In this document: piece by piece, positions 1-64,000 of the stretch
How positions within the stretch are numbered: the stretch's first letter is position 1
Layout of the letters: each line of letters begins with the position of its first letter
NCBI GenBank assembly: GCA_946965045.2
Contig: OX337228.1
Span: forward strand, 5,208,001-5,272,000
Source: Epithemia pelagica
Taxonomy: Eukaryota; Protista; Bacillariophyta
Direction of reading: 5' to 3'
DNA length: 64,000 nt
Notes under the pieces: generated by a model
Seen by the model: the letters and a program-made list of their open reading frames with translations, nothing else
Databases searched by the model: none
Told to the model about the DNA's origin: nothing
Position numbers and translations under genes: made by a program

Positions 1-1093
1 CGGCTGCAAATAATTTTCCAAACACAAAGTGCTGAACAACCTGTCTTTTTTTGAGGACTTCTCCTTCGTACAGCTTCAGTAAACCAGAAGCAACCTTTTG
101 CCATGTAGGCAAGTTACTAATGTCATTGAGCATGGGAGAAGACTCAAAAAAGGGTACGCCTTTCTTGAGCGACTTGATATATCGAATGCATCCATGATAC
201 AGGTACTTGTCCCCCAGACTGTTTAACACGCGTTCATCGTGAATAGAACTGGGGCTTTCGCTGTTGCCACTACGTTCGTCCGCTTGAAGCTGACATGCCC
301 CGAGATAGAAAGGGAGGCAGTGATAGTCATCAAGACCCCATACTCCATGACTCCCCGCTGGTTCAAGCACGTATTCTGTTTGAAGCTGTCGTGTGACTTT
401 CAAGTAGGCTTGAAAGATGGCAATTGTTATAGCTTTAAGCCGTTCCATTGAAGGAGGTTGATCTTGGCTAGATCCAAAGCATCCAAGCTTACAAAGAGCA
501 AAAAGGAAGACTTGAAAAGAACATTCGTGGCCAGTTCCGTAATCCAGTCGAACTGGGTGTCCAAATGCATGGGAGAGATACGAACCAAGCTCTGCTATGG
601 TGGTCTTTTCTTCATCGGACGCATCGATGGAATCAATTGTGAATAAATCTTTCGATGCTTCCCGACCTTTCAATGCGGACTGTTCTAAGACAGAATTATC
701 ATAATCGTCTATCCGTGGATACTGTTGATGAATCTTGAGAATCGTGAAAACAATGCTTGGACAACGGACGGTAAGACGATCATGCCATTCACGAAAGACA
801 GGATTTCCAAAACGCGCCTTTGAACGGTCTGACGGAGGCAAGTCTTCGATCCACGTCAACATTTCTTCTAATGATCCATGCAACGCTGCCATTGCCGGAG
901 ATAATCCCACCAGTGGATCATTCGGATTGTACTGAAAGGCAACGTCGGTTGAAGCGCATGATTTTCCCATTGCTCCTACCAAGCGCAATAGACTGGCCTT
1001 GGCTGGAGACTCCAGAAATTTGTTCATGTCATCATCATTGAAGATGAAGCGCTTTGGGGTTGGTATAGATGAAGGATCGGTTGAGGATGACAT
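1..1093 (-). CDS. PTPA: PP2A phosphatase activator (PTPA/RRD family); 3' end runs off the window
   Basis: Absent from the ORF track because there is no stop in the window. Manual minus-strand translation from ATG 1093 gives MSSSTDPSSIPTPKRFIFNDDDMNKFLES...LPPSDRSKARFGNPVFREWH...AFGHPVRLDYGTGHE...PAGSHGVWGLDDYHCLPFYLG. These are hallmark PTPA motifs. Confidence 0.95.
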   Translation of the reverse strand, partial: MSSSTDPSSIPTPKRFIFNDDDMNKFLESPAKASLLRLVGAMGKSCASTDVAFQYNPNDPLVGLSPAMAALHGSLEEMLTWIEDLPPSDRSKARFGNPVFREWHDRLTVRCPSIVFTILKIHQQYPRIDDYDNSVLEQSALKGREASKDLFTIDSIDASDEEKTTIAELGSYLSHAFGHPVRLDYGTGHECSFQVFLFALCKLGCFGSSQDQPPSMERLKAITIAIFQAYLKVTRQLQTEYVLEPAGSHGVWGLDDYHCLPFYLGACQLQADERSGNSESPSSIHDERVLNSLGDKYLYHGCIRYIKSLKKGVPFFESSPMLNDISNLPTWQKVASGLLKLYEGEVLKKRQVVQHFVFGKLFAA

Positions 1094-1259
1094 TGTCAGA
1101 GTCAGATGCTGGGATTCTGTTTTTGACAGAGAATAATGAAGACGCGAACCATTTGGGGCGACTCAAGAGCTACTAATGCGCTTTTCGAAACGCGCGCCAA
1201 AAGCAAGAGAGCATTTTACGTCACACCGCCATATTTTCAGTAGACGACTTGTTGCAACC

Positions 1260-1814
1260 ATGTTCTCTCGTTGGGGTGAACGCAGTGGACTCTTTGGCAT
1301 TCTAGCTCCAAGAGCTAAAGCGAAACCTGCACCAGCTTCGGATGAGCAAGAAGCTCCACTAGAGGAAAGCACAGGTACTTTGGGTAGCGAATTAAAATCA
1401 TCGCAAGGTGAAGACTCGATAGCAGACTCCACAAGGACCACAGAAGACAACAATGACGAGATTTTATCGTCGACAAGGGAAAAAGTACCTCAGGAAAAGC
1501 AAAAGAGTGCAGATGAGTTGATTCTTGAGGGGCAGAAATCTCGTGAAGTTCAGGCTCTTGCTCGAGATGATTTCTGCAAGAACCAACGTGCGCGCTACCT
1601 CCATAAAGCATCACAAACTTGGTTTGATAATGCCCATATTGTCGGTGTTCACCATGACGACGGTGTTGACCAACCGTATTATACTATCATGTACCATCCG
1701 AGACCTGAGGAAGAACCTGTGGAGAAGCAAACAACAAGAGATCGACTTGCTCATGTACCTTGGGACGAACAAAAGACACTGGAAATTCTTTCGTCTCGTA
1801 GGGCAAAACGATAA
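1260..1814 (+). CDS. Hypothetical protein with a small C-terminal beta-rich domain (IVGVHHDD...YYTI...EKQT..RL)
   Basis: Within ORF 1176..1814; ATG 1260 is the more plausible start. Acidic, disordered N-terminal half and a compact C-terminal motif. Confidence 0.65.
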   Translation: MFSRWGERSGLFGILAPRAKAKPAPASDEQEAPLEESTGTLGSELKSSQGEDSIADSTRTTEDNNDEILSSTREKVPQEKQKSADELILEGQKSREVQALARDDFCKNQRARYLHKASQTWFDNAHIVGVHHDDGVDQPYYTIMYHPRPEEEPVEKQTTRDRLAHVPWDEQKTLEILSSRRAKR

Positions 1815-1988
1815 ACTCCCATGTGAGGCGACACATCTCGCAAGTGAGATGCAGGGACGGTAGTCGCTGGGTTTTCTTAGCTAACTTAGACCACTCTGGT
1901 TCGACCAAAGTCAATAATGTTTCCCTAGTGCTCGACTATTTCACACCGGATTACTCCTAGAGAAAAGAGTGCGACATCACTCGGCTTA

Positions 1989-3036
1989 TCACTCGGCTTT
2001 GCCCAGTTGGGCCGCCATCACGGCCATCACCGTCCACATTCGGTTCTCAGCCTCGGGGAAAACAAGCGATTGTTCGCTGTAGAACACTTCATCTGACACC
2101 TCCTCAGGGTGACGGGGAAGACAGTGCAAGAACACAGCTCCATCGTTGGCCTGCGCCATCAGAGACGAGTTGACTTGATATCCCTCAAAATCAGCCACGC
2201 GTTTCTTGTATTCTTCTTCCTGGCCCATGCTTACCCAGGTATCAGTTACAACGACATCGGCACCCTTCACTGCGTCTGCGGCCACAGTAGTCGTCATAAT
2301 TTTGGAACCACTACCGGATGCGATTGTTTTTGTGGTCTCTAACACTTTGGCAATCGGTTCATAGCCTACAGGAGTTGCAATGTTGACATTCATGCCCAAA
2401 ATGGCACATCCCAACATGAGGTCATGCAAAACGTTGTTTCCGTCGCCAACCCACGCCAGCGTTCTCCCCGACAAATCTGCTCCAAATTTTTCTTGCAAAG
2501 TCATCAAGTCAGCCAACGTCTGAAGAGGATGATGCATGTCTGAGAGAGCGTTGATCACCGGAGCAGTGCTGTACTTTGCAAGTTCCACAACTGAGTCATG
2601 GCCGTACACACGTGCCAATATGATATCATTATAACGTGCCAATACATTTGCAGTATCGCGCATACTCTCATTGACGCCAAGTTGGATATCACTTGGTCCG
2701 AGAAAAAGGGCATGTCCACCCAACAAGGCCATCCCTGTCTCGGTCGAAACACGCGTACGCGTCGATCGCTTTTGGAAAATCATGGACATGGACATGCCAG
2801 TCAGAGGACGGGGAAGCGAAGAGGCGTTTGTTTTGTCACTGTACACTTTCTTGAAGTTTCGCGACAAATCTAAAAGCCCTTCCAACTCGGCCTTGCTGTA
2901 GCGGATGGTATTGACGTGAAGATTGGTTAGACCAAGGCCACAGATTCGACGGATGATCTCCAACGCCCGGCAGTACTTACGAGAGTTGGTCGATGGACAT
3001 GAAGTCCTTGCCCTTTAACGAAGCCACAGCACTCAT
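1989..3036 (-). CDS. OTC: Ornithine carbamoyltransferase
   Basis: Motifs STRT, HPLQ and FLHCLP. GT-AG intron 2896-2980 joins MSAVASLKGKDFMSIDQLS to KAELEGLLDLS. Further 5' exons are possible (see findings). Confidence 0.95.
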
Positions 3037-3619
3037 TCTACCAGGAAGAAATGGAACGGTTTTAATAAGGATCTTTTTCAATGTGTCGTCTTTATGGAGC
3101 TTCTCTTACTGTCGAAGCGCTGCAACTGCAACAAAAGACAAAAAGATACGACAATGATGAGATGTGTCGAAGTACGTTTGTGTGCGGACCGCGGACGTTC
3201 ACATACAACTCAGCGACCCCAGCAACACATAATCAAAAGAAAGTATAAAGATCCGAGAAAATTCCGTGGTGATTCACGCTCAAGTTTTACTAGCTGAAGA
3301 ATGGAAGGAGATTCTCCATCCAGTTGACCGCGGGACTAGGTAATCCCGAAAACAATGCGCGCCTGCCCATTGCCCATGAGACAACAAGACCAAGACAATG
3401 GTCGCGAATGCGGAACGAGCAATGGCGCAATCCCAATCTTCTTTTCAGAGATAAGCTTTGCTTGCCTATATTTCGTATTGCAAATCTCAGAAGCAACAAG
3501 CTTGTCATTCAGTGTAAGGAAAAACATCGTCATCGGCGTACCCGAATCAGTTCTTGATCTGCCAGGAATCGGACAAGAAGCAAGCAATTATCCGAGCGGG
3601 CACTAACGAACGAGCAACA

Positions 3620-3907
3620 ATGGGGAACGACGCAAGTACGATGGTGGCTGTCGCCAGTGCAAAGTCCAAAATGAACAGCACCTTGGACAGCATAAATAAA
3701 AGTTTGGATGGGACGGCCCAGAAGGAGGAAACACACTTGGCTGGCTGTGCCACAAAAAGAGAATCGGACCAACGCAGAAAAGATCGAGAGCGCGAATACG
3801 AGCTGAAGAAACAGGAAAGAGCCGCACGGAAAAAGGCTCTGTCAAGTCAGTGGGAGTCGAATCGAAAGCTGAATGCAGACAAGCCGGCCAAGAAATCGCT
3901 GTGGTGA
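3620..3907 (+). CDS. Small charged coiled-coil protein with an N-terminal Met-Gly
   Basis: Within ORF 3554..3907; ATG 3620 gives MGNDASTMVAVASAKSK... followed by an E/K/R-rich helix. Confidence 0.6.
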   Translation: MGNDASTMVAVASAKSKMNSTLDSINKSLDGTAQKEETHLAGCATKRESDQRRKDREREYELKKQERAARKKALSSQWESNRKLNADKPAKKSLW

Positions 3908-4043
3908 TACTACTGGTATTAATCAGATGATACACCTATTGATTTTTGTATAACTCCCCCACTATTAAACAGACTCAATGTTAGACCGTATTCTTGATTG
4001 ACTGGACTAGTTATCAGCTCACTAAATAAGGGGAGGCTTCAAG

Positions 4044-7000
4044 CTAGAAGTGAGAAGCATGGACTTCGAGGTCTTGGAGTTCTTCGACATGAGTTTTGCC
4101 CATTGTGTCTGGAAAGGAAGACTGATTGGTCAAGGCCATGACGTCTCCGTGTCCAACCGTTGTATATCGCAACTCGCATGTAAGCTGTGCAGTGCTTCCT
4201 TCCATTCTTCCCGGAGCCGCCGACAGAACGCACCAGGTGGAACCAGTCATTGATGAGGGGAGTACAGCTATCGGAACTTGCAACAATGGTTGAATCGCCT
4301 CTTCGGATGACTCCGCTACTACAAAGGCAATGTCCGTCAGTGTCCTACCGTTCTTCTCCGACAATCCTGCTTGATTGGTGACGCGAGCTTGAATGACCAA
4401 ATGGCGAGGGAAGAAATGCTTGACAATCCAAACTTCAGGCATGTTGTTGCTACCACCACTTGACCCTCCCGATGTCCGCGCACGGAATGGCTTGGTCGAG
4501 TGCAGGGGATCTCCTAGATTTAAGCTCTGGATTTGCGGTACAACATGCAAATTTGCCTGTGCTTTCAATTGAGCCGACGTCAATTGCTCCTTGAGACGCA
4601 GATATCTCGCGCGAAGTAGTGCTGATGTTACTGTGAGTCGGCGTACTTGGGATTCGCTGTCAACCAAGGCGGGGATGAGAAAAGGACGAGCGACAGCCGA
4701 TACAGGAGTATCTGGCGGCAATAATTGGAGAGCTGCTGCGCGATCAATGGAGGCTCGTCGTAACGCCAACAGTTGAATGGCAGCAGCACATCCCTTCTCA
4801 GTATCTTCGGACTCCAGCGCCACTCGCATCAATGGTAGATAGGCATTGTTGTCTTCGAGAGATGCAGTTGGATCATCTTCTGTTTTTCCATCATCTCCCA
4901 GAGAACCAGGAACCACAACCTGGTTCGAACGTTGGCGCTTTTCCAGAGCTGCTTGCTGTCTTTGATGTCGATCGTCACAGTACTCCAGAGCCAAGTCGAG
5001 ACTCTTCAAGTCGTTGTAAAGAATTCTCAGGGCCTCTTCATGTTTTCCCAGCCTTCCAAGAATCAGTGCCTTTTCGGGGAGAAAGGATGGTGGTAAAGAT
5101 TCTAGGATACGATCTGGCCGGACTCGGCTCAGAGGCCAACGCAGAAGGTGCCGAAGCTTGGCGCGACAAGTTCGACCAGCTTCCGTCTCCTCTTCACCGG
5201 AAGGTGCTACATCATCACTTCGTTCTGAAATGATACCTTCCAACAACAACAACGCTAGTTCATCATGAAAATTTGCAACAGCGGCTTCAGGACTGTCCTC
5301 TTGTGATGAAGGGGGATGATGAAATACCATGGAATTTTCTTCTGGTTCGATATCATCCGGTCGACCTGTCGAAATCCCCGTGGCAGATTCCAGGAATGTT
5401 ATCGCCAAAGCCCGTCCTGATTCCAACGGCAGTGAACTATGGTTTTTCCCGTACGTTTCCGAGTGAACAGGATTGTTGCTGTCGTAAGGAACCTTCGGAC
5501 GAATGGATTTCAAAAGATTCACTACACGATATACGTAGTCCGTCGACCGAAAAGGATCATCTCGTGGAGACGTGCTCCGCCACTGTGTTTCATTCTGTGG
5601 ATGTTGTGAAGTGAAGACAGAGAGACCAAGCCGTGGGTTACTTTCGAGCAAAGAATGAGTTGCCGGTGATCGTAGAACTAGTTCCCGTGCATCTTCTTGT
5701 CCACAATACCAAAGTTCACTCAAATGAGTGGCCATGTACGACTCGTACTTGATTCTTGACCACTGGCCTCCTCGACCACCAGGGCCAGCGTCCGAAGAAG
5801 GGTTCTGCTGAAGCCTTTCCGTTGCCACTTCCATGGCACTCTCATGTTGACCGCAACTTCGTAACAACCAGATCGACGCTTCAATGTAGTCCGTCGAAAC
5901 TTGTAAGGGTCGATGAATACGTGGTATAGCAGGAGCCTTGGGAGTGGACGCATAAGTGCGAACCAAAGAGAACGCTTGAGACGCTTCGCGCAAAAGTTGG
6001 TCCGTTACTTGTTGCCCTACCAGCACGGCTGATTCATCTACCTGACTCGCCAAGACGACACCCATCTCTGAGGCACAGGCCTTGGCCGCTCGACTCGCCA
6101 AGGCGGCGGCAGGTGGTGACAGCTGACTCGCCACCAAACACAGGAGTGCAGTGCTTGTCAACAAGGCCGATGATTGTGCGGCCGTTAGAACACTCGAAAA
6201 CATGCGCGTTCCGCCCTTCTCGGTATTTGTGCTACCATCTTCGGCGGACCATTTGCCTTGGAAGCCACCGCCCTCACCGCCGGCTGCAGCCAAAGTATTG
6301 GCAGAGGAAGAGACCATGGCGTATGATTCATGAGATGGCCATCCCGACGAAGCCCCGCTTTCCCAATCGCATAACCCTAGAACAGCTTCCAAGTATGCCT
6401 TCAGTAGAACACGTGCTTGTGCAGTAGCTTCCGGTCCCACATAAGATGTGGCAGTGAATGACGCTTGGACGGCTTTTGCTACATCGGTGCGCGGAAATCC
6501 ATTGCCACCAAAGGCATCAATAGCATGTCGTATTAATCGGTCCGCCAAATCTTGGGCTGTATCAGGGCGGCATTGCAAGACTTTTGCTTCGCCCGCGTAC
6601 GAAATGCCCACAATCCAAGGCAATGTCCAAGATGACGAAATTGTAGAAGATGATGATTGATTGGGCTGGTCATTCCACACAGAATGTATCGCATTGATGT
6701 TGCTACTCCCGGGGGCGGTAGTGGCTTGGACAGTCCGAAGCGTAAAGAAATCATTGGGCCGTGTTCCAATTTCCACTGTTCGCAAGGACACAGCGAGGCA
6801 GGAGGGTGATCTCACGGAGATGAGACCATCCGACATGAGGATGGCCACGAAGGGCCAAGAGGCTGATGCGGCCAGAATGGGAGACGCTGTGGTGACAATT
6901 CCATTCCGTGGTTTGTTGCTCCCGGACAACCGTGGTTGACTTGGAGGCCCATAGTACAAATCGACACAAGCACATTCCCTTCCATTTGCTAAAAATACAC

Positions 7001-8168
7001 ACGACCAATCTGCCTCCAAGGAAACATCCTTCAAATCCAACACTACTGCTGGATGGACTTGCGATGATTGAGTCCAATGGACTAATTTGACGCAATCCGT
7101 CTTGGAGGCATCTCCATCGCCTCCTCCCGTATTAGACCCTGCAAAGATTGCACGCGTATTGAAATGTTCATCGGCCATCTCGTCGACATCTTCGTCATCA
7201 TCTTCATCCCTATGGATTTCTTCTCCTGCCACGGCATAAAAGGCATGCCCGACGCAGCCCACAACCACACGTCCATCTGCCACGACGGCCAAGGCATCGG
7301 ATCCGCAGCGAACAGGGCCTGGCCACACACGGGGACCAAACTGAAGTTGCGGGAGATTCTTGAGCTTGTTACGGTTCAAGTTGCTGTTGCGCCGATCGGA
7401 TGGTTCGGTCAAGGGTGCCAAGGCCGACGTCGGTACGCGGAGCGTAAACACACTGCGTCCTGCCGTTGCATAAACACGTCCATACGCAGCGACAGCGGCA
7501 GATAATCGAGGCAAAGCAAGGGCCGGTATTCGGTTGCTATTGTTCAACACATGAAAGGCACCGTGTTGGAGTGATACCCAATAGGCAGCGTAGGCACCCG
7601 GCTGCGCGGCTGATGATCCTCTAGGATCATCTACCAAGATCAGAAAAAGTGGAGGAAGGGACAAATTGGCATTGTTGTGAAGATAAATACCATCTGCGTT
7701 GACCCAAATACAAGATATAACAGGTCCAGGAAGGCTAGTACTCCCCAAATCCACAGGATACAACATTCGTGGTAACGTTGTCGCTGCCGGTGTCGAAGAT
7801 CCTCGTGACGTCCCTGCAGAACTTGTTGTTCCAGATGTCCCACTCATTCCGAGTGGGGCCGAAATTCGAGTGGCGTTGGGTCCCGATGACGATGATAATG
7901 TATTGGTGGATGGTTGGTTGCTGCTCATCCGGCCGAGGCTCAGAAAGCCCGTTTTTGTGGCCGGCGACGTCGGTGAATTCGTGCGGTAGCATCGATAATG
8001 CAAGCTCCCTCGATCCGTGCCGTACACCACAGCCATGGTGGAAGATATATTGGACACATTGTTTGGCGCGGATGAAGACGACGACGACGAGGCCGTCGAC
8101 AAGGGGAAAACGCACAAACTGTGGGGACTGTAGTTGGCGTACAAATCCCAGGTTGCTTCCGTTGACAT
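4044..8168 (-). CDS. Vps39/Vam6/TGFBRAP1-like tethering protein with a C-terminal gamma-COP appendage-like domain
   Basis: Single 1385-codon ORF, likely start MSTEATWDLY at 8168. Helical-repeat motif LGRLGKHEEALRILYNDLKSLDLALEYCD is typical of Vps39-family C-termini. The last ~170 aa align by eye with the gamma-COP appendage. Confidence 0.8.
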   Translation of the reverse strand: MSTEATWDLYANYSPHSLCVFPLSTASSSSSSSAPNNVSNISSTMAVVYGTDRGSLHYRCYRTNSPTSPATKTGFLSLGRMSSNQPSTNTLSSSSGPNATRISAPLGMSGTSGTTSSAGTSRGSSTPAATTLPRMLYPVDLGSTSLPGPVISCIWVNADGIYLHNNANLSLPPLFLILVDDPRGSSAAQPGAYAAYWVSLQHGAFHVLNNSNRIPALALPRLSAAVAAYGRVYATAGRSVFTLRVPTSALAPLTEPSDRRNSNLNRNKLKNLPQLQFGPRVWPGPVRCGSDALAVVADGRVVVGCVGHAFYAVAGEEIHRDEDDDEDVDEMADEHFNTRAIFAGSNTGGGDGDASKTDCVKLVHWTQSSQVHPAVVLDLKDVSLEADWSCVFLANGRECACVDLYYGPPSQPRLSGSNKPRNGIVTTASPILAASASWPFVAILMSDGLISVRSPSCLAVSLRTVEIGTRPNDFFTLRTVQATTAPGSSNINAIHSVWNDQPNQSSSSTISSSWTLPWIVGISYAGEAKVLQCRPDTAQDLADRLIRHAIDAFGGNGFPRTDVAKAVQASFTATSYVGPEATAQARVLLKAYLEAVLGLCDWESGASSGWPSHESYAMVSSSANTLAAAGGEGGGFQGKWSAEDGSTNTEKGGTRMFSSVLTAAQSSALLTSTALLCLVASQLSPPAAALASRAAKACASEMGVVLASQVDESAVLVGQQVTDQLLREASQAFSLVRTYASTPKAPAIPRIHRPLQVSTDYIEASIWLLRSCGQHESAMEVATERLQQNPSSDAGPGGRGGQWSRIKYESYMATHLSELWYCGQEDARELVLRSPATHSLLESNPRLGLSVFTSQHPQNETQWRSTSPRDDPFRSTDYVYRVVNLLKSIRPKVPYDSNNPVHSETYGKNHSSLPLESGRALAITFLESATGISTGRPDDIEPEENSMVFHHPPSSQEDSPEAAVANFHDELALLLLEGIISERSDDVAPSGEEETEAGRTCRAKLRHLLRWPLSRVRPDRILESLPPSFLPEKALILGRLGKHEEALRILYNDLKSLDLALEYCDDRHQRQQAALEKRQRSNQVVVPGSLGDDGKTEDDPTASLEDNNAYLPLMRVALESEDTEKGCAAAIQLLALRRASIDRAAALQLLPPDTPVSAVARPFLIPALVDSESQVRRLTVTSALLRARYLRLKEQLTSAQLKAQANLHVVPQIQSLNLGDPLHSTKPFRARTSGGSSGGSNNMPEVWIVKHFFPRHLVIQARVTNQAGLSEKNGRTLTDIAFVVAESSEEAIQPLLQVPIAVLPSSMTGSTWCVLSAAPGRMEGSTAQLTCELRYTTVGHGDVMALTNQSSFPDTMGKTHVEELQDLEVHASHF

Positions 8169-8294
8169 ATTAAAAATAGACTGGAGGGAAAAGGAGAGCA
8201 ATTACCATTCAAAGAATTGATTGGAAGGGCCGAATACAAGACGAGTCGACATGAAATCTTTTTATTTTATGGTTCTATGTAGTGGTTTGTGGTG

Positions 8295-11200
8295 CTAAGC
8301 GGCCGAACCGCATAGTAAGTGGGGCGTTTCTTCTCGGGGGAAGAATGTGGCTATTGGGAATGGAGTGTACAAGGGCGGTTGTGGGGCGAATCCTTGTTGT
8401 GTTAACCTTGCCCGCTGGGTTTTCTGGTATCTGCTTTCATATTCTTGGTTGCGTAGTGCCGAAATTTGTTTGTTTAGATGTTTGGCCAAGGACGTAACTA
8501 GGGCGTGTCCGAGTGACGCCTTTGCGTAATGTCCTATCGAGTGGATGTGTGCTTCGTCGTATCGAAATCTTGGTGATCGTTTGGTGGCTTTGTTGGCGAT
8601 GTTGTTTGGAGCGTATTCGATTTCCTGGTAGAGGTCATAGGCGGCGGTGTGTTGTTTGCTTCTTGAGGGTGACCGTCCGAAGTGTGCATCTGGCCATTGT
8701 GGTGGGATGGCCGAGGAGAATTCATGTGGCAAGTCGTCCTGGTGGAAGAGAAGGCGCTGGGCGAAGGATCCAAGGGATCCGAGATGATCAACGGTAAACG
8801 GGATCAAATATACTCCGTTTGCAAGAAGGTGTTTTGCTGTGTTGTCGTCATGGCAGAATTTCGAACGGGCTGCTTCCTGGTGCGGTCTGGAGGCTGCAAG
8901 GCCAAGGGCACTGTTGTCGACCGGGACGGGAAGTGGTGTTCGAGCATGAGGGGGCGGGATGGTGACATCGATGGCCACATAGTTGAAGGGTTCGTTTTTC
9001 TGTGGTTGTTTCAACAACAATCCAACGTCGGCTGGTCTCACATTTCTTGTGTGTTGTGGGGCCAAACCGGGAGGTTCAATGTGGACGTCCTTGCAGTCCT
9101 CTACGTAGCCGGCCGTGGGTGCCAGGCGGGAGAGGAGGTCGTAGACGGTGTCCCTTACTGCATTGGAGAGGGCCGTCTTCGGAGCCATGCTGCACGAAAA
9201 AAGATGATCGCCCTGTGGGTCTAGGGTGGGACAGGAGGGGCATCGGCATTTCCCTCGGAGGTGGTCTGGGAGGACTGGAAGGCGGAGCTTGCGTCGCAGG
9301 GCGGTGAGAAACAGGTCGTTGGGGATTCGGAAGTGTTCGGCCGTGCGTGGGAGGTGAAGGGCTAGGCTTGTGAGTGGGGACAGGGCTGAAGGGAGACTGG
9401 GGAGCAGTTCTGGTGGTGTGGCAGAGAGGAGGGATGGGACGAGGTGTTCCACCAGAGTGTGGTGGGCCAGTTGGTGGTGTGTGTTCTTGTCGTACAGGTC
9501 TGTGTTCGTTAGTGGGGCCGGAGCAAGCTCGTGGGTGTAGAGTGCAAGGGAGCGACGGAAAGCCTGGAACCACGGGAGTTCACTGTGTTGCCAATCGGTG
9601 AAAGCAGCCTTGTGTGTGGGGGGTACTGGCCAGTCCTTGGAGGAGGCTAGTTTGATGGATCTCACTGTTTGTGTCAAGAGACGTGGTCGAGCGCTGGCTG
9701 CCGGGCTGTGGTAACCCAGTCCTCCAAGGCGGTTTGGAAGGGCGGCCATGATTGTGGTCATGGTTGTGATTTGGTGTGCCGGTGTGGACGTGATCTTGGC
9801 GAGGAATGCAGCAATCAAACCGTCCGCCTGGGTGGTGGTGGGACTGTCCCAAAGGGTGGTGGTTGCCGCGTTGGAAGGGTGTGCGAGGACCATGTCTGTG
9901 GGCAGCAAATGCAGGATCGACGGTACGAGCGAGTACCGGAAAAGGTGACTTTGCGTTTGTAGGTCAGTGAGCTCGGTGAGCAGGTCTACGTTTTGTTGCA
10001 TTTGGGTGAGTCTCTTTTGGATGTATTGGCGCGCAAAAGCTTGGGAGCCGACCGGTTGGCCGAGGAACCTGGTTCCCGTGGTGATTTCTGCGGCCGTTGG
10101 GTTTCCAGGGTTGAGGTGTCGGAGGGCATCGTAGAGGTGTTGTTGCGCCTGTGTTGGTAGGTATCCGTCGGTTGTGGCGGTGGTGGCGGTTGTTGTGGTT
10201 AGGATTTGTGTTTTTGCTTTGTTCAGTTGGACTCCGAGCGGTGCGCCGAGTTCTTCGAAACGGGCCAGAAACCACGGTAAGTCTTCGTGTGGCAGGCAAA
10301 TTGATGTGTCGTCCATTATGGAAGCTGTGTGTGCTTGTCCGCCTTTGCCATCGTCATGTGCGTCCCCTGCTTTCTTCCGGCGGAGAGCGCGTTGGAGTTG
10401 TTCTTTATTGATCTGTATGGTCACGGTGAGGAGGACCAGGCAGGAGAATAATGGGCTCAGTGGGCATCCTTGTGGGAAGCCTTCGTCTTGGAGGAGTTTG
10501 TCGGCCACTCCCTTGTCGTTGAAGAACCAAGAGGGTGTTTGTGTTTGCGTCAAGAGGTCGTACAGGGGAAGAAGGGGTGTCGTTTCTACGCGAGAGGCCA
10601 GTATTCGCCGTGCCTCTGTTCGTGACGTGTTGTTGAACATGTTGTGGAGGTCCAGGCACACCAAAGCTCTTGTTGGTGTTTGGGGTAGCTCAATGTATTT
10701 TGCTACTTCGTTGGTTGTTGTTTGCGCCACGAAGTCGATCCCTCCTGGGATTTGGATCCCATACTGGCCGCCGCTGAGCAAGAGCGGCGTGATTTGGTCG
10801 GTGATGTGTGTGAGGGCGATTTTGGCGGCGACGCGCCGCAAACCGGTGCCGATGCCGATGGGTCTTAGGCGATGGAGTTTGTTTGGGTCCTTGTGGAGGG
10901 CAAGGAAGTAGTTGCTCCCCAGGAGTTGGTGGACGAGAGTCGGAACTTGGGCGGTGAGGATGAGTTGGAACAGGGCTTGGAGGTTGTGTTGGTATGGCCG
11001 TGTTGCCGTGGCAGCTCTGGTGGTGCGGTGTAGCGCCATTTCGACAATGGCGTCCGTGCAGGTGGCGAAGGGGCCCGATGCCGTGCCTCGTTTCATTTGT
11101 CGCATGGCAAGGTCAAACAGGTCTGGGTCGATGTGGATGTAGTTTTCTTCTGGTGGTGGTCGGTCTGGCTGGTTGCCGCGGTTCCTTGTTGTTGTTGGCG

Positions 11201-12176
11201 GTGGTTCCCGTCTCGCTGGGAACAGATCTTGTTTTATGGCGGCAATGCGTTCGGGCGTGAGTGTGGCGGTGGGCATGTGAGAGGTGAGCCGGGAGTATGC
11301 GGTGGAGTAGTTGCCGAGGTCCGCGGCTCGTTGCGCGGCTGCCAGGCGGCTGGGATGAATGGGTCCGCTTTGGAGGTGTTGTCTCGTGTGTTGTTGTCGT
11401 TGTTTTTTCTTGTTGTTGCCGTTTGTTGTTCGCTTGCTGGTGGAGGTTGCTGGCGGTGGTTGTGACCATACCAAATGGTGCAGTTCTTCGATGCGTCCGG
11501 CCTTTAGCAGGGCGTTTCTTGCTCGGAAGGCTTCGGCGTGGGTGGTGTGTCCTGTTGTTTCAGGTGGCGCCAAGAGCATGGGTTCAAGAAGGAGGAGGAG
11601 TTTCCAGAAGGGACTTGCTTCCACAAGGGCTGCCGGTGGTTTCGTTTCTCGGATGATGGAGTCTTGGAGTTTCGGTGTGGCCTTGAGGATCCATTGCACG
11701 GTGTTGTTGTAGGTGACGTAAAAGGCTTTCTTGGTTGGATGTTTGAGGTTGTGCCATACGCTGCGTCGAAACGGGGGCGGTGTTGGGTCAAGTTGGTGAA
11801 GGAAGGCGAGGCCCGTCTTCCACTGCGTTGCTATGTGAGGATCATCGTGTCGGTACGTGTGGAGGACAAGGTCCAAGTTGTTCTCTTTTCTAGTATGTTT
11901 ATTTTCGTGGTGGTTGTGTAAGTGGCCCTCGGTGGTGAAAATGGCGGTTGGTTTGTTGCAGGTGTGGCAAACATGGAGGCCGTGTTGTTGACAGAAGGAG
12001 TGGGAGAGGTATGTGGACGGTCTTGTTTCCCCGTGTGCTTCGATGAGGTGTTGTTTTAGTTGGAGGGTTTGTGTGTGTTTGTTTTGGTTGCGTGACCGGT
12101 GTGTTGGTGGGTCGGGCCGCCATGGACAATGGGGGACAGGGCATGCCCGGAGGGTGGGTCGCCGTAATGTACTCAT
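8295..12176 (-). CDS. Retrotransposon ORF2: two C2H2 fingers, reverse transcriptase, CCHC-like finger, REL endonuclease
   Basis: C2H2 fingers CPVPHC...HLIEAH and CHTC...HNHHENKH. RT motifs LRPIGIGTGLRR, QYGIQIPGG, LDLHNMFN, GFPQGCPLSP, IMDD, LNKAKT, FLGQPVG. C-terminal CRCPSC...HLFSC, RPAD, AIDVT. Frame is open from 12293, but ATG 12176 is favoured. Confidence 0.92.
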   Translation of the reverse strand: MSTLRRPTLRACPVPHCPWRPDPPTHRSRNQNKHTQTLQLKQHLIEAHGETRPSTYLSHSFCQQHGLHVCHTCNKPTAIFTTEGHLHNHHENKHTRKENNLDLVLHTYRHDDPHIATQWKTGLAFLHQLDPTPPPFRRSVWHNLKHPTKKAFYVTYNNTVQWILKATPKLQDSIIRETKPPAALVEASPFWKLLLLLEPMLLAPPETTGHTTHAEAFRARNALLKAGRIEELHHLVWSQPPPATSTSKRTTNGNNKKKQRQQHTRQHLQSGPIHPSRLAAAQRAADLGNYSTAYSRLTSHMPTATLTPERIAAIKQDLFPARREPPPTTTRNRGNQPDRPPPEENYIHIDPDLFDLAMRQMKRGTASGPFATCTDAIVEMALHRTTRAATATRPYQHNLQALFQLILTAQVPTLVHQLLGSNYFLALHKDPNKLHRLRPIGIGTGLRRVAAKIALTHITDQITPLLLSGGQYGIQIPGGIDFVAQTTTNEVAKYIELPQTPTRALVCLDLHNMFNNTSRTEARRILASRVETTPLLPLYDLLTQTQTPSWFFNDKGVADKLLQDEGFPQGCPLSPLFSCLVLLTVTIQINKEQLQRALRRKKAGDAHDDGKGGQAHTASIMDDTSICLPHEDLPWFLARFEELGAPLGVQLNKAKTQILTTTTATTATTDGYLPTQAQQHLYDALRHLNPGNPTAAEITTGTRFLGQPVGSQAFARQYIQKRLTQMQQNVDLLTELTDLQTQSHLFRYSLVPSILHLLPTDMVLAHPSNAATTTLWDSPTTTQADGLIAAFLAKITSTPAHQITTMTTIMAALPNRLGGLGYHSPAASARPRLLTQTVRSIKLASSKDWPVPPTHKAAFTDWQHSELPWFQAFRRSLALYTHELAPAPLTNTDLYDKNTHHQLAHHTLVEHLVPSLLSATPPELLPSLPSALSPLTSLALHLPRTAEHFRIPNDLFLTALRRKLRLPVLPDHLRGKCRCPSCPTLDPQGDHLFSCSMAPKTALSNAVRDTVYDLLSRLAPTAGYVEDCKDVHIEPPGLAPQHTRNVRPADVGLLLKQPQKNEPFNYVAIDVTIPPPHARTPLPVPVDNSALGLAASRPHQEAARSKFCHDDNTAKHLLANGVYLIPFTVDHLGSLGSFAQRLLFHQDDLPHEFSSAIPPQWPDAHFGRSPSRSKQHTAAYDLYQEIEYAPNNIANKATKRSPRFRYDEAHIHSIGHYAKASLGHALVTSLAKHLNKQISALRNQEYESRYQKTQRARLTQQGFAPQPPLYTPFPIATFFPREETPHLLCGSAA

Positions 12177-15100
12177 AGGGCCCCTTGGCCCTTGGAAGCA
12201 TGCGGGACCACATGGCCGGTGCGGGGGCCGGCGACGGGGGAAGGGGACGACGTGGGGCGTGGCCTCTGCACTAGTCGTTCTGCGTATTCCCATACGTCTT
12301 GCGCGTCGGTGTCCGTGCTGAAGGACGTAATCCCGTCCAGATATTGTTCCAGGACGGGCAGTTGTTGCTCATTGTTCGAGGCGACAAAGTCAATGATTTG
12401 TCGGAGTTCCTCGGTCGTGTGTTGCGAGTTCCATTGCTGGAACAGCGGGCGTGAACTGTCGGACGGGTCGGAGACGTTGTCCCATTCGTCTGGAACGTCC
12501 ATGTCCTCCATGTCGACGTCTGTGGGGCGATCGTCGTATCTGTCTCTGTCCTCCTCGTACTCTGCCTCGGGGTTGTCGTCGTCTTGCAGGGGCGCGTATT
12601 GGTTGGAGGACGTGTTGCTTGTGTCTGATGGTGGCGCTCTCGGTGCTAGGGACGACGTAGCTTCTGCCACTTTCTTCCAGTCCGTGCCGTCGTCGTATGG
12701 GTCGTCTTCGGTGTCGTCGGCATTGCTGGCGTCGTTTTGGTTGCTGTGGTGGTTGTCTTGGTTCGGCCGTTTCCTCGGTGGTGGTGCGCCTGGTGATGTG
12801 GATCGGGCTCTCGTTTCCCGTGTGTTGCTGTTCTCGTCGTCGTCGGCCGTTGTGGGGTGTGCTTTCTTGACGATTCTCCGTGTGAGATCGAGGAGGCGTG
12901 ACGTGTGGTTGGCTTGGATTGGTTGGTGGTCGTTGGAGGTGTTGTTGCGTGGCGGTGGGGCCGCTGCTGTGACCGAGGCCATGGTTTGTCGTAGTATGTT
13001 TCGTGGGAACCCGGGGTACTGGCGAATGGTTGTCGTGGTGAGGTGGAGGGTATCCGGAGTACGGAGGAGGTAAAGTACAAAAGCAATCGGCTGTTGTTCA
13101 TGGTGGCAAAACTCGGGAAAGGCCGCTTGGTAGTTTTCCATTTGTGTCAGCTGTTCCCACTCTTCGTCGTCAGCGAGGTCGTTGAGGGGGAAGAGGCGAA
13201 TGCGGACGCTTGCGGAGAAGTATTGGTCCAGTTCACGGAGTGCTTCCAGTGTCGTGGTACGTTGTTGTTGTGTTTTGGGCACTGGGATCAACTGGATGAT
13301 GTTGTCGCGCCAGCGGAGGTCGTTGTTGGCCGTTGCTTTGTGGAGCTCGTTGTATGCACGGAGAATGGTCTCGAACATGCGTTTGGAGGACGCCGAGATG
13401 TAGGTGACAGGGACAGTGCCGCGTTGTTTGGATTTGAAGTCGCCGCTGAAATTTCCGTCGCGGCATCCGATGTGTTTGTGAAAGTCGTCCGACATTTGGA
13501 GGTGTGTTGGGAGGAAGCCTAGGAGTTGGTCGTGGATGGCGTCCGTGAGGTCGATGTATCCCCGTTTGTGTTTGATCGCGCTAGCCGGGATGCCAACGAT
13601 GATACCGTGTGTCTCACATGTTCTGTTGTTGCAGGCAGGGGCGTAAATGTCGATGTCCTTGTATCTTGGGTTTACCGTGGGGTTGGACTGCGGCGATCCG
13701 TGACGGAGAATCTGTTGCAGGCCGTGGTTGTCGTTGCGGAAATCATCCCGGTGGTGTTTATGCCACATTTGCGTGACAAACCGGATGCCTTGCTCCTGAA
13801 ATACCTCGGTGTCGAAGGCGTCATTAATGGGGGCGGGGCGGAGCGTAAGGTGGAAGGAAGACGTGTATCCGCGCCCTCCTCGTTCGTTATTGTTGTTGTT
13901 TCGGTTGTTGCTGTTTCGCGGTGGTTGTTTTGTTTCCAGGAACTCGATCCTGTGCATTTCCAGCATCATTGGTTCTTCCCGGCATCGGTGGTGTTGCAGC
14001 ACTCGGTGGATGTGTTGCTTTAGGGTGGTTTCCGTGACCCGTGGGAGTCGCGACTCTTCTTGGTGGTTCGCTTTGTGGCGCACCACCAGTGTAAGGTGGA
14101 TTGTTGCCGGTGGGTCCGTTGTTGTGGGGCGTTTCGGTGTTGCCCTGTATGGATTGAAGGTGGTCTCCGTGGTTGCCTCCATGGTGTCGTTGGTGCCGTC
14201 CTGGTTTTCCGCCGTGTCTTGGGTGTTGTCCTGTTCGTCATTTTTGGGCGTGGCATTGTCCTGGTTGTCGCTGTCCGTTGTGTCGTTATCGTTGGGCTCC
14301 GTGGGTTGGTTGCCGTCTCGGCCTTCCATGAATTGGTTGTCCTCCCTATTGGGAGGGGTGGAGGTGTTGTGGGAGTAGCGAAGCATTGCCTCCTGTGTGT
14401 TTTCGGTCGCATGGTTGAAGATCCTGGTCGTTGCGGTGGTGGCGGCCAATGTGCTGGAGCGTCGGACGGACAGGGACGGTGGGGATGCAATGCGTGGCTC
14501 CGAGGTCTGGATGGTGTCGTCCTGGGTGGTGGTTTGGTTGGTGTCGTCGAGGGTGGTGTCTGGGCTGTTTTTGTTGTTTTTGGTGGTTTCCGTGGGCGTG
14601 TTTTCTTTTTTGTCTTTTTTGTCGGTGTTTTTGTTGTTGTTGTGGTGGTCAGGGGTGATGGGGTTGGACGTGTCCGAGGATTGGGAGCAGGGAGGGTTCA
14701 ACGACGGCTTGGGTTGGTTGGCTTCCGGGTCGCCGCGGTTACCGAGCATGGTGGCTGCCTTTGCACGGGTGAGAAGGGCGTGGTTGCGTGGAGCAGTGGT
14801 GCGTTTGGTGGACGGCGGTGGCTTCGTTGCGTTGGTGGCGGCGAACTTGGAGTGGGCTTGCATGGTCGCTGTTTGGCAGGGGGCTTGGTTGTTGCTGGCG
14901 AAGTTTTCGTTCTGGCGGGTACTCAGTGGCGAGGCGAACTTTTCCGACACTGTGAGTGGAGATCGTTGGGCTGCTTCATTTTGTTTGGCGACGGGGTGGT
15001 TGTGGCGATGATGACGTGGCTTGGACTCTTCTGTTACTGAGCGGTGGTGACGGCGCCAATCGACGACGTGTCGGTTTCCGTTTCCGTCGGTCTGTGTCCC

Positions 15101-15547
15101 GGTTGTCCGAGTGGACGGTGGGGTGGCATGGTGGTGTTCGTGGCGAGTAGTTGTGGTTGGCTGTCCTTCGATGGAGTTGGCGGTGTCGGTGTCGATGACG
15201 ACGTGTTTGTGGGGTTGTTGGTGTCGATTCTGCTGGGTGGCGCTTGGTCGGCCGTCCGTGTGCTTCCCTTTTGGCGTGGAGGCGGTGTGGGGTGGCTGGT
15301 TGGTGGCCATGGCGTGGCGGTGTTGTCCTTGTTGCGGAGGTGTGCCTTTTCTGGTTTTGGTTTTGTTTCGTCGATTTGGGAGTATGTCCATGGTGAAGGT
15401 GAGGTTCGCCTGGCTGCGAGCGGGGCGACGGTGTACCAGCGGAGGTGCTGTCACCGAGGCGGGCGAGGTGAATCGTGTCATGGCCGTTGGCAGTTGTTTG
15501 CAGGAAAGTGCCGGTGCGTGCCAAGGCGGGTCCGCGTCCGCCGCCAT
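12173..15547 (-). CDS. Retrotransposon ORF1 (1124 aa, T/N/Q/D-rich, no recognised domain)
   Basis: Long intact ORF directly upstream of ORF2, same strand and same base composition. Confidence 0.8.
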   Translation of the reverse strand: MAADADPPWHAPALSCKQLPTAMTRFTSPASVTAPPLVHRRPARSQANLTFTMDILPNRRNKTKTRKGTPPQQGQHRHAMATNQPPHTASTPKGKHTDGRPSATQQNRHQQPHKHVVIDTDTANSIEGQPTTTTRHEHHHATPPSTRTTGTQTDGNGNRHVVDWRRHHRSVTEESKPRHHRHNHPVAKQNEAAQRSPLTVSEKFASPLSTRQNENFASNNQAPCQTATMQAHSKFAATNATKPPPSTKRTTAPRNHALLTRAKAATMLGNRGDPEANQPKPSLNPPCSQSSDTSNPITPDHHNNNKNTDKKDKKENTPTETTKNNKNSPDTTLDDTNQTTTQDDTIQTSEPRIASPPSLSVRRSSTLAATTATTRIFNHATENTQEAMLRYSHNTSTPPNREDNQFMEGRDGNQPTEPNDNDTTDSDNQDNATPKNDEQDNTQDTAENQDGTNDTMEATTETTFNPYRATPKRPTTTDPPATIHLTLVVRHKANHQEESRLPRVTETTLKQHIHRVLQHHRCREEPMMLEMHRIEFLETKQPPRNSNNRNNNNNERGGRGYTSSFHLTLRPAPINDAFDTEVFQEQGIRFVTQMWHKHHRDDFRNDNHGLQQILRHGSPQSNPTVNPRYKDIDIYAPACNNRTCETHGIIVGIPASAIKHKRGYIDLTDAIHDQLLGFLPTHLQMSDDFHKHIGCRDGNFSGDFKSKQRGTVPVTYISASSKRMFETILRAYNELHKATANNDLRWRDNIIQLIPVPKTQQQRTTTLEALRELDQYFSASVRIRLFPLNDLADDEEWEQLTQMENYQAAFPEFCHHEQQPIAFVLYLLRTPDTLHLTTTTIRQYPGFPRNILRQTMASVTAAAPPPRNNTSNDHQPIQANHTSRLLDLTRRIVKKAHPTTADDDENSNTRETRARSTSPGAPPPRKRPNQDNHHSNQNDASNADDTEDDPYDDGTDWKKVAEATSSLAPRAPPSDTSNTSSNQYAPLQDDDNPEAEYEEDRDRYDDRPTDVDMEDMDVPDEWDNVSDPSDSSRPLFQQWNSQHTTEELRQIIDFVASNNEQQLPVLEQYLDGITSFSTDTDAQDVWEYAERLVQRPRPTSSPSPVAGPRTGHVVPHASKGQGAL

Positions 15548-15963
15548 CGTTGCTGGCGCCGTTATGTCACGGGAGTGTTAGGTGTACGACAGAGGAGGCC
15601 GGCCGTCCTTTATAGTTTTCTCTCTTGTCTTTTCGGAAATGGTCTCCAATAGATGACAAGACAAAAGATCATTGGCCGTGTCGCTAACGAGGGGTCTTAA
15701 CCAAAGTCTTTTCTGGGATTTGTTCCCAACCACGTGAAAACACTTACAAATAATTGACCGATATGACAGGCTCTTAGAAACCATGTGAAGTACAATTGCC
15801 CCAGGAATGAGAACGCTGTTGCGACAAACAAAAGATGCGCATCGGACACGAGCGAGGAGGGCAAAGGTCAACAAAAAACGACAACAAAAAAAAAACAAAA
15901 AAAAATGAAAAAAGAATACATCCTTCGCCTTCGCATTAACCTTACTCAAGGTGATCAACAACC

Positions 15964-16922
15964 ATGTCGACCAAAGAAGAATCCATTGGACGGAAGCTTG
16001 GGTCGTTGTAAGTACGAAAAAGATATCTGCATCTTAGGAAATGAGCCGTTTTACATTGACACAGATTGGAGTGAAGGAAAGTCAATTTTGTCTCTCATCT
16101 CTCAACGTAACTTTCCTTCGTCTGTTTGGCATGACTACGACAACTCAAACGTGATCTATCAGATGTCTCCTGTTAATGCCGGCCATCTTGGCCACAGGAG
16201 GGACCGTTTGCTCCATGGTTTCCGGATTTTGGTGCGAGTCCATCAAATTTGAAGCCCTTGATCCAGTACTGGAGAATATTCAAAGGGACGATCTACATTT
16301 TGGACCTTGGAAGCAGCTTGAAGTGACGATTGAAACTGTAGAAATCGGATCGGGCTACGAAAAAGTTGTGACGCGTAAAGAATGCGTCGATTGGAAATTT
16401 GACCCAACCATTGATTCGAAATGGAAGGCCGTCCGTGCCTTTACCATTATCACTGCCATTGTTGGAGGATTTCTTGCCATTGGACTGTGGTTTGTTCCTT
16501 GTCTCGGTGGTCGGATATCCGACACCATCTGGAGAGGGGTAGCTATTACGTTTACAGTCTTCTTGACCATGTTTCAAGGATTGACGTTTCTTATTTTCAG
16601 TTCAAATGCTTGTGATGCAAACTCTGTGACTCTCACCTTACAACAACGATACAACACCCTTTTCTACGAAGACGAATGCAGTTGGGATTCGGGAAGTACT
16701 ACTAATGTGATTGCTGTTGTGTTGTTTTTCCTTACGGGTATTACCATGCTCATCAGTGGACCACCCAAGAGTCCACCATCCAAGCCCACCGAGACTCAAA
16801 CTGTAACATACGAGAAAACAACGGCTGAAGATGGAACACAAGCAGTTGTGGAAACCAAAGTGGTCAAAGGAAAAGCTGTTCCTATTCCAGAGCAGGGTGT
16901 TGATGAGTCAAACGATCCATAG
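15964..16922 (+). CDS. Claudin/PMP22-like four-TM membrane protein
   Basis: Exon 1 15964-16007 (MSTKEESIGRKLGS), GTAAGT intron 16008-16162, then in frame into ORF 16176..16922. Four hydrophobic segments, a 'FGPW...C' first loop and paired Cys. Confidence 0.75.
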
Positions 16923-17387
16923 GATTAGGAGTAGCTTCTCATTCGAATGATCAGAGTCTATATTGCATTGACATGCAGCCTTAGTTCTCGTCTCTCAAGG
17001 TCCGTCACTTTGTACCAAACGGACCTACTATACTGACGCTTTGTAGCTTATGAGAACTAAAGATCAAGATACATGTCTGGTGAATCAGAGAATCATGATT
17101 CAATCGATATGCACTAAATTGTTTGTCTGGTTATGTCCACCTTGCGTGTGAATATTTCTTGAAACCTGAGCAGCAATGGAGTAATGACTATCGCTGCGAA
17201 ATCCTGAACGTGACCCCCATGAATAGACAACGATTCGACCCAAATGGCGACGAACTGCGAACATTTTTGACTCATTCATGTTGCCGTCCAATAAAACTGT
17301 TCACCAGGGACAATAACTGAAAGCAAGAAGTTGCATGTTCACTTTCATGAGAAATGAGAAACAACTTTAGGCAGTTCCATCAGCAAT

Positions 17388-18622
17388 TTAATGACGCCAC
17401 CCTTCGTTGGGGGCCGCTGGCTCTACCGCGGTCTCATCATAGGTTACCCAAGGGTGATCTTTAATCTCGATTAGCGAAAGTCTTTGCCTTGGGTCTTCAC
17501 GCAGCATTTTTTGAAGAAGATCTGCCGCTTCGGGGCTAACTGCTCGATCCCAGCTTTTCAACATTCGCTCCAAGCCGCCCCGTACCACCATACGATACCG
17601 CGGATCTTCTTCCCTCGCAAATTCCCAGGGCGGGAGTCCGACAAGCATTATAAACAGAATTACGCCAGTTGCCCAAAGATCGATCGCAAAACCATCAAAG
17701 GGAGCCTCACTTTTCAAAATTTCAGGTGAGATATAGTTTGGCTTCCCGCATGGAATCAGCGGTTGCATTAATCGTCTTAATGTTCCCGCACTAACGTCCG
17801 TCACGCTATCTTCATCGTCGTACGGGACCTTCAGACACATTCCAAGATCAATTATAACAGATCGTTTGTATTCGTCCACCAAGATATTTTCCAAGGACAT
17901 ATCACGATGACACACCCCCATTCTTTGGAGATGCGACACTCCCTGAAAAAGACAGAACACAACCTCGTGAGCTACTAGCCCCCACATGAATCGGACTTTC
18001 CGATAAATGATCATTGACGCACCTCGAGTACTTGCTTGAACCAAAAGCGAGCCATAGGCTCAGGGAATCGACCTGCCTGTTGGACAAAACCAAATAGATC
18101 TCCGGAGGAACAAAATGGCATGAACATCAAAAGGTAGTCTTCGTCTTCTAAAACATCGTAAACACCCATTACATGAGGATGAACACCATCTCTACTGACA
18201 AACTGCATTGCAGCAACCTCTTGTTGAGGATCTTCGATATGCCTTAGCTCCCGTATTTTCTGCCAAGACATGATTTTGACGGCGGCTTTGCCATCCGTCA
18301 CCTCCCACGGTACATTGGCATCGTTTCGGAATTTCAAGATTGTGCATTCTTTTACAACTCCAAAGATACACTTTCTTAGTTTTCTTCCGATCCAGTAAGC
18401 TCTCTCCGGTGGTCGACCATCCAAGTGCCTTTCAAAAACAATGTTTGTAGCTTCGAACACATCCCCCGTCCATGGATTCAATACATTGGCATCGAATCGC
18501 TCTGCTCTTCCTCGGGAGGACGGCTCGAATGGTAACGGCTGTGCTGGTGGTCCATTCATCTCAATGTCACTATAGGCAGCCGAAGCATTCTCCAGAAACG
18601 CCAGATCGTCCATTGTCTCCAT
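17388..18622 (-). CDS. Ser/Thr protein kinase (CAMK-group-like)
   Basis: Motifs AVKIM, HRDMSLEN, DLG, CGKPNYISPE, DLWATG. Intron 17943-18022 joins ORFs 18011..18697 and 17388..18044. Start uncertain. Confidence 0.9.
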
Positions 18623-19289
18623 GATGTCGTCCTTCTTGGTGGTGGAGGTATTAGACCCCTTGTCGATCTCTGATCCCAGTTGTGTGCGGCACGGCAACGG
18701 CGTGTATATCCCTGTAGTGAAGCACTATGTGTTCTCGATCAAATACGGCGAACTCTAGATAGGTAGGGGTAGGGGTCTCTGTTGCTCGTTCTTGCAGTTT
18801 TGGGTATGGAGCGAGCTCAAGAACATTTCTCGCGGCGACTCCCATTCCTCGGGAAGCGACCGCCTGAGACCTGGACCGATCTGATTTCCGGGTGCCTTCA
18901 AAAACGCGACTTCTTGTATCGTGTTTTGCGGTGGTTGCAGTCGCGATCCTATGAAGATCCCAAGGGAGACACAAGCGCCAAAGCGGTTGAAGGAAATCTC
19001 TCTCCTTGCCCGTTCAGCAACTCATTCGAGAGGGACTTGGACCATTGGACACTTCCGTTCATCTTCTTGATTGAAGGAGTGGGCGTTAGAGGAAGAGTCC
19101 TTGGTTGTTTGACTTCTCTTAGCATATACTGCACGTTATGCGAGGGGATCGAGATACCTGAGATATCAGCGATCACTTGTGCCTTAGAATGTTTGGAACC
19201 TCCTTTGAAATTGCCGTGTTTTGTGTTGAAAAAGCGTTCTGAAAGACCTGACTCATCATAGTCCAATAAGCGGTGTACCCCCACCGATA

Positions 19290-20111
19290 ATGTCCAAAGA
19301 AAGTCGAAAGGAACCTACCAGTGAAAGTACGGATCACCAAGAAAAAAACGCGTCCACTGCCCAGGTTGCTCAGCATACTTTAGTTCCTGTTGCCCAAACA
19401 TCTTCGTCACATCATCTCCAATCCATCCCACCACATAGACCCGAACATGTACCAACTCCTGAAAGTGTTGAGGAGCCCAAAGCAACTTCGAAGAGAGATC
19501 TTCCCCCGGAGACAGCAGTTCACGAGCCAGACGAAACCGAAGTCCAGCCAAGACAAGTTATCGCTGTTAGTGCATCCAAAGGTCCAGCTGCATTTTTTAA
19601 TCTTGCTCGCAAGTTTCTGGTGACCGATGAAATGTGCGACCTCTCTGCTCTAGAGGGAGCAATTGTATCAGCTGTTGATGCTGCTCATCTATTGGAGCGA
19701 TCAAAGCTTGCAACTATTACGAGGTGTGTCTGAAAATCTGCTTGTCTTCTTTCTTTGGAAACGCGCTAACCTCTTATATTTTTCAGAATTCAAACATCAT
19801 ACGTCACTGTCGAGCCAAAAAGACGGAAACAAGCACCTGTCACACCTGGAGCCGCGGCGGAAGCTCATCAAGTGTATTCCCCAGTCTCTGGTCAGACTAT
19901 GCAAGATACAGGGTCCTCCGGATCTCCTCAAGAAAGCCAGGCACGACGCACAAGTACAGGTAGGGAATTGAGGAGAGCTCGTATTGTAATCACAGTTAAA
20001 CGAACGCAGAGCTACAAGAAATGGTTGGAAGACAATCCCCTTCAAGCTATCATCGCGGGTGATGTAGAAGACGATCAAGGAGTCGAGCCAGCGCTTGCGG
20101 TGGAACCCTAG
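19290..20111 (+). CDS. Alba-domain nucleic-acid-binding protein with an N-terminal extension
   Basis: IAVSASKG...LSALEGAIVSAVDAAHLL, intron 19724-19786, then IQTSYV...RARIVITVKR, matching the Alba fold signature. Confidence 0.8.
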
Positions 20112-20774
20112 AGGGAATCTGTAAGGTCGTTTGAAACACATGTGGTCGTTTTCCACATTTCGTTCAGATGAACGGAACTATCAAGTGAATCCCGTCGTTG
20201 ATCATTCAGTCGCTAAGGGGAAAAGAGATTGTGTTACTCATGCAGTTAGAAATGTCGGACTTCTGGTTTTTCCCATTGCCTTATCCAACGACAAACGTCG
20301 GAAAGGCTTGAAATTTGATGCCTTTTAGTCTACGATCCTCCGCGACCCGAAAACGGAATAGACATTAAACATAAGCAATGATAGACTAATAATACTTCTC
20401 CCTGTTGAGAGAAAGGAAACAAGTAGAATTCTCTCTAAAGCCCACTCAAGGGCGGCAAGTCCAATGGAATAGGCGTATTATCGCATCAGGTATCAGGTAG
20501 CCTATCGAGAATCGAGCAAGAACTTCAAGGTCACGAAGACGCGACAACAGCGACCTACTCGTACACGTCACGATCATTTGCAGAGCTATGAATGCTAACT
20601 CTGGAATAGCGAGCTATTTTACACTACTCCCTTACTCCGTGTATCTACGCAAAAGAATTTAAGATTGGCCTTATCCTCATCATAGGGAAAGGTCGTACTC
20701 CTACGAACAAACGTGTAAAGGGTTGAGCAACGACACCATGTTTTGGAGTTATGATATATATCGAATGAACACTC

Positions 20775-21963
20775 CTATTGCTGAAGTATTTTCAAACACC
20801 GTTCAGTTTCATGGGCCAAAAGATCATTGCACACAGAGCCATACTTGTTTGCGGTCCGAAGACTTTCCTCAATACCTTGTCCAATCATAAAGCTCTTAGC
20901 TGCTCTAGAGCCAAAGGCAAGGCTGTGGACACAAACAGCAGCTCTTGTAGCGTTGCATGCATTTGTTTCAACACGCTTAATCTCATCCAACAGAGTCGGA
21001 AAGAGACATTCACGGAACCAGAGCTGTTCGCCAAAGCTTGTGGCGAGACAGCCATCCTTGGCACAGAGAGAAAGTGAATTTGCAAATATAGTGAGTGCAC
21101 ATTGCCGCAACAACTCGGAATTGTTTGCAAGTCCTGCTTCATCTATGATATCGGTGTTGAAAACATCTCTCTCTATCAACGCCATAATTTCTTCCCGAAT
21201 ATCATCACCACCGGAACCAAGCGCAATCGCCTTCGAAATAGATAAACAGATGACAGGATTAGTCTTGAACGGGTCAGTTAGACAACAAAGGCTCTCTAGA
21301 CCCAGGAGGTTTGCGTCACGTTTCTGCGATCTGAGCATTGATGTAGCATCTTCCAAGGCAGATTGAGAAATCTCGGTTTCGTTGTAATCAGTCTTCACGC
21401 CCTGCAAACACTTCATATCACGAACGGGTTTGTTTTCAAAAGGAGGAGGAACGCTAGATGCACTGTTGTCCTTGCCTTCTGCGGCGTCCAAAATCGCACG
21501 ACAAACCCTCATAAAACATGAGGCTGGACCACTGCGTCTTTGGACCTCAACTACAACAGGATCACCATTCTCGCTGCCTGCATAGAGGCGAATACGAAAG
21601 CTCACAAAGTCCCTTGTTTTGCATTTGGCTTTGGGTGGTTTGGACTTGTATGCGGCCTCAACAGAGTGATTGCGAAGCACATCTGAGATACGAGTGGCCA
21701 CAACAGGGGCTTCGATGCCCTCAATAAGACGGTGTGTTCTTTCAAGAGGAAAATCTTCTGGAACCATCTCCAGATCTTCTCGCTTGACGGTCCACGTCAT
21801 GGGCACCACCAATTCATCCCATTCCTGATGCATCCCTACCGATCCCTTGGAACCTCGTGAGACAAGCGAAGGCCGTTCAAAACCCAAGGGAGAAGGTTTT
21901 GAAATTGGGGTGGTAGGTCGGAAAAGCGCTGAAGAACTTATTCTTGGAGCAATTTGCACCGAC
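20775..21963 (-). CDS. Conserved-looking hypothetical protein (KA1-like alpha/beta N-terminal domain plus helical C-terminus); 5' end unresolved
   Basis: ORF 20775..21977 with motif FRIRLY...VVEVQRRSG. A strong splice acceptor (CTCACAG) ends at 21964, implying an upstream exon or a UTR intron. Confidence 0.65.
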
Positions 21964-23162
21964 CTGTGAGCAAGCAAAAAAAGATATCAGAAAATAATTC
22001 AGATGGACAACATGCAATGGTCTTTGTTGATTGATTGATGAGCAGTGAGCGAAGACATAAAATTAAGCCACTTGAAAAGCCTCGAAGAACACAAATGAAC
22101 AAAACCTCAAATGTCCTCCGTAGAAATGTACGACACAAGATCAACGAGGAACAACAAACCCAAGAACTCATGGGAGGTCACCATGGCAGCACCATACGAT
22201 GTTTCTTTCAAATCAACCTCTCTCTTTTAACTCCCACCACAGATGGCTGAATTCCATATATTGATGCATTTGCTTCACCCACCTTGGTTCCGGCCTCTCC
22301 TGCATGATAGAGGGAAGCCCTTCTTGTATATTGAACGCCTTTCTCATTGCGGCGGACCCTATTACGTTCTGTTGCTGATTATCAGATGAGGAACTCATTC
22401 TGTTTGCGTTCCCCGAAATACCTCGCAACACATCCAGCCTTTTAAAATTGGTTTCACTCTTGACTCTTGATTATAAGTTTGTTTGTCTTGCACTAATAAT
22501 CGTATGTGATGTGGTTGATCAATTTTGTTCTGTTGTTAGTTGGCCCCAGAGCGAACCCGTTGCTGAATGGGAAACCGGGGACCGGAGATAAGAAAATTGG
22601 GAAGAAGCTGAGACAAAGCTCTCGCAAGAAAAAATCTGGACTTTCGGTGCATGTTAGCTTCTGAGAGCGATGGGAGTTTGTTGTAGTATAGTATGATAGT
22701 GTATAAAAGTCACAATTCAATTACACTCCAACGTGAATAGCGTTTTGTCTGTTCTTTGAGCTCTGACATTTTGAGAATCCACGTACGAGTCAAGGATGCT
22801 TCTTTCATGTTCCTGCTTACATTTCCCCTCATCACTCTTGGTTAAACTGTACAAGTCCGAAATGATCACACTGCACATACGAGTACAGCAACCCTAGCCT
22901 CTAACCTCTAAGGGCATGAGCAGTGAGCAGTCTTCATTGGCAAGACAGGTTGAACTGCATAGCTTCCGCGACTATTGTTCCGGGAGGCGGGAGGTTCGAA
23001 AAAATGTGTGATTGCAAAATAGAATACCTCTCTTCTCTCTTCCCATTTCCTCTATCTTACCGATTTCCCCTATCTCTCCTAGACAACAAATATAAAGCAG
23101 AGCAACCTCTAGAGGAACAAACCTTGTGACAGAAGCTGTCTCATTAAGCTTATACATAGAAA

Positions 23163-24279
23163 TTAGACATGGTAGTTGGTACTTTGCGGCTGTGATGTAG
23201 AGCTCGTGGAAGTTTGTTGCTGTCGTCCAGCAGCTTCACGTACAGGAGCGAAGTACACATGTGCCATTGCCTCCTTGGCGGACAATCGTTCTTGATGATC
23301 ATACCGTAGTAACTTCGACACAAAATCAATGGCTTCTTCAGATACAAGGTGTTGATTTTCCGGAGTGATGAATTTCTGCCACGGCTTTTTGGAATGGCGC
23401 CCAAGAATTCCGTCAAAGTGCGGATCAAGCTCCAGATCGTACGTATCCAAGTAATGAAAAAGCTCCTCTGTACCCAGCACTTTGGCAATCTTAACAAGCT
23501 GGTCGTAGTTATCGTGACCATGAAAAAAGGGCTCCTTCCGGAAAATCATACCCGCGAACATACAACCCAAACTCCACATATCGAGAGAATAATCATATTC
23601 TTGCAGGTCAACAAGGAGCTCTGGTCCCTTGAAATAACGAGACGCAACTCTCACATTGTACTCTCTTCCAGGGTGATAGAACTCAGCGAGGCCCCAATCA
23701 ATTAAGCGCAGCTGTCTCTTCTCATGGTCGATCATAACATTGTGCGGCTTCACATCTCGGTGCATGACTCCATTCGAATGGCAATAGTCCAAGGCTTTGA
23801 GGAGTTCGAAAATGTAGAATCGAATATCAAAGTCTGAGAGCGTAGGATAAAGAACCTTGAAATCCGTGTTGTTAACATGTTCAAAGATAAGAGACGGAGT
23901 CTTCGATTGCGGATCTCGGACTACATCCAAAAGTTGGATGATATTGGTACCACCACACATATTTTGCAATATCTTGATTTCACGTTTGATTTTCTTTTTC
24001 TTGACAGGTTTGAGAATTTTGATCACACATTTTGTGTTATTAACAACATTGATCCCCTCGAAAACTTCACTATACTTGCCCCGGCCAATTTTACGAATGA
24101 CTTCGTACTCTTCCTGGTCGCCCCAGTTTACTGTTAGTGCTTCATAGTCCCAGTAGTCACGCGGACGATGCACGTTAACATCTGAATATACTCTACAGAG
24201 AACAAGGCATACAATGAGAACACCGGCAGATCCATGAAAACAAAGAATCAGCGCGGCAAACTCACCTCGCCCTGCTCAT
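23163..24279 (-). CDS. CSNK2A1: Casein kinase II catalytic alpha subunit
   Basis: A 14-nt exon 1 (24266-24279) and intron 24193-24265 give [22 protein letters not shown]. Motifs [48 protein letters not shown]. Confidence 0.97.
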
Positions 24280-24611
24280 ATTGATTCCCAATCAACGTCC
24301 AAAGTTCGTTCCTGAATAAAGTTAAAATGCACGAGAGAATATAATAAAGCTTCAATACATACGTCTCCAAAGCTGGGACTTGAACAGCAGACACAAGACC
24401 GTCAACAGGGGACTTCGACAACCTTGGGTTTGTGGCAAGTGGCAAAAAGCACGGGGTCGAACGATGTCGTCTGTCTGGCGTTAAAAAGCCATATGGTATC
24501 TATGGTGGTATTGGGATATAAGACATCCCCTCTAGCTAGCAGCTACAGGAGTCCTACACGGTTACAGCGACTACGAGGAGACTTTTTGGGCATGGCAGAA
24601 TGATCTAGAGA

Positions 24612-25697
24612 ATGGATGATGCGGCAACTTCCAATGTAGATGCATTTGCTAACGACTTTATCGATGAGATAGTCAGACTTCTTGAACAAGAGAAATGGGA
24701 AGACGCATCGGAGCGTACATTAGCTGCCCATTCTCGTTACTTGTCTTTGCCGGCGTCATATCATCGTTTTGGTGGACTTGTCATGGGATCCGCATGCTAC
24801 AAAGATTCTGCGACTCTTCGGTTTTTTGAAGTTGTCATTCAGGTCGCTGGGGATCAAGCGGTGACCTACAAAGATGCCGGGTTGAGAACGCCACTGCATA
24901 TGGTTCTGATGTATTTAGACCGCCCTGATATCTGTCGATTGCTCGTGACAACTGCTCCAAGAACAGTAGACATGCATGATATTGCCGGCTTGCGTCCTGT
25001 CGATGTTTTAACTCAGAAAATCCATATGAAGGAGGAACGGTTGCGCTACTTAAAGAAGGCAACATTTGGTAGAGATGTCGACTCGCGAAAGCAGGATGAA
25101 ATCAATACTGAGTTACGGATGCTTGAAAATTGCTGGGAATGCGCCAGAATATGTTGCTTGGTGCACGGTCGAGCCTTAGAAAGCAATCCGAATCTACCAC
25201 TTGTTCATTCCTGCTGTCTTGATCGAAGACGCGTCCCATTGTCTTTGTTGCATTTTGCAGTGAAAAGGAATCCTGATCAGCTTAAGGTCCAGGACGAGGT
25301 AAACAGTGAGACTCCTTTGCATATCTTGGCCAGGCAATTTTCCCCTGACACTGATGATGTTGATGAAGAATCTGATCTGTTGAAAAAAGTATGTGAATCT
25401 CTCCCCGCTGCAGCTTGTATGTTGAATGTCGATTACAAGTATCCACTTGACCTTGCAATCGAATCCGGACGGAAATGGCGTAGCGGTTGTCGTTGCTTAA
25501 CCAAAGCATGCCCATCAGCCGTGCTCCACCAAAAACAGTCGGACGACTGTGGTAACGAAGACAGAAGTATTTTTCAAATCTTGATGAGCGCTCTGAGAAA
25601 CGAAGAGTTCGTGCACGATGTGATTTTCCAGATTCTTCGCTCTCGACCCCAAATACTATTTGAAGATGGTGAAATAAGTAGTGGCACTTCCCTATGA
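24612..25697 (+). CDS. Ankyrin-repeat-like protein
   Basis: RTPLHMVL, ETPLHILA and YPLDLA ankyrin-type motifs in a 361-aa ORF. Confidence 0.75.
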   Translation: MDDAATSNVDAFANDFIDEIVRLLEQEKWEDASERTLAAHSRYLSLPASYHRFGGLVMGSACYKDSATLRFFEVVIQVAGDQAVTYKDAGLRTPLHMVLMYLDRPDICRLLVTTAPRTVDMHDIAGLRPVDVLTQKIHMKEERLRYLKKATFGRDVDSRKQDEINTELRMLENCWECARICCLVHGRALESNPNLPLVHSCCLDRRRVPLSLLHFAVKRNPDQLKVQDEVNSETPLHILARQFSPDTDDVDEESDLLKKVCESLPAAACMLNVDYKYPLDLAIESGRKWRSGCRCLTKACPSAVLHQKQSDDCGNEDRSIFQILMSALRNEEFVHDVIFQILRSRPQILFEDGEISSGTSL

Positions 25698-25759
25698 ATC
25701 ATCATCTATGTACCATGTCTCGTAAACAATCTTAACCACACCATAACCTCGGAGCTATT

Positions 25760-26653
25760 CTAAGTAGTGTTCGATTGTTCTCTGGTGCCTGTCGCCCCTC
25801 CAAAGAGTGATTGAAACCAAGCTTCTTCACCGAGCATGTGTGAAGTCGTTTGTCTAGACAGTGGAAAGGTGAACTTCTCCAATTTCGGAATGGGTGTGTA
25901 TCGAATTTTGCGTCCTTTGCTGGCTCGACGATCTACGGAATTTACGGTTCTTCGTTTATCAAGGGTCTTGTGCTGCAATTTGGAGTCATTGGACTGTTTC
26001 GAAGAATCCGCCGACGACAAGAAATCTTTCAACAGCTGCTGATAAACCTTGGAATCTTCGAAACAGTCAGTCGTATTATTTTCTCCCTGACTGTTCTTTT
26101 GTACAAACTCTTCATGCTTGACACTCTGTTGTACTTGTTCCCAAAAGGTCGAGTCCAATACTCGAAAATGCGAATTCGACGTAAGACCGGAATGCAATCT
26201 GACTTCTTTGTGTCGTTGGTTTAATACCGATTCCCATTCTTTCTCACATTCCACGAAATCTTCTTCTAGTTTACGTTGAAAAGCAACGTTGTCGGCCAAA
26301 AGCTCATCGTAGTCTGTTCTTAAATCATCATCCTCATCACGGTCATAACGTCTTAGAACCGTATCTCGAGCCTGTAGCAAGTTTTTGAGAAGATCGTTGC
26401 AGTGCTGAATCGTGGCACCCAATGCCTCATCGTCATTATCGAGGGTTTTGTCGCCCTGAGTTGCGCGTTGGAGAAGTATGCGTACTTCGACGAGCTTATT
26501 GTGAATATTCTGCTGCGAGATAGCAGCTAGACCGCTCTGTTTCCTTCTCTGAGATGACGATTTCTGAGTTTTCAGAGCAATGGCGTCTTCTTCATCCAGC
26601 TCTTGCACTGACTGGAAGACGGATCTGTCTCGCTTTCTCCGCAAATTGCTCAT
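25760..26653 (-). CDS. AATF: AATF/Bfr2 (small-subunit processome factor)
   Basis: C-terminal VDRRASKGRKIRYTPIPKLEKFTFP and FEDSKVYQQLLKDF match the AATF/Bfr2 C-terminal domain. Confidence 0.88.
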   Translation of the reverse strand: MSNLRRKRDRSVFQSVQELDEEDAIALKTQKSSSQRRKQSGLAAISQQNIHNKLVEVRILLQRATQGDKTLDNDDEALGATIQHCNDLLKNLLQARDTVLRRYDRDEDDDLRTDYDELLADNVAFQRKLEEDFVECEKEWESVLNQRHKEVRLHSGLTSNSHFRVLDSTFWEQVQQSVKHEEFVQKNSQGENNTTDCFEDSKVYQQLLKDFLSSADSSKQSNDSKLQHKTLDKRRTVNSVDRRASKGRKIRYTPIPKLEKFTFPLSRQTTSHMLGEEAWFQSLFGGATGTREQSNTT

Positions 26654-26782
26654 GATTGTTGGCTGGAATCTGGAATGCGCCGAGATTTGTGGTGGTAGAG
26701 GAGGGAACAGAAGAAGTCTGTCCTTCTGTCCAACGGGAACCCGCTATGCGTTGTAGCTGGGTAGTCTGCCTCATCTTGCAAC

Positions 26783-26838
26783 TACTCCTACCTACTCCTA
26801 CTCCTACTCCTGGGAGTAATGTATTACTCCTAGGAGTA
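26783..26838. promoter_or_regulatory. Cluster of TACTCCTA motifs including the perfect 14-bp palindrome TACTCCTAGGAGTA, between divergent genes
   Basis: Copies at 26783, 26793, 26799 and 26825; palindrome 26825-26838. Regulatory role is inferred only from its intergenic recurrence. Confidence 0.45.
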
Positions 26839-27365
26839 TGTTGTATAAGAACGGAACCCGATGGTAGTTGAGAATATGGATGCTACAGACTGATCGGACA
26901 CGACAAGTTTCGGTGGAATGGACCATCATCAAGTGATAAGAGCGTTGAAGATAAAGGAAAAACATTTTCTCTGAATCCCTGTTGGTACCAAAACATCAGA
27001 CATGTTGATGGATCTAATGAGAATGATGGAGAATGATTATGATGCGATGAGACATATAGGTAGCGAGAAAGGAGTATGGGGTAGGGTACCTTTTATACAA
27101 AAGTAGTTGAGTTGAGAGATTTGAGATTCGAGAAAATGTGAGGGACGATGAGTCAGGTTGTGTCGCGCGGGCCTCCCCTTGCACGCATGCATGAAATCAA
27201 GGAGTATTAACTTTCGAAAACATTATGGAACCGTATAATTCATTGTAGGGGTAGCTCCCATTCAAAAGTTGTCTAACGGCGACAAAATTAGATCTGTTGT
27301 TCACCATGGCCACGACGACACCAAGAACCAGAGGACTGCCAGGCCCTTACACGTGTGACGAGAGG

Positions 27366-29612
27366 ATGACATCATATCGACGACTTTTCGTGTTAATTGG
27401 CGCAATCTGCATTCTGTCGGAAAAGAGTGCAAATGCCTTGCAATCTTCGACCCATCAGCTTCCAACCCAATTCTCGAAATTGCCAGCTCATCCCTTTTCT
27501 CACCCGCACCTACAAGAACGTTGGGCCGCAATGATACATGTCCAGGCCTGGAAAGAATCATCAGGAGAAGTTGGCCGAAGCAATCGATTGAGTCCGGTCA
27601 TACTATCGATGGGACTGAGAAGCTTCATTGGACGAATCAAACGACACAAAAAAGATGATGGTGATGGTGACGAAGCTGATTTGGAGAACGAATATGATCA
27701 AGAGACGCTGACGTCCGATTCGATATCAGCACTGAATGATCCAACCAATGCTGTTGGCGATGATACAGATATAGTGAATGGCTTTGGAACTCAAACAAAT
27801 GGGGATGCATGGATACCTTCCATGCTTCCTGACAGTAAACCTCCCGTACGAATGGGCGAAGATCCGTCGAGCAAGGAAATCAATGTGTTTGGTCTCGATC
27901 GGGCTGAGTCAGTTCAAGAACGAATCAATCGGGTCAAATCGGGCAAGATGACAGATGAGGAAAAGCAGGCTTACTTACGGGCCGCTCTATCTTCGGGATC
28001 AACTCCAGAATCAAGGCTCCCGCTTAGACCGCCAACGTCTAAAGCCGACCAAGACGCTTTAGAGCGGCACACAAAACCAGCTCCCTTTCCTGGCGATCCC
28101 ATCTATCGCAGTATAGCTGGAGGCAAAGATTCGTCGTCTGGCACATTATCAAATGACATTGTCGATCGGGTTGGTCTTGACATGCAGAAAAGAAAAAGGG
28201 ATTACCTCGACATGGTCACAGACCCCCACCGGTTTGACGTCTACAGGTCAGCTGGCCTAAATCTTGGGAGAAGCGCATCTGAAGATACGGATGATTATGA
28301 CGAGGAACAAGATCCAGAAATCAACAGTGAAACTCCAAAGCCTATAATTGATCCTCTCCCGTCAGATCTAGGAGAAAGACTTGGAGCTGCCGCAAACGCG
28401 CAAGAAATTTCTCGTAGAAAGGCAGAGGAGGAGAAACGAGCAAAGGAAAAAGCGAAAATCGAATCCTTGAACAGACGGCTGGGCCCGAATACCCCCGACT
28501 CACCAGCACCTGCAAAAGACGTCTCTACAGGACAAGGGGCAGAACAGGAGAAAATGCAGGAGTTGATGAAGGCACAAGACGATTACTGGGCTCGGAAACT
28601 TGCTTCGGAACGGGAAGCAGCAAAGGAACGTCAAATGCGAATGGATGAGCAGCAAAAATTTACTTTTCCGGGCACCATTTCTCGATCATCGTCGCAACGG
28701 GATGCTCAACAAAAGAAAGTATCCATAGAAAGTATGGAGGAAACGGTTGATGATTCGGCTGTATCTACAAACGGGGAGAACACAGCGGTGGACTCAGATC
28801 AAGCAAGCACATTCAACCCAGACGAAAGTGGTTTGGTTGATGAAGACGATTCGCCACCCAATGGAAGCGCTCGCGACAGGAGATTCCAACCGTTTTCTGC
28901 GTCTGATCTTAACGATGTTCGAAACTTGAAAAGACCTGCATATGATGGTCCAAAGCCTCGCAAGCGAAAAACAGAGAGCAACGTTGATGAGCAGATCCGT
29001 CGTTTACGAGAAATGAATTCCCCGCTTCCAAACCAAGCACCTGTAAATGGTTTTCCAAACCGAGGTGTAAAACAACAACGTCCCGTCCGTTTCGAGCCAC
29101 AACGCCCCGTTTCTGCCTCTTCCTCGGGGACTGATAGATCATCGTTCAACAATTTGATGAAAAATAGCCTTAATGACTCACGTGACCCAGCGGAAAAGAC
29201 TCGGGTACTCCTAAATGGCTTCTCGGGGAAAACGGAATCATCAGGCAATGACGCTGATGTGAAGACAGAAAATTCGTCCATTCCTTCTGCATTTGAGGCT
29301 GCCAGTAAACGCGACAAATCTAAAGCGGACGGTGCAAATCCGATCTCGATGATATTTGGAGGAACTACTCCCAAGAGACCAGATGACAGTTCATCGAAGG
29401 CGACAGACAAGTCCCCGGATCGGAGTAGAAAAGGTCCCATCCGGATGCAACTGCCGCTTGGAGACGATGACGATGATGACGCGGTTGACACCAAAGCTAA
29501 CAGTGGTATGAGTATCGCAGAGGCTATGAAGAGAACGAACGCAGGGGGGAGCTCGATTGACCAAGATGAAAGATCGAAAAAGTGGGGAATAGACATGTCA
29601 AAATTTACCTAG
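27366..29612 (+). CDS. Large, mostly disordered protein with a predicted signal peptide (possibly plastid-targeted)
   Basis: ORF 27297..29612. From ATG 27366: MTSYRRLFVLIGAICILSEKSANA|LQSS, a signal peptide plus S/T-rich transit-like region. Confidence 0.7.
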   Translation: MTSYRRLFVLIGAICILSEKSANALQSSTHQLPTQFSKLPAHPFSHPHLQERWAAMIHVQAWKESSGEVGRSNRLSPVILSMGLRSFIGRIKRHKKDDGDGDEADLENEYDQETLTSDSISALNDPTNAVGDDTDIVNGFGTQTNGDAWIPSMLPDSKPPVRMGEDPSSKEINVFGLDRAESVQERINRVKSGKMTDEEKQAYLRAALSSGSTPESRLPLRPPTSKADQDALERHTKPAPFPGDPIYRSIAGGKDSSSGTLSNDIVDRVGLDMQKRKRDYLDMVTDPHRFDVYRSAGLNLGRSASEDTDDYDEEQDPEINSETPKPIIDPLPSDLGERLGAAANAQEISRRKAEEEKRAKEKAKIESLNRRLGPNTPDSPAPAKDVSTGQGAEQEKMQELMKAQDDYWARKLASEREAAKERQMRMDEQQKFTFPGTISRSSSQRDAQQKKVSIESMEETVDDSAVSTNGENTAVDSDQASTFNPDESGLVDEDDSPPNGSARDRRFQPFSASDLNDVRNLKRPAYDGPKPRKRKTESNVDEQIRRLREMNSPLPNQAPVNGFPNRGVKQQRPVRFEPQRPVSASSSGTDRSSFNNLMKNSLNDSRDPAEKTRVLLNGFSGKTESSGNDADVKTENSSIPSAFEAASKRDKSKADGANPISMIFGGTTPKRPDDSSSKATDKSPDRSRKGPIRMQLPLGDDDDDDAVDTKANSGMSIAEAMKRTNAGGSSIDQDERSKKWGIDMSKFT

Positions 29613-29745
29613 TGCACCATTAGCTAGCCGTCATAATCACACGCGACCAATTAACATCCGGGTGATGCTGCGCGTATGCGGTACGCGCACATACGGAATC
29701 CTTGAGCCGTGTCAGAAGAATGATGGGTCAATCACAATCTTTGCC

Positions 29746-31071
29746 ATGGTTAGTAGATGGTCACGGCAGTGTTTGTACTCGTATCGAAGGCTTCATCAAA
29801 AGAGGCTAAGGTCGGTGTCAGTTGAGGAAAGCATTCTCACGTGTGGGGGCATCGCGGCAACTCTTTCATTGGTTGCCCTGGCTCATTACTCATTTTCGCC
29901 GTGCTTCGAGATCCAAACAAGAACATCAACACTGGGACATCCATTACCACAAAACGTTGCACATTTGGGAGCGCTATATGCTTTGACATCTCGCTGTGAT
30001 GGCGGACTTCTCTATGCAGAGAAGGATTTCCCTGATGATTACAGCGAGACAGAAAGGTTTCTGGATGTGCTTCAATATCACCGCAGTCTTCTTCCTGATT
30101 ACATAAATCGGTGGATGAAAAGACCTTCGACTAGCGAACGGGTCTCGTGGCCAAAGAATCTCCCGTCTGAACGAGAAATAGGTGCTCTTGAGCTCGATCA
30201 CTCTTTTTGTCGCCGGAGTCCAGAACACCCAGGCGCAAACACGACGTGCCATGATCTGAAGTTTAGAATTGCTGCTTTTTACCTTTCCCGAGAGGATCCC
30301 GAGTTAAAGAAAAAAGGATTCTACATGGTCAAAGATCTTGCTGAAAAAGGCCACGCAGATGGCATGTGTTACTACGGTAGGTGCTGACGAGTTCAAGAAT
30401 CGGAACCTTTCGCTGGCTGTGGTCTAATTTCTGCTCGTTAGGCATATTACTCAATGAAGGCAACATTGAAGGTGTAGAGGCGAATCCAAAGCAGGCGGTT
30501 GTATGGTGGAGGCGCTGTGTTGACTATCATCGTCATATCTGGGCTGCCTTCGAGATAGGTGTAGCTTTATACACGGGAGAGGGGGTTGCTGAGAACCCCG
30601 TTCTTGCCTCTAAATATTTCCGCCAGGCTGGTAGGTTTGTCCCACGTGAAATTTCAATAGTTGACATTGAAAATCTCCTCTCACCCACTGCTTACAGCTC
30701 ATTTGGGACATGCTGGAGCTGCGTACATGCTTGGGGATCTCCTGCTAAATGGTGTTGGGGTGGAGCGTGACAGAGCAAGTGCTCTAGAGTGGCTTGTTAC
30801 CGCGGCTGAACTAGGCCATCCCTTAGCACGAGAGAAAGTCATATTGATCATTCAACAAGACTATGATTCTCTGGAAAGGGGAGGCACGGGGCCAAAAAGT
30901 GGAAGCGAAGGTGAAGTTTTGAAGTGGGTAAATGACCCAGACAGTAGTAAGGATGCTAGGAATGCTCTGGTTGAAAGGAGATATACAATTGGAGGTGGCA
31001 GTCGGAACCCTGAAGTGTTGAGAAGACGGAAAACCATAGTGAAGGAAAGCAAACAGGAGGACGATCCGTAG
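29746..31071 (+). CDS. Sel1-repeat protein (3 exons)
   Basis: Sel1-like units AEKGHADGMCYYG, AAFEIGVALYTGEGV, HAGAAYMLGDLLLNGVGVERD and AAELGHPLA. Introns at 30377-30441 and about 30632-30697. Confidence 0.85.
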
Positions 31072-31311
31072 GTTTATCTAGGACTGGAGCTGTGTTTTTA
31101 ACTATGCCATCTACCTAGAGGTATCAATAGGAGCGTTGCCGGTTGCCCTTTGGGCGGCCGAAAAAATTTGGGGGTTGGGGTTTGGGGGAGACGTCGCACG
31201 CCCGCCATCTTTCCCGCGAACGCAGCTGCCCGCTCCCGCCATCATTGGAATCTTCACTTGCCATTGCCATTAGCCCTGCCCCTTTCATTTCTTCATTAGT
31301 CCAAGTTGAGC

Positions 31312-32481
31312 ATGTTGTGGGTCGACAAATACAGACCGTCGAGTCTCTCCGATCTATCCTACCATGGCGAGATTACACAACGCCTGCAATCCTTGGCAAC
31401 AAATCCGGAGGCCATGCCTCATTTGTTCTTCTATGGCCCGTCAGGCAGTGGCAAGAAAACTCGAAGCAAGTAGTCCCCTGAACACATAGAAATCGTCCGA
31501 CTTTCTCTGTTATGTCCTCACTTCTTACATTTGTTTGTGTTCACTACAGTTTCTGCCCTTCTTCGCGAATTGTACGGGCAGGGTGCGGAGAAATTGAAAT
31601 TGGACAAACGAACTTTCACGACACCATCGAAGAAACAGGTGGAAATAAACCTAATCACTAGCAACTATCACATTGAAATTGCTCCCGGAGATGCAGGGCT
31701 CAACGATCGCTTTGTCATCCAGGATGTTATCAAAGAAATGGCGTCCAACAAAAATATCATCAGTGCTCCTGGATCCAATGAAAACAGCATGGGACGCGCA
31801 AGTTTCAAGACAGTGGTGCTGGTTGAGGTCGATCGGTTGAGTCGACAAGCACAGGCTGCTCTACGTCGAACGATGGAGAAATATTCGAGCTCATGTCGTT
31901 TGATTTTAGTCTGCAACAGCCAATCAAAAGTTATCGAGCCTGTTCGGAGTCGATGCCTCGGGATCCGAGTTTCGGCACCATCTCATGATGATATAAGTCG
32001 TGTTCTGCAATCCGTCGCTGCCCGACAATCTGTGAATTTACCTGAGGAGTTGGCAATCAGCATCGCCAGAGAATCTTCTCGGAATCTGCGACGGGCTCTC
32101 CTAATGTTTGAAGCGTGCAATGTTCAAAAGAGAGATGGTCTAACGAGAGACACTGCAGTTCAAAAGACTGATTGGGAACTCTATATTCGTCAACTGGCGA
32201 TGGATGTGACAAGAGAACAGAGTCCGCAACGCCTGATGGCGGCCAGGGAAAAGCTTTATGAGCTTCTCGTCAACTGCATCCCGGCAAATGTTATCATCAA
32301 AACCTTGACGACAGAGCTTCTAAAAAACCTTGATGACAGTTTGAAACACGAAGTGGTGGAATGGGCCGCGTTTTACGAACACCGGCTATCTCAAGGAAGT
32401 AAAGAAATATTTCATCTTGAAGCTTTCCTTGCGAAGTACATGGCGCTCTACAAAAAGTATCTCAATGACATGTTTGATTAG
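31312..32481 (+). CDS. RFC3: Replication factor C subunit 3 (38 kDa / yeast Rfc5 type)
   Basis: MLWVDKYRP...YGPSGSGKKTR|ISALLRELYG...EVDRLSRQAQAALRRTMEKY...SRCL...GSKEIFHLEAF. Requires a GC-AG intron at 31466-31548. Confidence 0.96.
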
Positions 32482-32899
32482 GGGCATATTCAGAAGGTAC
32501 AACACATTCGCGTGAAACATCTATTCATAATGGTTGCCTCGAATCTGATTTTGGTTACTAGTGATTCGAATTAAATGCTTCCAGTAAAGTGGCATCAGCC
32601 AATTGGATCCCGTCACATTTGCGTCATTGTCGGTTGATAAGGACGAGGTAGAGAATAAGTGCGTGGCTTGGTCTTCTCCATGTTGCGAATAGATGATACT
32701 CCTACTTCCTAGGAGTAGAAGTGCAAGGATATCTGAGGTACTTACCCTCTTCTGGTACTGAGTCTGAGTGATACTCCTAGAAGATAGACGATGCTGCGGT
32801 TAGGCCCACGAACACAGACGACGGAGAGACTAAGGTTTCCTCTATAGCTAGAGGGGTACTCCTACTAGCTCTATGAGTAGGTACTAGAGGAGGCGTACA

Positions 32900-34454
32900 A
32901 TGTCGCAGATCGCCATGGCACAAGCAAGCAATCACATGGACGTTCTCTTGTTTGCGTCGATTTCTGCATTGTTCTATATCTTCCAGCAGATTCAGGATGC
33001 AGAGGGAAGAGGTTTGGATGCGAATGAGTTGATCTGCATGGTCACTCCAGAAAATCGAGTGCTTCCGAGTGGAGGACGTCGGGCAAGAATGCGCCGTCAG
33101 AATCTATGGCATAGAGCCACGTACGTTGCGATAAGGCACGAACCTGAGCATCTTGAACACCACGGTAACCATCCTTCAGATGTTTTCCTTCTTGTGCAGA
33201 AGCGTTCAAATAGAAAAGACTACTGCCCAGGACGATTCGATGCGACTCCGGGAGGTGTGGTTGCCTTTGGAGAATCGTATATACAGAATGCAAAACGAGA
33301 GATTGAAGAGGAGATGGGTATTAAGTTGGATGACAGTCTTGAACGGCTGTTTACATTTTCATTTGAAGACGACCGAGTTCGTGTTTGGGGAGAATTTTTT
33401 GAATACACGTATCGTGGAGCGCTCAAAGATCTCTGCATTCAGACACAAGAGGTTGAATCTATTGAGCGTATGTCGTTACAGGATATCATGGAAAGGATGG
33501 AGTCGGAGCCCGATCAATTCATGCCTGACTCTCTTTATGCTATCAAGCTTTATCTCCAAAGACGCTTGGATATGTCGGTGAATAGGCGTTTGCTTAAAGG
33601 TTACTCATCTTCCGATTTGGACTCTTACGATCTTCGGCCGAAACCTTCTGCGATATTTTTTGACTGCGACGATTGCCTTTACTTTGATGGGTGGAAAACA
33701 GCCAACCTTCTAACAGAGAAGATTGAACAATGGTGTTTGAATCGGGGTTTGCGACCAGGTCAGGCTTATGAAATGTACAAAGAATATGGCACCGCATTAC
33801 GCGGCTTGCTTGCTGAGGGTTACTTGGAGGATACAGAAGAGTCAGTGAATAGGTTCCTTGCTGAAGTACACGACATTCCAATAAAGGAACTCTTGCCACG
33901 AGATGACAATCTTCGGCGAGTCCTGCTTAGAATGGACCCTTCCATTCCCAAGTTTATCTTTACTGCAAGTGTGAGAGATCATACCCTGCGCTGCTTACAG
34001 GCACTCGGTCTTGATGAAGGTCTCTTTGTTGACATCATTGACTGCAAATCGTGCAAACTCGAAACCAAGCACAGTCGATTTTCCTTTGAAATCGCGATGA
34101 AAGTGGCTGGGTAAGTCCGAAACGAGCCTGTGCCATTTGTTGAATCTTGAATTGGCAATGAACCCTTCTTTGTCTCGACAGAGTGGAGAATCCAGAACAG
34201 TGCATATTTTTTGATGATAGCTTGAAGAACATACGAGCTGCGCGGGAAGTAGGATGGCGTAGTGTGCTCGTGGGTCTGTAAGTTCTCTCCACAACAGGTA
34301 TCAGATAGTGTTTCCCTGCTGATCTCTAACAGTGCGTTATTCTGAAAGGATTGGTCGAGATTCAGGACTTCCGTTGTCGTCGGAACATGCAGAGCTCGAA
34401 ATAGACAGAATCCACGACATTGAACGGGTCTTCCCTGATCTTTTTGTGCGATAG
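32900..34454 (+). CDS. Bifunctional Nudix hydrolase / HAD pyrimidine 5'-nucleotidase-like fusion
   Basis: Nudix box GVVAFGESYIQNAKREIEEEMG, HAD motif I IFFDCDDCLY and motif IV FFDDSLKNI. Two 3' GTAAGT introns start near 34111 and 34279; stop TAG at 34452-34454. Confidence 0.88.
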
Positions 34455-35236
34455 TATGTTGGATTCATTTCAGTCAAAGCCGTGCTGGACAGAGTAGAGA
34501 AAGTTAAGATGAAGATGAAGAGCTTACGGATCGAGGAGCGAGGTAGAACCCCTTTTATGTTCTCGACTTCACCCCTAAAATACGTTCCTATAGAGGGGTA
34601 TAATTTTCAGTCGCGCAACATTTTTTCCAATGACAGTGGACCAAAGTTGAGTAGTCGCATAGGAAATCTCCGCACCACGCGGGCTACAATAGGCTCTTTG
34701 AAAGACAGGCCTTCATCTTTATCCACCTTCATCTTTATCCAATTGAGAAAAACAATCTCTTCTTGTAAGGTTTTCAGAATGATTGAACTCCTATAAGAAA
34801 GACCAGGGTTCAAACGGGGAACCAGTGTATGGAACAAGTTAAGTCCTCATCACGCCCTTCGAGCGATCAAAATCTCGTTCTAGGAATTTGCGAGGATTAT
34901 CAAAGTTCGAGGGCACACGTATCAGAAAACTCAGTCCATTGTGATGGACGAGCTGATTGTTCCCTATCTGAAGAATTGGGTGCAATAAAACACTTCCTTC
35001 CAGTCTAAACATGTAAAGATCACGTGAATCCAGAATTATTGGTTTTTCATGTATGCAAGAAGTGATAGTCTATAGTTACGATAAGTTTAAAATCTCTTTT
35101 TCGCAGTCACAACCTCCGCCTGTTGTCTCGTGGAAAATGCTTTGGTCTAAGGATGCGGAGTGCATCGGTGCTTTTGAATAAATGTGAAAGGTCCCCATGA
35201 TAAATGTCCATCCGAAAATGACAAGCTGTGCACTCT

Positions 35237-36406
35237 CTACATATTGAGCGCATCTCGTTCAAAAGCAGCAACAAGGTCTTCGTCAAATGCACGTGTTAGT
35301 GCTTCGGCGTCTACTTCAGCTTGAAGAGGGTCCGCCGAAGTCTCAGGAAAATGAGCAACCGACATTGGCTTAGAATCGTCTTCAAATGATGCGGCTAGAG
35401 CTTCAAAGGTTCCCGGAGCCGGCGGCGAAGCAGTTAAACCATGATCAAACTGGGACGAATGCGACGGTGAGTCAAACGCGGGCGCTCCTGCAACATCAAC
35501 CACTGTGTGTGTGTGGTGATGCTGGTGAAAAGATTCGCTGGTGAAATCGTCATGTGCTCCGGAGAACAAGCCCCCCGACGTTGCCGCGGTTGTAGGAGTG
35601 GAGTTTCGTAGGTTAGGTGTCGTCTGCGATGCGTCATGAGAGTCACTGTTTATATTGTAGCATTCTCCTCCATCAACGAGCTTGTTGGGGATCCATGAAA
35701 TTGTAGGGTCTGGAACGACTTCAGAAGTTCTGACACTACGCGCAGGAACGGGTGATGTTGCCCCCCTTTTCTTCCGGAAGGCCTCGTTTGGATCAGATCT
35801 TGGTGTCGCTCGGCCAGAGGAAGTTCTGCTAACACTAGGGGAGGGAGGATTGGTGACAACTAATTGTTGAACGTACTGTTGCTGTGATAAGCCGCTGTTC
35901 TTCCGTTCCAACGTCGATTCGAGTACATCCGCCGGAGCAGCAACACTCCTGGCGTATCCATCGCGATCAGGACGATTACAGTCTCTTAGAGCTTGGCGGG
36001 CTTTCTTTACAGCTTCTTCCCGACTCATGATTTCCCACGGTCCTTGTAATCCACGTCTGTTCTTCGTTTTACCCGAGCGTTTTAGAAAACGCCCGGGTGG
36101 ATCCAGTGATTCAATGTGGCGAACGATTTCTTCTGACAGCGCCTTCTTTTCAATGATGCTATACGACGAACAGTAAGATGGGTCTGATCGACTCTGAATG
36201 AGTGATCGGAAGCGTTCATTGCCCGGATGATGTGCCATGTTAACCCCGCGACCATTTAGTACGTCGTGTTGATGGACAACAACATTGTCCTTTCCTCCGT
36301 ATGGCTGGTGAGAAGAATTCTGAGGACCTCCGCCTGCAGTCACGCCCGCAGCGCTATCTGTTTCCCTTCCAGACGAAGAAGCTGACCTTTTGCTTGCCTT
36401 TGGCAT
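35237..36406 (-). CDS. DUF6824-domain protein
   Basis: DVLNGRG...HPGNERFRSLI...GRFLK...W...KKARQALRD is the diatom DUF6824 pattern. Likely start MPKASK at 36406. Confidence 0.85.
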   Translation of the reverse strand: MPKASKRSASSSGRETDSAAGVTAGGGPQNSSHQPYGGKDNVVVHQHDVLNGRGVNMAHHPGNERFRSLIQSRSDPSYCSSYSIIEKKALSEEIVRHIESLDPPGRFLKRSGKTKNRRGLQGPWEIMSREEAVKKARQALRDCNRPDRDGYARSVAAPADVLESTLERKNSGLSQQQYVQQLVVTNPPSPSVSRTSSGRATPRSDPNEAFRKKRGATSPVPARSVRTSEVVPDPTISWIPNKLVDGGECYNINSDSHDASQTTPNLRNSTPTTAATSGGLFSGAHDDFTSESFHQHHHTHTVVDVAGAPAFDSPSHSSQFDHGLTASPPAPGTFEALAASFEDDSKPMSVAHFPETSADPLQAEVDAEALTRAFDEDLVAAFERDALNM

Positions 36407-38218
36407 CTCTTCGAAGAAAGGGTACCCAAGATCCGACCAATGGGATGACCAACGCAAAACCCGAGAAAAAGTAGGTTCAACCAATTGTGACAACGTTCCA
36501 CCAAGCACCAAGCTCAGTAGTCCCCTCCAAACCCGTGGAGCTATCTTCTTTCCTGCCTTCGCTAAAGAAGCACGCCCAGTCTCCCCCGACCCTGTTGTTC
36601 TTGCGAAAGCAACGGCGAACCCGTCGACGTTCGCAATCAACAACTCACCACTTCGTCGTCCTTCCTCACACTGTTTCGTACTTCAAATTTGTCATTCAAG
36701 ACACCACCCGGACTGATCTAGCGACAAATACAATCTTGTGAGTCCTTTGTCACTATTATATGGATCGATTCTGAATTGGGTAAGAGTTACTCTGTTGATG
36801 AGGAGATCATAAACCTCAGTGGCGGCAGGGTTCAATGTTCTAGTAGGTAGTTGAATGGCCAACACGTAAAGCGTGACGAGCGCACAAAAACAACACAACC
36901 ACACCAAGCGCCGCAAATTAGGTATGCACCGCCGGACTGACATCCACCGTATTGTTCGGCACGGAGAGGAGTGTTGTGCATGCTTCCCTCTTCCTATGTG
37001 CAAAGATCTGTTTGGAGTTTTGTATGCCTCTGTTTGTACCAGAAAGGATACATCCGATTCCTAGTTGTTGGGACATCAAAACGCTTGAGTGTATCATATG
37101 AATCACGCGCAGGTATGACTCTTGCGCGTGCTAGATACTTAAAGGGGCACTTCGCTGTATTCGTTTCCGTGATCAACGACCAACGACTCGTGGTTTGATT
37201 GCCATTTGCCATTCGATCCTACCAACAACGTGACAAATGTACCTACTACCTACGATCGATTAGGTAGTTATATCGAAGAATTGAGCGACGAACGATTTGA
37301 AATCTGGAAATCCGCGGGACACAGTTGATCCATTTCACGAACTGTCGGGGGCGACAATTGCGGACCAACGGGGGGCTGCATCGCTGGAACTTCCCCTCAC
37401 GGACGGTGACCTCTCTGCCTCTTAGCGGAGCCCGTCTGTTTCTTATCTGACCTCCTCCGCAAGACGCACGGGTTAAAGCAGAAAACAACACATCTTCTCA
37501 GGGAAATTTGCAAGTTCGTTTGTCCTGTGAGACTTCAACATTTCAAGACAGTAAGATACGACGGCCGGCCTTCGTATCGAATAATGTTCTTCCTTTTCGC
37601 AAAGGTCGTTCAAGACGAAATTCCTATTCAATTCTTTCCCAACATTGAGGAAAACAACAAATGTTGATTTTAGAATCATCAATACACATAGGATAGGAGT
37701 TCTTCATTCATGGGGTAATGACCAACCATGGTTGGTATATCTGGCTTGTCGGATGGTCTGAGGGAACACATTCGGGAGTCGGCTATTGAGTCTAGCAAGG
37801 ATCTTAGGTATCTTGGCCTACTACCCATGGAGCACAGAAGTTTATCACGCCGCTCCCCATGATCCCAAAGTTTCAGCGAACGTGGGGGACGGCGCATCTG
37901 ACATGCGCGCAGTGGTATGGGCATTTCTTCGGAGTATAGCACATGAAGTACCATTCGCCTTACGCGACTGGATTACTTATTTCCACTGCATATATCCTAA
38001 AACATCAGAACTACATTTGGGGTCACGCGCTGCTCGCCCACTAAATTTGTTTTCAGGCATATCGTCTGGACGGAAAACCTTTAGAGGACGGGTCAAATGT
38101 TCATCTCACTTTCATTTGGGAGAAACATACATCTTATGTTACAGAGTTGCTTTGAGATGATTGGAGTTTTGCTCATGTGTTTAGGAAGTAGGGTCTCCAG
38201 CCAATTTCATACGCTCTA

Positions 38219-39845
38219 CTAGTAGTACGTTTTCCCTTTTCGAAGCGCTCGCTGGTACGCTGAAGAAAGGGGTGGAGGACTGAGCGATTCCGCTGGTGTT
38301 ACTTCGCCTCTGAGCGAGACTCCCATAAGTTTTGCAACTTGTGCATGCGTTAAATCCCCTCGTCCAAAGAGGTATCCTATCTTGCAAGCGATTGCCTCAA
38401 AAGTCATATCGTTGGCGCTGACGACGCCTGCGCTTTCCAAGGCTTTCCCAACTGCATAGTGACCAAGCATGACAGATCCAGTATAGCACTGCGTCGATGC
38501 CACGACCAAAATCCCCTTCTCCGATGCATCTAAGAGAAAAGCAACATGAAGACGATCGTAAGTGGAACTACACGTGGCATCCTCGGTACTTCTAGGTCGA
38601 CAAAGGAACTCAATAGCCACTCACCCGCAAGAAGTTGAATGAAGGACTGCTTCACCGCTGGTAGATTTCCAGTCCCATAGAGCTGTAGCACAATCGCCGT
38701 CAATCCACCAATTCCGTTTTCACGAGATCTGGCATTTCGTCGCTCAATCATCTCCTCCAGCATGGTATCGTCAAAACCAGGAACAAGTCGAATGGTCAAC
38801 AAGCGCGTGTCAAGACGAGTATGAACACGTAACGAACCTCGAGGTGGAGGCAATACCAGGTGTTCTTTTTCGTTGATTGTGATCCCAATGGTCGCAAGAG
38901 GGTCAAAATTTGGAGAATCAAACGCGTGAAGTCGGTGAGTATTAACTTTTGTCGAACGACAAGCTCTCAACAACCGGTCATGAAAGAATATAGATACTTC
39001 GTTTATCGTATCTCTTGATGCGAAGATGAGCGCCATGATCAAATTTCGCCTTCCATCGTTGTACGGTTCACAAAGTGGGATCTGGCTTCCAGTAAACACA
39101 ACAGGCTTGCCTAGATTCTCGAGCATAAATGAAAGTGCTGTAGCACAGTACGCCATTGTATCCGTACCACAAATGATAACGAAACCATCAAAGTGGAGAT
39201 AGTTTACGCGGACATCCTGTGCGATTCGTGCCCAGTCTGCAGGTCCCAGATCGCTTGAGTCGTAAAAAGGAGAGTACTCGTGCAAAACATACTCGGGCAT
39301 ATTTTCATTGTCGAGTTCATTCATATTCTTCATATATGAAGAGAGTGCTCCTTCAACTGGAGCCAAGGATCCATCTGCGTCGGGAGCCATGGTCAATGTG
39401 CCTGGACCAGACAGAAAGGAACTTGTGTTGAGTTTCTCGTCAAGTGCACCAGTTCTGGGATCAAAATTTACCCACCTCCTGTACACAAAATCAAGACTCT
39501 CTTCCGATGACGACCATCACCAGCATGTAAAGGAACTGCTGGAATAAATAGCCGTTCTCCGGGATCATTCGACAGTTTGCCAGCTGGGGGTTGGAGCGAT
39601 TCTCCCATCAATTGTTGCAAGTGGTCAATCTCACGAGCTTGCTGCGATTGCTGAGTACTGGAATATGGCCTGGTTGGGGCATCGGAAACCATTGAAGATA
39701 GAGAGCTTTGAAATCTTTTCTCTATTTCCACTTCGGAATTTCCAGCTAGAGAGTCATCGGATTTGCTACATTTCGACGTCAGAATGAACGACCTGGATAG
39801 TAATGGATAACGTCGTCGCAGCAGTCTTCTGCCGCTTCGAATCAT
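38219..39845 (-). CDS. L-asparaginase type I with an Arg-rich N-terminal presequence
   Basis: ILCTG|GTLTM, DSSD, CGTDTMAY, TGSQ, YGTGN. Introns 39402-39475 and 38530-38624. MIRSGRRLLRRR... resembles a mitochondrial presequence. Confidence 0.92.
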
Positions 39846-40202
39846 TATCGTATTGCAACTTCTATCAGCAAGCAAGGAGATCACAACAACGCGATGTTGA
39901 GAGCTGTTATGATAGACCAAGAAGGTATTGCAGATACCATTTGCAGAACAAATTTGGGCGGCTGCATTGACACATCAATTGTACCAAACGCGACTCAAGA
40001 CCGACTTATCTAACATTTGAAGGGGCAGTCGCACGCGACAGAATAAGAACCACCACTCCCCACCTAGGTAGACTAGGAGTAGATTGTAACAAATCTATGG
40101 ACACTAGGAGTAATATATAGGAGTAGCTTGACTTTGACGGATGAGATTAACTGTGTCAGAAGGAGGAGCTGTACCTCTTGACATCCCAAAAACGAATTAC
40201 TT

Positions 40203-41807
40203 TTATGGTGGAGTCGGAAGAATGAAGTTCCCAATGTACCAGTTGCTCACTGCAACTTCTTCCGTTTGACAGAAGTTATGCCAAGCAAGGCAACCCAAAG
40301 GATCCTTGTGAAAGCAATTGTCAGCGGGATTGTGTTGGTAACAGCACGCAACTTGCTCGCAATATTCGGGGCAAGATTCAGGTTGAATGAGTTCGATCAC
40401 CTCTTCATTTTCTGGCTCTCGTTCGCCGCATGCATAAATCAACTCCGCAGGAGCTTGTGGGACAACTGAGTACATCGGAGGAACTGTGATGTTCACGTCA
40501 GTGCTATCTTCACAGGCTGCATATGACAGACAAGCAAGGAAATTTTCTTGTAGGCATCGGCTGTTTGGGTCCATACAGCAACGAGCTTGTTCGCAGTACT
40601 CATAACATTGTGGCAACTTCCAGTAACAGACGCGATCAATGTCATCCGGAGCGACAGGTACAATGTGACGGTCGGGATTGAGAGGCTTTCTAAGGTTTTG
40701 GCATGGAGCATAGTCCATACAAACATCAAAGTTGTCATTGAGACAGGACAGGCCACTCTCATCGAAGCAACATGCTACTTTTCGGCATGCATCGGGACAT
40801 GTTTGCTCGTCCTGGGCTAATCCTTCCTCAGAGCAAAGATACGGCAATGTCGCGGGCGCTGGGTCAAGTAAATTTTTCAATGCAGAGCATTTACCATACG
40901 CAGCGCAGCCTCGCAAGTGGTCACCAAATTCACATGTGTTCAAATGAAAGATGTCGTCGTCTTCAAGAATGAATGTTGGAGGAGGCGTAGCGTTAAGAGC
41001 CGCGTTGACAGAGGAGTAATTATATGTTTCATATGGGAAAACCTCGCAACAAGAGCTGTGCATCGGCTCGCAAAATTCTCGACATCGCACCCCTCTATCC
41101 ATGTCCAGTGTGCCTGAGCTGCACACTGCGTCGATGAGCTCTTTATTGGAAGGAAACGTGTCATTATCAGGTCGCTTTGGATAAGCCGTTTCTGGATCTA
41201 ACCCCTCGTTGTCAAAGAAGAGCTTTTCAAATAAAACTGAAATGGCAGCAAAAATCAGAAGGCATAACAGGAAAAAGAGAGCGATGCAGCACCATTTCAC
41301 CCAGATGCCCCTCTGCTTAATGTTTGCAGTTGAATATTTCCACTCGCGACGGCCATCTTCGAAAGTGCCTTCGTCTTTAAAATACGTGGGATCTTCTTCA
41401 TCTGATCCATGAGAAGGGTCACGTTGCTCTTGATCCTTCTGCTCTTGATCCTTCTCCATGGCTTCGCGATCTTCCTCGAAGTACAAATCGTCGCTGTCGT
41501 CATCACTGATATCGTCGCTGTCTCTTGCCTTGTTGTCACCTAAGGGCTGTTCGGGATGTACATCCTTCACTCCCTCGTCTACCGAGGGATCATCCAAAGG
41601 ATCGTCATGGAAGGGATCCTGAGGATCCAAATCGTCAATGGGTTGTTCTTCATCTTCAGGAGGAGGACGGAACGGGTTGTCTTCGTCGTCTTTGTTCTCC
41701 ATCTCATGAATCATCATGAGACTTTCGGTTTCATTGTAGGTCGGATTCTCACGACCGGGATCATCGATGTAGGTTCCGTCACGCCCTGGGGCCGCATATT
41801 GAGCCAT
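40203..41807 (-). CDS. Type II membrane protein with an acidic N-terminus and four Cys-rich repeats
   Basis: Single TM segment IWVKWCCIALFFLLCLLIFAAISVLF followed by repeats of P.P..L...C...C...C....CC......C......C..Y..C. Confidence 0.85.
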   Translation of the reverse strand: MAQYAAPGRDGTYIDDPGRENPTYNETESLMMIHEMENKDDEDNPFRPPPEDEEQPIDDLDPQDPFHDDPLDDPSVDEGVKDVHPEQPLGDNKARDSDDISDDDSDDLYFEEDREAMEKDQEQKDQEQRDPSHGSDEEDPTYFKDEGTFEDGRREWKYSTANIKQRGIWVKWCCIALFFLLCLLIFAAISVLFEKLFFDNEGLDPETAYPKRPDNDTFPSNKELIDAVCSSGTLDMDRGVRCREFCEPMHSSCCEVFPYETYNYSSVNAALNATPPPTFILEDDDIFHLNTCEFGDHLRGCAAYGKCSALKNLLDPAPATLPYLCSEEGLAQDEQTCPDACRKVACCFDESGLSCLNDNFDVCMDYAPCQNLRKPLNPDRHIVPVAPDDIDRVCYWKLPQCYEYCEQARCCMDPNSRCLQENFLACLSYAACEDSTDVNITVPPMYSVVPQAPAELIYACGEREPENEEVIELIQPESCPEYCEQVACCYQHNPADNCFHKDPLGCLAWHNFCQTEEVAVSNWYIGNFILPTPP

Positions 41808-42148
41808 GGTTGCTTCTTGATAAGGAGTTTAATTCGGACGATAAGGACAAAATGAAGTCTGAATTGCAAGTTGCAAAGCAAGAAAACGAAGTTCCTCCCG
41901 TACAATCCCTCTATCTTGGGTTTTGGTTGGTGCAAGTCATTCGTCTAAGCAAAACCCTTGCAACCTGGTTGGGAATACACACAACGGGTCATAAGTAGTA
42001 GTTTTGTGGCAATCGAATCGTGGTGGGAATGTCTGTTGCAGCTACCTCCTACTGGTACACTCCTCCAGTAGCTCCTCCTCTAGCTAGAGCAGCGAAATAA
42101 TCATCCTTACCCCCTAACTTATCATCGGAACATTGATGCGGGTGAAGG

Positions 42149-42180
42149 TGCGAGTGCGGGGGCTTACCCCCGCACTCGCA
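42149..42180. repeat. Perfect 14-bp hairpin TGCGAGTGCGGGGG-CTTA-CCCCCGCACTCGCA in the left end of the outer element
   Basis: Read directly from the sequence. A related inverted pair occurs near the right end (TGCGAGTGC 53518-53526 and GCACTCGCA 53561-53569). Confidence 0.9.
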
Positions 42181-42721
42181 TCAACGTTCCTACTAGAAAC
42201 TTACATTACGAGCAGCTCGACTCCCAATGTGAGCGCACGCCGCGCCTCCCATCATTCTCTAACATCTCAGAAACATGACACGTCACTATGGACCAAACTG
42301 TAAGAAGCCTATTTTGTTAAATAAAATACCCCAAATGGCCAAAAACTACCCGATAACCCACCGATCCCACTTAGACGCTCTTAATCTCAATAAGATCACA
42401 CATCCAGCCCCGATGTAAGTATCCATTACAATAAAAGAGTACTTACTCTATTGCACTGTATAGTTACATTGGAGCAGGGTTGTCTCTATCATTGCCCAAA
42501 TTACGTTGCAAAACCGATGCCCGATTCTTATAGAAAATATGAGCATCGAACACATAGCACAGTCGTCACACTCCATCGCCAGCCTTGTTCTATATTAATT
42601 TTTATTCAGACATGAAAAACATATATCACTGTAGTCGCTTTTCACTCGTTGTTGAATCACTTGTTTCAAAGAGAAAATTGTGTTTGGGCCTTGATGCATC
42701 CGATGACTGGAACCTTTCGAT

Positions 42722-44782
42722 TTGAGATGCCTGTCTCCAATATCGCTGTCATCTCAAGACGAAACAACCAACCCTCTTGCTGAAGTTGAATCGACACATA
42801 GACGGACCTTATTACCAAAGGGCGGCTCCTTCCATACCATGGAGAAGGAGAAACACGAGCCCATTCGTCGTTCTGCGAGGACAATCGACCAGTTGCCGAT
42901 GTCTCCGAACCTACAAACTCGTACAAGAAGGAAGCAATCTGGCGTATCCGTAGAGAATTCATTCACTGAACGGCAACGAGTTGCCAAGGTATGCCGTGAC
43001 TTCAAGCACCGCGCAACAAAACCCTGCTCCGTTTTTGGAAGCGATCGTCATGCACGCTATCGAGGTGGCTTTTTCTTTTGCTTCAACTGTCGCGACGCGG
43101 ACGATTATGAGAAGGCTTTTCCGAATACGCCCATAAATCGTCTTAGCGATTCCTTCAAGTGCACTGCCTCTCACACGTCGATTCTCTACCCCACTGATCG
43201 CATCACCATTGAAGACAGGAAGAAGATGGCTGCCAAAAAGGCACATGAAGCGTCTACAACAGACCAATCTGAGCAAGTCGCAACGACAAACACGGATCCA
43301 ACCCAACCAGCCGACTCCAAAGTACCCAGAAAGAAGAAGAGACGAGCGTCGTTGACCTCCAGGAAGAAGTCCAAGGTTAAGCAGCCTCCGAACGAAAGGC
43401 GTTCACTCAAGGCTCCTCCACCTACAGCCACATCAACCCATGAAGATGCTCAGGCCGACACTTCAACACAAACCACCGGTCCAGCAACGAACAATGAAAA
43501 AACTTCTATTGATGAAGATCTCCAAGTTGTCGAAACAGCGAAAAATGGCATTGAATCAGAGTATGAAGTTGACATTGAGGACCTTGAAGTCGTCACGGCC
43601 ATCTCTTTCAACGACGTGTCGACTCAAACCGATCCAATTAACCTTCCAAACAACCCGCCAACTCCGAGTGTTCAAGAACACGACAACCACAATCAATCAG
43701 ATGGCGTTCCTACTACTACAACAACCGACTCTTCAACACAAACCACAGAAAGTCGTTTCACGGTTGTAACGTCTGAAGGTGTTCACTTGGCAACTATCTC
43801 TCGACTACAGACTCAGTTGTCGAAGGAAGCTGCACAGAACGACCGTCTCCGCCGTCTGCTTCGTGAGGAAAGGAAAAAATCACGGGCAAGATATGGACAG
43901 GTGCGTCATCTCCAAAAGATGGTCAATCGAAAGAGGAATCCAGTAACAATCAACATGGTACCCACGACTTGTTCGAACAGAGACAACGCTGATGCCATTG
44001 TTGAGCATATAAAGCAAACAATCAGCCAATGTGTCAGTGGTCACAACGAAGACAGCCATCGTGCCGTTACCTTTTTCAACCTACTGGCTAACATGTTGAT
44101 GTACAAAGGCATCCACTACGACCAACTACGCGACTCAATAGTCAAGGTGGTCGGCAGATACCTTCGACAAAATGTATTCAGTCCTCATAACATTCTTCGC
44201 GAGATGGACCTCACTGGTGGCAAACTATCCTACGCAGGTATTGAGGTTCTCCGTTTGTGCGAGACTGGGGGAAGGAAGGGAGTTCATACAATTCTCCCAT
44301 CGTCTGCGGCAATGAGGGAATACGCTGCGAAGGTTGAAGAATTCGCAGATCAGCTGGTACCATATCGAATGATACGGAACAAGCGAGATGGTTCCGAAGG
44401 TTTCTATTTTAGATCGGCAGATACTCTCACCAGAGTATTAGAGACAAGAGATATGATTGTTGGTGAGGCCCTTGAAGAAGAAAAGACCGTGTCCATGAGC
44501 CTTGATGGAGCACGAATGTCTAACAACCAAAGCCATACACTCGGTGGATTTAAATTCAACGATCCCTCCAATCCACTAAAGCAATCGCTCCATGCTGTCT
44601 ATCCTGTAGTCTGTACGATAGGACCAGAAACCAAGAAACATTCTCAAGGCATCTATGCTATGATGCACGCCAAAAACAAGGAAGCTGCCGAGAAAGTTCT
44701 TCCTTCCGAATTTGGCATTGGAACGAGTAAGACGAGAGTCAACCTGAAGGTAGGACTCGGTCTTGTTGTTCTGTTCACATAA
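42722..44782 (+). pseudogene. N-terminal part of a putative DDE transposase (Cys/His-rich N-terminus, first catalytic Asp in SMSLDGA), C-terminally truncated
   Basis: CFNC and C...H motifs, coiled coil, then SLDGARMSNNQSHTLGGFKFND. The last ~35 aa are the antisense of the neighbouring minus ORF. No second Asp, CxxC or Glu motif follows. Confidence 0.6.
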
Positions 44783-45589
44783 AATAGAAGAGCAGTTAGA
44801 ATTTGCCACGACAAAAATGTAGTTGAATGTTTCCATTGGTACTGCACCAATGTTGAGAGACTGTAAATCAATCTCCTCCGACTGATGACCACGTTTGTTG
44901 AGGATTTTTGATAGTCCTTTTCGAAGTAGGAACAATCCGGTCCATACATTACGATGGAAACATCGAGGAGGGACACACAGTTCAATAGGGTTGTATTCTG
45001 GACAATAATCCATGGGGAAACATTCAATCTCCTTTGGCTCAATAGGTACTAGAGATGGAGAAGAGTCATTTGGGGAAACAGGGGGCTCCTTGTACCGAAC
45101 GATGAAAACATTCGATAAGCCATGAGCCCAGGCATTGGCAGGATCTTGGAACTCTTCAATGGAGAAAACAAAGGCAGGGAAACGTATCTTGATTTCCTTG
45201 GCATTCAGATTGCGAGCGACGATCCTTTGGTTGGACTTGTAGAGCTCGACATTCTCACAACCGACGCCTTCCAACAATTTGTTGGCTGAATGGGGAGGTA
45301 TGTCCGGATGACAACGTAGCTTCTTTTGTGGAAACAATGGGTAGAAAAGACGGAGGGACACTCTCCCATGATCCTTGAAGAGTTGGCATATCGTGGTTGT
45401 GCCATTATCTTGGTCGGCAAGACAGATGTGGACGAAGGTATTCAATCGGAAGCAATCATTGAAATGGGGAATGTACACAGGAGATTCATCGTCGCTCATA
45501 CTTGCGATAATCAAATGGACCAATACATGAACTGGATTGAGTGATAGGGTTGTTCGGAATAGTTGGTATGAGCAAGGTGGTCTTATCAA
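44576..45589 (-). pseudogene. Convergent accessory ORF of the outer element (possible BAH-like domain), probably truncated
   Basis: 337-aa ORF with ELYKS...I...PAFVF. Overlaps the plus ORF tail-to-tail by 207 bp, and its tail is antisense to that ORF. Confidence 0.5.
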
Positions 45590-45878
45590 AGGGTCTTGTC
45601 ATTGTGCTTTGCATCGGAGGAGATTGGCATCAGGCGTCCAATGGATCATTGATTGCTTCCGAGAGACCTGTACCGTTCTTGAACTGGTACTCATAAAGGA
45701 CAATTCTTGCTAGATATTGTTAAAAGAGTCAGAAATGAATTATGTCACAGTGGGAGTGGATTTGGGAGCTACTTATAGACGCGGGCCGGTTTTCAGAGGC
45801 ACGTGTCTCACGTTCGACAAGGGGTACAGTAAACCCCGATTTTGTACTTTAGTACTATTTTCCACTTCTCTTGAAGTC

Positions 45879-45928
45879 TCATAACCTATTAGAACGTACC
45901 TCCAAGGTGCATCATAACCTATTAGAAC
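45879..45928 (+). repeat. Subterminal 17-bp direct repeat TCATAACCTATTAGAAC x2
   Basis: Copies at 45879-45895 and 45912-45928. Confidence 0.9.
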
Positions 45929-46120
45929 ATGCCTCCAGCGTGCAACAACAACAGATGCAAAAGCAAAGCGGGTGATAAACTACTACGGATATGAACGAGC
46001 ACAACAACAGACATGTCAACAACGTGCACTGCTCACTACTACTACTACTTATTCCTGGCGGGTTGGTTCATTATTCAACAATCAAACAAGAATCATGAAC
46101 GGCTGCCCCACCACCTGTGA

Positions 46121-48072
46121 TTAGTTCTTCTTTTTGTTGTTGCGTCGCGTCAACCGACGAGCAAACAAAGGTGAGTCATCGCTATCATTGCTGTTGTTGT
46201 TGTTGTTCCATTTCTTCTTCTTCTTCTGTAACTCATCATCCTCTTCACGTTCATGTCGTGAATCAGGGCTCATCAAGTCGGAAGCCTTGAGAAGGCGCTC
46301 GTCTTGCATCATGGTGACATCCTGAGAAAATGAGTCCTTGGTGTACACAACACCATCGTCCGACGACTCGTCAGTTGAGGCTTCTTCTTCTCCTTCTCCT
46401 TCGTGAATGGTACCAACCCCGTGGTCCGTGCGTTCAGCATCCTTCATCTTGAAGGCAATGACGCTCAACGGGTCTTTGGATTGCATCGAACGGTGACGCT
46501 GGTCGAGGTAAACAAGCTTCCAGCAGTCACCGTCGATGCAAATGGTTCCTGGAACCGATACAACAAAAAGGTAAGTACGTGAAACAGCAGAGACAAGTGT
46601 ACAACGTGTTTCTCACCTGTGAAGTTGTCCACAGAAAACGAAAAAGGCGACGAAGACGACGATGACGACACGACAATGCCATCAGTGGCAACACCATTGA
46701 GGACAGCAGTGGTGCCTGAAGCTTGGTCCTTCAGGATTGCCGTGAGGCAATATCCATCCGGTTGCTTCTGCTCATCTGCTTGCATGGTTTCCAAAAAGTG
46801 AAGAGATGCAACAATCAAACGAAGTGCTTCTCCACCATGTGTAGAAGAGCTTGCGTGCGCTTCCCGCCTTGTCCGCAACAAGACTGCACACGTGCTTGAC
46901 CTGTGGGAACGACGTTCCCACTTTTTGAATATCAACAATCATTCCACAATCGGGAATGATGAGAGAGCGAAGCACATGGTGATGCAAGATGCAACAATCA
47001 AACAGCGCAGGAGGCCACTCCATCGTCCGCGCCAGCAGCCAAGGACGAGGACGGCGACGGAACTAACACAACAAACAAACTTTGACGACGACGACAACAA
47101 CCCAATCCACGGACCACGGAGCTGACAGCAAACAACAACAACAACAAAACACGCCACGGCGACATCAACAAACAACAACAACAACAAAACACACCACGGC
47201 GACATCAACAACACAATCCACGACGCTGACAGGAAACAACAACAACAACAACACCAACAACACAACCCGCGACAACAAGCGACGACAACAACGACGACGA
47301 CAACACAACCCGCGACGAAGACAACAGCAACAACGTCAAGACAAGCCGTGGCAACAACAACACACCACTGCGACATCAACAAACGACAACAACAACACAA
47401 TCCACGACGCTGACAGGAAACAACAACAACAACACCAACAACACAACCCGCGACAACAAGCGACGACAACAACGACGACGACAACACAACCCGCGACGAA
47501 GACAACAGCAACAACGTCAAGACAAGCCGTGGCAACAACAACAGTAGCAACACAAGCCGCGACGACAACAACAACATCAACAACGACAACGCAAGCAACC
47601 ACGCTGACCTCAAACAACAAGAAGAAGAACGACAACGACACAAGCCACGACAACACACGCCCCCGTGGCAGAAGCAACGGAAAAGAACAGGACTGCTGGT
47701 GGCGGCAAAAACGACGCAACAACAATGAGATTGACTGGTGGAATGTTTGAGGTCGGAATAGTAGACCGTGATTCAGAGGATCACATGTGGACTCGGAGCC
47801 ACAGTGCCGCTCTCTTTGTCGGCAAGACAAACTTTGGGCATGGCTTTCAAGTGTCTTACACCGGCGCCGACAAAACGCTGGTCCATAAGACATTTCTGTC
47901 CCATGAAGTGTTGGCTTGGGATGTCTTTCGTGTCAGGAGTCAACGCAATGGACACGAGGGACTCGAGTTCTTCGCAGTCGTTCCATTGCCTTTGGGACAT
48001 GAAGGAGACCGATGTCACGTTGGAGAAGAGTGTCGGGAGTGGATGCTTCGCTTCACCATCATGGGGCACCAT
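46121..48072 (-). CDS. Putative second, spliced gene of the inner element (unknown product; acidic then basic C-terminus)
   Basis: A clean GTGAG...CAG intron at 46549-46616 joins ...SVDNFT|GTICIDGDCWKLVYLDQRHRSMQSKDPL...RRLTRRNNKKKN*. 5' exon(s) are uncertain; ORF 47773..48072 is a candidate. Confidence 0.45.
47030..47720. repeat. Low-complexity ACA/ACG array with an internal ~180-bp tandem duplication
   Basis: CGACGCTGACAGGAAACAACAAC...GTCAAGACAAGCCGTGGCAACAACAACA occurs at about 47221-47361 and 47405-47542. Confidence 0.9.
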
Positions 48073-48201
48073 GAGTCTTTCAAGCTCCTAAAAACAGCGT
48101 GCCGTGACAGTGGTTTCCCGAAGCGGGGACTTGTACTAGAGCAAGCTTAGTCATTAACCAAAACCTTACTTAGTATTCCTTACATGCGATTATGGTAGCT
48201 A

Positions 48202-51200
48202 TCATGATTCCGACTGAAGCAGCTTTTGGTGTCGTAGTTCATCAAGTCGGGGGTACTTCTCCTCTTGGATAGCGAACATCGATAGAAGTGCCACCCGCTC
48301 AGAGTCACGCAAGGCCTTGTGCTTGTTGCCTTTGTAGGATTTGGGGGCTTCTTGATCACCCCCCTCACCATTTCTCCTGTTCACGTTCCGTTGTACCGCT
48401 TTTGTGACCGCAACAAGCCTGTCTTGCACTGCGTCATTCTTTGTCATCACCTCCAACTGAGCTACAACTTGCCCCTTTGTTGAATGGTTTAGAGACTTCA
48501 TGCGGCTTTCCATCTGCGCCCCAGTCTGATGGGCGCGCTCGCCTTCATCTTCACCCAAATCACCGATTCCGCCGTACCGTTTCACTGCGTCAAGTGCATG
48601 GTCTTCCAAAATGTGCATCTTGGGTGAAATTGGGATGTCGAGTGCTCGCCATACCGAAGAAGCATGCTTCAAATGATGCTCTAAGTGGAGCACCTGTTGT
48701 GGCGTGATGTGATTCCGAGGCGTCTGCAAAATAGAAAAAGTGGCATCGAGATGCCCCATCAATCGTTCATAGGCATCAATCACCCTTTTGATTGTCGCAT
48801 TATCCACCCATTTCTGTTCGTCCGGGAGGTCCCGGACGTAGACCCAAATCTCTTCGAAGATAAACTTCCGATCAACCAACACTGTGCTGCAGGGGTTGCC
48901 TTGCAGAGCACCCCCATGAAACGCTGCCCTGTCAATTCCATGGGCACGCTCGATCTCTTCGAACTTGCGATAGACTGGTTGTCCATGCTTTCGTGAGTTC
49001 TCAGGGACACTCTTCTCTTTGTCCCATTCAAGTTTTGCTTCTTTAACCAACTTTGCCCTTGCCTTCCGCTCACCATCCTTCTCCTTCAGGCTTTGTTTCA
49101 ACAAAGCAATCTCAGCTGCAATGTGCTCATCCGGAACCTGTTGTTGTTGTTGTTGTTGTTTTTCCTGTTTCTGCCGCGTGATTTCCATCAGCTCGCTCAC
49201 CACTTGTTCTTCTTCCTTTTTCCGTCTGAGCCATTCCGTTTCAAGATCGATCCAGGCTGCTGTGTAGATCTCACAGGCAGCCTGGAGATCACTGTACAAA
49301 CAATCTAGAGCCTTGTTCACAACGCCCAACTTGATGTGGAGAACAGGCATTGACACATGACACACATCCACGGCAGTAAGCAAAGGCACATTTTTTATTC
49401 CCTTTCGCAGGGCACCCTTTGCATTCTCATCGAGCGTTTTGTTGTATTCAAGCTGGGCCTTCATTGTTGCAAGCGACCACTTTGTGCCTCGAGCATGACT
49501 AAGTGGCTGCCATTCTGCCTTTGTCAGCTGACAAAAGGCACACCAGCAGCTAGACATGCCTTCTCGCCCATAGTTGGTCATAATTTGGGCTAGGTCTCCT
49601 GCCAAGAACACTTCTACTGGGAGTCCTCCATAGAAGCGTGTGTCGCTAGGTTGGTCAGGACGTGACCCCGCAAGCCTTGAGTAGTACCACTCTTCATTTT
49701 CATTTAGTTGGGCTCGCTTCCACACGTCGATACCGCCTTTCTCTGTCAACTGACTTAGCGCACTGTCTAGTTTTGGCATGTAGGTGCTTTTCAGGATCTC
49801 GTAGGTGTCCTTCTTGCACCTAGCATCTGCTAGACTGTAGGAGTCTTTGTGTTCCGTCCACTTATTTGAGCTAGGGTCATGTTTCCGACAAATTAAGACC
49901 GCATGGGCACAAGAGAAGCCTTTCCCATGGTCGGCCGACACAACCATATCAAAAGAGGTCCAATGCTGTCGAGTGTCAGCTCGATTAAACACAGTATCGC
50001 AAAAGTAAAGCAATACCTGTGTCGCATCTCGCACACTCCATTCGATTGACTCGTTGTTTAATTGTAGCGTATTGCATTCCGGTGCCACAGCCTTCTTAGT
50101 TACTAGGACTCTCTTTAGCTCATCAGGTGAGCTAACCAGGGGACATCCGAACCAGTACTTGAGGTGACGTGCAATCAGTCTTGCCTGCGAGTAGTTTATG
50201 TTTGCGTCCGACCACATGGCAAACGTTGCAACCGGGTCCATTGCAACGCACGCAAACTTTTGTTGTTTCACTGCCTCCTTGACCCCATTCGGAAATCTCT
50301 TGCCGAGATGGGCAAAGAGATTCTTTGCCGTATACTCCATGTCGGTCAGCTCCTCTTCTTGCCCCTCCTCTAACTGATCCTCCTCTAGCTCATCTACCTC
50401 GTCATTTCGCACATCTGTACTCGGCTTCAACACCTTCCGCGGCCTGTCGTTTTGTTTCACGAGTGCTTCCAAGACTTGATCAATCCACTTGAAGTGTCTG
50501 TCTTGCTCATGGAAGCTTTTCAAATTGGTAGATTTTGGTATCCGAACCAAAGATACCATCCTACCGTTTGACATCCGGGTCGTGAGCACATCGTGCTTTC
50601 TTCGCTTGTCAGATAGAGTGACAAGGTCTCGCACAAGATCACTAACCACGCGTTTGTTTGTTGTGTCAATTCCATAGGCATGCAACGTAGGTGTGCTCAA
50701 TTTTTGATTGGGGGTCATAAAACTTTGAACCCCCAACATTTCGCCTCTTTCTTTCTCGTTGTGTTCATACAGTACTTTCATGACGGAGGCGAGGGCACCA
50801 GCAAGATCTTGCTCCTCAAAAGATTCGGATTCCAAAAAGTATTCTTCCATCACATCGAAGAACTCCGGCTTGAAGACTTTCGGAAACAAATGGCAAATCA
50901 GCTGTTGCTTGATGAGTTGATTCCGGCTCACGTGCTGCTTGTTGTTGTTCTGGTTGGTAGCAGGTGTGGTGATCTTTGAATTGTTCTCCATTCTCATCGC
51001 TCGTTTTCTTTCATTCTCCAATGTCTCACTGGAGAGAGAAACTCGCTTTTGCGTCCTCTTGTCATCAGCAGCTGCTCCTCTTGGCCTCTTCAGGATGCTA
51101 CTTCTGCGCCGCCTTGGAGATGGGGTTTTTATCAGCGTTGCTGGATTCGTAGTCGTCCCCGTAGAACTGTCACCAGCTTGTTTTGTTGTTGCATTCAGAA

Positions 51201-51621
51201 GCAGCTTTTTTGTTTGTACTGCAATGGATTTGGTATTTTGAATCGATGGCTTGGTGAAATTTCGGAAGACATAAAGTGGACTTGCACTCGTTTTGTCGCA
51301 ACCCACTTCAAGGAAATGTCGCCGTTGCTCATTTCCATACCTGCTTTTCGTGAGCGCTGTGATGTCTCGTAGGTGAAACCGGTCTAGGAAGGTTTCAATT
51401 TTCCTCTCTTGAACTCTCCACGACGAGGATGTTGATTCGTTCGTTGTTGCCACTCGTGACACCCATCCGACAACACTCAATAGGCACATTAGGGACTCCG
51501 TAGAGATCCCAAGTAGATTAGCGAGACTGTTCTCATCGCTTTCACCTACATTTATGCCATACCACCATGGCCTATTGGCCGAACCAATTTCACGGATCAA
51601 CTTTGCGAGTGCTTCGTCCAT
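48202..51621 (-). CDS. DDE transposase of the Transib/RAG1-core/Chapaev group, intact (1139 aa)
   Basis: Ordered motifs VSADHGKG (D1), LAGDLAQ (D2), CWCAFC, PVLHIKLG, ALQGNPC, ISPKMHILEDH (H-x4-H), GDLGEDEGERAHQ (E). Confidence 0.9.
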   Translation of the reverse strand: MDEALAKLIREIGSANRPWWYGINVGESDENSLANLLGISTESLMCLLSVVGWVSRVATTNESTSSSWRVQERKIETFLDRFHLRDITALTKSRYGNEQRRHFLEVGCDKTSASPLYVFRNFTKPSIQNTKSIAVQTKKLLLNATTKQAGDSSTGTTTNPATLIKTPSPRRRRSSILKRPRGAAADDKRTQKRVSLSSETLENERKRAMRMENNSKITTPATNQNNNKQHVSRNQLIKQQLICHLFPKVFKPEFFDVMEEYFLESESFEEQDLAGALASVMKVLYEHNEKERGEMLGVQSFMTPNQKLSTPTLHAYGIDTTNKRVVSDLVRDLVTLSDKRRKHDVLTTRMSNGRMVSLVRIPKSTNLKSFHEQDRHFKWIDQVLEALVKQNDRPRKVLKPSTDVRNDEVDELEEDQLEEGQEEELTDMEYTAKNLFAHLGKRFPNGVKEAVKQQKFACVAMDPVATFAMWSDANINYSQARLIARHLKYWFGCPLVSSPDELKRVLVTKKAVAPECNTLQLNNESIEWSVRDATQVLLYFCDTVFNRADTRQHWTSFDMVVSADHGKGFSCAHAVLICRKHDPSSNKWTEHKDSYSLADARCKKDTYEILKSTYMPKLDSALSQLTEKGGIDVWKRAQLNENEEWYYSRLAGSRPDQPSDTRFYGGLPVEVFLAGDLAQIMTNYGREGMSSCWCAFCQLTKAEWQPLSHARGTKWSLATMKAQLEYNKTLDENAKGALRKGIKNVPLLTAVDVCHVSMPVLHIKLGVVNKALDCLYSDLQAACEIYTAAWIDLETEWLRRKKEEEQVVSELMEITRQKQEKQQQQQQQVPDEHIAAEIALLKQSLKEKDGERKARAKLVKEAKLEWDKEKSVPENSRKHGQPVYRKFEEIERAHGIDRAAFHGGALQGNPCSTVLVDRKFIFEEIWVYVRDLPDEQKWVDNATIKRVIDAYERLMGHLDATFSILQTPRNHITPQQVLHLEHHLKHASSVWRALDIPISPKMHILEDHALDAVKRYGGIGDLGEDEGERAHQTGAQMESRMKSLNHSTKGQVVAQLEVMTKNDAVQDRLVAVTKAVQRNVNRRNGEGGDQEAPKSYKGNKHKALRDSERVALLSMFAIQEEKYPRLDELRHQKLLQSES

Positions 51622-54364
51622 GACGATCCAAGTTGTTGGAGGCTACTACTCCAGCGGAAGATGGCAAAAATAGTGCAATCGCGAACACTTTCTAGGGTAT
51701 TATGGACAACTATCATCTGAATGAAGCTGTGCAATATGTTCGCGATTGGAGAACTACATCCCGCGGTATCATCATCGTTGATGCGCAAATCACGAGTTCT
51801 GCACTTCAAAAAATGGAACGAGATACGATACACACATGGGCACGTGTGGAGGGTCGGCCGGCGAAGACCTACAACCTAGAGACCAAGACCAAGTGAATAC
51901 TGTAGGCATAATATTACAATACAAAATCGGCTCCTTGTCGAACGTGTCTGGTCGGGACGGCGAAAAAGGCACGTGTTAGCGAACACGGAGGGATCCGAGC
52001 TGCTCGTAACGAACAGTTATCCGTCGTTTTGTCATGCGAGTGTGCTTCAACGGATAGAATGACAGACGATTGTCGGATCCACAAATCCGCAATCCACAAT
52101 CCACACACTCCATATACGACGGCAACAACGACAGCTCTACGATCTACGAAGAAGAAAGACAATCTTTCTCATCCCCGATTCGGTTGCAGTAGCGTCTGTT
52201 CTACTTGGCATTCTCTCGTCTCCTTGAGTACGACGACAACGATGATAAGACGAGTCCCCTCCATTAGACCGCTCTTGTCTGACCTCCATCTTGTGGGGTT
52301 CGTTGGATCAAATCTCCAAACGTTACAATTCATGTTGGATTTTGATTTTGTGGCTCTACGAAGAAGTGGACGACCATCCTCGGCCATCATGGTATATTTG
52401 GTACAATCGGCTTGAATAGTAGTACCATGGACCAGCAGCAGGAGGCAATGGCCGGTGATTGTTCTTTCCCTTGTTACAAGAACGACAAGACATCACTCCT
52501 CGACGACCAACGTGTCTCGTTCCATGAACCTGTCTCGATCTCGCGCGAACCAAAAAGAAAAAGAAGAGAGAAGAAGTGCTACAGTGACTGGAGTGAAACC
52601 GTGCGCGATAGAGCTTTGTGTGGTCGACAAATGAAGAAAGAAGAAGAAGTACCATGGGGGTCGGACTCCATGGGGTCTGGCTGTTCATCCAACCAGTCAG
52701 CCACGAACGACTTGCGACATGACAGAACGAATCTCCACAATGCAATGAGGAGCCACTTTGCGTTGGTATCAAACTGTCTCCCAGCTCGCGTCTGTGCCAG
52801 CTGGGAGATGCCTGCCTTGTTTGACTTCGTCCAGGTCATTTCAGACTTGAATCCAATCGCTCTGAAATGCACAGATGGTCGTCTCTGGGATAATGTTTTC
52901 CCTCTATATATCATGGACTAGTGGCTCTGTAAAATGTGTTGTGTTTCCATCACCCGTGCCTTGCATCAGAGTATCTCCTCTACATAGCACAACTACGGAT
53001 AATGTATTGAGGCTACGGACATGATAAAAAAAGTGTTTTTGCTAGTTTTCACAAAATTGCATTCGTGCTAATGGGATTGTGGTTTCATTCATTTATTAGT
53101 TTGAAGTCATGAGGGTCGACCTGGTTACTTCGGCCAATCGATCGTCCGTCATGGTGCTGCGTTCCTACACGTACACGTGTTCTGTCCAGGGTTCCAACCA
53201 CACCACGTTTAGTCCATTCCTTTTGCTTTTACGATAACAATGGAAATTTGAGTTTGGAGCAACGCGTGGATCATTTTCTTCTACAAGCTGGGCACTCCCA
53301 GCTACATCACCACTAGCAACACCTCTGGCAACACCACCACCTGCATCAGATTGAGTTAGTTGTTGAGAGGCTTGGCTGTACTGTGTGACAATAGGGACAG
53401 AAGAGGTGCTCATGATGATGGTCGAACGTCGAACCCAACAAAAAGCTTTTTGTTGCTCTGTGTAGCATTGGCTCCCTCGCAGCCCTTGCATGCCCGCAGT
53501 GACTTGCACGCAATTTTTGCGAGTGCCCGCGCTAAATTTTTAAATTTGGAGTCCCCCCTCGCACTCGCACCTGCCCTCGCACCAAAAAGTAGCCTGATAA
53601 GTTACCGTCTTAGACCTCTCTAGTACCACATAATTGAACCGCCACGGCGGTAGGACGGCTGAGTTCAGTATTGAGTAGTCCCAGGAGTACGTAGAAAGTA
53701 TACAAGACAGGTAGTAGTATAGTTTATGTCAAATCAAACGTGTCTGTCATCTAGCGGGCAATGGAACGAGCACGACGAAGTCGTAGTGGTGGACGTGTCC
53801 TGACTTGTTGTCAATGCACGGGAAAGCCCACAAAGTCCAATTTTTCCAAGACGGAATTCAACACGGTCGGTTCCACGGCAATGACACCATCGGTTTCATC
53901 CAATTGAGGATGTTCTATAGTTGTAGCAAGAAATACCAAAGTCCAACCGTGCACGAAATGGGGGAATCATTAGGGTGCACCAACCAACAAAAGTTCCTCA
54001 TGGTGTCGTCTCCAGTTGCAACGGAGCCGGTAGAATCTCTCACTGCAGACCATCTCCGAGCAGCATCAACGACCTACGTCATACTCTCCTACCATTCATG
54101 GACACCTTGGAGTTGCACATCTCATTTACTGGAATGATTTTTCGACAATGCAAGCCACTCGTGTATAGGTATAGCGATTAAACGCTTTTCATTCAGTTCC
54201 ATGATTTACAGTGTAGCTAAAGATGGACACAATGTCCGTTTTGTACGAGCGTATATAATGGCCGTGATGTAGTTTCCGGGCTCTTGGCCGTGCAACCAGT
54301 TGTACATTTCGACTGCCATCCTGCCCTTTATCACAATGACAATCATGTATTGGTCAACATTCGT

Positions 54365-55435
54365 TCAAGAGTCGACATCTCTATTGCCCGATCTTTCCAG
54401 AGAATGAATCCATCCGTACGGCTCCTGCTCACAGAGCTGACGAAAACACCACGTATTCTTGTCCATGAGTCGTAATATCGCACAGGATGGATTATGCCAT
54501 CCACCAATCACGGCAACTTTATTGGCAACAGTCACCATACTGCAGTTACCACGGTCATTGCGGAATGGTGGGAGATTCCACATTCGGTTGTGATGCGTAT
54601 CCAAGATTTCCACGGTGCGATGGTCTCCTGCCAACACCAGACACGATCCCACGGTAACCACTGCACAAGAACTATGTGGGTCGGAAAGTGCCAGATGGGA
54701 ATGAGTTGTCCAGCCCGACAAGGAGGAAATGAATGTGGACAGAGTGTCGTGTCTCTCTTCATTGTCACTAGGCTGTCCAAAGGTCAAATACTCTACTGTC
54801 GAGCCTCCAACGACAAAGATGCGGTGGCCAACGACCGCACTGGCACACCATCGTCGTTGAACGTTCATATTTGGCCCCGCAATGACACTGTGGTCACTGG
54901 TATCCAGAATATCCATCGACGACAAGCTTTGACTTGAGTTCCATCCGCCCATTACCACGATATACCGATTGTGAACCGTAACAAAACAACATCCATATCG
55001 TCCCGTTGATAATCGACAAGTCAAAGTAGTCCAATGACTCTCATGCGTGCTGGTTGATGTCGAAGATTGTTGTAGCAAATCGTTGGCATTAATTTGTTCC
55101 ATACAATCCAGAGTGTTTCCATTATATCCTCCCATCACGTAGACGCTGCCATTGCACACAACAGCAGCATGTCTATAACGTTTCTGGTTCATAGGCGGTC
55201 CTTCTTGCCACTGTTTTTCTGGTTCTGCCAAATTCAGTATAAGAGCGGAATTGGTGGCACCTTCTTGTTTCAGGCCTCCCATCACGACGACCGTATGATC
55301 CAGTACGACCGTAGCATGACGCTCTCGCCATCCATCTACAAGAGGAAGCCAGTCATCCTCATTCCATCTTGGTGTCTTGTCCAGCAGGACAAGGCCCGAC
55401 TGCCATGCTTGTTCTTGCAGTGATGTCATGCTCAC
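54365..55435 (-). CDS. Kelch-repeat beta-propeller protein (6 blades)
   Basis: Six units ending VMGG, VMGG, VMGG, VVGG, LAG and VIGG, each preceded by R...(A/C)..V. Confidence 0.9.
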   Translation of the reverse strand: MSMTSLQEQAWQSGLVLLDKTPRWNEDDWLPLVDGWRERHATVVLDHTVVVMGGLKQEGATNSALILNLAEPEKQWQEGPPMNQKRYRHAAVVCNGSVYVMGGYNGNTLDCMEQINANDLLQQSSTSTSTHESHWTTLTCRLSTGRYGCCFVTVHNRYIVVMGGWNSSQSLSSMDILDTSDHSVIAGPNMNVQRRWCASAVVGHRIFVVGGSTVEYLTFGQPSDNEERHDTLSTFISSLSGWTTHSHLALSDPHSSCAVVTVGSCLVLAGDHRTVEILDTHHNRMWNLPPFRNDRGNCSMVTVANKVAVIGGWHNPSCAILRLMDKNTWCFRQLCEQEPYGWIHSLERSGNRDVDS

Positions 55436-56279
55436 CGTTCCAAACGTTGACTGCAGAATTTATGAGGATCGAGACACTGACTTGTTTGAGGTTCTTGGGT
55501 TTGCTGCTGAGGACTGGAATCACGACTGACTTGACGAAATGGATGGACCGTTATAAACCGAAACACGAGCAATGGGTAGCTTTCGTAGCGAGTCCGGAGT
55601 CAACTCCTCCACACATCTATTCATTCCAAATACCGTGGAAGTGACTGGATATCGAAATAAGATTCTCACGGTGATGCAAACAACCACTGACTGTGGTATC
55701 CTCACACGACTCGCAGAACCAGAATGGCAGGATGCCACTTGCCATAGGCGATAAAGTACACTGTAGTGTCGTGTTCCAACAATTATGCAATGCAAAGCCT
55801 CCACAGTCTGTCTGGTTGTTGGTTCCCAACGAAAATGCAACGACACTGCACAGGCCGTGAATGGCATGTCGGCCGTAGTTCGTGGTCCAGGGTGATTCGA
55901 CCTGTTGTTGTTGCTGATCGTTGGTGCAATGCCTCAGTGTCCTGAATGACTGTGCTGTCTGGTACTTCTGGTCGGGGCATTTGTGTTTTCCATTTCCTCC
56001 GATTCCTTGTCATCCTGCAATTTTCGTCATGGGTCGTCCTATTAGTGTCGTGGTGTGCCTCCCTGCGACTTTCAATTTGTAGTTTGTAGAACCCCAGCAA
56101 TACAAAGGACCAGGGCCCTCCTGCTACCGTGTCACGACATGTCTTGCTCATACGGTGCATGCAAACGGTAACAACACGACGACGGTTTGTCTCTTGTTGC
56201 CTGTTGTTGTTGTTCGTGTCGTCCTTTTAAAGTATCGGGATCATTGAGTACGACTGTATCATGGCGAGAAGGACGACAA

Positions 56280-57188
56280 TCATTGCGGTGTCTCGTCCAA
56301 TGTATTCTTGTCCACGATTCCAAATGTCGCGCAGGATGGATTGACAACTCCACCAATCACGGCAACTTGATTGGCAACAGTCACCATAGTGCAGTCTTTA
56401 CGGCCATATTCGAATGGTGGGAGATTCCAGACGCGGTTGCGCTTCGTGTCCAAGACTTCCACGGTTTGATGACTTCCTCCCGCCACCACCAGACAGGATC
56501 CCATGTTAACCACTGCACAAGACAGTCGTGGGTCGGAAAGTGCCAGATCGGAATGAGTTGTCCAGCCCGAAAAGGATGAAATGAATGGAGGCAGAGTGTC
56601 ATTTCTCTCCTCATTGACACTAGGCGTTCCAAAGTCCAAATACTCTACTGTCGAGCCTCCAACGACAAAGATACGGTGGCCAACGACCGCACTGGCACAC
56701 CATACTCGTGGAACGTTCATATTTGGCCCCACAATGAGAGTTTCGTTGCTGGTATCAATGATATCCACCGACTTTAGGACTGTCCCACAGTTGTGTCCGC
56801 CCATTACCACGATGTGTGAACTGCAACAGCACAACATCCTGTTCGTTCCGTTGATAAGCGACAATTTAATGTCGTCCAATGGCTCTCGTGTGCGTTGCTT
56901 GTTGCTAAAGACGATTGCAGCAAATCGTTGGCATCAATCCGTTCGATACAAGTGTTTCCATTGTATCCTCCCATCACGTATATGCCTCCGTTGCAGACAA
57001 CAGCGGCACGTCCAGAACGTCTCTTGTTCATGGATGGGCGGCCCTTGTCGCCACTGCTTGTTTCGTTCTGTTAAATTCAATACAAGAACGGATTTGGTGG
57101 CACAATTGTTTTGTTGACATCCGCCCAACACGACGACCGTATGATCATTTGCACCAAGATCATACAAAACCCGAGCAAAAAACTTCAT
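56280..57188 (-). pseudogene. Frameshifted tandem paralogue of the Kelch gene
   Basis: Homology to 54365..55435 is spread over three frames (ORFs 56934..57188, 56804..57031, 56280..56879), i.e. two frameshifts near 57040 and 56815. Confidence 0.85.
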
Positions 57189-58101
57189 AATTCATAACGT
57201 CATTCCAAACTGCTCATACGAGCTCTCCAGTACAAAAGTCTCGTTCAAGTCGTATGATGATGGTTGGGAAGGCTACACTAATATAAATGAACCGTCAAGG
57301 GCCAACCCATACTCACATGTTATGCGGTTGGAGGCGCAGGTGCAGATCATACCATGACTCACCATCAAAATATACATGACTGTGGAGGCCTCCAATATAT
57401 TTAACCGTTTGAGCAACCGTCATTTCTAGTCATTTCTACTTTTTGGTTCATTGTCCATGCGTTTTTGGTACAGCTGGTCATTCTGGAATTTCCAACCCCA
57501 GACCCCAAGACTAACATCCTAATCCCGTTCATACTGAACTCAGTCGAATGGGAGTATGTTACAACAGGAAGCTATTTTCATTCTTCGTCCTCACTTTTGG
57601 ACTACTCCTAAGTAGAATTCTCTTTTCCTTAACAGTCATTCCCATTCATGCAATCAGATGACCTTGGAGAGCTAGAAGTCTCATATACCCGAATAGAGAG
57701 TTATTAGCGGAACTGCCTACCTTTATGCGAGATCACCAGTCGAACAAGAGAAGACGGGACAATATTAAATCAAGAACGTGCGGTAAAGATCATCTTCTGA
57801 AGACTTCTGTAGTTTGGTTTTGTTGGACCTGGTGTATGAACACAATACTCGATACTTTTCGTGAGAGACAAGAAACTCAACGGCAATCACATGTTGGGTA
57901 ATGGAGGAAACTTTTATGGGAGTCAGAAGACAATGCCACGTGAAACTTCATGACATGTAACTGTTATAACCCATTGCTTATTCTGATACTAGAACGCCAG
58001 ATTTATCTTCATATCTTGGTTTCACTCAAAGTAACAGGGCGACTAGGTGGTATTAGAAGCTATAAGATCGCGGAACGGACAGGTACGACCTGAATGGTAT
58101 G

Positions 58102-59103
58102 CTACTCGGTTTCGTCGCCTTCCATCTTCTCAAGACTTGACTCAGTCACATTCCACCGATAGCCCTCGACGGTTTCTCCAGCCAGAAGTCTTCGTGCTGC
58201 ATGGCACTGCACTATAACAATGTTGTCTTCCAAATAGCACGGGTGCATCAGCTGATTTGCGTTATGTCTCCAAACGAGCCATCGGGGGCAATCCAGAAGC
58301 GCAGCCGTGTCATGGACACTCTCGCGATAGGTACAGTTCAAACAGCATGGTGGCTGTGTGAAGCCAAGACGTGCATAGAAGCACATTTCAACAAAAAGCT
58401 GGGTGGTCTCTTTTTCGTTGAACGGCTTGTTGTAGCCCGAGATTTTTATTTCTGACAAATCCAATATTGAACGCTTTCCGTTGCTGTCCGGTACTGGACT
58501 TTTAACCTTGGTCAATGCAAGCGTGGAGCCTGTATCCACTGTCATGTCGTCTGTCTCCGTACTTGCACTTTCTTTCAGAGACACGGAGGGTGCCGTCGTA
58601 TCCGATTTGAGACTTGGCGGAACTGTTGTCGTTGACTCGTCTTCCCAACTTATATGCTTCGAGCTTCCAATTTGCCTCGCACTGTGGCCACTTGAGGTAT
58701 GGAGAATAGAATGCCATTGTTGTGAAGTAGTGCTAGTGGTTTTCGTAGATACATCACTAGCTCCTGCCTGAGAAGCCATCGGTGATGGCAGTGATTTTTC
58801 GGATGAGTTGATTTCTGATCCCGTTATTTGACTGGGAATGGTTTTGGTTGAAAGATTTGTTTTGTCACTGGTGCTACTTCTTTCCTCAAAATGCCGGTCA
58901 AGTTCTTTCTTAATTTTCTGAATGTATAATGGACTGAAGCTCTTCTCATTCAGAGTTCGTCGAAAAATTTCGGCTTGCCGGGATGTGATTATACCTTTGG
59001 ATTGATAGGATTCAATACGGTCCATTATTCCTCGACTTGCTGGATTAGCCGCTTTGCTCTTTCTCAGCAGAGCAGAATGATTCTTTAGCAGATGGCTCTT
59101 CAT
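58102..59103 (-). CDS. Hypothetical protein with an S/T-rich linker and a C-terminal Cys/His-rich domain
   Basis: 333-aa ORF with EMCFYARLGFTQPPCCLNC...CPRWLVWRH...HP...QCHAAR. Confidence 0.75.
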   Translation of the reverse strand: MKSHLLKNHSALLRKSKAANPASRGIMDRIESYQSKGIITSRQAEIFRRTLNEKSFSPLYIQKIKKELDRHFEERSSTSDKTNLSTKTIPSQITGSEINSSEKSLPSPMASQAGASDVSTKTTSTTSQQWHSILHTSSGHSARQIGSSKHISWEDESTTTVPPSLKSDTTAPSVSLKESASTETDDMTVDTGSTLALTKVKSPVPDSNGKRSILDLSEIKISGYNKPFNEKETTQLFVEMCFYARLGFTQPPCCLNCTYRESVHDTAALLDCPRWLVWRHNANQLMHPCYLEDNIVIVQCHAARRLLAGETVEGYRWNVTESSLEKMEGDETE

Positions 59104-59460
59104 TTTGTCGATATGTTGGAGTTTGTTTCATTCACAGGGTTCCTTTCTTGATGGTCTTGTTGGCCGTAGCGACGCAAACTGAAAAGAGCTCTCCACCCTT
59201 GAAAGAAAATTTTGTGTGTGTCTGAGACTCGGCGCGCGTAAAGGCGCGCGTGCATAGCACATGCCACGAGCACGAGCACTACCACAGACACGGGTGACAG
59301 ACGGACCCAGAAAACCGATTGTACAATAGATTCCAAGTCATGGACTGCAAGATTCCAAAATCTACGGCCTTCTGGAATCCATCAAATCAATTCATGTCCG
59401 TCAGCGTCACATGAAGAGAGTCAAAAGAACGAAGTCGAACGCAAATCCTTGAAGCAACTC

Positions 59461-61603
59461 ATGATGCTTTGTTTTCGACTATGTGGTGCAGCATGTCTGC
59501 TCGCAATGGTGGGACGATCCTCTGGTCTGGTGACGCCTCTCGCTCAACGCTTGATGAAAGTCACGATGCCGTTCAGAACATCAACTCATGGTGCGCTCTT
59601 TGAATCATCGACGCCTGTGGAAACAGATGGACCAAGCCTGATTCTGGAAGAAGAAGACGACGTTGAGGTCACTCGTGTTGAGGCCAGAGAAGAGCACGCT
59701 TTTCCGTTGGAGTTCCAGCAGGATATCGACGAGCAACAGTTGGCTTTGGACGAAAACCATATGAAAGAGGCTATTGAAGTGGCTCTGTCCGGGTAGGTCG
59801 ATTTCAAATCGTTCTTTTATCGCGGCTTGTTTTCCTCACCTCCTCTTATTTGTCGCCGGGTACAGCGGTGGTGAACGCAGCCATGAATCTGCTTATCCAA
59901 ACCCAACGGTGGGAGCAGTACTAGTGGCAGCTGACGGAACAATCATGGGGAAAGGTCGATCCGACTTCAAGACTGAGGCAGTCCATGCTTGTCTTGAAAA
60001 CTCTGGTCTAGAGATTACTCCATTATCCGAGTGGTGCGTCACATGGCCTACGAATGCGTACCTTCGAGAACGGTTAGCCACCAGCACGCTTTACGTGACG
60101 ATGGAACCTTACGAGCAACGTCGCGGAACGGCATACCCTCCTTTAACCCAGTTGATCACGCAAGCTGGAATCCCACGAACCGTCATCGGATGCCCAAGTC
60201 CAATCCGAGAGCGTTCTGGTAAGGGTGCTGCCGCATTGCATCAATTTGGCATGACCGTCAGTATGGGACAGGTGTGCAGAGAAGAATGTGAAGAAGTGAT
60301 TGAAGGTTACTCGGAGCTCGTAAACCGTAAACTTCAACAAATGGCAAGGTCTCATTTCTCGAAAACAGGGCGCCCACTTGGTTTCTTGCATTGCAGTGTT
60401 GTGGACAGCGATAATATCGAAGCTTTCGCAAGAAATGGCAATGCCTTTGGTACTGATTTTGGTGGCAAAACTTTGAATTTCAGAGATTTTGGAAGCTACG
60501 AGATTGCACCTCCTCCTGAAGTCATATGGGCAGTCGATGGTGAAGAGGGAGATGATCTTAATTTACTTGATATCAATTTCCAAGATGAAGAATTCCAAGA
60601 AGATCTCCAAGGGAATCCGATGATGCCGTGGTACGAACAAGTTGACGCAGTCTGTGCAACTTTTCCGAAAGCGGGGAACGGACCAGCAGATGATGATTCC
60701 GTAACGGGTAGGCTGAATGGCCTCAAGTGGCTAGCATCTCATGGAGAAAGTCTTCCGGCTGGAGTGGAACGTATCCTTGTCATGGATGCTACTGATTTAT
60801 ATGATTTACCCTTGACAAACCATGACCCCAACTTGCCTGCCGGTATCGACGTAGAGCATTTTTGGACATCATCCTTCCGCAAGCCAACGCGTCTCTTGCT
60901 CCGTCTAGGAGCCCATGCACAGGCTCGGACTGCGGCTGAATCTGCGGCTGCTGCTGCCCATGCTGCTGCAAACGCCGCACAGAGAGCTGCAGCTGCAGTC
61001 GAAATGGGGGATGCAGCCGATGCGGCTGAAGTTGCCCTAAAATGTCAGAAACAGGCTGAGGAATCAAGAGACGTTATATTGAAACAGTTAGAGCTTACGC
61101 AATCTATCAAGACGAAACTGGAAGAAATGGGTGTTGTTATAGAGACTTTACAGGGAAAGGAACCAATCGACGTTATGAACCACCTCGGCCAACGGAACGG
61201 ATATCATTCAGTAGTGTGGCGTGCAGGATGTTGGGGTGATCGTGGCGTTCAAGCAATCCTTGCTGGGGCCTTTCAGTGGGTATCTGCTCACTTGGCAGTC
61301 GACGCAGTTGGAGGGCGATTTTGGCAGTTGATGTTGGCCGAGAATGCAGTTCAGGCGGCGTGCGGGCCAGAACGCAAAGTGAAAGTGTTTGCTGAACAAG
61401 AAGATCTCAGTCTTGAATATTGCGACGCACCAGGGGTGGACCAAGACTGTGCTGTTCAGATTGACGGGAGGCCAGTGCGACACATCCGCCTTGACTGTCG
61501 AGTTGCTTTGTATGATGAAAATCGACCTCGTGAATTTGTTTTGGCCAAGACGGAAAAACTCAATCAAAAGCATTTGGAAGAGCAAGCCCCGTGGTTCTTG
61601 TAA
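59461..61603 (+). CDS. RibD/PyrR-like riboflavin-biosynthesis protein (degenerate deaminase domain plus reductase-like C-terminus) with a signal peptide
   Basis: PNPTVGAVLV, TLYVTMEP, AGIPRTVIGCPSP and GYHSVVWRAG...AVGG. Intron 59793-59865. Hydrophobic N-terminus ...LLAMVGRSSG|LV. Confidence 0.8.
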
Positions 61604-61907
61604 TAATAGTACTTGTCGAATTGTCATCTATTGTCGTTTTCTTCTTTTGAACATAGTGAGCGTTTGTGAAGAAATGGTCCCCTGCGACAATCCTATTTTC
61701 CCCTTGGAAAGCACCGGACACAAACATTGCACAGAAGCAATGACAGCTTGGGTATGGGAAAATCATAAGATAAAAAAGTTACTCGTACTTCTAAAATATT
61801 CGAGTGGATAATGGAATGTTTCTATCGGGCATCGCATAGCCCATCTACACTTACAAATCAAAAGCTCCCGTTTCAGTGCGAGAATGTTATGACAAAGAAT
61901 ATATCAT

Positions 61908-62526
61908 TCATTTTCCTTGTGCTGTAAGCCATTCAACCACTTGATCAATATTTGTGATATGAAGCGCAGAAATCGGCAAAACCATCCATGGGGTTTCAAC
62001 GACATAATTGAGAGCCAATTCTTCAATCAAGGCCTGTTCTCCAACGTGGTCCGGTAGATCAATTTTGTTTGCTAGAACGAGCATTGGCGTCGCTCCAATA
62101 GACCCATCATCCAATAATTTATGCAGTTCTTTCTTTGCCATCGGCAATTTTTGTGGTGCAGCTGCGTCGACCACATACAATACTACATCGCATCCTTTTG
62201 TGTACCGGGCCCATTCACTTCGATATTGTTCTTGACCCCCAATATCCCAACATTTCATATTCACTTGGCCTTTCTTAAATACTTTCACATTGAGACCAAT
62301 GGTAGGAACGGTCTCAACTGCATGGCCGTGTGCCAGTACGGAGAGAAGAGTTGTCTTTCCACTGTTCAACCATCATTTTTTGCAATAAATGAGTGGCAAG
62401 AGGAGAAGCAAATCGTCAGCGCGACTCCCACATCACGAACACATACCTGTTTTCCAAGCCGATGACAACAATGTCAAGCTTCTTTGTATAAAATATTTCC
62501 AGGAGACGGGTTAACAATGCGCCCAT
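61908..62526 (-). CDS. Arf-family small GTPase, ARL8-like
   Basis: Exon 1 MGALLTRLLEIFYTKKLDIVVIGLENS, intron 62362-62446, then GKTT, PTIG, WDIGGQ, NKID, SAL. Confidence 0.9.
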
Positions 62527-63098
62527 TGTGTGGTTGTTGTGGCTACGTGTTCGGAACAACAACAATGCTCGCTAAATGGAGCACTCAAACAACAAGCGTT
62601 TCAAGGACACTAACGAGCGGGAAATGGAAGACGGTTGTCAGAGTATGGTGATGAATGCTAATCCAACAACGGAAAGAGAATACATTCAGGCAATGACACG
62701 AGGTGAAGCCCTTTGAACTCCGTTTGTTCGGAAAATTGCCGACAAGGGATCTGTATCGTGTTGCTAACGAGCCGCCATGTATTGTAGATTTGTGGGAAGA
62801 AGATGAGTCGTCTGTCGCTCATGCGGCACGCCTCGTCCAATGAACATTCACTTTGATAGTAAGTATGTAGGACGATTGCGCCTGCCCATCCACGCGCATG
62901 GTCGCATCGAAACAAGACCAACCCAGCTGCGAGATCCAGGTGACACCCATACGCGACTGCTCCCAGGTGCTGTTTTGGTGGCTTGTCCCTCTCATGATGA
63001 AGCGCTTTTGTTGTGTCAACAAACCGAAGAAGCGAGAAAGCAACCATCTGAAAAGAGAGGGTTCCATTATACAGGCTACCTGAAAGGAATTTTAAAAT

Positions 63099-63443
63099 AT
63101 GGCAGAAGATATTACTGGCTCAGGTTCCAGCAGAGAAGTTGCGAGTGCCAATCTTCAAGAGCTTCAGGAAACTGTTAGTCGGCTTTCGTCCCATGCGGGT
63201 GTTGAGTCCGTTTTGATTCTGAACAGGTCAGGAGATATAATTGCCGAATCTTCGAAGCGTCAGAATGAGTCAAGTCCAGAAACTGCGGCATCTGTGAGCA
63301 AGCTGCTTAAATTGGCCACGAGCTACATACAATCCCTTTCTCCTGAGGATGAAGTGTCCTTTCTCCAAGTTCGTTCAAACCAACGTCGAGAACTCTACAT
63401 ATCTCCCTACGAAGGATACGTGTTGGCTTTGTCCAAGCGTTAG
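63099..63443 (+). CDS. Roadblock/LC7-domain protein
   Basis: LQETVSRLSSHAGVESVLILNRSGDII...EDEVSFLQVRS...ELYISPYEGYVL follows the Roadblock/LC7 pattern. Confidence 0.85.
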   Translation: MAEDITGSGSSREVASANLQELQETVSRLSSHAGVESVLILNRSGDIIAESSKRQNESSPETAASVSKLLKLATSYIQSLSPEDEVSFLQVRSNQRRELYISPYEGYVLALSKR

Positions 63444-63517
63444 CGAACCTTCAGTTTTTTGTTTGGTCAGGGTTTCCAGAAAATGTTTGTATTGATAGTG
63501 ACTATCAGCAATACCCC

Positions 63518-64000
63518 TTAGTCGATAGATATAATCTCTTTTACTTTGAGCTGGGTTTTGGCTCGAGAGAGAGGATTGTCCCCAAATAGGATGTCGTCGT
63601 CGTCGTCTTCATCACTACTGTCCAAAGCTATCGCAGTTATAGAGTGTTTTCCTGTCAAGTCTGTCTTCTTTGATGAATTCCATGTCGTATGTTTTCGTCG
63701 CTTCAAGGCGCGCTCCTCTGTAGGAGTCTCAGTGGCATTCCCCATTATTTGAGCCACAGATTCATGAACAACGACATCTGCTGCAGCTGCGGTAGGTGCT
63801 TCTTTTCCTTCACTGTCCGATTTCTCCGCCGCTTGTATAGAAGCGCGCGTTTCCTGGTCGCGAAGAGACCTTTCAACCAGTTCACGATATTTCGATGCAC
63901 TATTCGTGTTATCTTCGCCAGAGTCATAATCATCCTGAGGTAAACCGTAGGCAACGAAAAGTTCCGCCGCACTCCGCGCCCCAAGGGTCCTCTTCCCAGT
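63518..64000 (-). CDS. 3' part of an unknown protein (enters from beyond the window)
   Basis: The minus frame is open from 64000 (TGKRTLGARSAAELFVAYGLPQDDYDSGE...) into ORF 63518..63757. Confidence 0.65.
   Translation of the reverse strand, partial: TGKRTLGARSAAELFVAYGLPQDDYDSGEDNTNSASKYRELVERSLRDQETRASIQAAEKSDSEGKEAPTAAAADVVVHESVAQIMGNATETPTEERALKRRKHTTWNSSKKTDLTGKHSITAIALDSSDEDDDDDILFGDNPLSRAKTQLKVKEIISID

What the first reader, a model, noticed from the sequence alone, without database searches (positions are those of the whole stretch)
4044..4620. Vps39-like tether fused to a gamma-COP appendage domain in place of the usual zinc finger
Seen: after the Vps39-type helical region the ORF continues in frame with LHVVPQIQSLNLGDPLHSTKP...WIVKHFFPRHLVIQARVTN...TLTDIAF...VPIAVLP...GSTWCVL...LTCELRYT...VEELQDLEVHASHF. 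Known: gamma-COP has LAAVPEF..LGPLFKSS...CTKHTFTNHMVFQFDCTN...TLENV...VPARSLP...GTCYTL...FSCMMKFT...YVLEDLEV, and Vps39/TGFBRAP1 normally end in a Cys/His finger. Inference: a tether-coat chimera that could link HOPS/CORVET-type tethering to coat-appendage partners, possibly for diatom-specific compartments.
Basis: partly seen in the sequence, partly recalled or inferred. Interest (0 to 1): 0.7.

Follow-up and report, generated by a model that had tools for sequence, protein, structure and literature searches.

The report
Vps39 tether carrying a γ-COP ear
This diatom gene encodes a Vps39-type vesicle-tethering protein whose usual C-terminal zinc finger is replaced by half of the "ear" domain of the COPI coat protein γ-COP. 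The fusion is real, undescribed in the papers I could search, and shared by diatoms, brown algae and their relatives, so it is not diatom-specific.

Summary
Window 4044-8201 (minus strand) is one uninterrupted ORF. Its last ~170 residues match the γ-COP appendage Ig-like subdomain:
- Pfam PF08752 scores 30.8 bits against a cut-off of 25.
- The family profile hits the crystal structures 1R4X and 1PZD at E about 1e-6.
- The AF2 model aligns to 1R4X at Z 16.7.

Only the β-sandwich half is present. The platform half, which carries the FxxxW partner site, is absent.

The body of the protein is Vps39-like. Less-diverged orthologues carry CNH, Vps39_1 and a strong PF08752 match. Their profile hits Chaetomium Vps39 (3e-19) and yeast Vam6 (2.5e-10), but Vps3 only at E about 1.

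The architecture is not diatom-specific. It occurs in centric and pennate diatoms, Triparma, Aureoumbra, Chrysoparadoxa, Phaeothamnion and brown algae. An oomycete and two opisthokont lineages keep the finger. A single acquisition from γ-COP is compatible with the trees but not proven.

Databases already tag these proteins automatically, and a 2013 survey listed a Thalassiosira protein of identical length as plain Vps39.

Verdict: a new variant of a known kind, of moderate interest. Function is inferred only.

The parts
4044..8168 (-). Coding sequence of the Vps39-like protein: 1374 aa from the ATG at 8168, with the stop codon at 4044-4046. The open frame itself extends upstream to 8201.
   Evidence: One search lists the ORF. 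The consensus N-terminus of the homologues ('MSxEAxWDL') matches the Met at ORF codon 12. More than 140 homologues cover 99% of the length.
6567..8168 (-). N-terminal β-propeller region (ORF residues ~12-545), interrupted by low-complexity Ser/Thr- and acid-rich inserts.
   Evidence: The AF2 model of the short orthologue P0059 shows strands over residues 1-383, followed by helices. The window protein has no Pfam CNH hit. CNH is detected in the less-diverged orthologues P0162, P0176 and P0269. Profile A4 hits the Chaetomium Vps39 N-terminal domain 7ZTY_A at E 3e-19.
4557..6566 (-). α-solenoid (ORF residues ~546-1215), the Vps39-type helical body.
   Evidence: Models. The A3 profile hits CNH+Vps39_1 proteins at E 1e-61 to 1e-21. 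hhalign of the diatom family against the other ochrophyte family gives probability 100%, E 1e-78. In the Atlas fold search the helical part is nearest to Vam6/Vps39 clusters.
4959..5084 (-). Conserved '...LILGRLGKHEEAL..L..A..YC' repeat (residues 1040-1081), the motif shared with Vps39 and Vps41.
   Evidence: Weak Pfam TPR_Vps41 hit of 21 bits, below its cut-off, seen in 28 of 29 family members. The A1 profile aligns this motif to yeast Vam6 residues 840-882 at E 0.36.
4560..4844 (-). Last helices of the solenoid (residues ~1120-1214). This is the most conserved helical stretch and corresponds to the C-terminal helical region of Vam6/Vps39 that precedes the finger.
   Evidence: Column identity is 0.80-0.87 among 87 homologues. 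Profile A4 positions 805-996 align to Vam6 residues 795-970 at E 2.5e-10. Canonical relatives continue from this point into a CxxC...H..C finger.
4047..4553 (-). γ-COP-derived segment (residues 1217-1385). It comprises the lead-in strand region 'LHVVPQ..LNLGDPLHSTKP', a Gly/Ser loop (4437-4484) and the Ig-like β-sandwich (4059-4436), and then the protein ends.
   Evidence: Pfam PF08752 covers residues 1256-1349. The HMMER alignment to 1R4X/1PZD starts at the lead-in. VIA-align maps model residues 258-426 to 1R4X residues 616-763 at Z 16.7. Column identity is 0.66-0.81, above the gene's average.

Best explanation
The gene encodes the ochrophyte version of Vps39/Vam6, the Rab7-side subunit of the HOPS endolysosomal tether. 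It has an N-terminal β-propeller and a Vps39-type α-solenoid. At the point where canonical Vps39 carries a small C-terminal zinc finger, it instead carries the Ig-like β-sandwich subdomain of the γ-COP appendage.

Shown:
- The fusion is real and in frame.
- The appended piece derives from γ-COP. It is still 41-44% identical to genuine γ-COPs in slowly evolving lineages.
- It was truncated exactly at the sandwich/platform boundary.
- It is among the best-conserved parts of the protein.
- The architecture is shared by diatoms, bolidophytes, pelagophytes, brown algae and allies, but not by an oomycete or two opisthokont lineages.

Inferred:
- The domain was captured once in an early ochrophyte and inherited vertically.
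- The protein still assembles into HOPS through its conserved last helices, the Vps11-binding region in yeast.
- The sandwich works as a protein-docking module at that end of the tether. In COPI, the sandwich base docks on a β-propeller of β'-COP. By analogy, it more likely grips a β-propeller or another partner surface than recruits ArfGAP-type ligands, whose FxxxW platform site is absent.
For: Reality of the gene:
- One uninterrupted ORF.
- More than 140 homologues at 90% clustering, nearly all pre-annotated with PF08752, including complete MMETSP transcripts.

γ-COP origin of the appended piece:
- (Z 16.7 to 1R4X, chain residues 616-763 only).
- Profile A4 against 1PZD gives E 3.6e-28.
- The Ig part of P0162 is 41-44% identical to proteins with Adaptin_N + PF08752 + PF16381.
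- All the Vps39-borne copies I compared end within a few residues of the sandwich.

Vps39 identity:
- The orthologues P0162, P0176, P0184 and P0269 carry CNH and/or Vps39_1 plus PF08752.
- Profile A4 hits Chaetomium Vps39 7ZTY_A at 3e-19 and Vam6 7ZU0_E at 2.5e-10, against Vps41 at 0.03 and Vps3 at 0.99.
- The best named non-ochrophyte hit is a sponge Vps39 at E 1e-52.
- Klinger 2013, Table S2, lists one 1461-aa T. pseudonana protein as Vps39 and none as Vps3. The family's T. pseudonana member, XP_002292835, has the same length.

Distribution: Thalassiosira, Epithemia, Nitzschia, Fragilariopsis, Triparma, Aureoumbra, Chrysoparadoxa, Ectocarpus, Pylaiella, Phaeothamnion and Discosporangium.

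Single origin:
- The Ig-domain tree separates Vps39-borne from γ-COP copies (support 83/75) and mirrors the body tree.
- Constraining all Ig-bearers into one clade costs 4.5 lnL, p-AU 0.29.

Conservation: Ig columns show identity 0.66-0.81.

Roles of the subdomains in COPI: PMC5482573 and PMC2262067.
Against: - The window protein itself gives no Pfam CNH or Vps39_1 hit. Its N-terminal half does not align with the other ochrophyte family in hhalign. The Vps39 assignment therefore rests on transitive homology of the C-terminal half plus the predicted fold.
- The whole-chain fold search is generic protocoatomer.
- Yeast Vps3 is so divergent that the Vam6-versus-Vps3 contrast is weak evidence for orthology.
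- The same well-supported clade also holds a finger-bearing sequence (P0243) and a 'tail-less' clade, both of unknown taxa. Losses, replacements or paralogy within ochrophytes are not excluded.
- There is no expression data for this genome.
- There is no interaction or localisation data at all, so the docking function is pure inference.
Confidence: 0.65

Rival explanations
1. It is a lineage-specific paralogue of Vps39, not the HOPS subunit. In this reading ochrophytes also keep a canonical Vps39 or Vps3, and this protein belongs to a different, so far unknown tether or coat-like complex that uses the γ-COP sandwich.
For: - The diatom and bolidophyte clade sits on a very long stem of 2.4 substitutions per site.
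- The family has lost recognisable CNH and Vps39_1 signatures.
- A finger-bearing sequence (P0243) and a tail-less clade fall in the same 99%-supported clade as the ochrophyte proteins.
- T. pseudonana retains Vps8, yet no Vps3 was found, so subunit usage in diatoms is unusual.
Against: - The HMM survey of Klinger 2013 found only one Vps39/Vps3-like protein in T. pseudonana.
- The word search with P0162 returned a single protein per named brown alga.
- Slowly evolving members look like ordinary Vps39 apart from the tail.
- The taxa of P0243 and of the tail-less clade are unknown. They may simply be other lineages.
Confidence: 0.15
2. The sandwich is only a structural substitute for the lost zinc finger. 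It packs against the HOPS core (the Vps11/Vps18 C-termini) or against Vps39 itself to stabilise the complex, and it recruits no external partner.
For: - It sits exactly where the finger sits in canonical Vps39.
- A tail-less clade shows that the finger position tolerates change.
- In COPI, both appendage sandwiches act as structural docking elements inside the coat (PMC5482573).
Against: - At about 130 residues, the domain is much larger than a 40-residue finger.
- The segment contains a poorly conserved Gly/Ser-rich loop between its lead-in strands and the sandwich core, which suggests some mobility.
- Conservation as high as the rest of the core is equally compatible with an external ligand.
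Confidence: 0.2
3. It is an artefact: a mis-assembly or read-through joining two genes, or a chance Ig-like resemblance.
For: None beyond the general possibility. There are no RNA runs for this genome.
Against: - The ORF is continuous.
- Four DNA runs hold 91-99% of the stretch's sampled words.
- More than 140 homologues from many genomes and transcriptomes show the same junction.
- Sequence-level E-values against γ-COP reach 3.6e-28.
Confidence: 0.01

Closest known systems
Vps39 / Vam6 (HOPS tethering complex subunit; Pfam CNH + Vps39_1 + zf-Vps39_C)
   Same: - The order β-propeller then α-solenoid.
- The conserved 'LGR.G.HE.AL...YC' repeat.
- The conserved last helices, which align to Vam6 residues 795-970.
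- Orthologues in slowly evolving ochrophytes still score for CNH and Vps39_1.
   Different: - There is no zinc finger; a γ-COP β-sandwich takes its place.
- The diatom members are 300-500 residues longer because of low-complexity inserts.
- The diatom members no longer reach the Pfam CNH or Vps39_1 thresholds.
γ-COP (coatomer γ subunit) appendage domain, PDB 1R4X / 1PZD
   Same: - The Ig-like β-sandwich subdomain, including its lead-in segment, is homologous in sequence and in fold: Z 16.7, and 22-25% identity in diatoms against 41-44% in other ochrophytes.
   Different: - There is no Adaptin_N trunk.
- There is no platform subdomain, and therefore no FxxxW site.
- The domain is attached to a tether subunit instead of a coat adaptor.
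GAE 'ear' domains of γ-adaptin and the GGAs
   Same: - A stand-alone appendage-type β-sandwich without a platform at the C-terminus of a trafficking protein. Such ears are known to bind accessory proteins.
- Structural similarity is Z about 9. PMC2262067 notes that platform-less ears bind ligands.
   Different: - There is no detectable sequence relationship.
- The diatom domain is clearly nearer to γ-COP.
- The ligand motifs of GAE domains cannot be assumed here.
Vps3 / TGFBRAP1 (CORVET counterpart of Vps39)
   Same: The same overall CNH-solenoid-finger family and the same position in the Vps-C complexes.
   Different: The ochrophyte profile hits yeast Vps3 only at E 0.99, against 2.5e-10 for Vam6. 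The published survey filed a T. pseudonana protein of the same length under Vps39.

Membership tests
Vps39/Vam6 family | N-terminal CNH-type β-propeller (PF00780) | tested here: inconclusive
   The window protein gives no Pfam CNH hit, even at E 10. A β-propeller is predicted for the orthologue P0059 over residues 1-383. CNH is detected in P0162 (1e-14), P0176 and P0269, and profile A4 hits 7ZTY_A at 3e-19. However, hhalign does not extend the diatom/non-diatom alignment into the N-terminal half.
Vps39/Vam6 family | Vps39-type α-solenoid (Vps39_1 / CHCR-like repeats and the C-terminal helical region) | tested here: met
   Met through transitive homology, not through a direct Pfam hit. The A3 profile hits CNH+Vps39_1 proteins at E 1e-61 to 1e-21 and a finger-bearing one at 2.7e-23. 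hhalign of A2 against A4 gives E 1e-78. Profile A4 hits Vam6 at 2.5e-10. The window protein itself has only a sub-threshold TPR_Vps41 hit.
Vps39/Vam6 family | C-terminal zinc finger (PF10367 zf-Vps39_C) | tested here: not met
   There is no such hit and no Cys/His pattern; the γ-COP sandwich occupies the position. The canonical relatives P0243, P0282, P0285 and P0286 have the finger.
Vps39/Vam6 family | Orthology to Vps39 rather than to Vps3/TGFBRAP1 | tested here: inconclusive
   Vam6 scores 2.5e-10 against 0.99 for Vps3. The best named outgroup hit is a sponge Vps39. Klinger 2013 filed the 1461-aa T. pseudonana protein under Vps39. No tree with Vps3/TGFBRAP1 references could be built with the searches available.
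Vps39/Vam6 family | Assembly into HOPS via Vps11, and binding of Rab7/Ypt7 | not testable with these tools
   This needs co-purification, or co-elution in data such as the P. tricornutum CF-MS set PXD050670 named in PMC13261697.
Coatomer γ subunit (γ-COP) | Adaptin_N α-solenoid trunk (PF01602) | tested here: not met
   No PF01602 hit. The genuine γ-COPs P0321-P0334 have it.
Coatomer γ subunit (γ-COP) | Appendage Ig-like β-sandwich subdomain (PF08752) | tested here: met
   30.8 to 37 bits against a cut-off of 25. 29 of 29 members hit it. 1R4X and 1PZD at E about 1e-6. Z 16.7.
Coatomer γ subunit (γ-COP) | Appendage platform subdomain with the FxxxW partner site (PF16381) | tested here: not met
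   The protein ends a few residues after the sandwich. The VIA alignment covers 1R4X residues 616-763 only. All the Vps39-borne copies I compared end at the same place.

The most novel reading that the evidence does not exclude
The captured sandwich has kept the job it has in COPI, where its base docks on the second β-propeller of β'-COP. Ochrophyte HOPS would then physically engage the COPI outer coat, or another protocoatomer-type β-propeller. That would give these algae a direct tether-to-coat coupling acquired at about the time their complex plastid and its ER-continuous outer membrane arose. It could be used, for example, to capture coated carriers at the vacuole or at plastid-associated membranes.
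Probability: 0.1. Interest if true: 0.8.

Novelty: new variant of a known kind. Interest (0 to 1): 0.5.

Why it matters
HOPS/CORVET subunits and vesicle coats descend from the same protocoatomer stock, but recent exchange of modules between them is not something the field has catalogued. Here a coat 'ear' half has been grafted onto the Vps11-proximal end of Vps39. It has been kept under strong constraint across a major algal radiation that includes diatoms and kelps.

This gives three things:
- A clean molecular synapomorphy candidate for ochrophytes.
- A natural experiment on what the Vps39 C-terminal finger is for.
- A concrete handle (ΔIg alleles, pull-downs with the isolated sandwich) on the almost unexplored endolysosomal system of diatoms.

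The feature is not diatom-specific, and it lacks the classical appendage ligand site.

Tried and rejected
- phmmer of the whole protein against PDB sequences found nothing; only profiles worked.
- The window protein and its diatom relatives give no direct Pfam CNH, Vps39_1 or zf-Vps39_C hit.
- Foldseek of the full-length model was generic: nucleoporins, IFT-A, GATOR2, Vps18 and a CORVET chain, apart from γ-COP. It cannot discriminate Vps39.
- No RNA run exists for this genome.
- Attempts to assign taxa to the tail-less clade and to P0243 gave nothing usable. These were cluster look-ups, contig contexts L001-L003 and Atlas look-alikes.
- tblastn of a genuine γ-COP against the window found no γ-COP gene here. 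A separate intact γ-COP in this genome could therefore not be confirmed.
- Two AU tests were wrong. Two Ig-bearing diatom rows, named 'fam_...', were put on the wrong side of the constraint, which gave ΔlnL of 645 and 844. The corrected test is.
- timed out.
- Literature searches for Vps39 combined with diatom, stramenopile, Phaeodactylum, Ectocarpus, or appendage plus gamma-COP found no description of the fusion.
Full report
**What is there.** Window 4044-8201 (minus strand) is a single uninterrupted ORF of 1385 codons. The consensus N-terminus of the homologues ('MSxEAxWDL') matches the ATG at 8168, which gives a 1374-aa protein. The only public model of this exact protein (P0001, 1294 aa) starts at an internal Met. 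The closest named relative is Epithemia clementina at 79% identity, so the window is probably from a rhopalodiacean diatom; that is an inference.

**The γ-COP piece is real.**
- Pfam PF08752 is named 'COP-gamma_platf' but models the Ig-like subdomain. It scores 30.8 bits on the whole protein and 37 bits on the last 191 residues, against a cut-off of 25.
- All 29 family members tested hit it, best E 8e-13.
- A profile of the C-terminal 426 residues from 59 homologues (A1) hits the two γ-COP appendage crystal structures 1R4X and 1PZD at E 1e-6 and 2e-6. The alignment begins already in the lead-in segment ('LHVVPQ..LNLGDPLHSTKP' against 'LAAVPEF..LGPLFKSS') and runs to 'LQDLEV' against 'LEDLEV'.
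- The AF2 model of that piece (pLDDT 85) shows helices followed by an eight-strand sandwich.
- Foldseek ranks γ-COP chains first, at E 5e-10 to 2e-8, and γ-adaptin/GGA ears next, around 1e-4.
- VIA-align gives Z 16.7 with rmsd 2.9 Å over 145 residues to 1R4X. The β-COP, α-adaptin and GAE ears reach only Z 9-11.
- The match covers γ1-COP residues 616-763 only. The platform subdomain (764-874) has no counterpart because the protein ends there. All the Vps39-borne copies I compared end within a few residues of the same point.

**The rest is Vps39-like, but this is visible only through relatives.**
- The window protein itself gives no CNH, Vps39_1 or finger hit, only a sub-threshold TPR_Vps41 match on the 'LGRLGKHEEAL...YC' repeat.
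- An exhaustive profile search (A3, residues 370 to the end) found 624 proteins at E ≤ 1e-3.
- Beyond the diatom family come full-length proteins that Pfam reads as CNH and/or Vps39_1 plus a strong PF08752. P0162 scores 124 bits over the full length of the model, and P0176, P0169 and P0184 score 79-92 bits.
- Named members are Chrysoparadoxa australica, Aureoumbra lagunensis and Triparma columacea. Further named members are Ectocarpus, Pylaiella, Phaeothamnion and Discosporangium, and Thalassiosira pseudonana XP_002292835.
- The diatom and non-diatom families align at hhalign probability 100%, E 1e-78, over the C-terminal ~560 columns. That covers half of the solenoid, the linker and the Ig part. 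The alignment does not extend into the N-terminal half.
- A profile of the non-diatom members (A4) hits the γ-COP appendage at 3.6e-28, the Chaetomium Vps39 N-terminal CNH domain 7ZTY_A at 3e-19 and yeast Vam6/Vps39 at 2.5e-10. It hits Vps41 at 0.03 and Vps3 at 0.99.
- The full-length model of a short orthologue shows a propeller (1-383), a solenoid (389-997) and a sandwich (1034-1154). Its fold matches are generic protocoatomer apart from γ-COP.
- Klinger et al. 2013 (PMC3785458, Table S2) list one T. pseudonana protein of 1461 aa under Vps39 and none under Vps3. For oomycetes they list both, with the Vps39_2/finger region. The equal length with XP_002292835 makes it very likely, though I did not prove it, that this family's member was counted as plain Vps39.

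**In place of the finger.** Canonical relatives continue after the last helix into a CxxC...H..C finger. These are a sponge Vps39, two basidiomycete proteins, an Aphanomyces protein and the metagenomic P0243. All but Aphanomyces also carry a Pfam zf-Vps39_C call. In the window protein, the γ-COP-derived segment starts two residues after that helix. A third state also exists. A coherent clade of eight proteins of unknown taxa stops right after the helix ('...KKRNLQVVHQLLRVREVNLRT'). On contig L001 a convergent gene follows after 177 bp, so no hidden exon is likely.

**Origin and history.**
- The Ig part of P0162 is 41-44% identical to genuine γ-COPs, which carry Adaptin_N, PF08752 and the PF16381 platform. 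The donor is therefore γ-COP, not a generic Ig fold.
- In an Ig-domain tree the Vps39-borne copies separate from the six γ-COP copies available (support 83/75). Their internal order repeats that of the body tree: a pelagophyte group, a brown-algal group, and diatoms plus Triparma on a long stem.
- With the Ig part removed, a 99%-supported clade excludes the oomycete and the opisthokonts. Inside it is an unresolved polytomy of the three Ig-bearing blocks, the tail-less clade and P0243.
- Forcing all Ig-bearers together costs 4.5 lnL, p-AU 0.29. The earlier tests were mis-specified and are void.
- One capture in an early ochrophyte followed by vertical descent is therefore compatible with the data. 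Later loss or replacement in some lineages is not excluded.
- The Ig columns are among the best conserved of the gene, at 0.66-0.81 identity over 87 homologues. This argues for function.

**How it probably works (inference).**
- The conserved last helices correspond to the Vam6 region aligned. From published work on yeast HOPS, as I recall it, this is where Vps39 meets Vps11. Assembly into HOPS is therefore the default expectation.
- In the assembled COPI coat, the base of the γ-COP β-sandwich docks on the second β-propeller of β'-COP. The platform is exposed and carries the FxxxW site used by ArfGAP2 (PMC5482573; PMC2262067).
- The more economical model is a docking module. It would be held by a segment containing a poorly conserved Gly/Ser-rich loop and would grip a β-propeller or another surface, either within HOPS or on another protocoatomer-type protein.
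- Platform-less ears such as GAE domains show that a lone sandwich can be a ligand-binding unit.
- None of this is tested.

**Novelty.**
- UniProt already auto-names family members 'Coatomer gamma subunit appendage Ig-like subdomain domain-containing protein' or 'CNH domain-containing protein'. JGI's KOG label is 'Vam6/Vps39-like'.
- Five full-text searches found no paper that describes the fusion.
- The scan's own notes hold only this same finding.
- I rate it a new variant of a known kind. It is widespread in ochrophytes and not diatom-specific.

**Limits.**
- There are no RNA data for this genome. Complete MMETSP transcripts of orthologues support a single mRNA.
- No γ-COP gene lies in this window, so the separate intact γ-COP was not confirmed for this genome.
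- All three word searches and the one exhaustive search were used. A Vps3-referenced tree and a proteome-by-proteome paralogue census could therefore not be done.

Noticed in passing
window 8295-12293 (-): A 1332-aa ORF with a reverse-transcriptase domain (RVT_1, E 1.6e-9) ends only ~127 bp upstream of the Vps39-like gene's ATG at 8168. A retroelement therefore sits where that gene's promoter should be. Another scan note (s1-239293) concerns this element.
   Followed up: partly
window 1989-2963 (-): An intact ornithine/aspartate carbamoyltransferase gene (OTCace_N + OTCace, E 1e-42 and 1e-54) lies downstream of the finding.
   Followed up: partly
window 7929-8168 (-), N-terminus of the gene: The only public model of this exact protein (P0001, 1294 aa) starts at an internal Met (ORF codon 92). 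Homologues support the ATG at 8168, so the deposited model is probably N-terminally truncated.
   Followed up: partly
P0198, P0203, P0227, P0229, P0231, P0247, P0251, P0281; locus L001 6001-8952: A coherent clade of Vps39-like proteins (CNH + Vps39_1) of unknown taxa has neither finger nor Ig tail. It ends right after the last helix and falls in the same clade as the ochrophyte proteins.
   Followed up: partly
P0243; loci L002/L003 10001-13183: A finger-bearing Vps39 from TARA and another marine metagenome, on contigs where every called gene is a single ORF, groups with the ochrophyte clade rather than with the oomycete. Its organism is unknown.
   Followed up: partly
P0288 and P0259 (EukProt entries): An 'Alexandrium tamarense' entry shares a ≥90%-identity cluster with the T. 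pseudonana protein. A 'Bolivina argentea' (foraminifer) entry nests among ochrophyte sequences. Both look like contamination or prey/kleptoplast-donor sequences in those transcriptomes.
   Followed up: no
Klinger 2013 Table S2: T. pseudonana is listed with Vps8 and a Vps39 but no Vps3. The diatom's CORVET/HOPS subunit complement may therefore be unusual, independently of the Ig tail.
   Followed up: no

Follow-up and report, generated by a model that had tools for sequence, protein, structure and literature searches.

The locus considered here, in a 64,000-nucleotide stretch of the genome of the diatom Epithemia pelagica (the window), raises the question of whether a protist transposon has two ends that differ by one turn of the DNA helix, like the 12- and 23-RSSs of V(D)J recombination. 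An earlier note, made from the sequence alone, had described an apparently recent insertion with a TCT duplication and an intact transposase. The exact boundaries, the 3-bp duplication and the intact gene bear this out: positions 45809-51946 of the window are an autonomous, recently active and demonstrably mobile cut-and-paste DNA transposon. Its main features are as follows:

45809..51946, transposase gene on the minus strand: whole autonomous transposon, 6,138 bp (inverted terminal 14-mers, an empty-site contig and four further full copies with identical ends)
45806..45808, no strand: left copy of the 3-bp target-site duplication (TSD), TCT (the empty site has a single TCT)
51947..51949, no strand: right copy of the TSD, TCT (present once in the empty site)
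47082..47750, no strand: AAC-rich internal repeats, including a perfect 125-nt duplication at a spacing of 181 nt, in a region that differs in length among copies (repeat families D1-D4)

The element begins with the letters CACGT and its termini are CAC...GTG. The single TCT that the earlier note had suggested looking for at an empty site was found in contigs of two public runs (X1 and X3), where the sequence follows the flank to 45808 and then continues with 30 identical letters from window position 51950 onward; a third run shows the filled junction. Four more full copies, approximately 99.4% identical, are present at other loci in an ENA assembly, and a 3-bp TSD was seen in four of the five full copies (this one and three of the four others: TCT, TAC, CGT and GGT); copy L001 has none. 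This TSD length is that of the diatom copies, as the metagenome elements L007, L009, L010 and F191 show mismatched TSDs, likely explained by chimeric flanks of multi-copy elements in assemblies. Within the AAC-rich region, a deletion variant of 361-364 nt occurs (copies L001/L002), with the joint 47314>47676 present in all three runs. The element is apparently still moving in its diatom host.

Both ends of the element are bipartite and contain the same two blocks:

45809..45822, plus strand: terminal block of the distal (gene-3') end, CACGTTCGACAAGG, identical in all copies
45823..45835, plus strand: 13-nt spacer of the distal ('long') end, GGTACAGTAAACC
45836..45858, plus strand: subterminal block 2 of the distal end, a perfect 11-mer followed by 8/12 matches (inverted pair I16, end-versus-end tests)
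45879..45944, plus strand: a 33-nt subterminal repeat in two tandem copies (88% alike), within the distal end (repeat family D15)
51908..51930, minus strand: subterminal block 2 of the transposase-proximal end (inverted pair I16)
51931..51932, minus strand: 2-nt spacer of the proximal ('short') end, AG on the minus strand
51933..51946, minus strand: terminal block of the proximal end, CACGTTCGACAAGG on the minus strand

The 14-mer CACGTTCGACAAGG occurs only at 45809-45822 (plus strand) and 51933-51946 (minus strand), and the 11-mer CCGATTTTGTA only at 45836-45846 (plus strand) and 51920-51930 (minus strand). Block 2 is 23 nt long at both ends, with 19/23 matches, the perfect 11-mer coming first. 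The blocks are separated by 2 nt at the transposase-proximal end versus 13 nt at the distal end, and comparison of one end with the other gave +11 as the best register (P<0.0005 ungapped, P=0.002 gapped). The central proposal of the earlier note, namely that two bipartite ends with a perfect 14-mer, a perfect 11-mer (8/12 further matches) and spacers of 13 and 2 nt differ by 11 nt, is correct, and the spacing, which it had suggested comparing among genomic copies, is 2/13 in five of five full copies. The element possesses two classes of end with common blocks and spacers approximately one helical turn apart (2 vs 13 nt), as expected of a 12/23-type signal. The values 12 and 23 themselves had been obtained by counting from a terminal heptamer; the arithmetic is right, but the register was freely chosen, as the earlier reader had said, and both figures depend on that arbitrary choice.

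Several other features of the ends were considered and set aside. The GGGGT...ACCCC hairpin also pointed out from the sequence is present, but it is no better than shuffled sequence (z -0.9) and is absent from relatives; the 5-bp stem of the 13-nt spacer with its flanks was accordingly rejected as a feature, being matched by shuffles and unconserved. A permutation of modules, in which TACAGTA falls within the long spacer at one end but beyond block 2 at the other and a third block (CACTT..TCTTG) is at 51 vs 54 nt, is not claimed, because a 7-mer match of this type is expected by chance about once per seven tries. The likeness of block 2 to an RSS (ACAAAA in its reverse complement) was treated as coincidence, its orientation being opposite to that of the RSS nonamer.

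The product of the single large gene was examined for its fold and catalytic residues:

48202..51621, minus strand: intact single-exon 1,139-aa DDE transposase, predicted RAG1-core fold (conserved columns; model pLDDT 82.6; structural matches)

Candidate catalytic residues are D564, D676 and E1028, accompanied by putative zinc motifs C694/C697 (C(2)C) and H1003/H1008 (H(4)H). The positions D564, C694, C697, H1008 and E1028 never vary among 50 diverse homologues, and D676 and H1003 are almost invariant; the spacing of these motifs is presumably close to that of RAG1. The element had previously been likened to Transib and RAG, and at the level of predicted structure the protein agrees: the model matches the RAG1 core (Z 23.3), BbRAGL (6b40_A, 20.8) and HzTransib (6pqx_A, 20.4) and superposes on RAG1 core residues 460-1008 over 474 residues. 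The transposase is thus predicted to have the RAG1/Transib fold. No likeness to RAG1 or Transib was detected at the sequence level, as a 17-homologue profile searched against all PDB sequences (RAG1, BbRAGL and HzTransib included) returned coiled-coil noise only. The best structural alignments begin past the RAG1 nonamer-binding domain. The N-terminal 460 residues, which contain only 4 Cys and 10 His, gave no significant structural match in the PDB; a separate model of this part (pLDDT 71) predicts alpha/beta and helical domains, with weak winged-helix-type matches only (E>0.1).

A Pfam scan covering the transposase, 12 relatives and six small ORFs found nothing except a marginal match of the relative P0191 to DUF1280, just above the cut-off. 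The transposase family comprises 5,574 clusters and has no Pfam model. A search for related loci in metagenome contigs with a reduced alignment identified 17, mostly short, and a similar search of viral contigs found none. A further word-indexed protein search, made with the alignment of 50 sequences, added nothing useful. No RAG2-like (Kelch propeller) partner was found among three ORFs tested in 45809-48200 (121-161 aa), which are without a Pfam family, and the 161-aa convergent ORF had no meaningful Atlas neighbour.

The DDE, C(2)C and H(4)H motifs agree with the signature of the CMCT clade, that is, the CMC superfamily (CACTA/EnSpm, Mirage, Chapaev) together with Transib (Kojima 2025, PMC12730594). 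The RAG1-core fold is likewise as expected of this clade, and CAC...GTG termini with a 3-bp TSD fall within its CA...TG termini and TSDs of 2-5 bp. The element sits in a large, unnamed, mostly marine-protist branch of the CMCT clade (CACTA/EnSpm-Mirage-Chapaev-Transib). It is placed in the wider clade, and not in Transib or RAG/ProtoRAG, because its TSD is 3 bp rather than 5 bp and no RAG2-like gene was found; a sequence-level match is also lacking. Chapaev was rejected since its defining feature, an N-terminal Chapa zinc-finger domain (PMC4411706), is not in evidence in a 460-residue region with 4 Cys. EnSpm/CACTA proper was rejected as well: neither the protein nor the 12 relatives has a Pfam Transposase_21-type match, and the termini are CACGT, not CACTA. 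With the CMC superfamily the element shares an EnSpm-like pattern of 3-bp TSD and CAC...GTG termini, whereas it differs in having no Pfam transposase match (plant CACTA included), no Cys-rich Chapa-type N-terminus and no TnpA-like second gene. No mention of a fixed one-turn end asymmetry in this superfamily was found in the literature searched, and to our knowledge none has been described.

The ends of five distant relative families (20-40% protein identity) were compared in the same way. In four of the five, the best subterminal match is 10-12 nt out of register, in one of the four with opposite polarity. L007 has an offset of +11, with spacers of 2 nt (also AG) versus 13 nt (P=0.009); F191 has 3 vs 13 nt and an offset of +10 to +12 (P=0.009); L010 is at +11/+12 (P=0.05) and F18 at -11 (P=0.003-0.013). 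L009 showed no significant offset and is uninformative. The long end of F18 is gene-proximal, versus gene-distal in the diatom element, and this polarity is reversed although the transposase of F18 is closest to that of L010. In L021, which is closely related to the F18 contigs and has a degenerate terminus, the offset is 18-20 nt instead of 11; judging from this sequence, offset length is not strictly fixed. The 3' end of F191 carries two copies of CGTAGAA 11 nt apart, and its asymmetry may therefore lie in the number of sites and not in spacer length.

These offsets could be an artefact of chance and alignment, picked from noisy short sequences and meaningless beyond the diatom family. The subterminal blocks of the relatives are only 7-23 nt long, L009 and L010 are weak when taken alone, the ends of L007, L009 and L010 come from single metagenome contigs without matching TSDs, and some metagenome end coordinates were picked by eye among candidate CAC pairs. 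However, one uniform pipeline with shuffles gave P values of 0.002-0.013 in four families, with the best offset at |10-12| out of approximately 90 possible values, and the ends of F191 and F18 were fixed independently, by the divergence points of nine metagenome contigs for F191 and likewise by contig divergence for F18. Were offsets uniformly random, the probability of finding five of six families (the diatom one included) at |10-12| is estimated at about 1e-5. An artefact is considered very improbable.

The extra 11 nt might also have been a private insertion or footprint, as the earlier note had allowed. No symmetric copy was found among the five genomic copies. Since all five carry 2/13 spacers and four of five distant families are offset by 10-12 nt, the one-turn asymmetry looks like a trait of the lineage. 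End sequences are otherwise unrelated among the distant families, and because the one-turn offset recurs in spite of this, we infer that it has been selected. The best explanation of the locus is a RAG1-fold CMCT transposon with a selected one-turn offset, for which synapsis of a short with a long end is the most likely reading; confidence in this is about evenly balanced.

A possible but clearly less favoured explanation is that the offset arose through neutral indels constrained by helical phase. If the transposase required the terminal and subterminal sites to face the same side of the helix, indels would survive only when close to one turn in length, ends would differ by 0, ~11 or ~21 nt, and the asymmetry would be tolerated rather than used. 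The change of sign between the closely related L010 and F18, the other length in L021 and the lack of conservation of spacer sequences between families are all consistent with this. So is the state of the five genomic copies, whose common 2/13 spacers are inherited from one master copy given their ~99.4% identity. Neutrality, however, predicts that an offset of 0 should be common, whereas five of six families are at |10-12| and the in-register alignment is best in none of the analysable families. The change of sign, moreover, could occur in one step: if the inverted subterminal blocks recombined with each other, the internal segment would be flipped and the pair of one short and one long end kept.

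It is also conceivable, but unlikely, that one end alone recruits another factor, through the longer spacer or through an extra copy of a motif, and that the difference in length is a by-product. The candidates would be a bending protein of the host, an accessory protein encoded by the element, or a promoter or terminator element. Short palindromes occur in some long spacers (TGGCCA in F191, TGCAGCTACA in L007, the GGGGT/ACCCC stem here), but they are insignificant as structures and not common to families. The additional CGTAGAA copy at one end of F191 fits such a function, as does the conserved convergent accessory ORF of many relatives; this ORF is, however, undetectable in the diatom element and in F191, though both keep the offset. 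A promoter role is poorly compatible with a long end that is gene-distal here and gene-proximal in F18.

The transposase cuts at the CAC termini and makes 3-bp target duplications. Under the preferred explanation, a selected offset read by synapsis of unequal ends, the catalytic core would presumably hold the 14-bp terminal block, and another, DNA-binding part of the protein the 23-bp subterminal block. Spacers of 2 and 13 bp differ by one helical turn, so the subterminal site would keep the same face of the helix, one turn further out. A synaptic complex built on one short and one long end would render the left and right ends non-equivalent, and only a correct combination of left and right end would be licensed for cleavage, in a manner comparable to the 12/23 RSSs of RAG, the 27/31 TIRs of ProtoRAG and the unequal ends of the P element and piggyBac. 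A 12/23-like rule for the pairing of ends is plausible as a hypothesis.

One close parallel is RAG1/RAG2 with its 12- and 23-RSSs, with which the element shares the predicted RAG1-core fold and CAC-first bipartite signals in two versions 11 bp apart. It differs in its 3-bp TSD (versus 5-bp), in having neither a RAG2-like gene nor detectable sequence similarity to RAG1, in that the nonamer-binding domain has no counterpart in its best alignments, and in spacers between shared blocks of 2 and 13 nt, which become 12/23 only via a chosen register. The P element (21/9-bp) and piggyBac (3/31-bp) also have asymmetric ends, both of which are needed. They too combine a terminal repeat with an internal transposase-binding site at a spacing that differs between ends, but their transposase folds are unrelated and their spacer values are other ones, so they serve as precedents for end asymmetry only. 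Transib (e.g. HzTransib) resembles the element in fold, CAC termini and cut-and-paste DDE chemistry, whereas its TSD is 5-bp and most of its families have symmetric TIRs (PMC8289069), in contrast to the 3-bp TSD and asymmetric ends seen here. ProtoRAG of amphioxus (BbRAGL) has a RAG1-fold transposase and a CAC-bearing terminal and an inner element with unequal spacers; its asymmetric 5'/3' TIRs (27/31-bp TRsp) are needed and their spacer lengths are functionally important (PMC8289069). Its spacers are 4 bp apart, not one turn, and it has a RAG2L partner, 5-bp TSDs and an animal host.

How the 12/23 rule arose during the evolution of V(D)J recombination is still an open question; one proposal is that the ancestral RAG transposon already preferred asymmetric bipartite ends (PMC8289069). 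The diatom element, a far more distant transposon with a predicted RAG1 fold, shows an exact one-turn asymmetry, and several deeply diverged marine relatives share the asymmetry. They belong to a very large unannotated transposase family of marine protists, with thousands of protein clusters and no Pfam model. The intact copies, the known empty site and the many spacer variants found in nature make the element a natural system suited to testing whether this enzyme architecture favours the pairing of unequal ends. That the one-turn end difference is an ancestral, functionally enforced property of this large undescribed protist branch of RAG1-fold transposases is a tentative proposal, and a somewhat doubtful one. 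If true, asymmetric '12/23-like' synapsis did not begin with the RAG/RAGL lineage, and would either be much older, dating back as far as the CMCT common ancestor, or be a recurrent solution favoured by the RAG1 fold.

The transposon in the window has two bipartite ends and one long open reading frame (ORF):

From 45806, left end, gene-distal ("long"), read directly: TCT / CACGTTCGACAAGG / GGTACAGTAAACC / CCGATTTTGTA...
Finishing at 51949, right end, gene-proximal ("short"), reverse complement, read directly: AGA / CACGTTCGACAAGG / AG / CCGATTTTGTA...
48202-51621, minus strand: transposase ORF, 1,139 aa, uninterrupted

The shared 14-mer and 11-mer each occur at just these two ends within the 64-kb window and, with the TCT duplication on either side, place the element at 45809-51946 (6,138 bp). 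Its second block comprises 23 nt in total, with 19/23 matches between ends. Comparison of the left and right ends with a single pipeline and shuffled controls gave the +11 register as clearly the best (ungapped score 13, reached in 0 of 2,000 shuffles; gapped comparison, P=0.002). These end sequences and shuffle tests bear out exactly the earlier note's description of bipartite ends differing by 11 nt. Its "12/23" count is arithmetically correct but depends on a choice of register, with the first 7 nt taken as a heptamer and the inner block as beginning at ATTTTGTA; the hairpin it saw, a stem in the 13-nt spacer, is not significant. Directly inside the distal terminus lie two 33-nt tandem repeats, 88% alike (45879-45944), which are possible additional binding sites.

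The 90%-identity cluster of the transposase contains ten other members, all from one ENA assembly. Their loci hold four further full-length copies (L001, L002, L004 and L005) at unrelated positions and two partial ones, L003 (sharing a flank with the window) and L006. The five full copies, window element included, are 99.3-99.5% identical, and without exception their spacers are AG (gene-proximal end) and GGTACAGTAAACC (distal end), the 13/2 spacing reported for the window. Flanking 3-bp duplications read TCT, TAC, CGT and GGT; L001 is otherwise intact without a matching duplication (ACC vs ATA, positions 5676 and 11470), which may reflect recombination between two copies or a rearranged flank. 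From 6676, L003 has a 12-nt flank identical to that at the window's right end; its ORF is in two pieces (725 + 402 aa) and it departs from the family sequence after ~5.1 kb. It probably represents the window locus from a different haplotype or assembly that was rearranged further.

Logan contigs of three public Epithemia pelagica runs (X1, X2 and X3) were compared with window 45000-50900. In X1 and X3 a contig runs along the flank to 45808 and continues with 30 letters identical to 51950 onward. Such a contig is the empty site with one TCT that the earlier note proposed to look for, and it establishes both the limits of the element and its 3-bp duplication. A contig of X2 spans the filled junction; the insertion is therefore polymorphic. 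With near-identical copies and an uninterrupted ORF, this supports the proposed recent insertion with intact transposase. Word depth is ~4x higher on the element than on its flank, which is in line with several copies, although depth does not equal copy number. Contigs of X1 and X2 reach the element at 45821 with CACGTTCGTTTG upstream where the window has CACGTTCGACAA (region 45809-45821), being either a variant terminal block of another copy or an assembly artefact. Window 47082-47750 consists of AAC-rich repeats, including a perfect 125-nt duplication; a 361-364-nt deletion variant of this region is present in L001 and L002 and, as the joint 47314>47676, in all three runs.

Since the five genomic copies are of too recent origin to reveal whether the 11-nt difference is private, distant relatives were examined (20-40% protein identity among one another). 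In L007 (protein P0003, 33%), the two candidate ends, at 141 and 4698, both carry CACRTATGKTTCG, followed by AG or a 13-nt spacer and then ATGTYGYTCAGGTG (offset +11, P=0.006-0.009). Family F191 (protein P0191, 22%) is represented by nine contigs from different marine samples; its end positions are fixed, since all nine diverge at two identical points. One end has CACGGTAGTTCA, 3 nt and GCGAATG, and the other the identical 12-mer, 13 nt and GCGAATG (offset +10 to +12, P=0.009). L010 (protein P0185, 29%) gave +11/+12 (P=0.05) and L009 nothing significant. For family F18 (contigs L014, L018, L021 and L022), whose transposase is nearest to that of L010 (34-40%), the 5' end was set where L021/L022 matching begins and the 3' ends (L018, L014) by the common 12-mer CACGATAACCAT. 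Both ends contain the block TTAGCYGTAG..CTGGTAC, 31 nt in on the 5' side and 20 nt in on the 3' side (offset -11, P=0.003-0.013); in L021, whose terminus is degenerate (CAACG...), an additional 7 nt make the difference 18-20 rather than 11.

Including the window family, the best subterminal match falls at |10-12| nt in five of six families and in register in none. The symmetric ends that the earlier note named as the contrary case were thus absent from all five copies (2/13), and four of the five relative families have the 10-12 nt offset. With ~90 possible offsets, we estimate the probability of such agreement by chance at ~1e-5. The ends of L007, L009 and L010 come from single metagenome contigs each, with flanks lacking a matching duplication, and none was found for the nine F191 contigs; the mismatches are likely due to chimeric flanks in the assemblies. 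That the cross-family pattern is itself an artefact appears very improbable. Across these families the asymmetry acts as a conserved trait of end architecture, with block and spacer sequences varying freely. A third block is near-equidistant in both ends of three families (51/54 in the window element, 33/34 in F191, 33/38 in L007), so the one-turn shift belongs to the middle block. The F191 motif CGTAGAA occurs once in one end, 34 nt in, and twice in the other, 35 and 46 nt in. The 5' ends of two related elements (L012 ~950-1035, L013 ~3535-3625) begin CACGGAKRACAGAAT... and contain GTAGCC(N)TGGTAC two or three times in tandem, first at 37 nt from the terminus; this motif type is block 2 of L010, F18 and L009. 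An extra site specific to one end is a rather unlikely source of the asymmetry.

No Pfam family was found for the window transposase or 12 relatives scanned, apart from DUF1280 in P0191 (residues 435-549; 28.5 bits, barely exceeding the cut-off of 25). DUF1280, a nematode family, may derive from transposases of this kind. A profile of 17 homologues recovered neither RAG1 nor Transib among PDB sequences. The family is nonetheless large: when 1.84 billion representatives were searched with a profile, 5,574 clusters matched at E<=0.001, of which 559 reached E<=1e-30. Among 50 diverse members aligned, D564, C694, C697, H762, K1001, H1008, E1028 and H1031 are invariant and D676, H1003 and E1024 nearly so. 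An AlphaFold model from this alignment (mean pLDDT 82.6) was searched against the PDB with Foldseek, and the first 48 places were all RAG1, BbRAGL or HzTransib chains (best E 4.7e-12). VIA-align placed model residues 459-1074 onto RAG1 460-1008 (Z 23.3, 474 residues, 4.2 A), followed by BbRAGL (Z 20.8) and HzTransib (Z 20.4); subsequent matches had Z of 11 or less and were confined to a coiled-coil insert (~786-876). Matches among AlphaFold-DB clusters were uncharacterised animal and protist proteins, plus RAG1 itself. The best alignments start right past the RAG1 nonamer-binding domain, and residues 1-462 modelled on their own (pLDDT 71) gave no significant structural match, only weak winged-helix-type ones.

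Kojima described D...D...C(2)C...H(4)H...E as the signature of the "CMCT clade" (EnSpm/CACTA, Mirage, Chapaev, Transib, RAG1), together with CA...TG termini and 2-5 bp duplications (PMC12730594). The window element shows this residue pattern, these termini and a duplication of such length. It differs from Transib in lacking the 5-bp duplication, from RAGL in lacking a RAG2-like partner gene, from EnSpm proper in lacking matches to Pfam CACTA transposase models and CACTA termini, and from Chapaev in lacking the Cys-rich Chapa domain (PMC4411706), only 4 Cys being present among residues 1-460. We file it under an unnamed branch of the clade.

Many relatives encode a conserved small ORF (~170-210 aa), tail-to-tail with the transposase, with the common motif AP..WTPR.Y..L..S.K.YKV and no Pfam family; none was detectable in the window element or the short F191 element. 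By relative, it lies at:

L007:3905-4429, minus strand
L008:3565-4089, minus strand
L010:4150-4776, minus strand
L018:2445-2918, minus strand
L014:2133-2576, minus strand
L015:3757-3993, minus strand
L027:732-1100, minus strand

The window element is thus a mobile transposon of the CMCT clade whose enzyme has the RAG1 fold. Its ends are bipartite, with the inner block shifted one helical turn at one end, and this shift recurs across deep divergence. The catalytic core would hold the terminal block, the cleavage site, and another part of the transposase would bind the inner block. A paired-end complex assembled from a short and a long end would limit cutting to left/right pairs. We give such functional use of the asymmetry, with left/right pairs alone cut, about an even chance; a tolerated, phase-preserving indel is a possible but less favoured reading. 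The long end lies away from the gene in four families and next to it in F18. This reversal does not argue strongly against selection, because one recombination between inverted subterminal blocks would flip the internal segment and preserve a short/long pair.

Unequal ends are known from RAG (12/23), the P element (21/9) and piggyBac (3/31). They are also known from ProtoRAG (27/31; PMC8289069), as are RAG1-like motifs from CMC-type transposases (PMC12730594). The literature searched described no RAG1-fold transposon outside the RAG/RAGL lineage whose ends differ by one turn, with that asymmetry conserved across a large protist branch.
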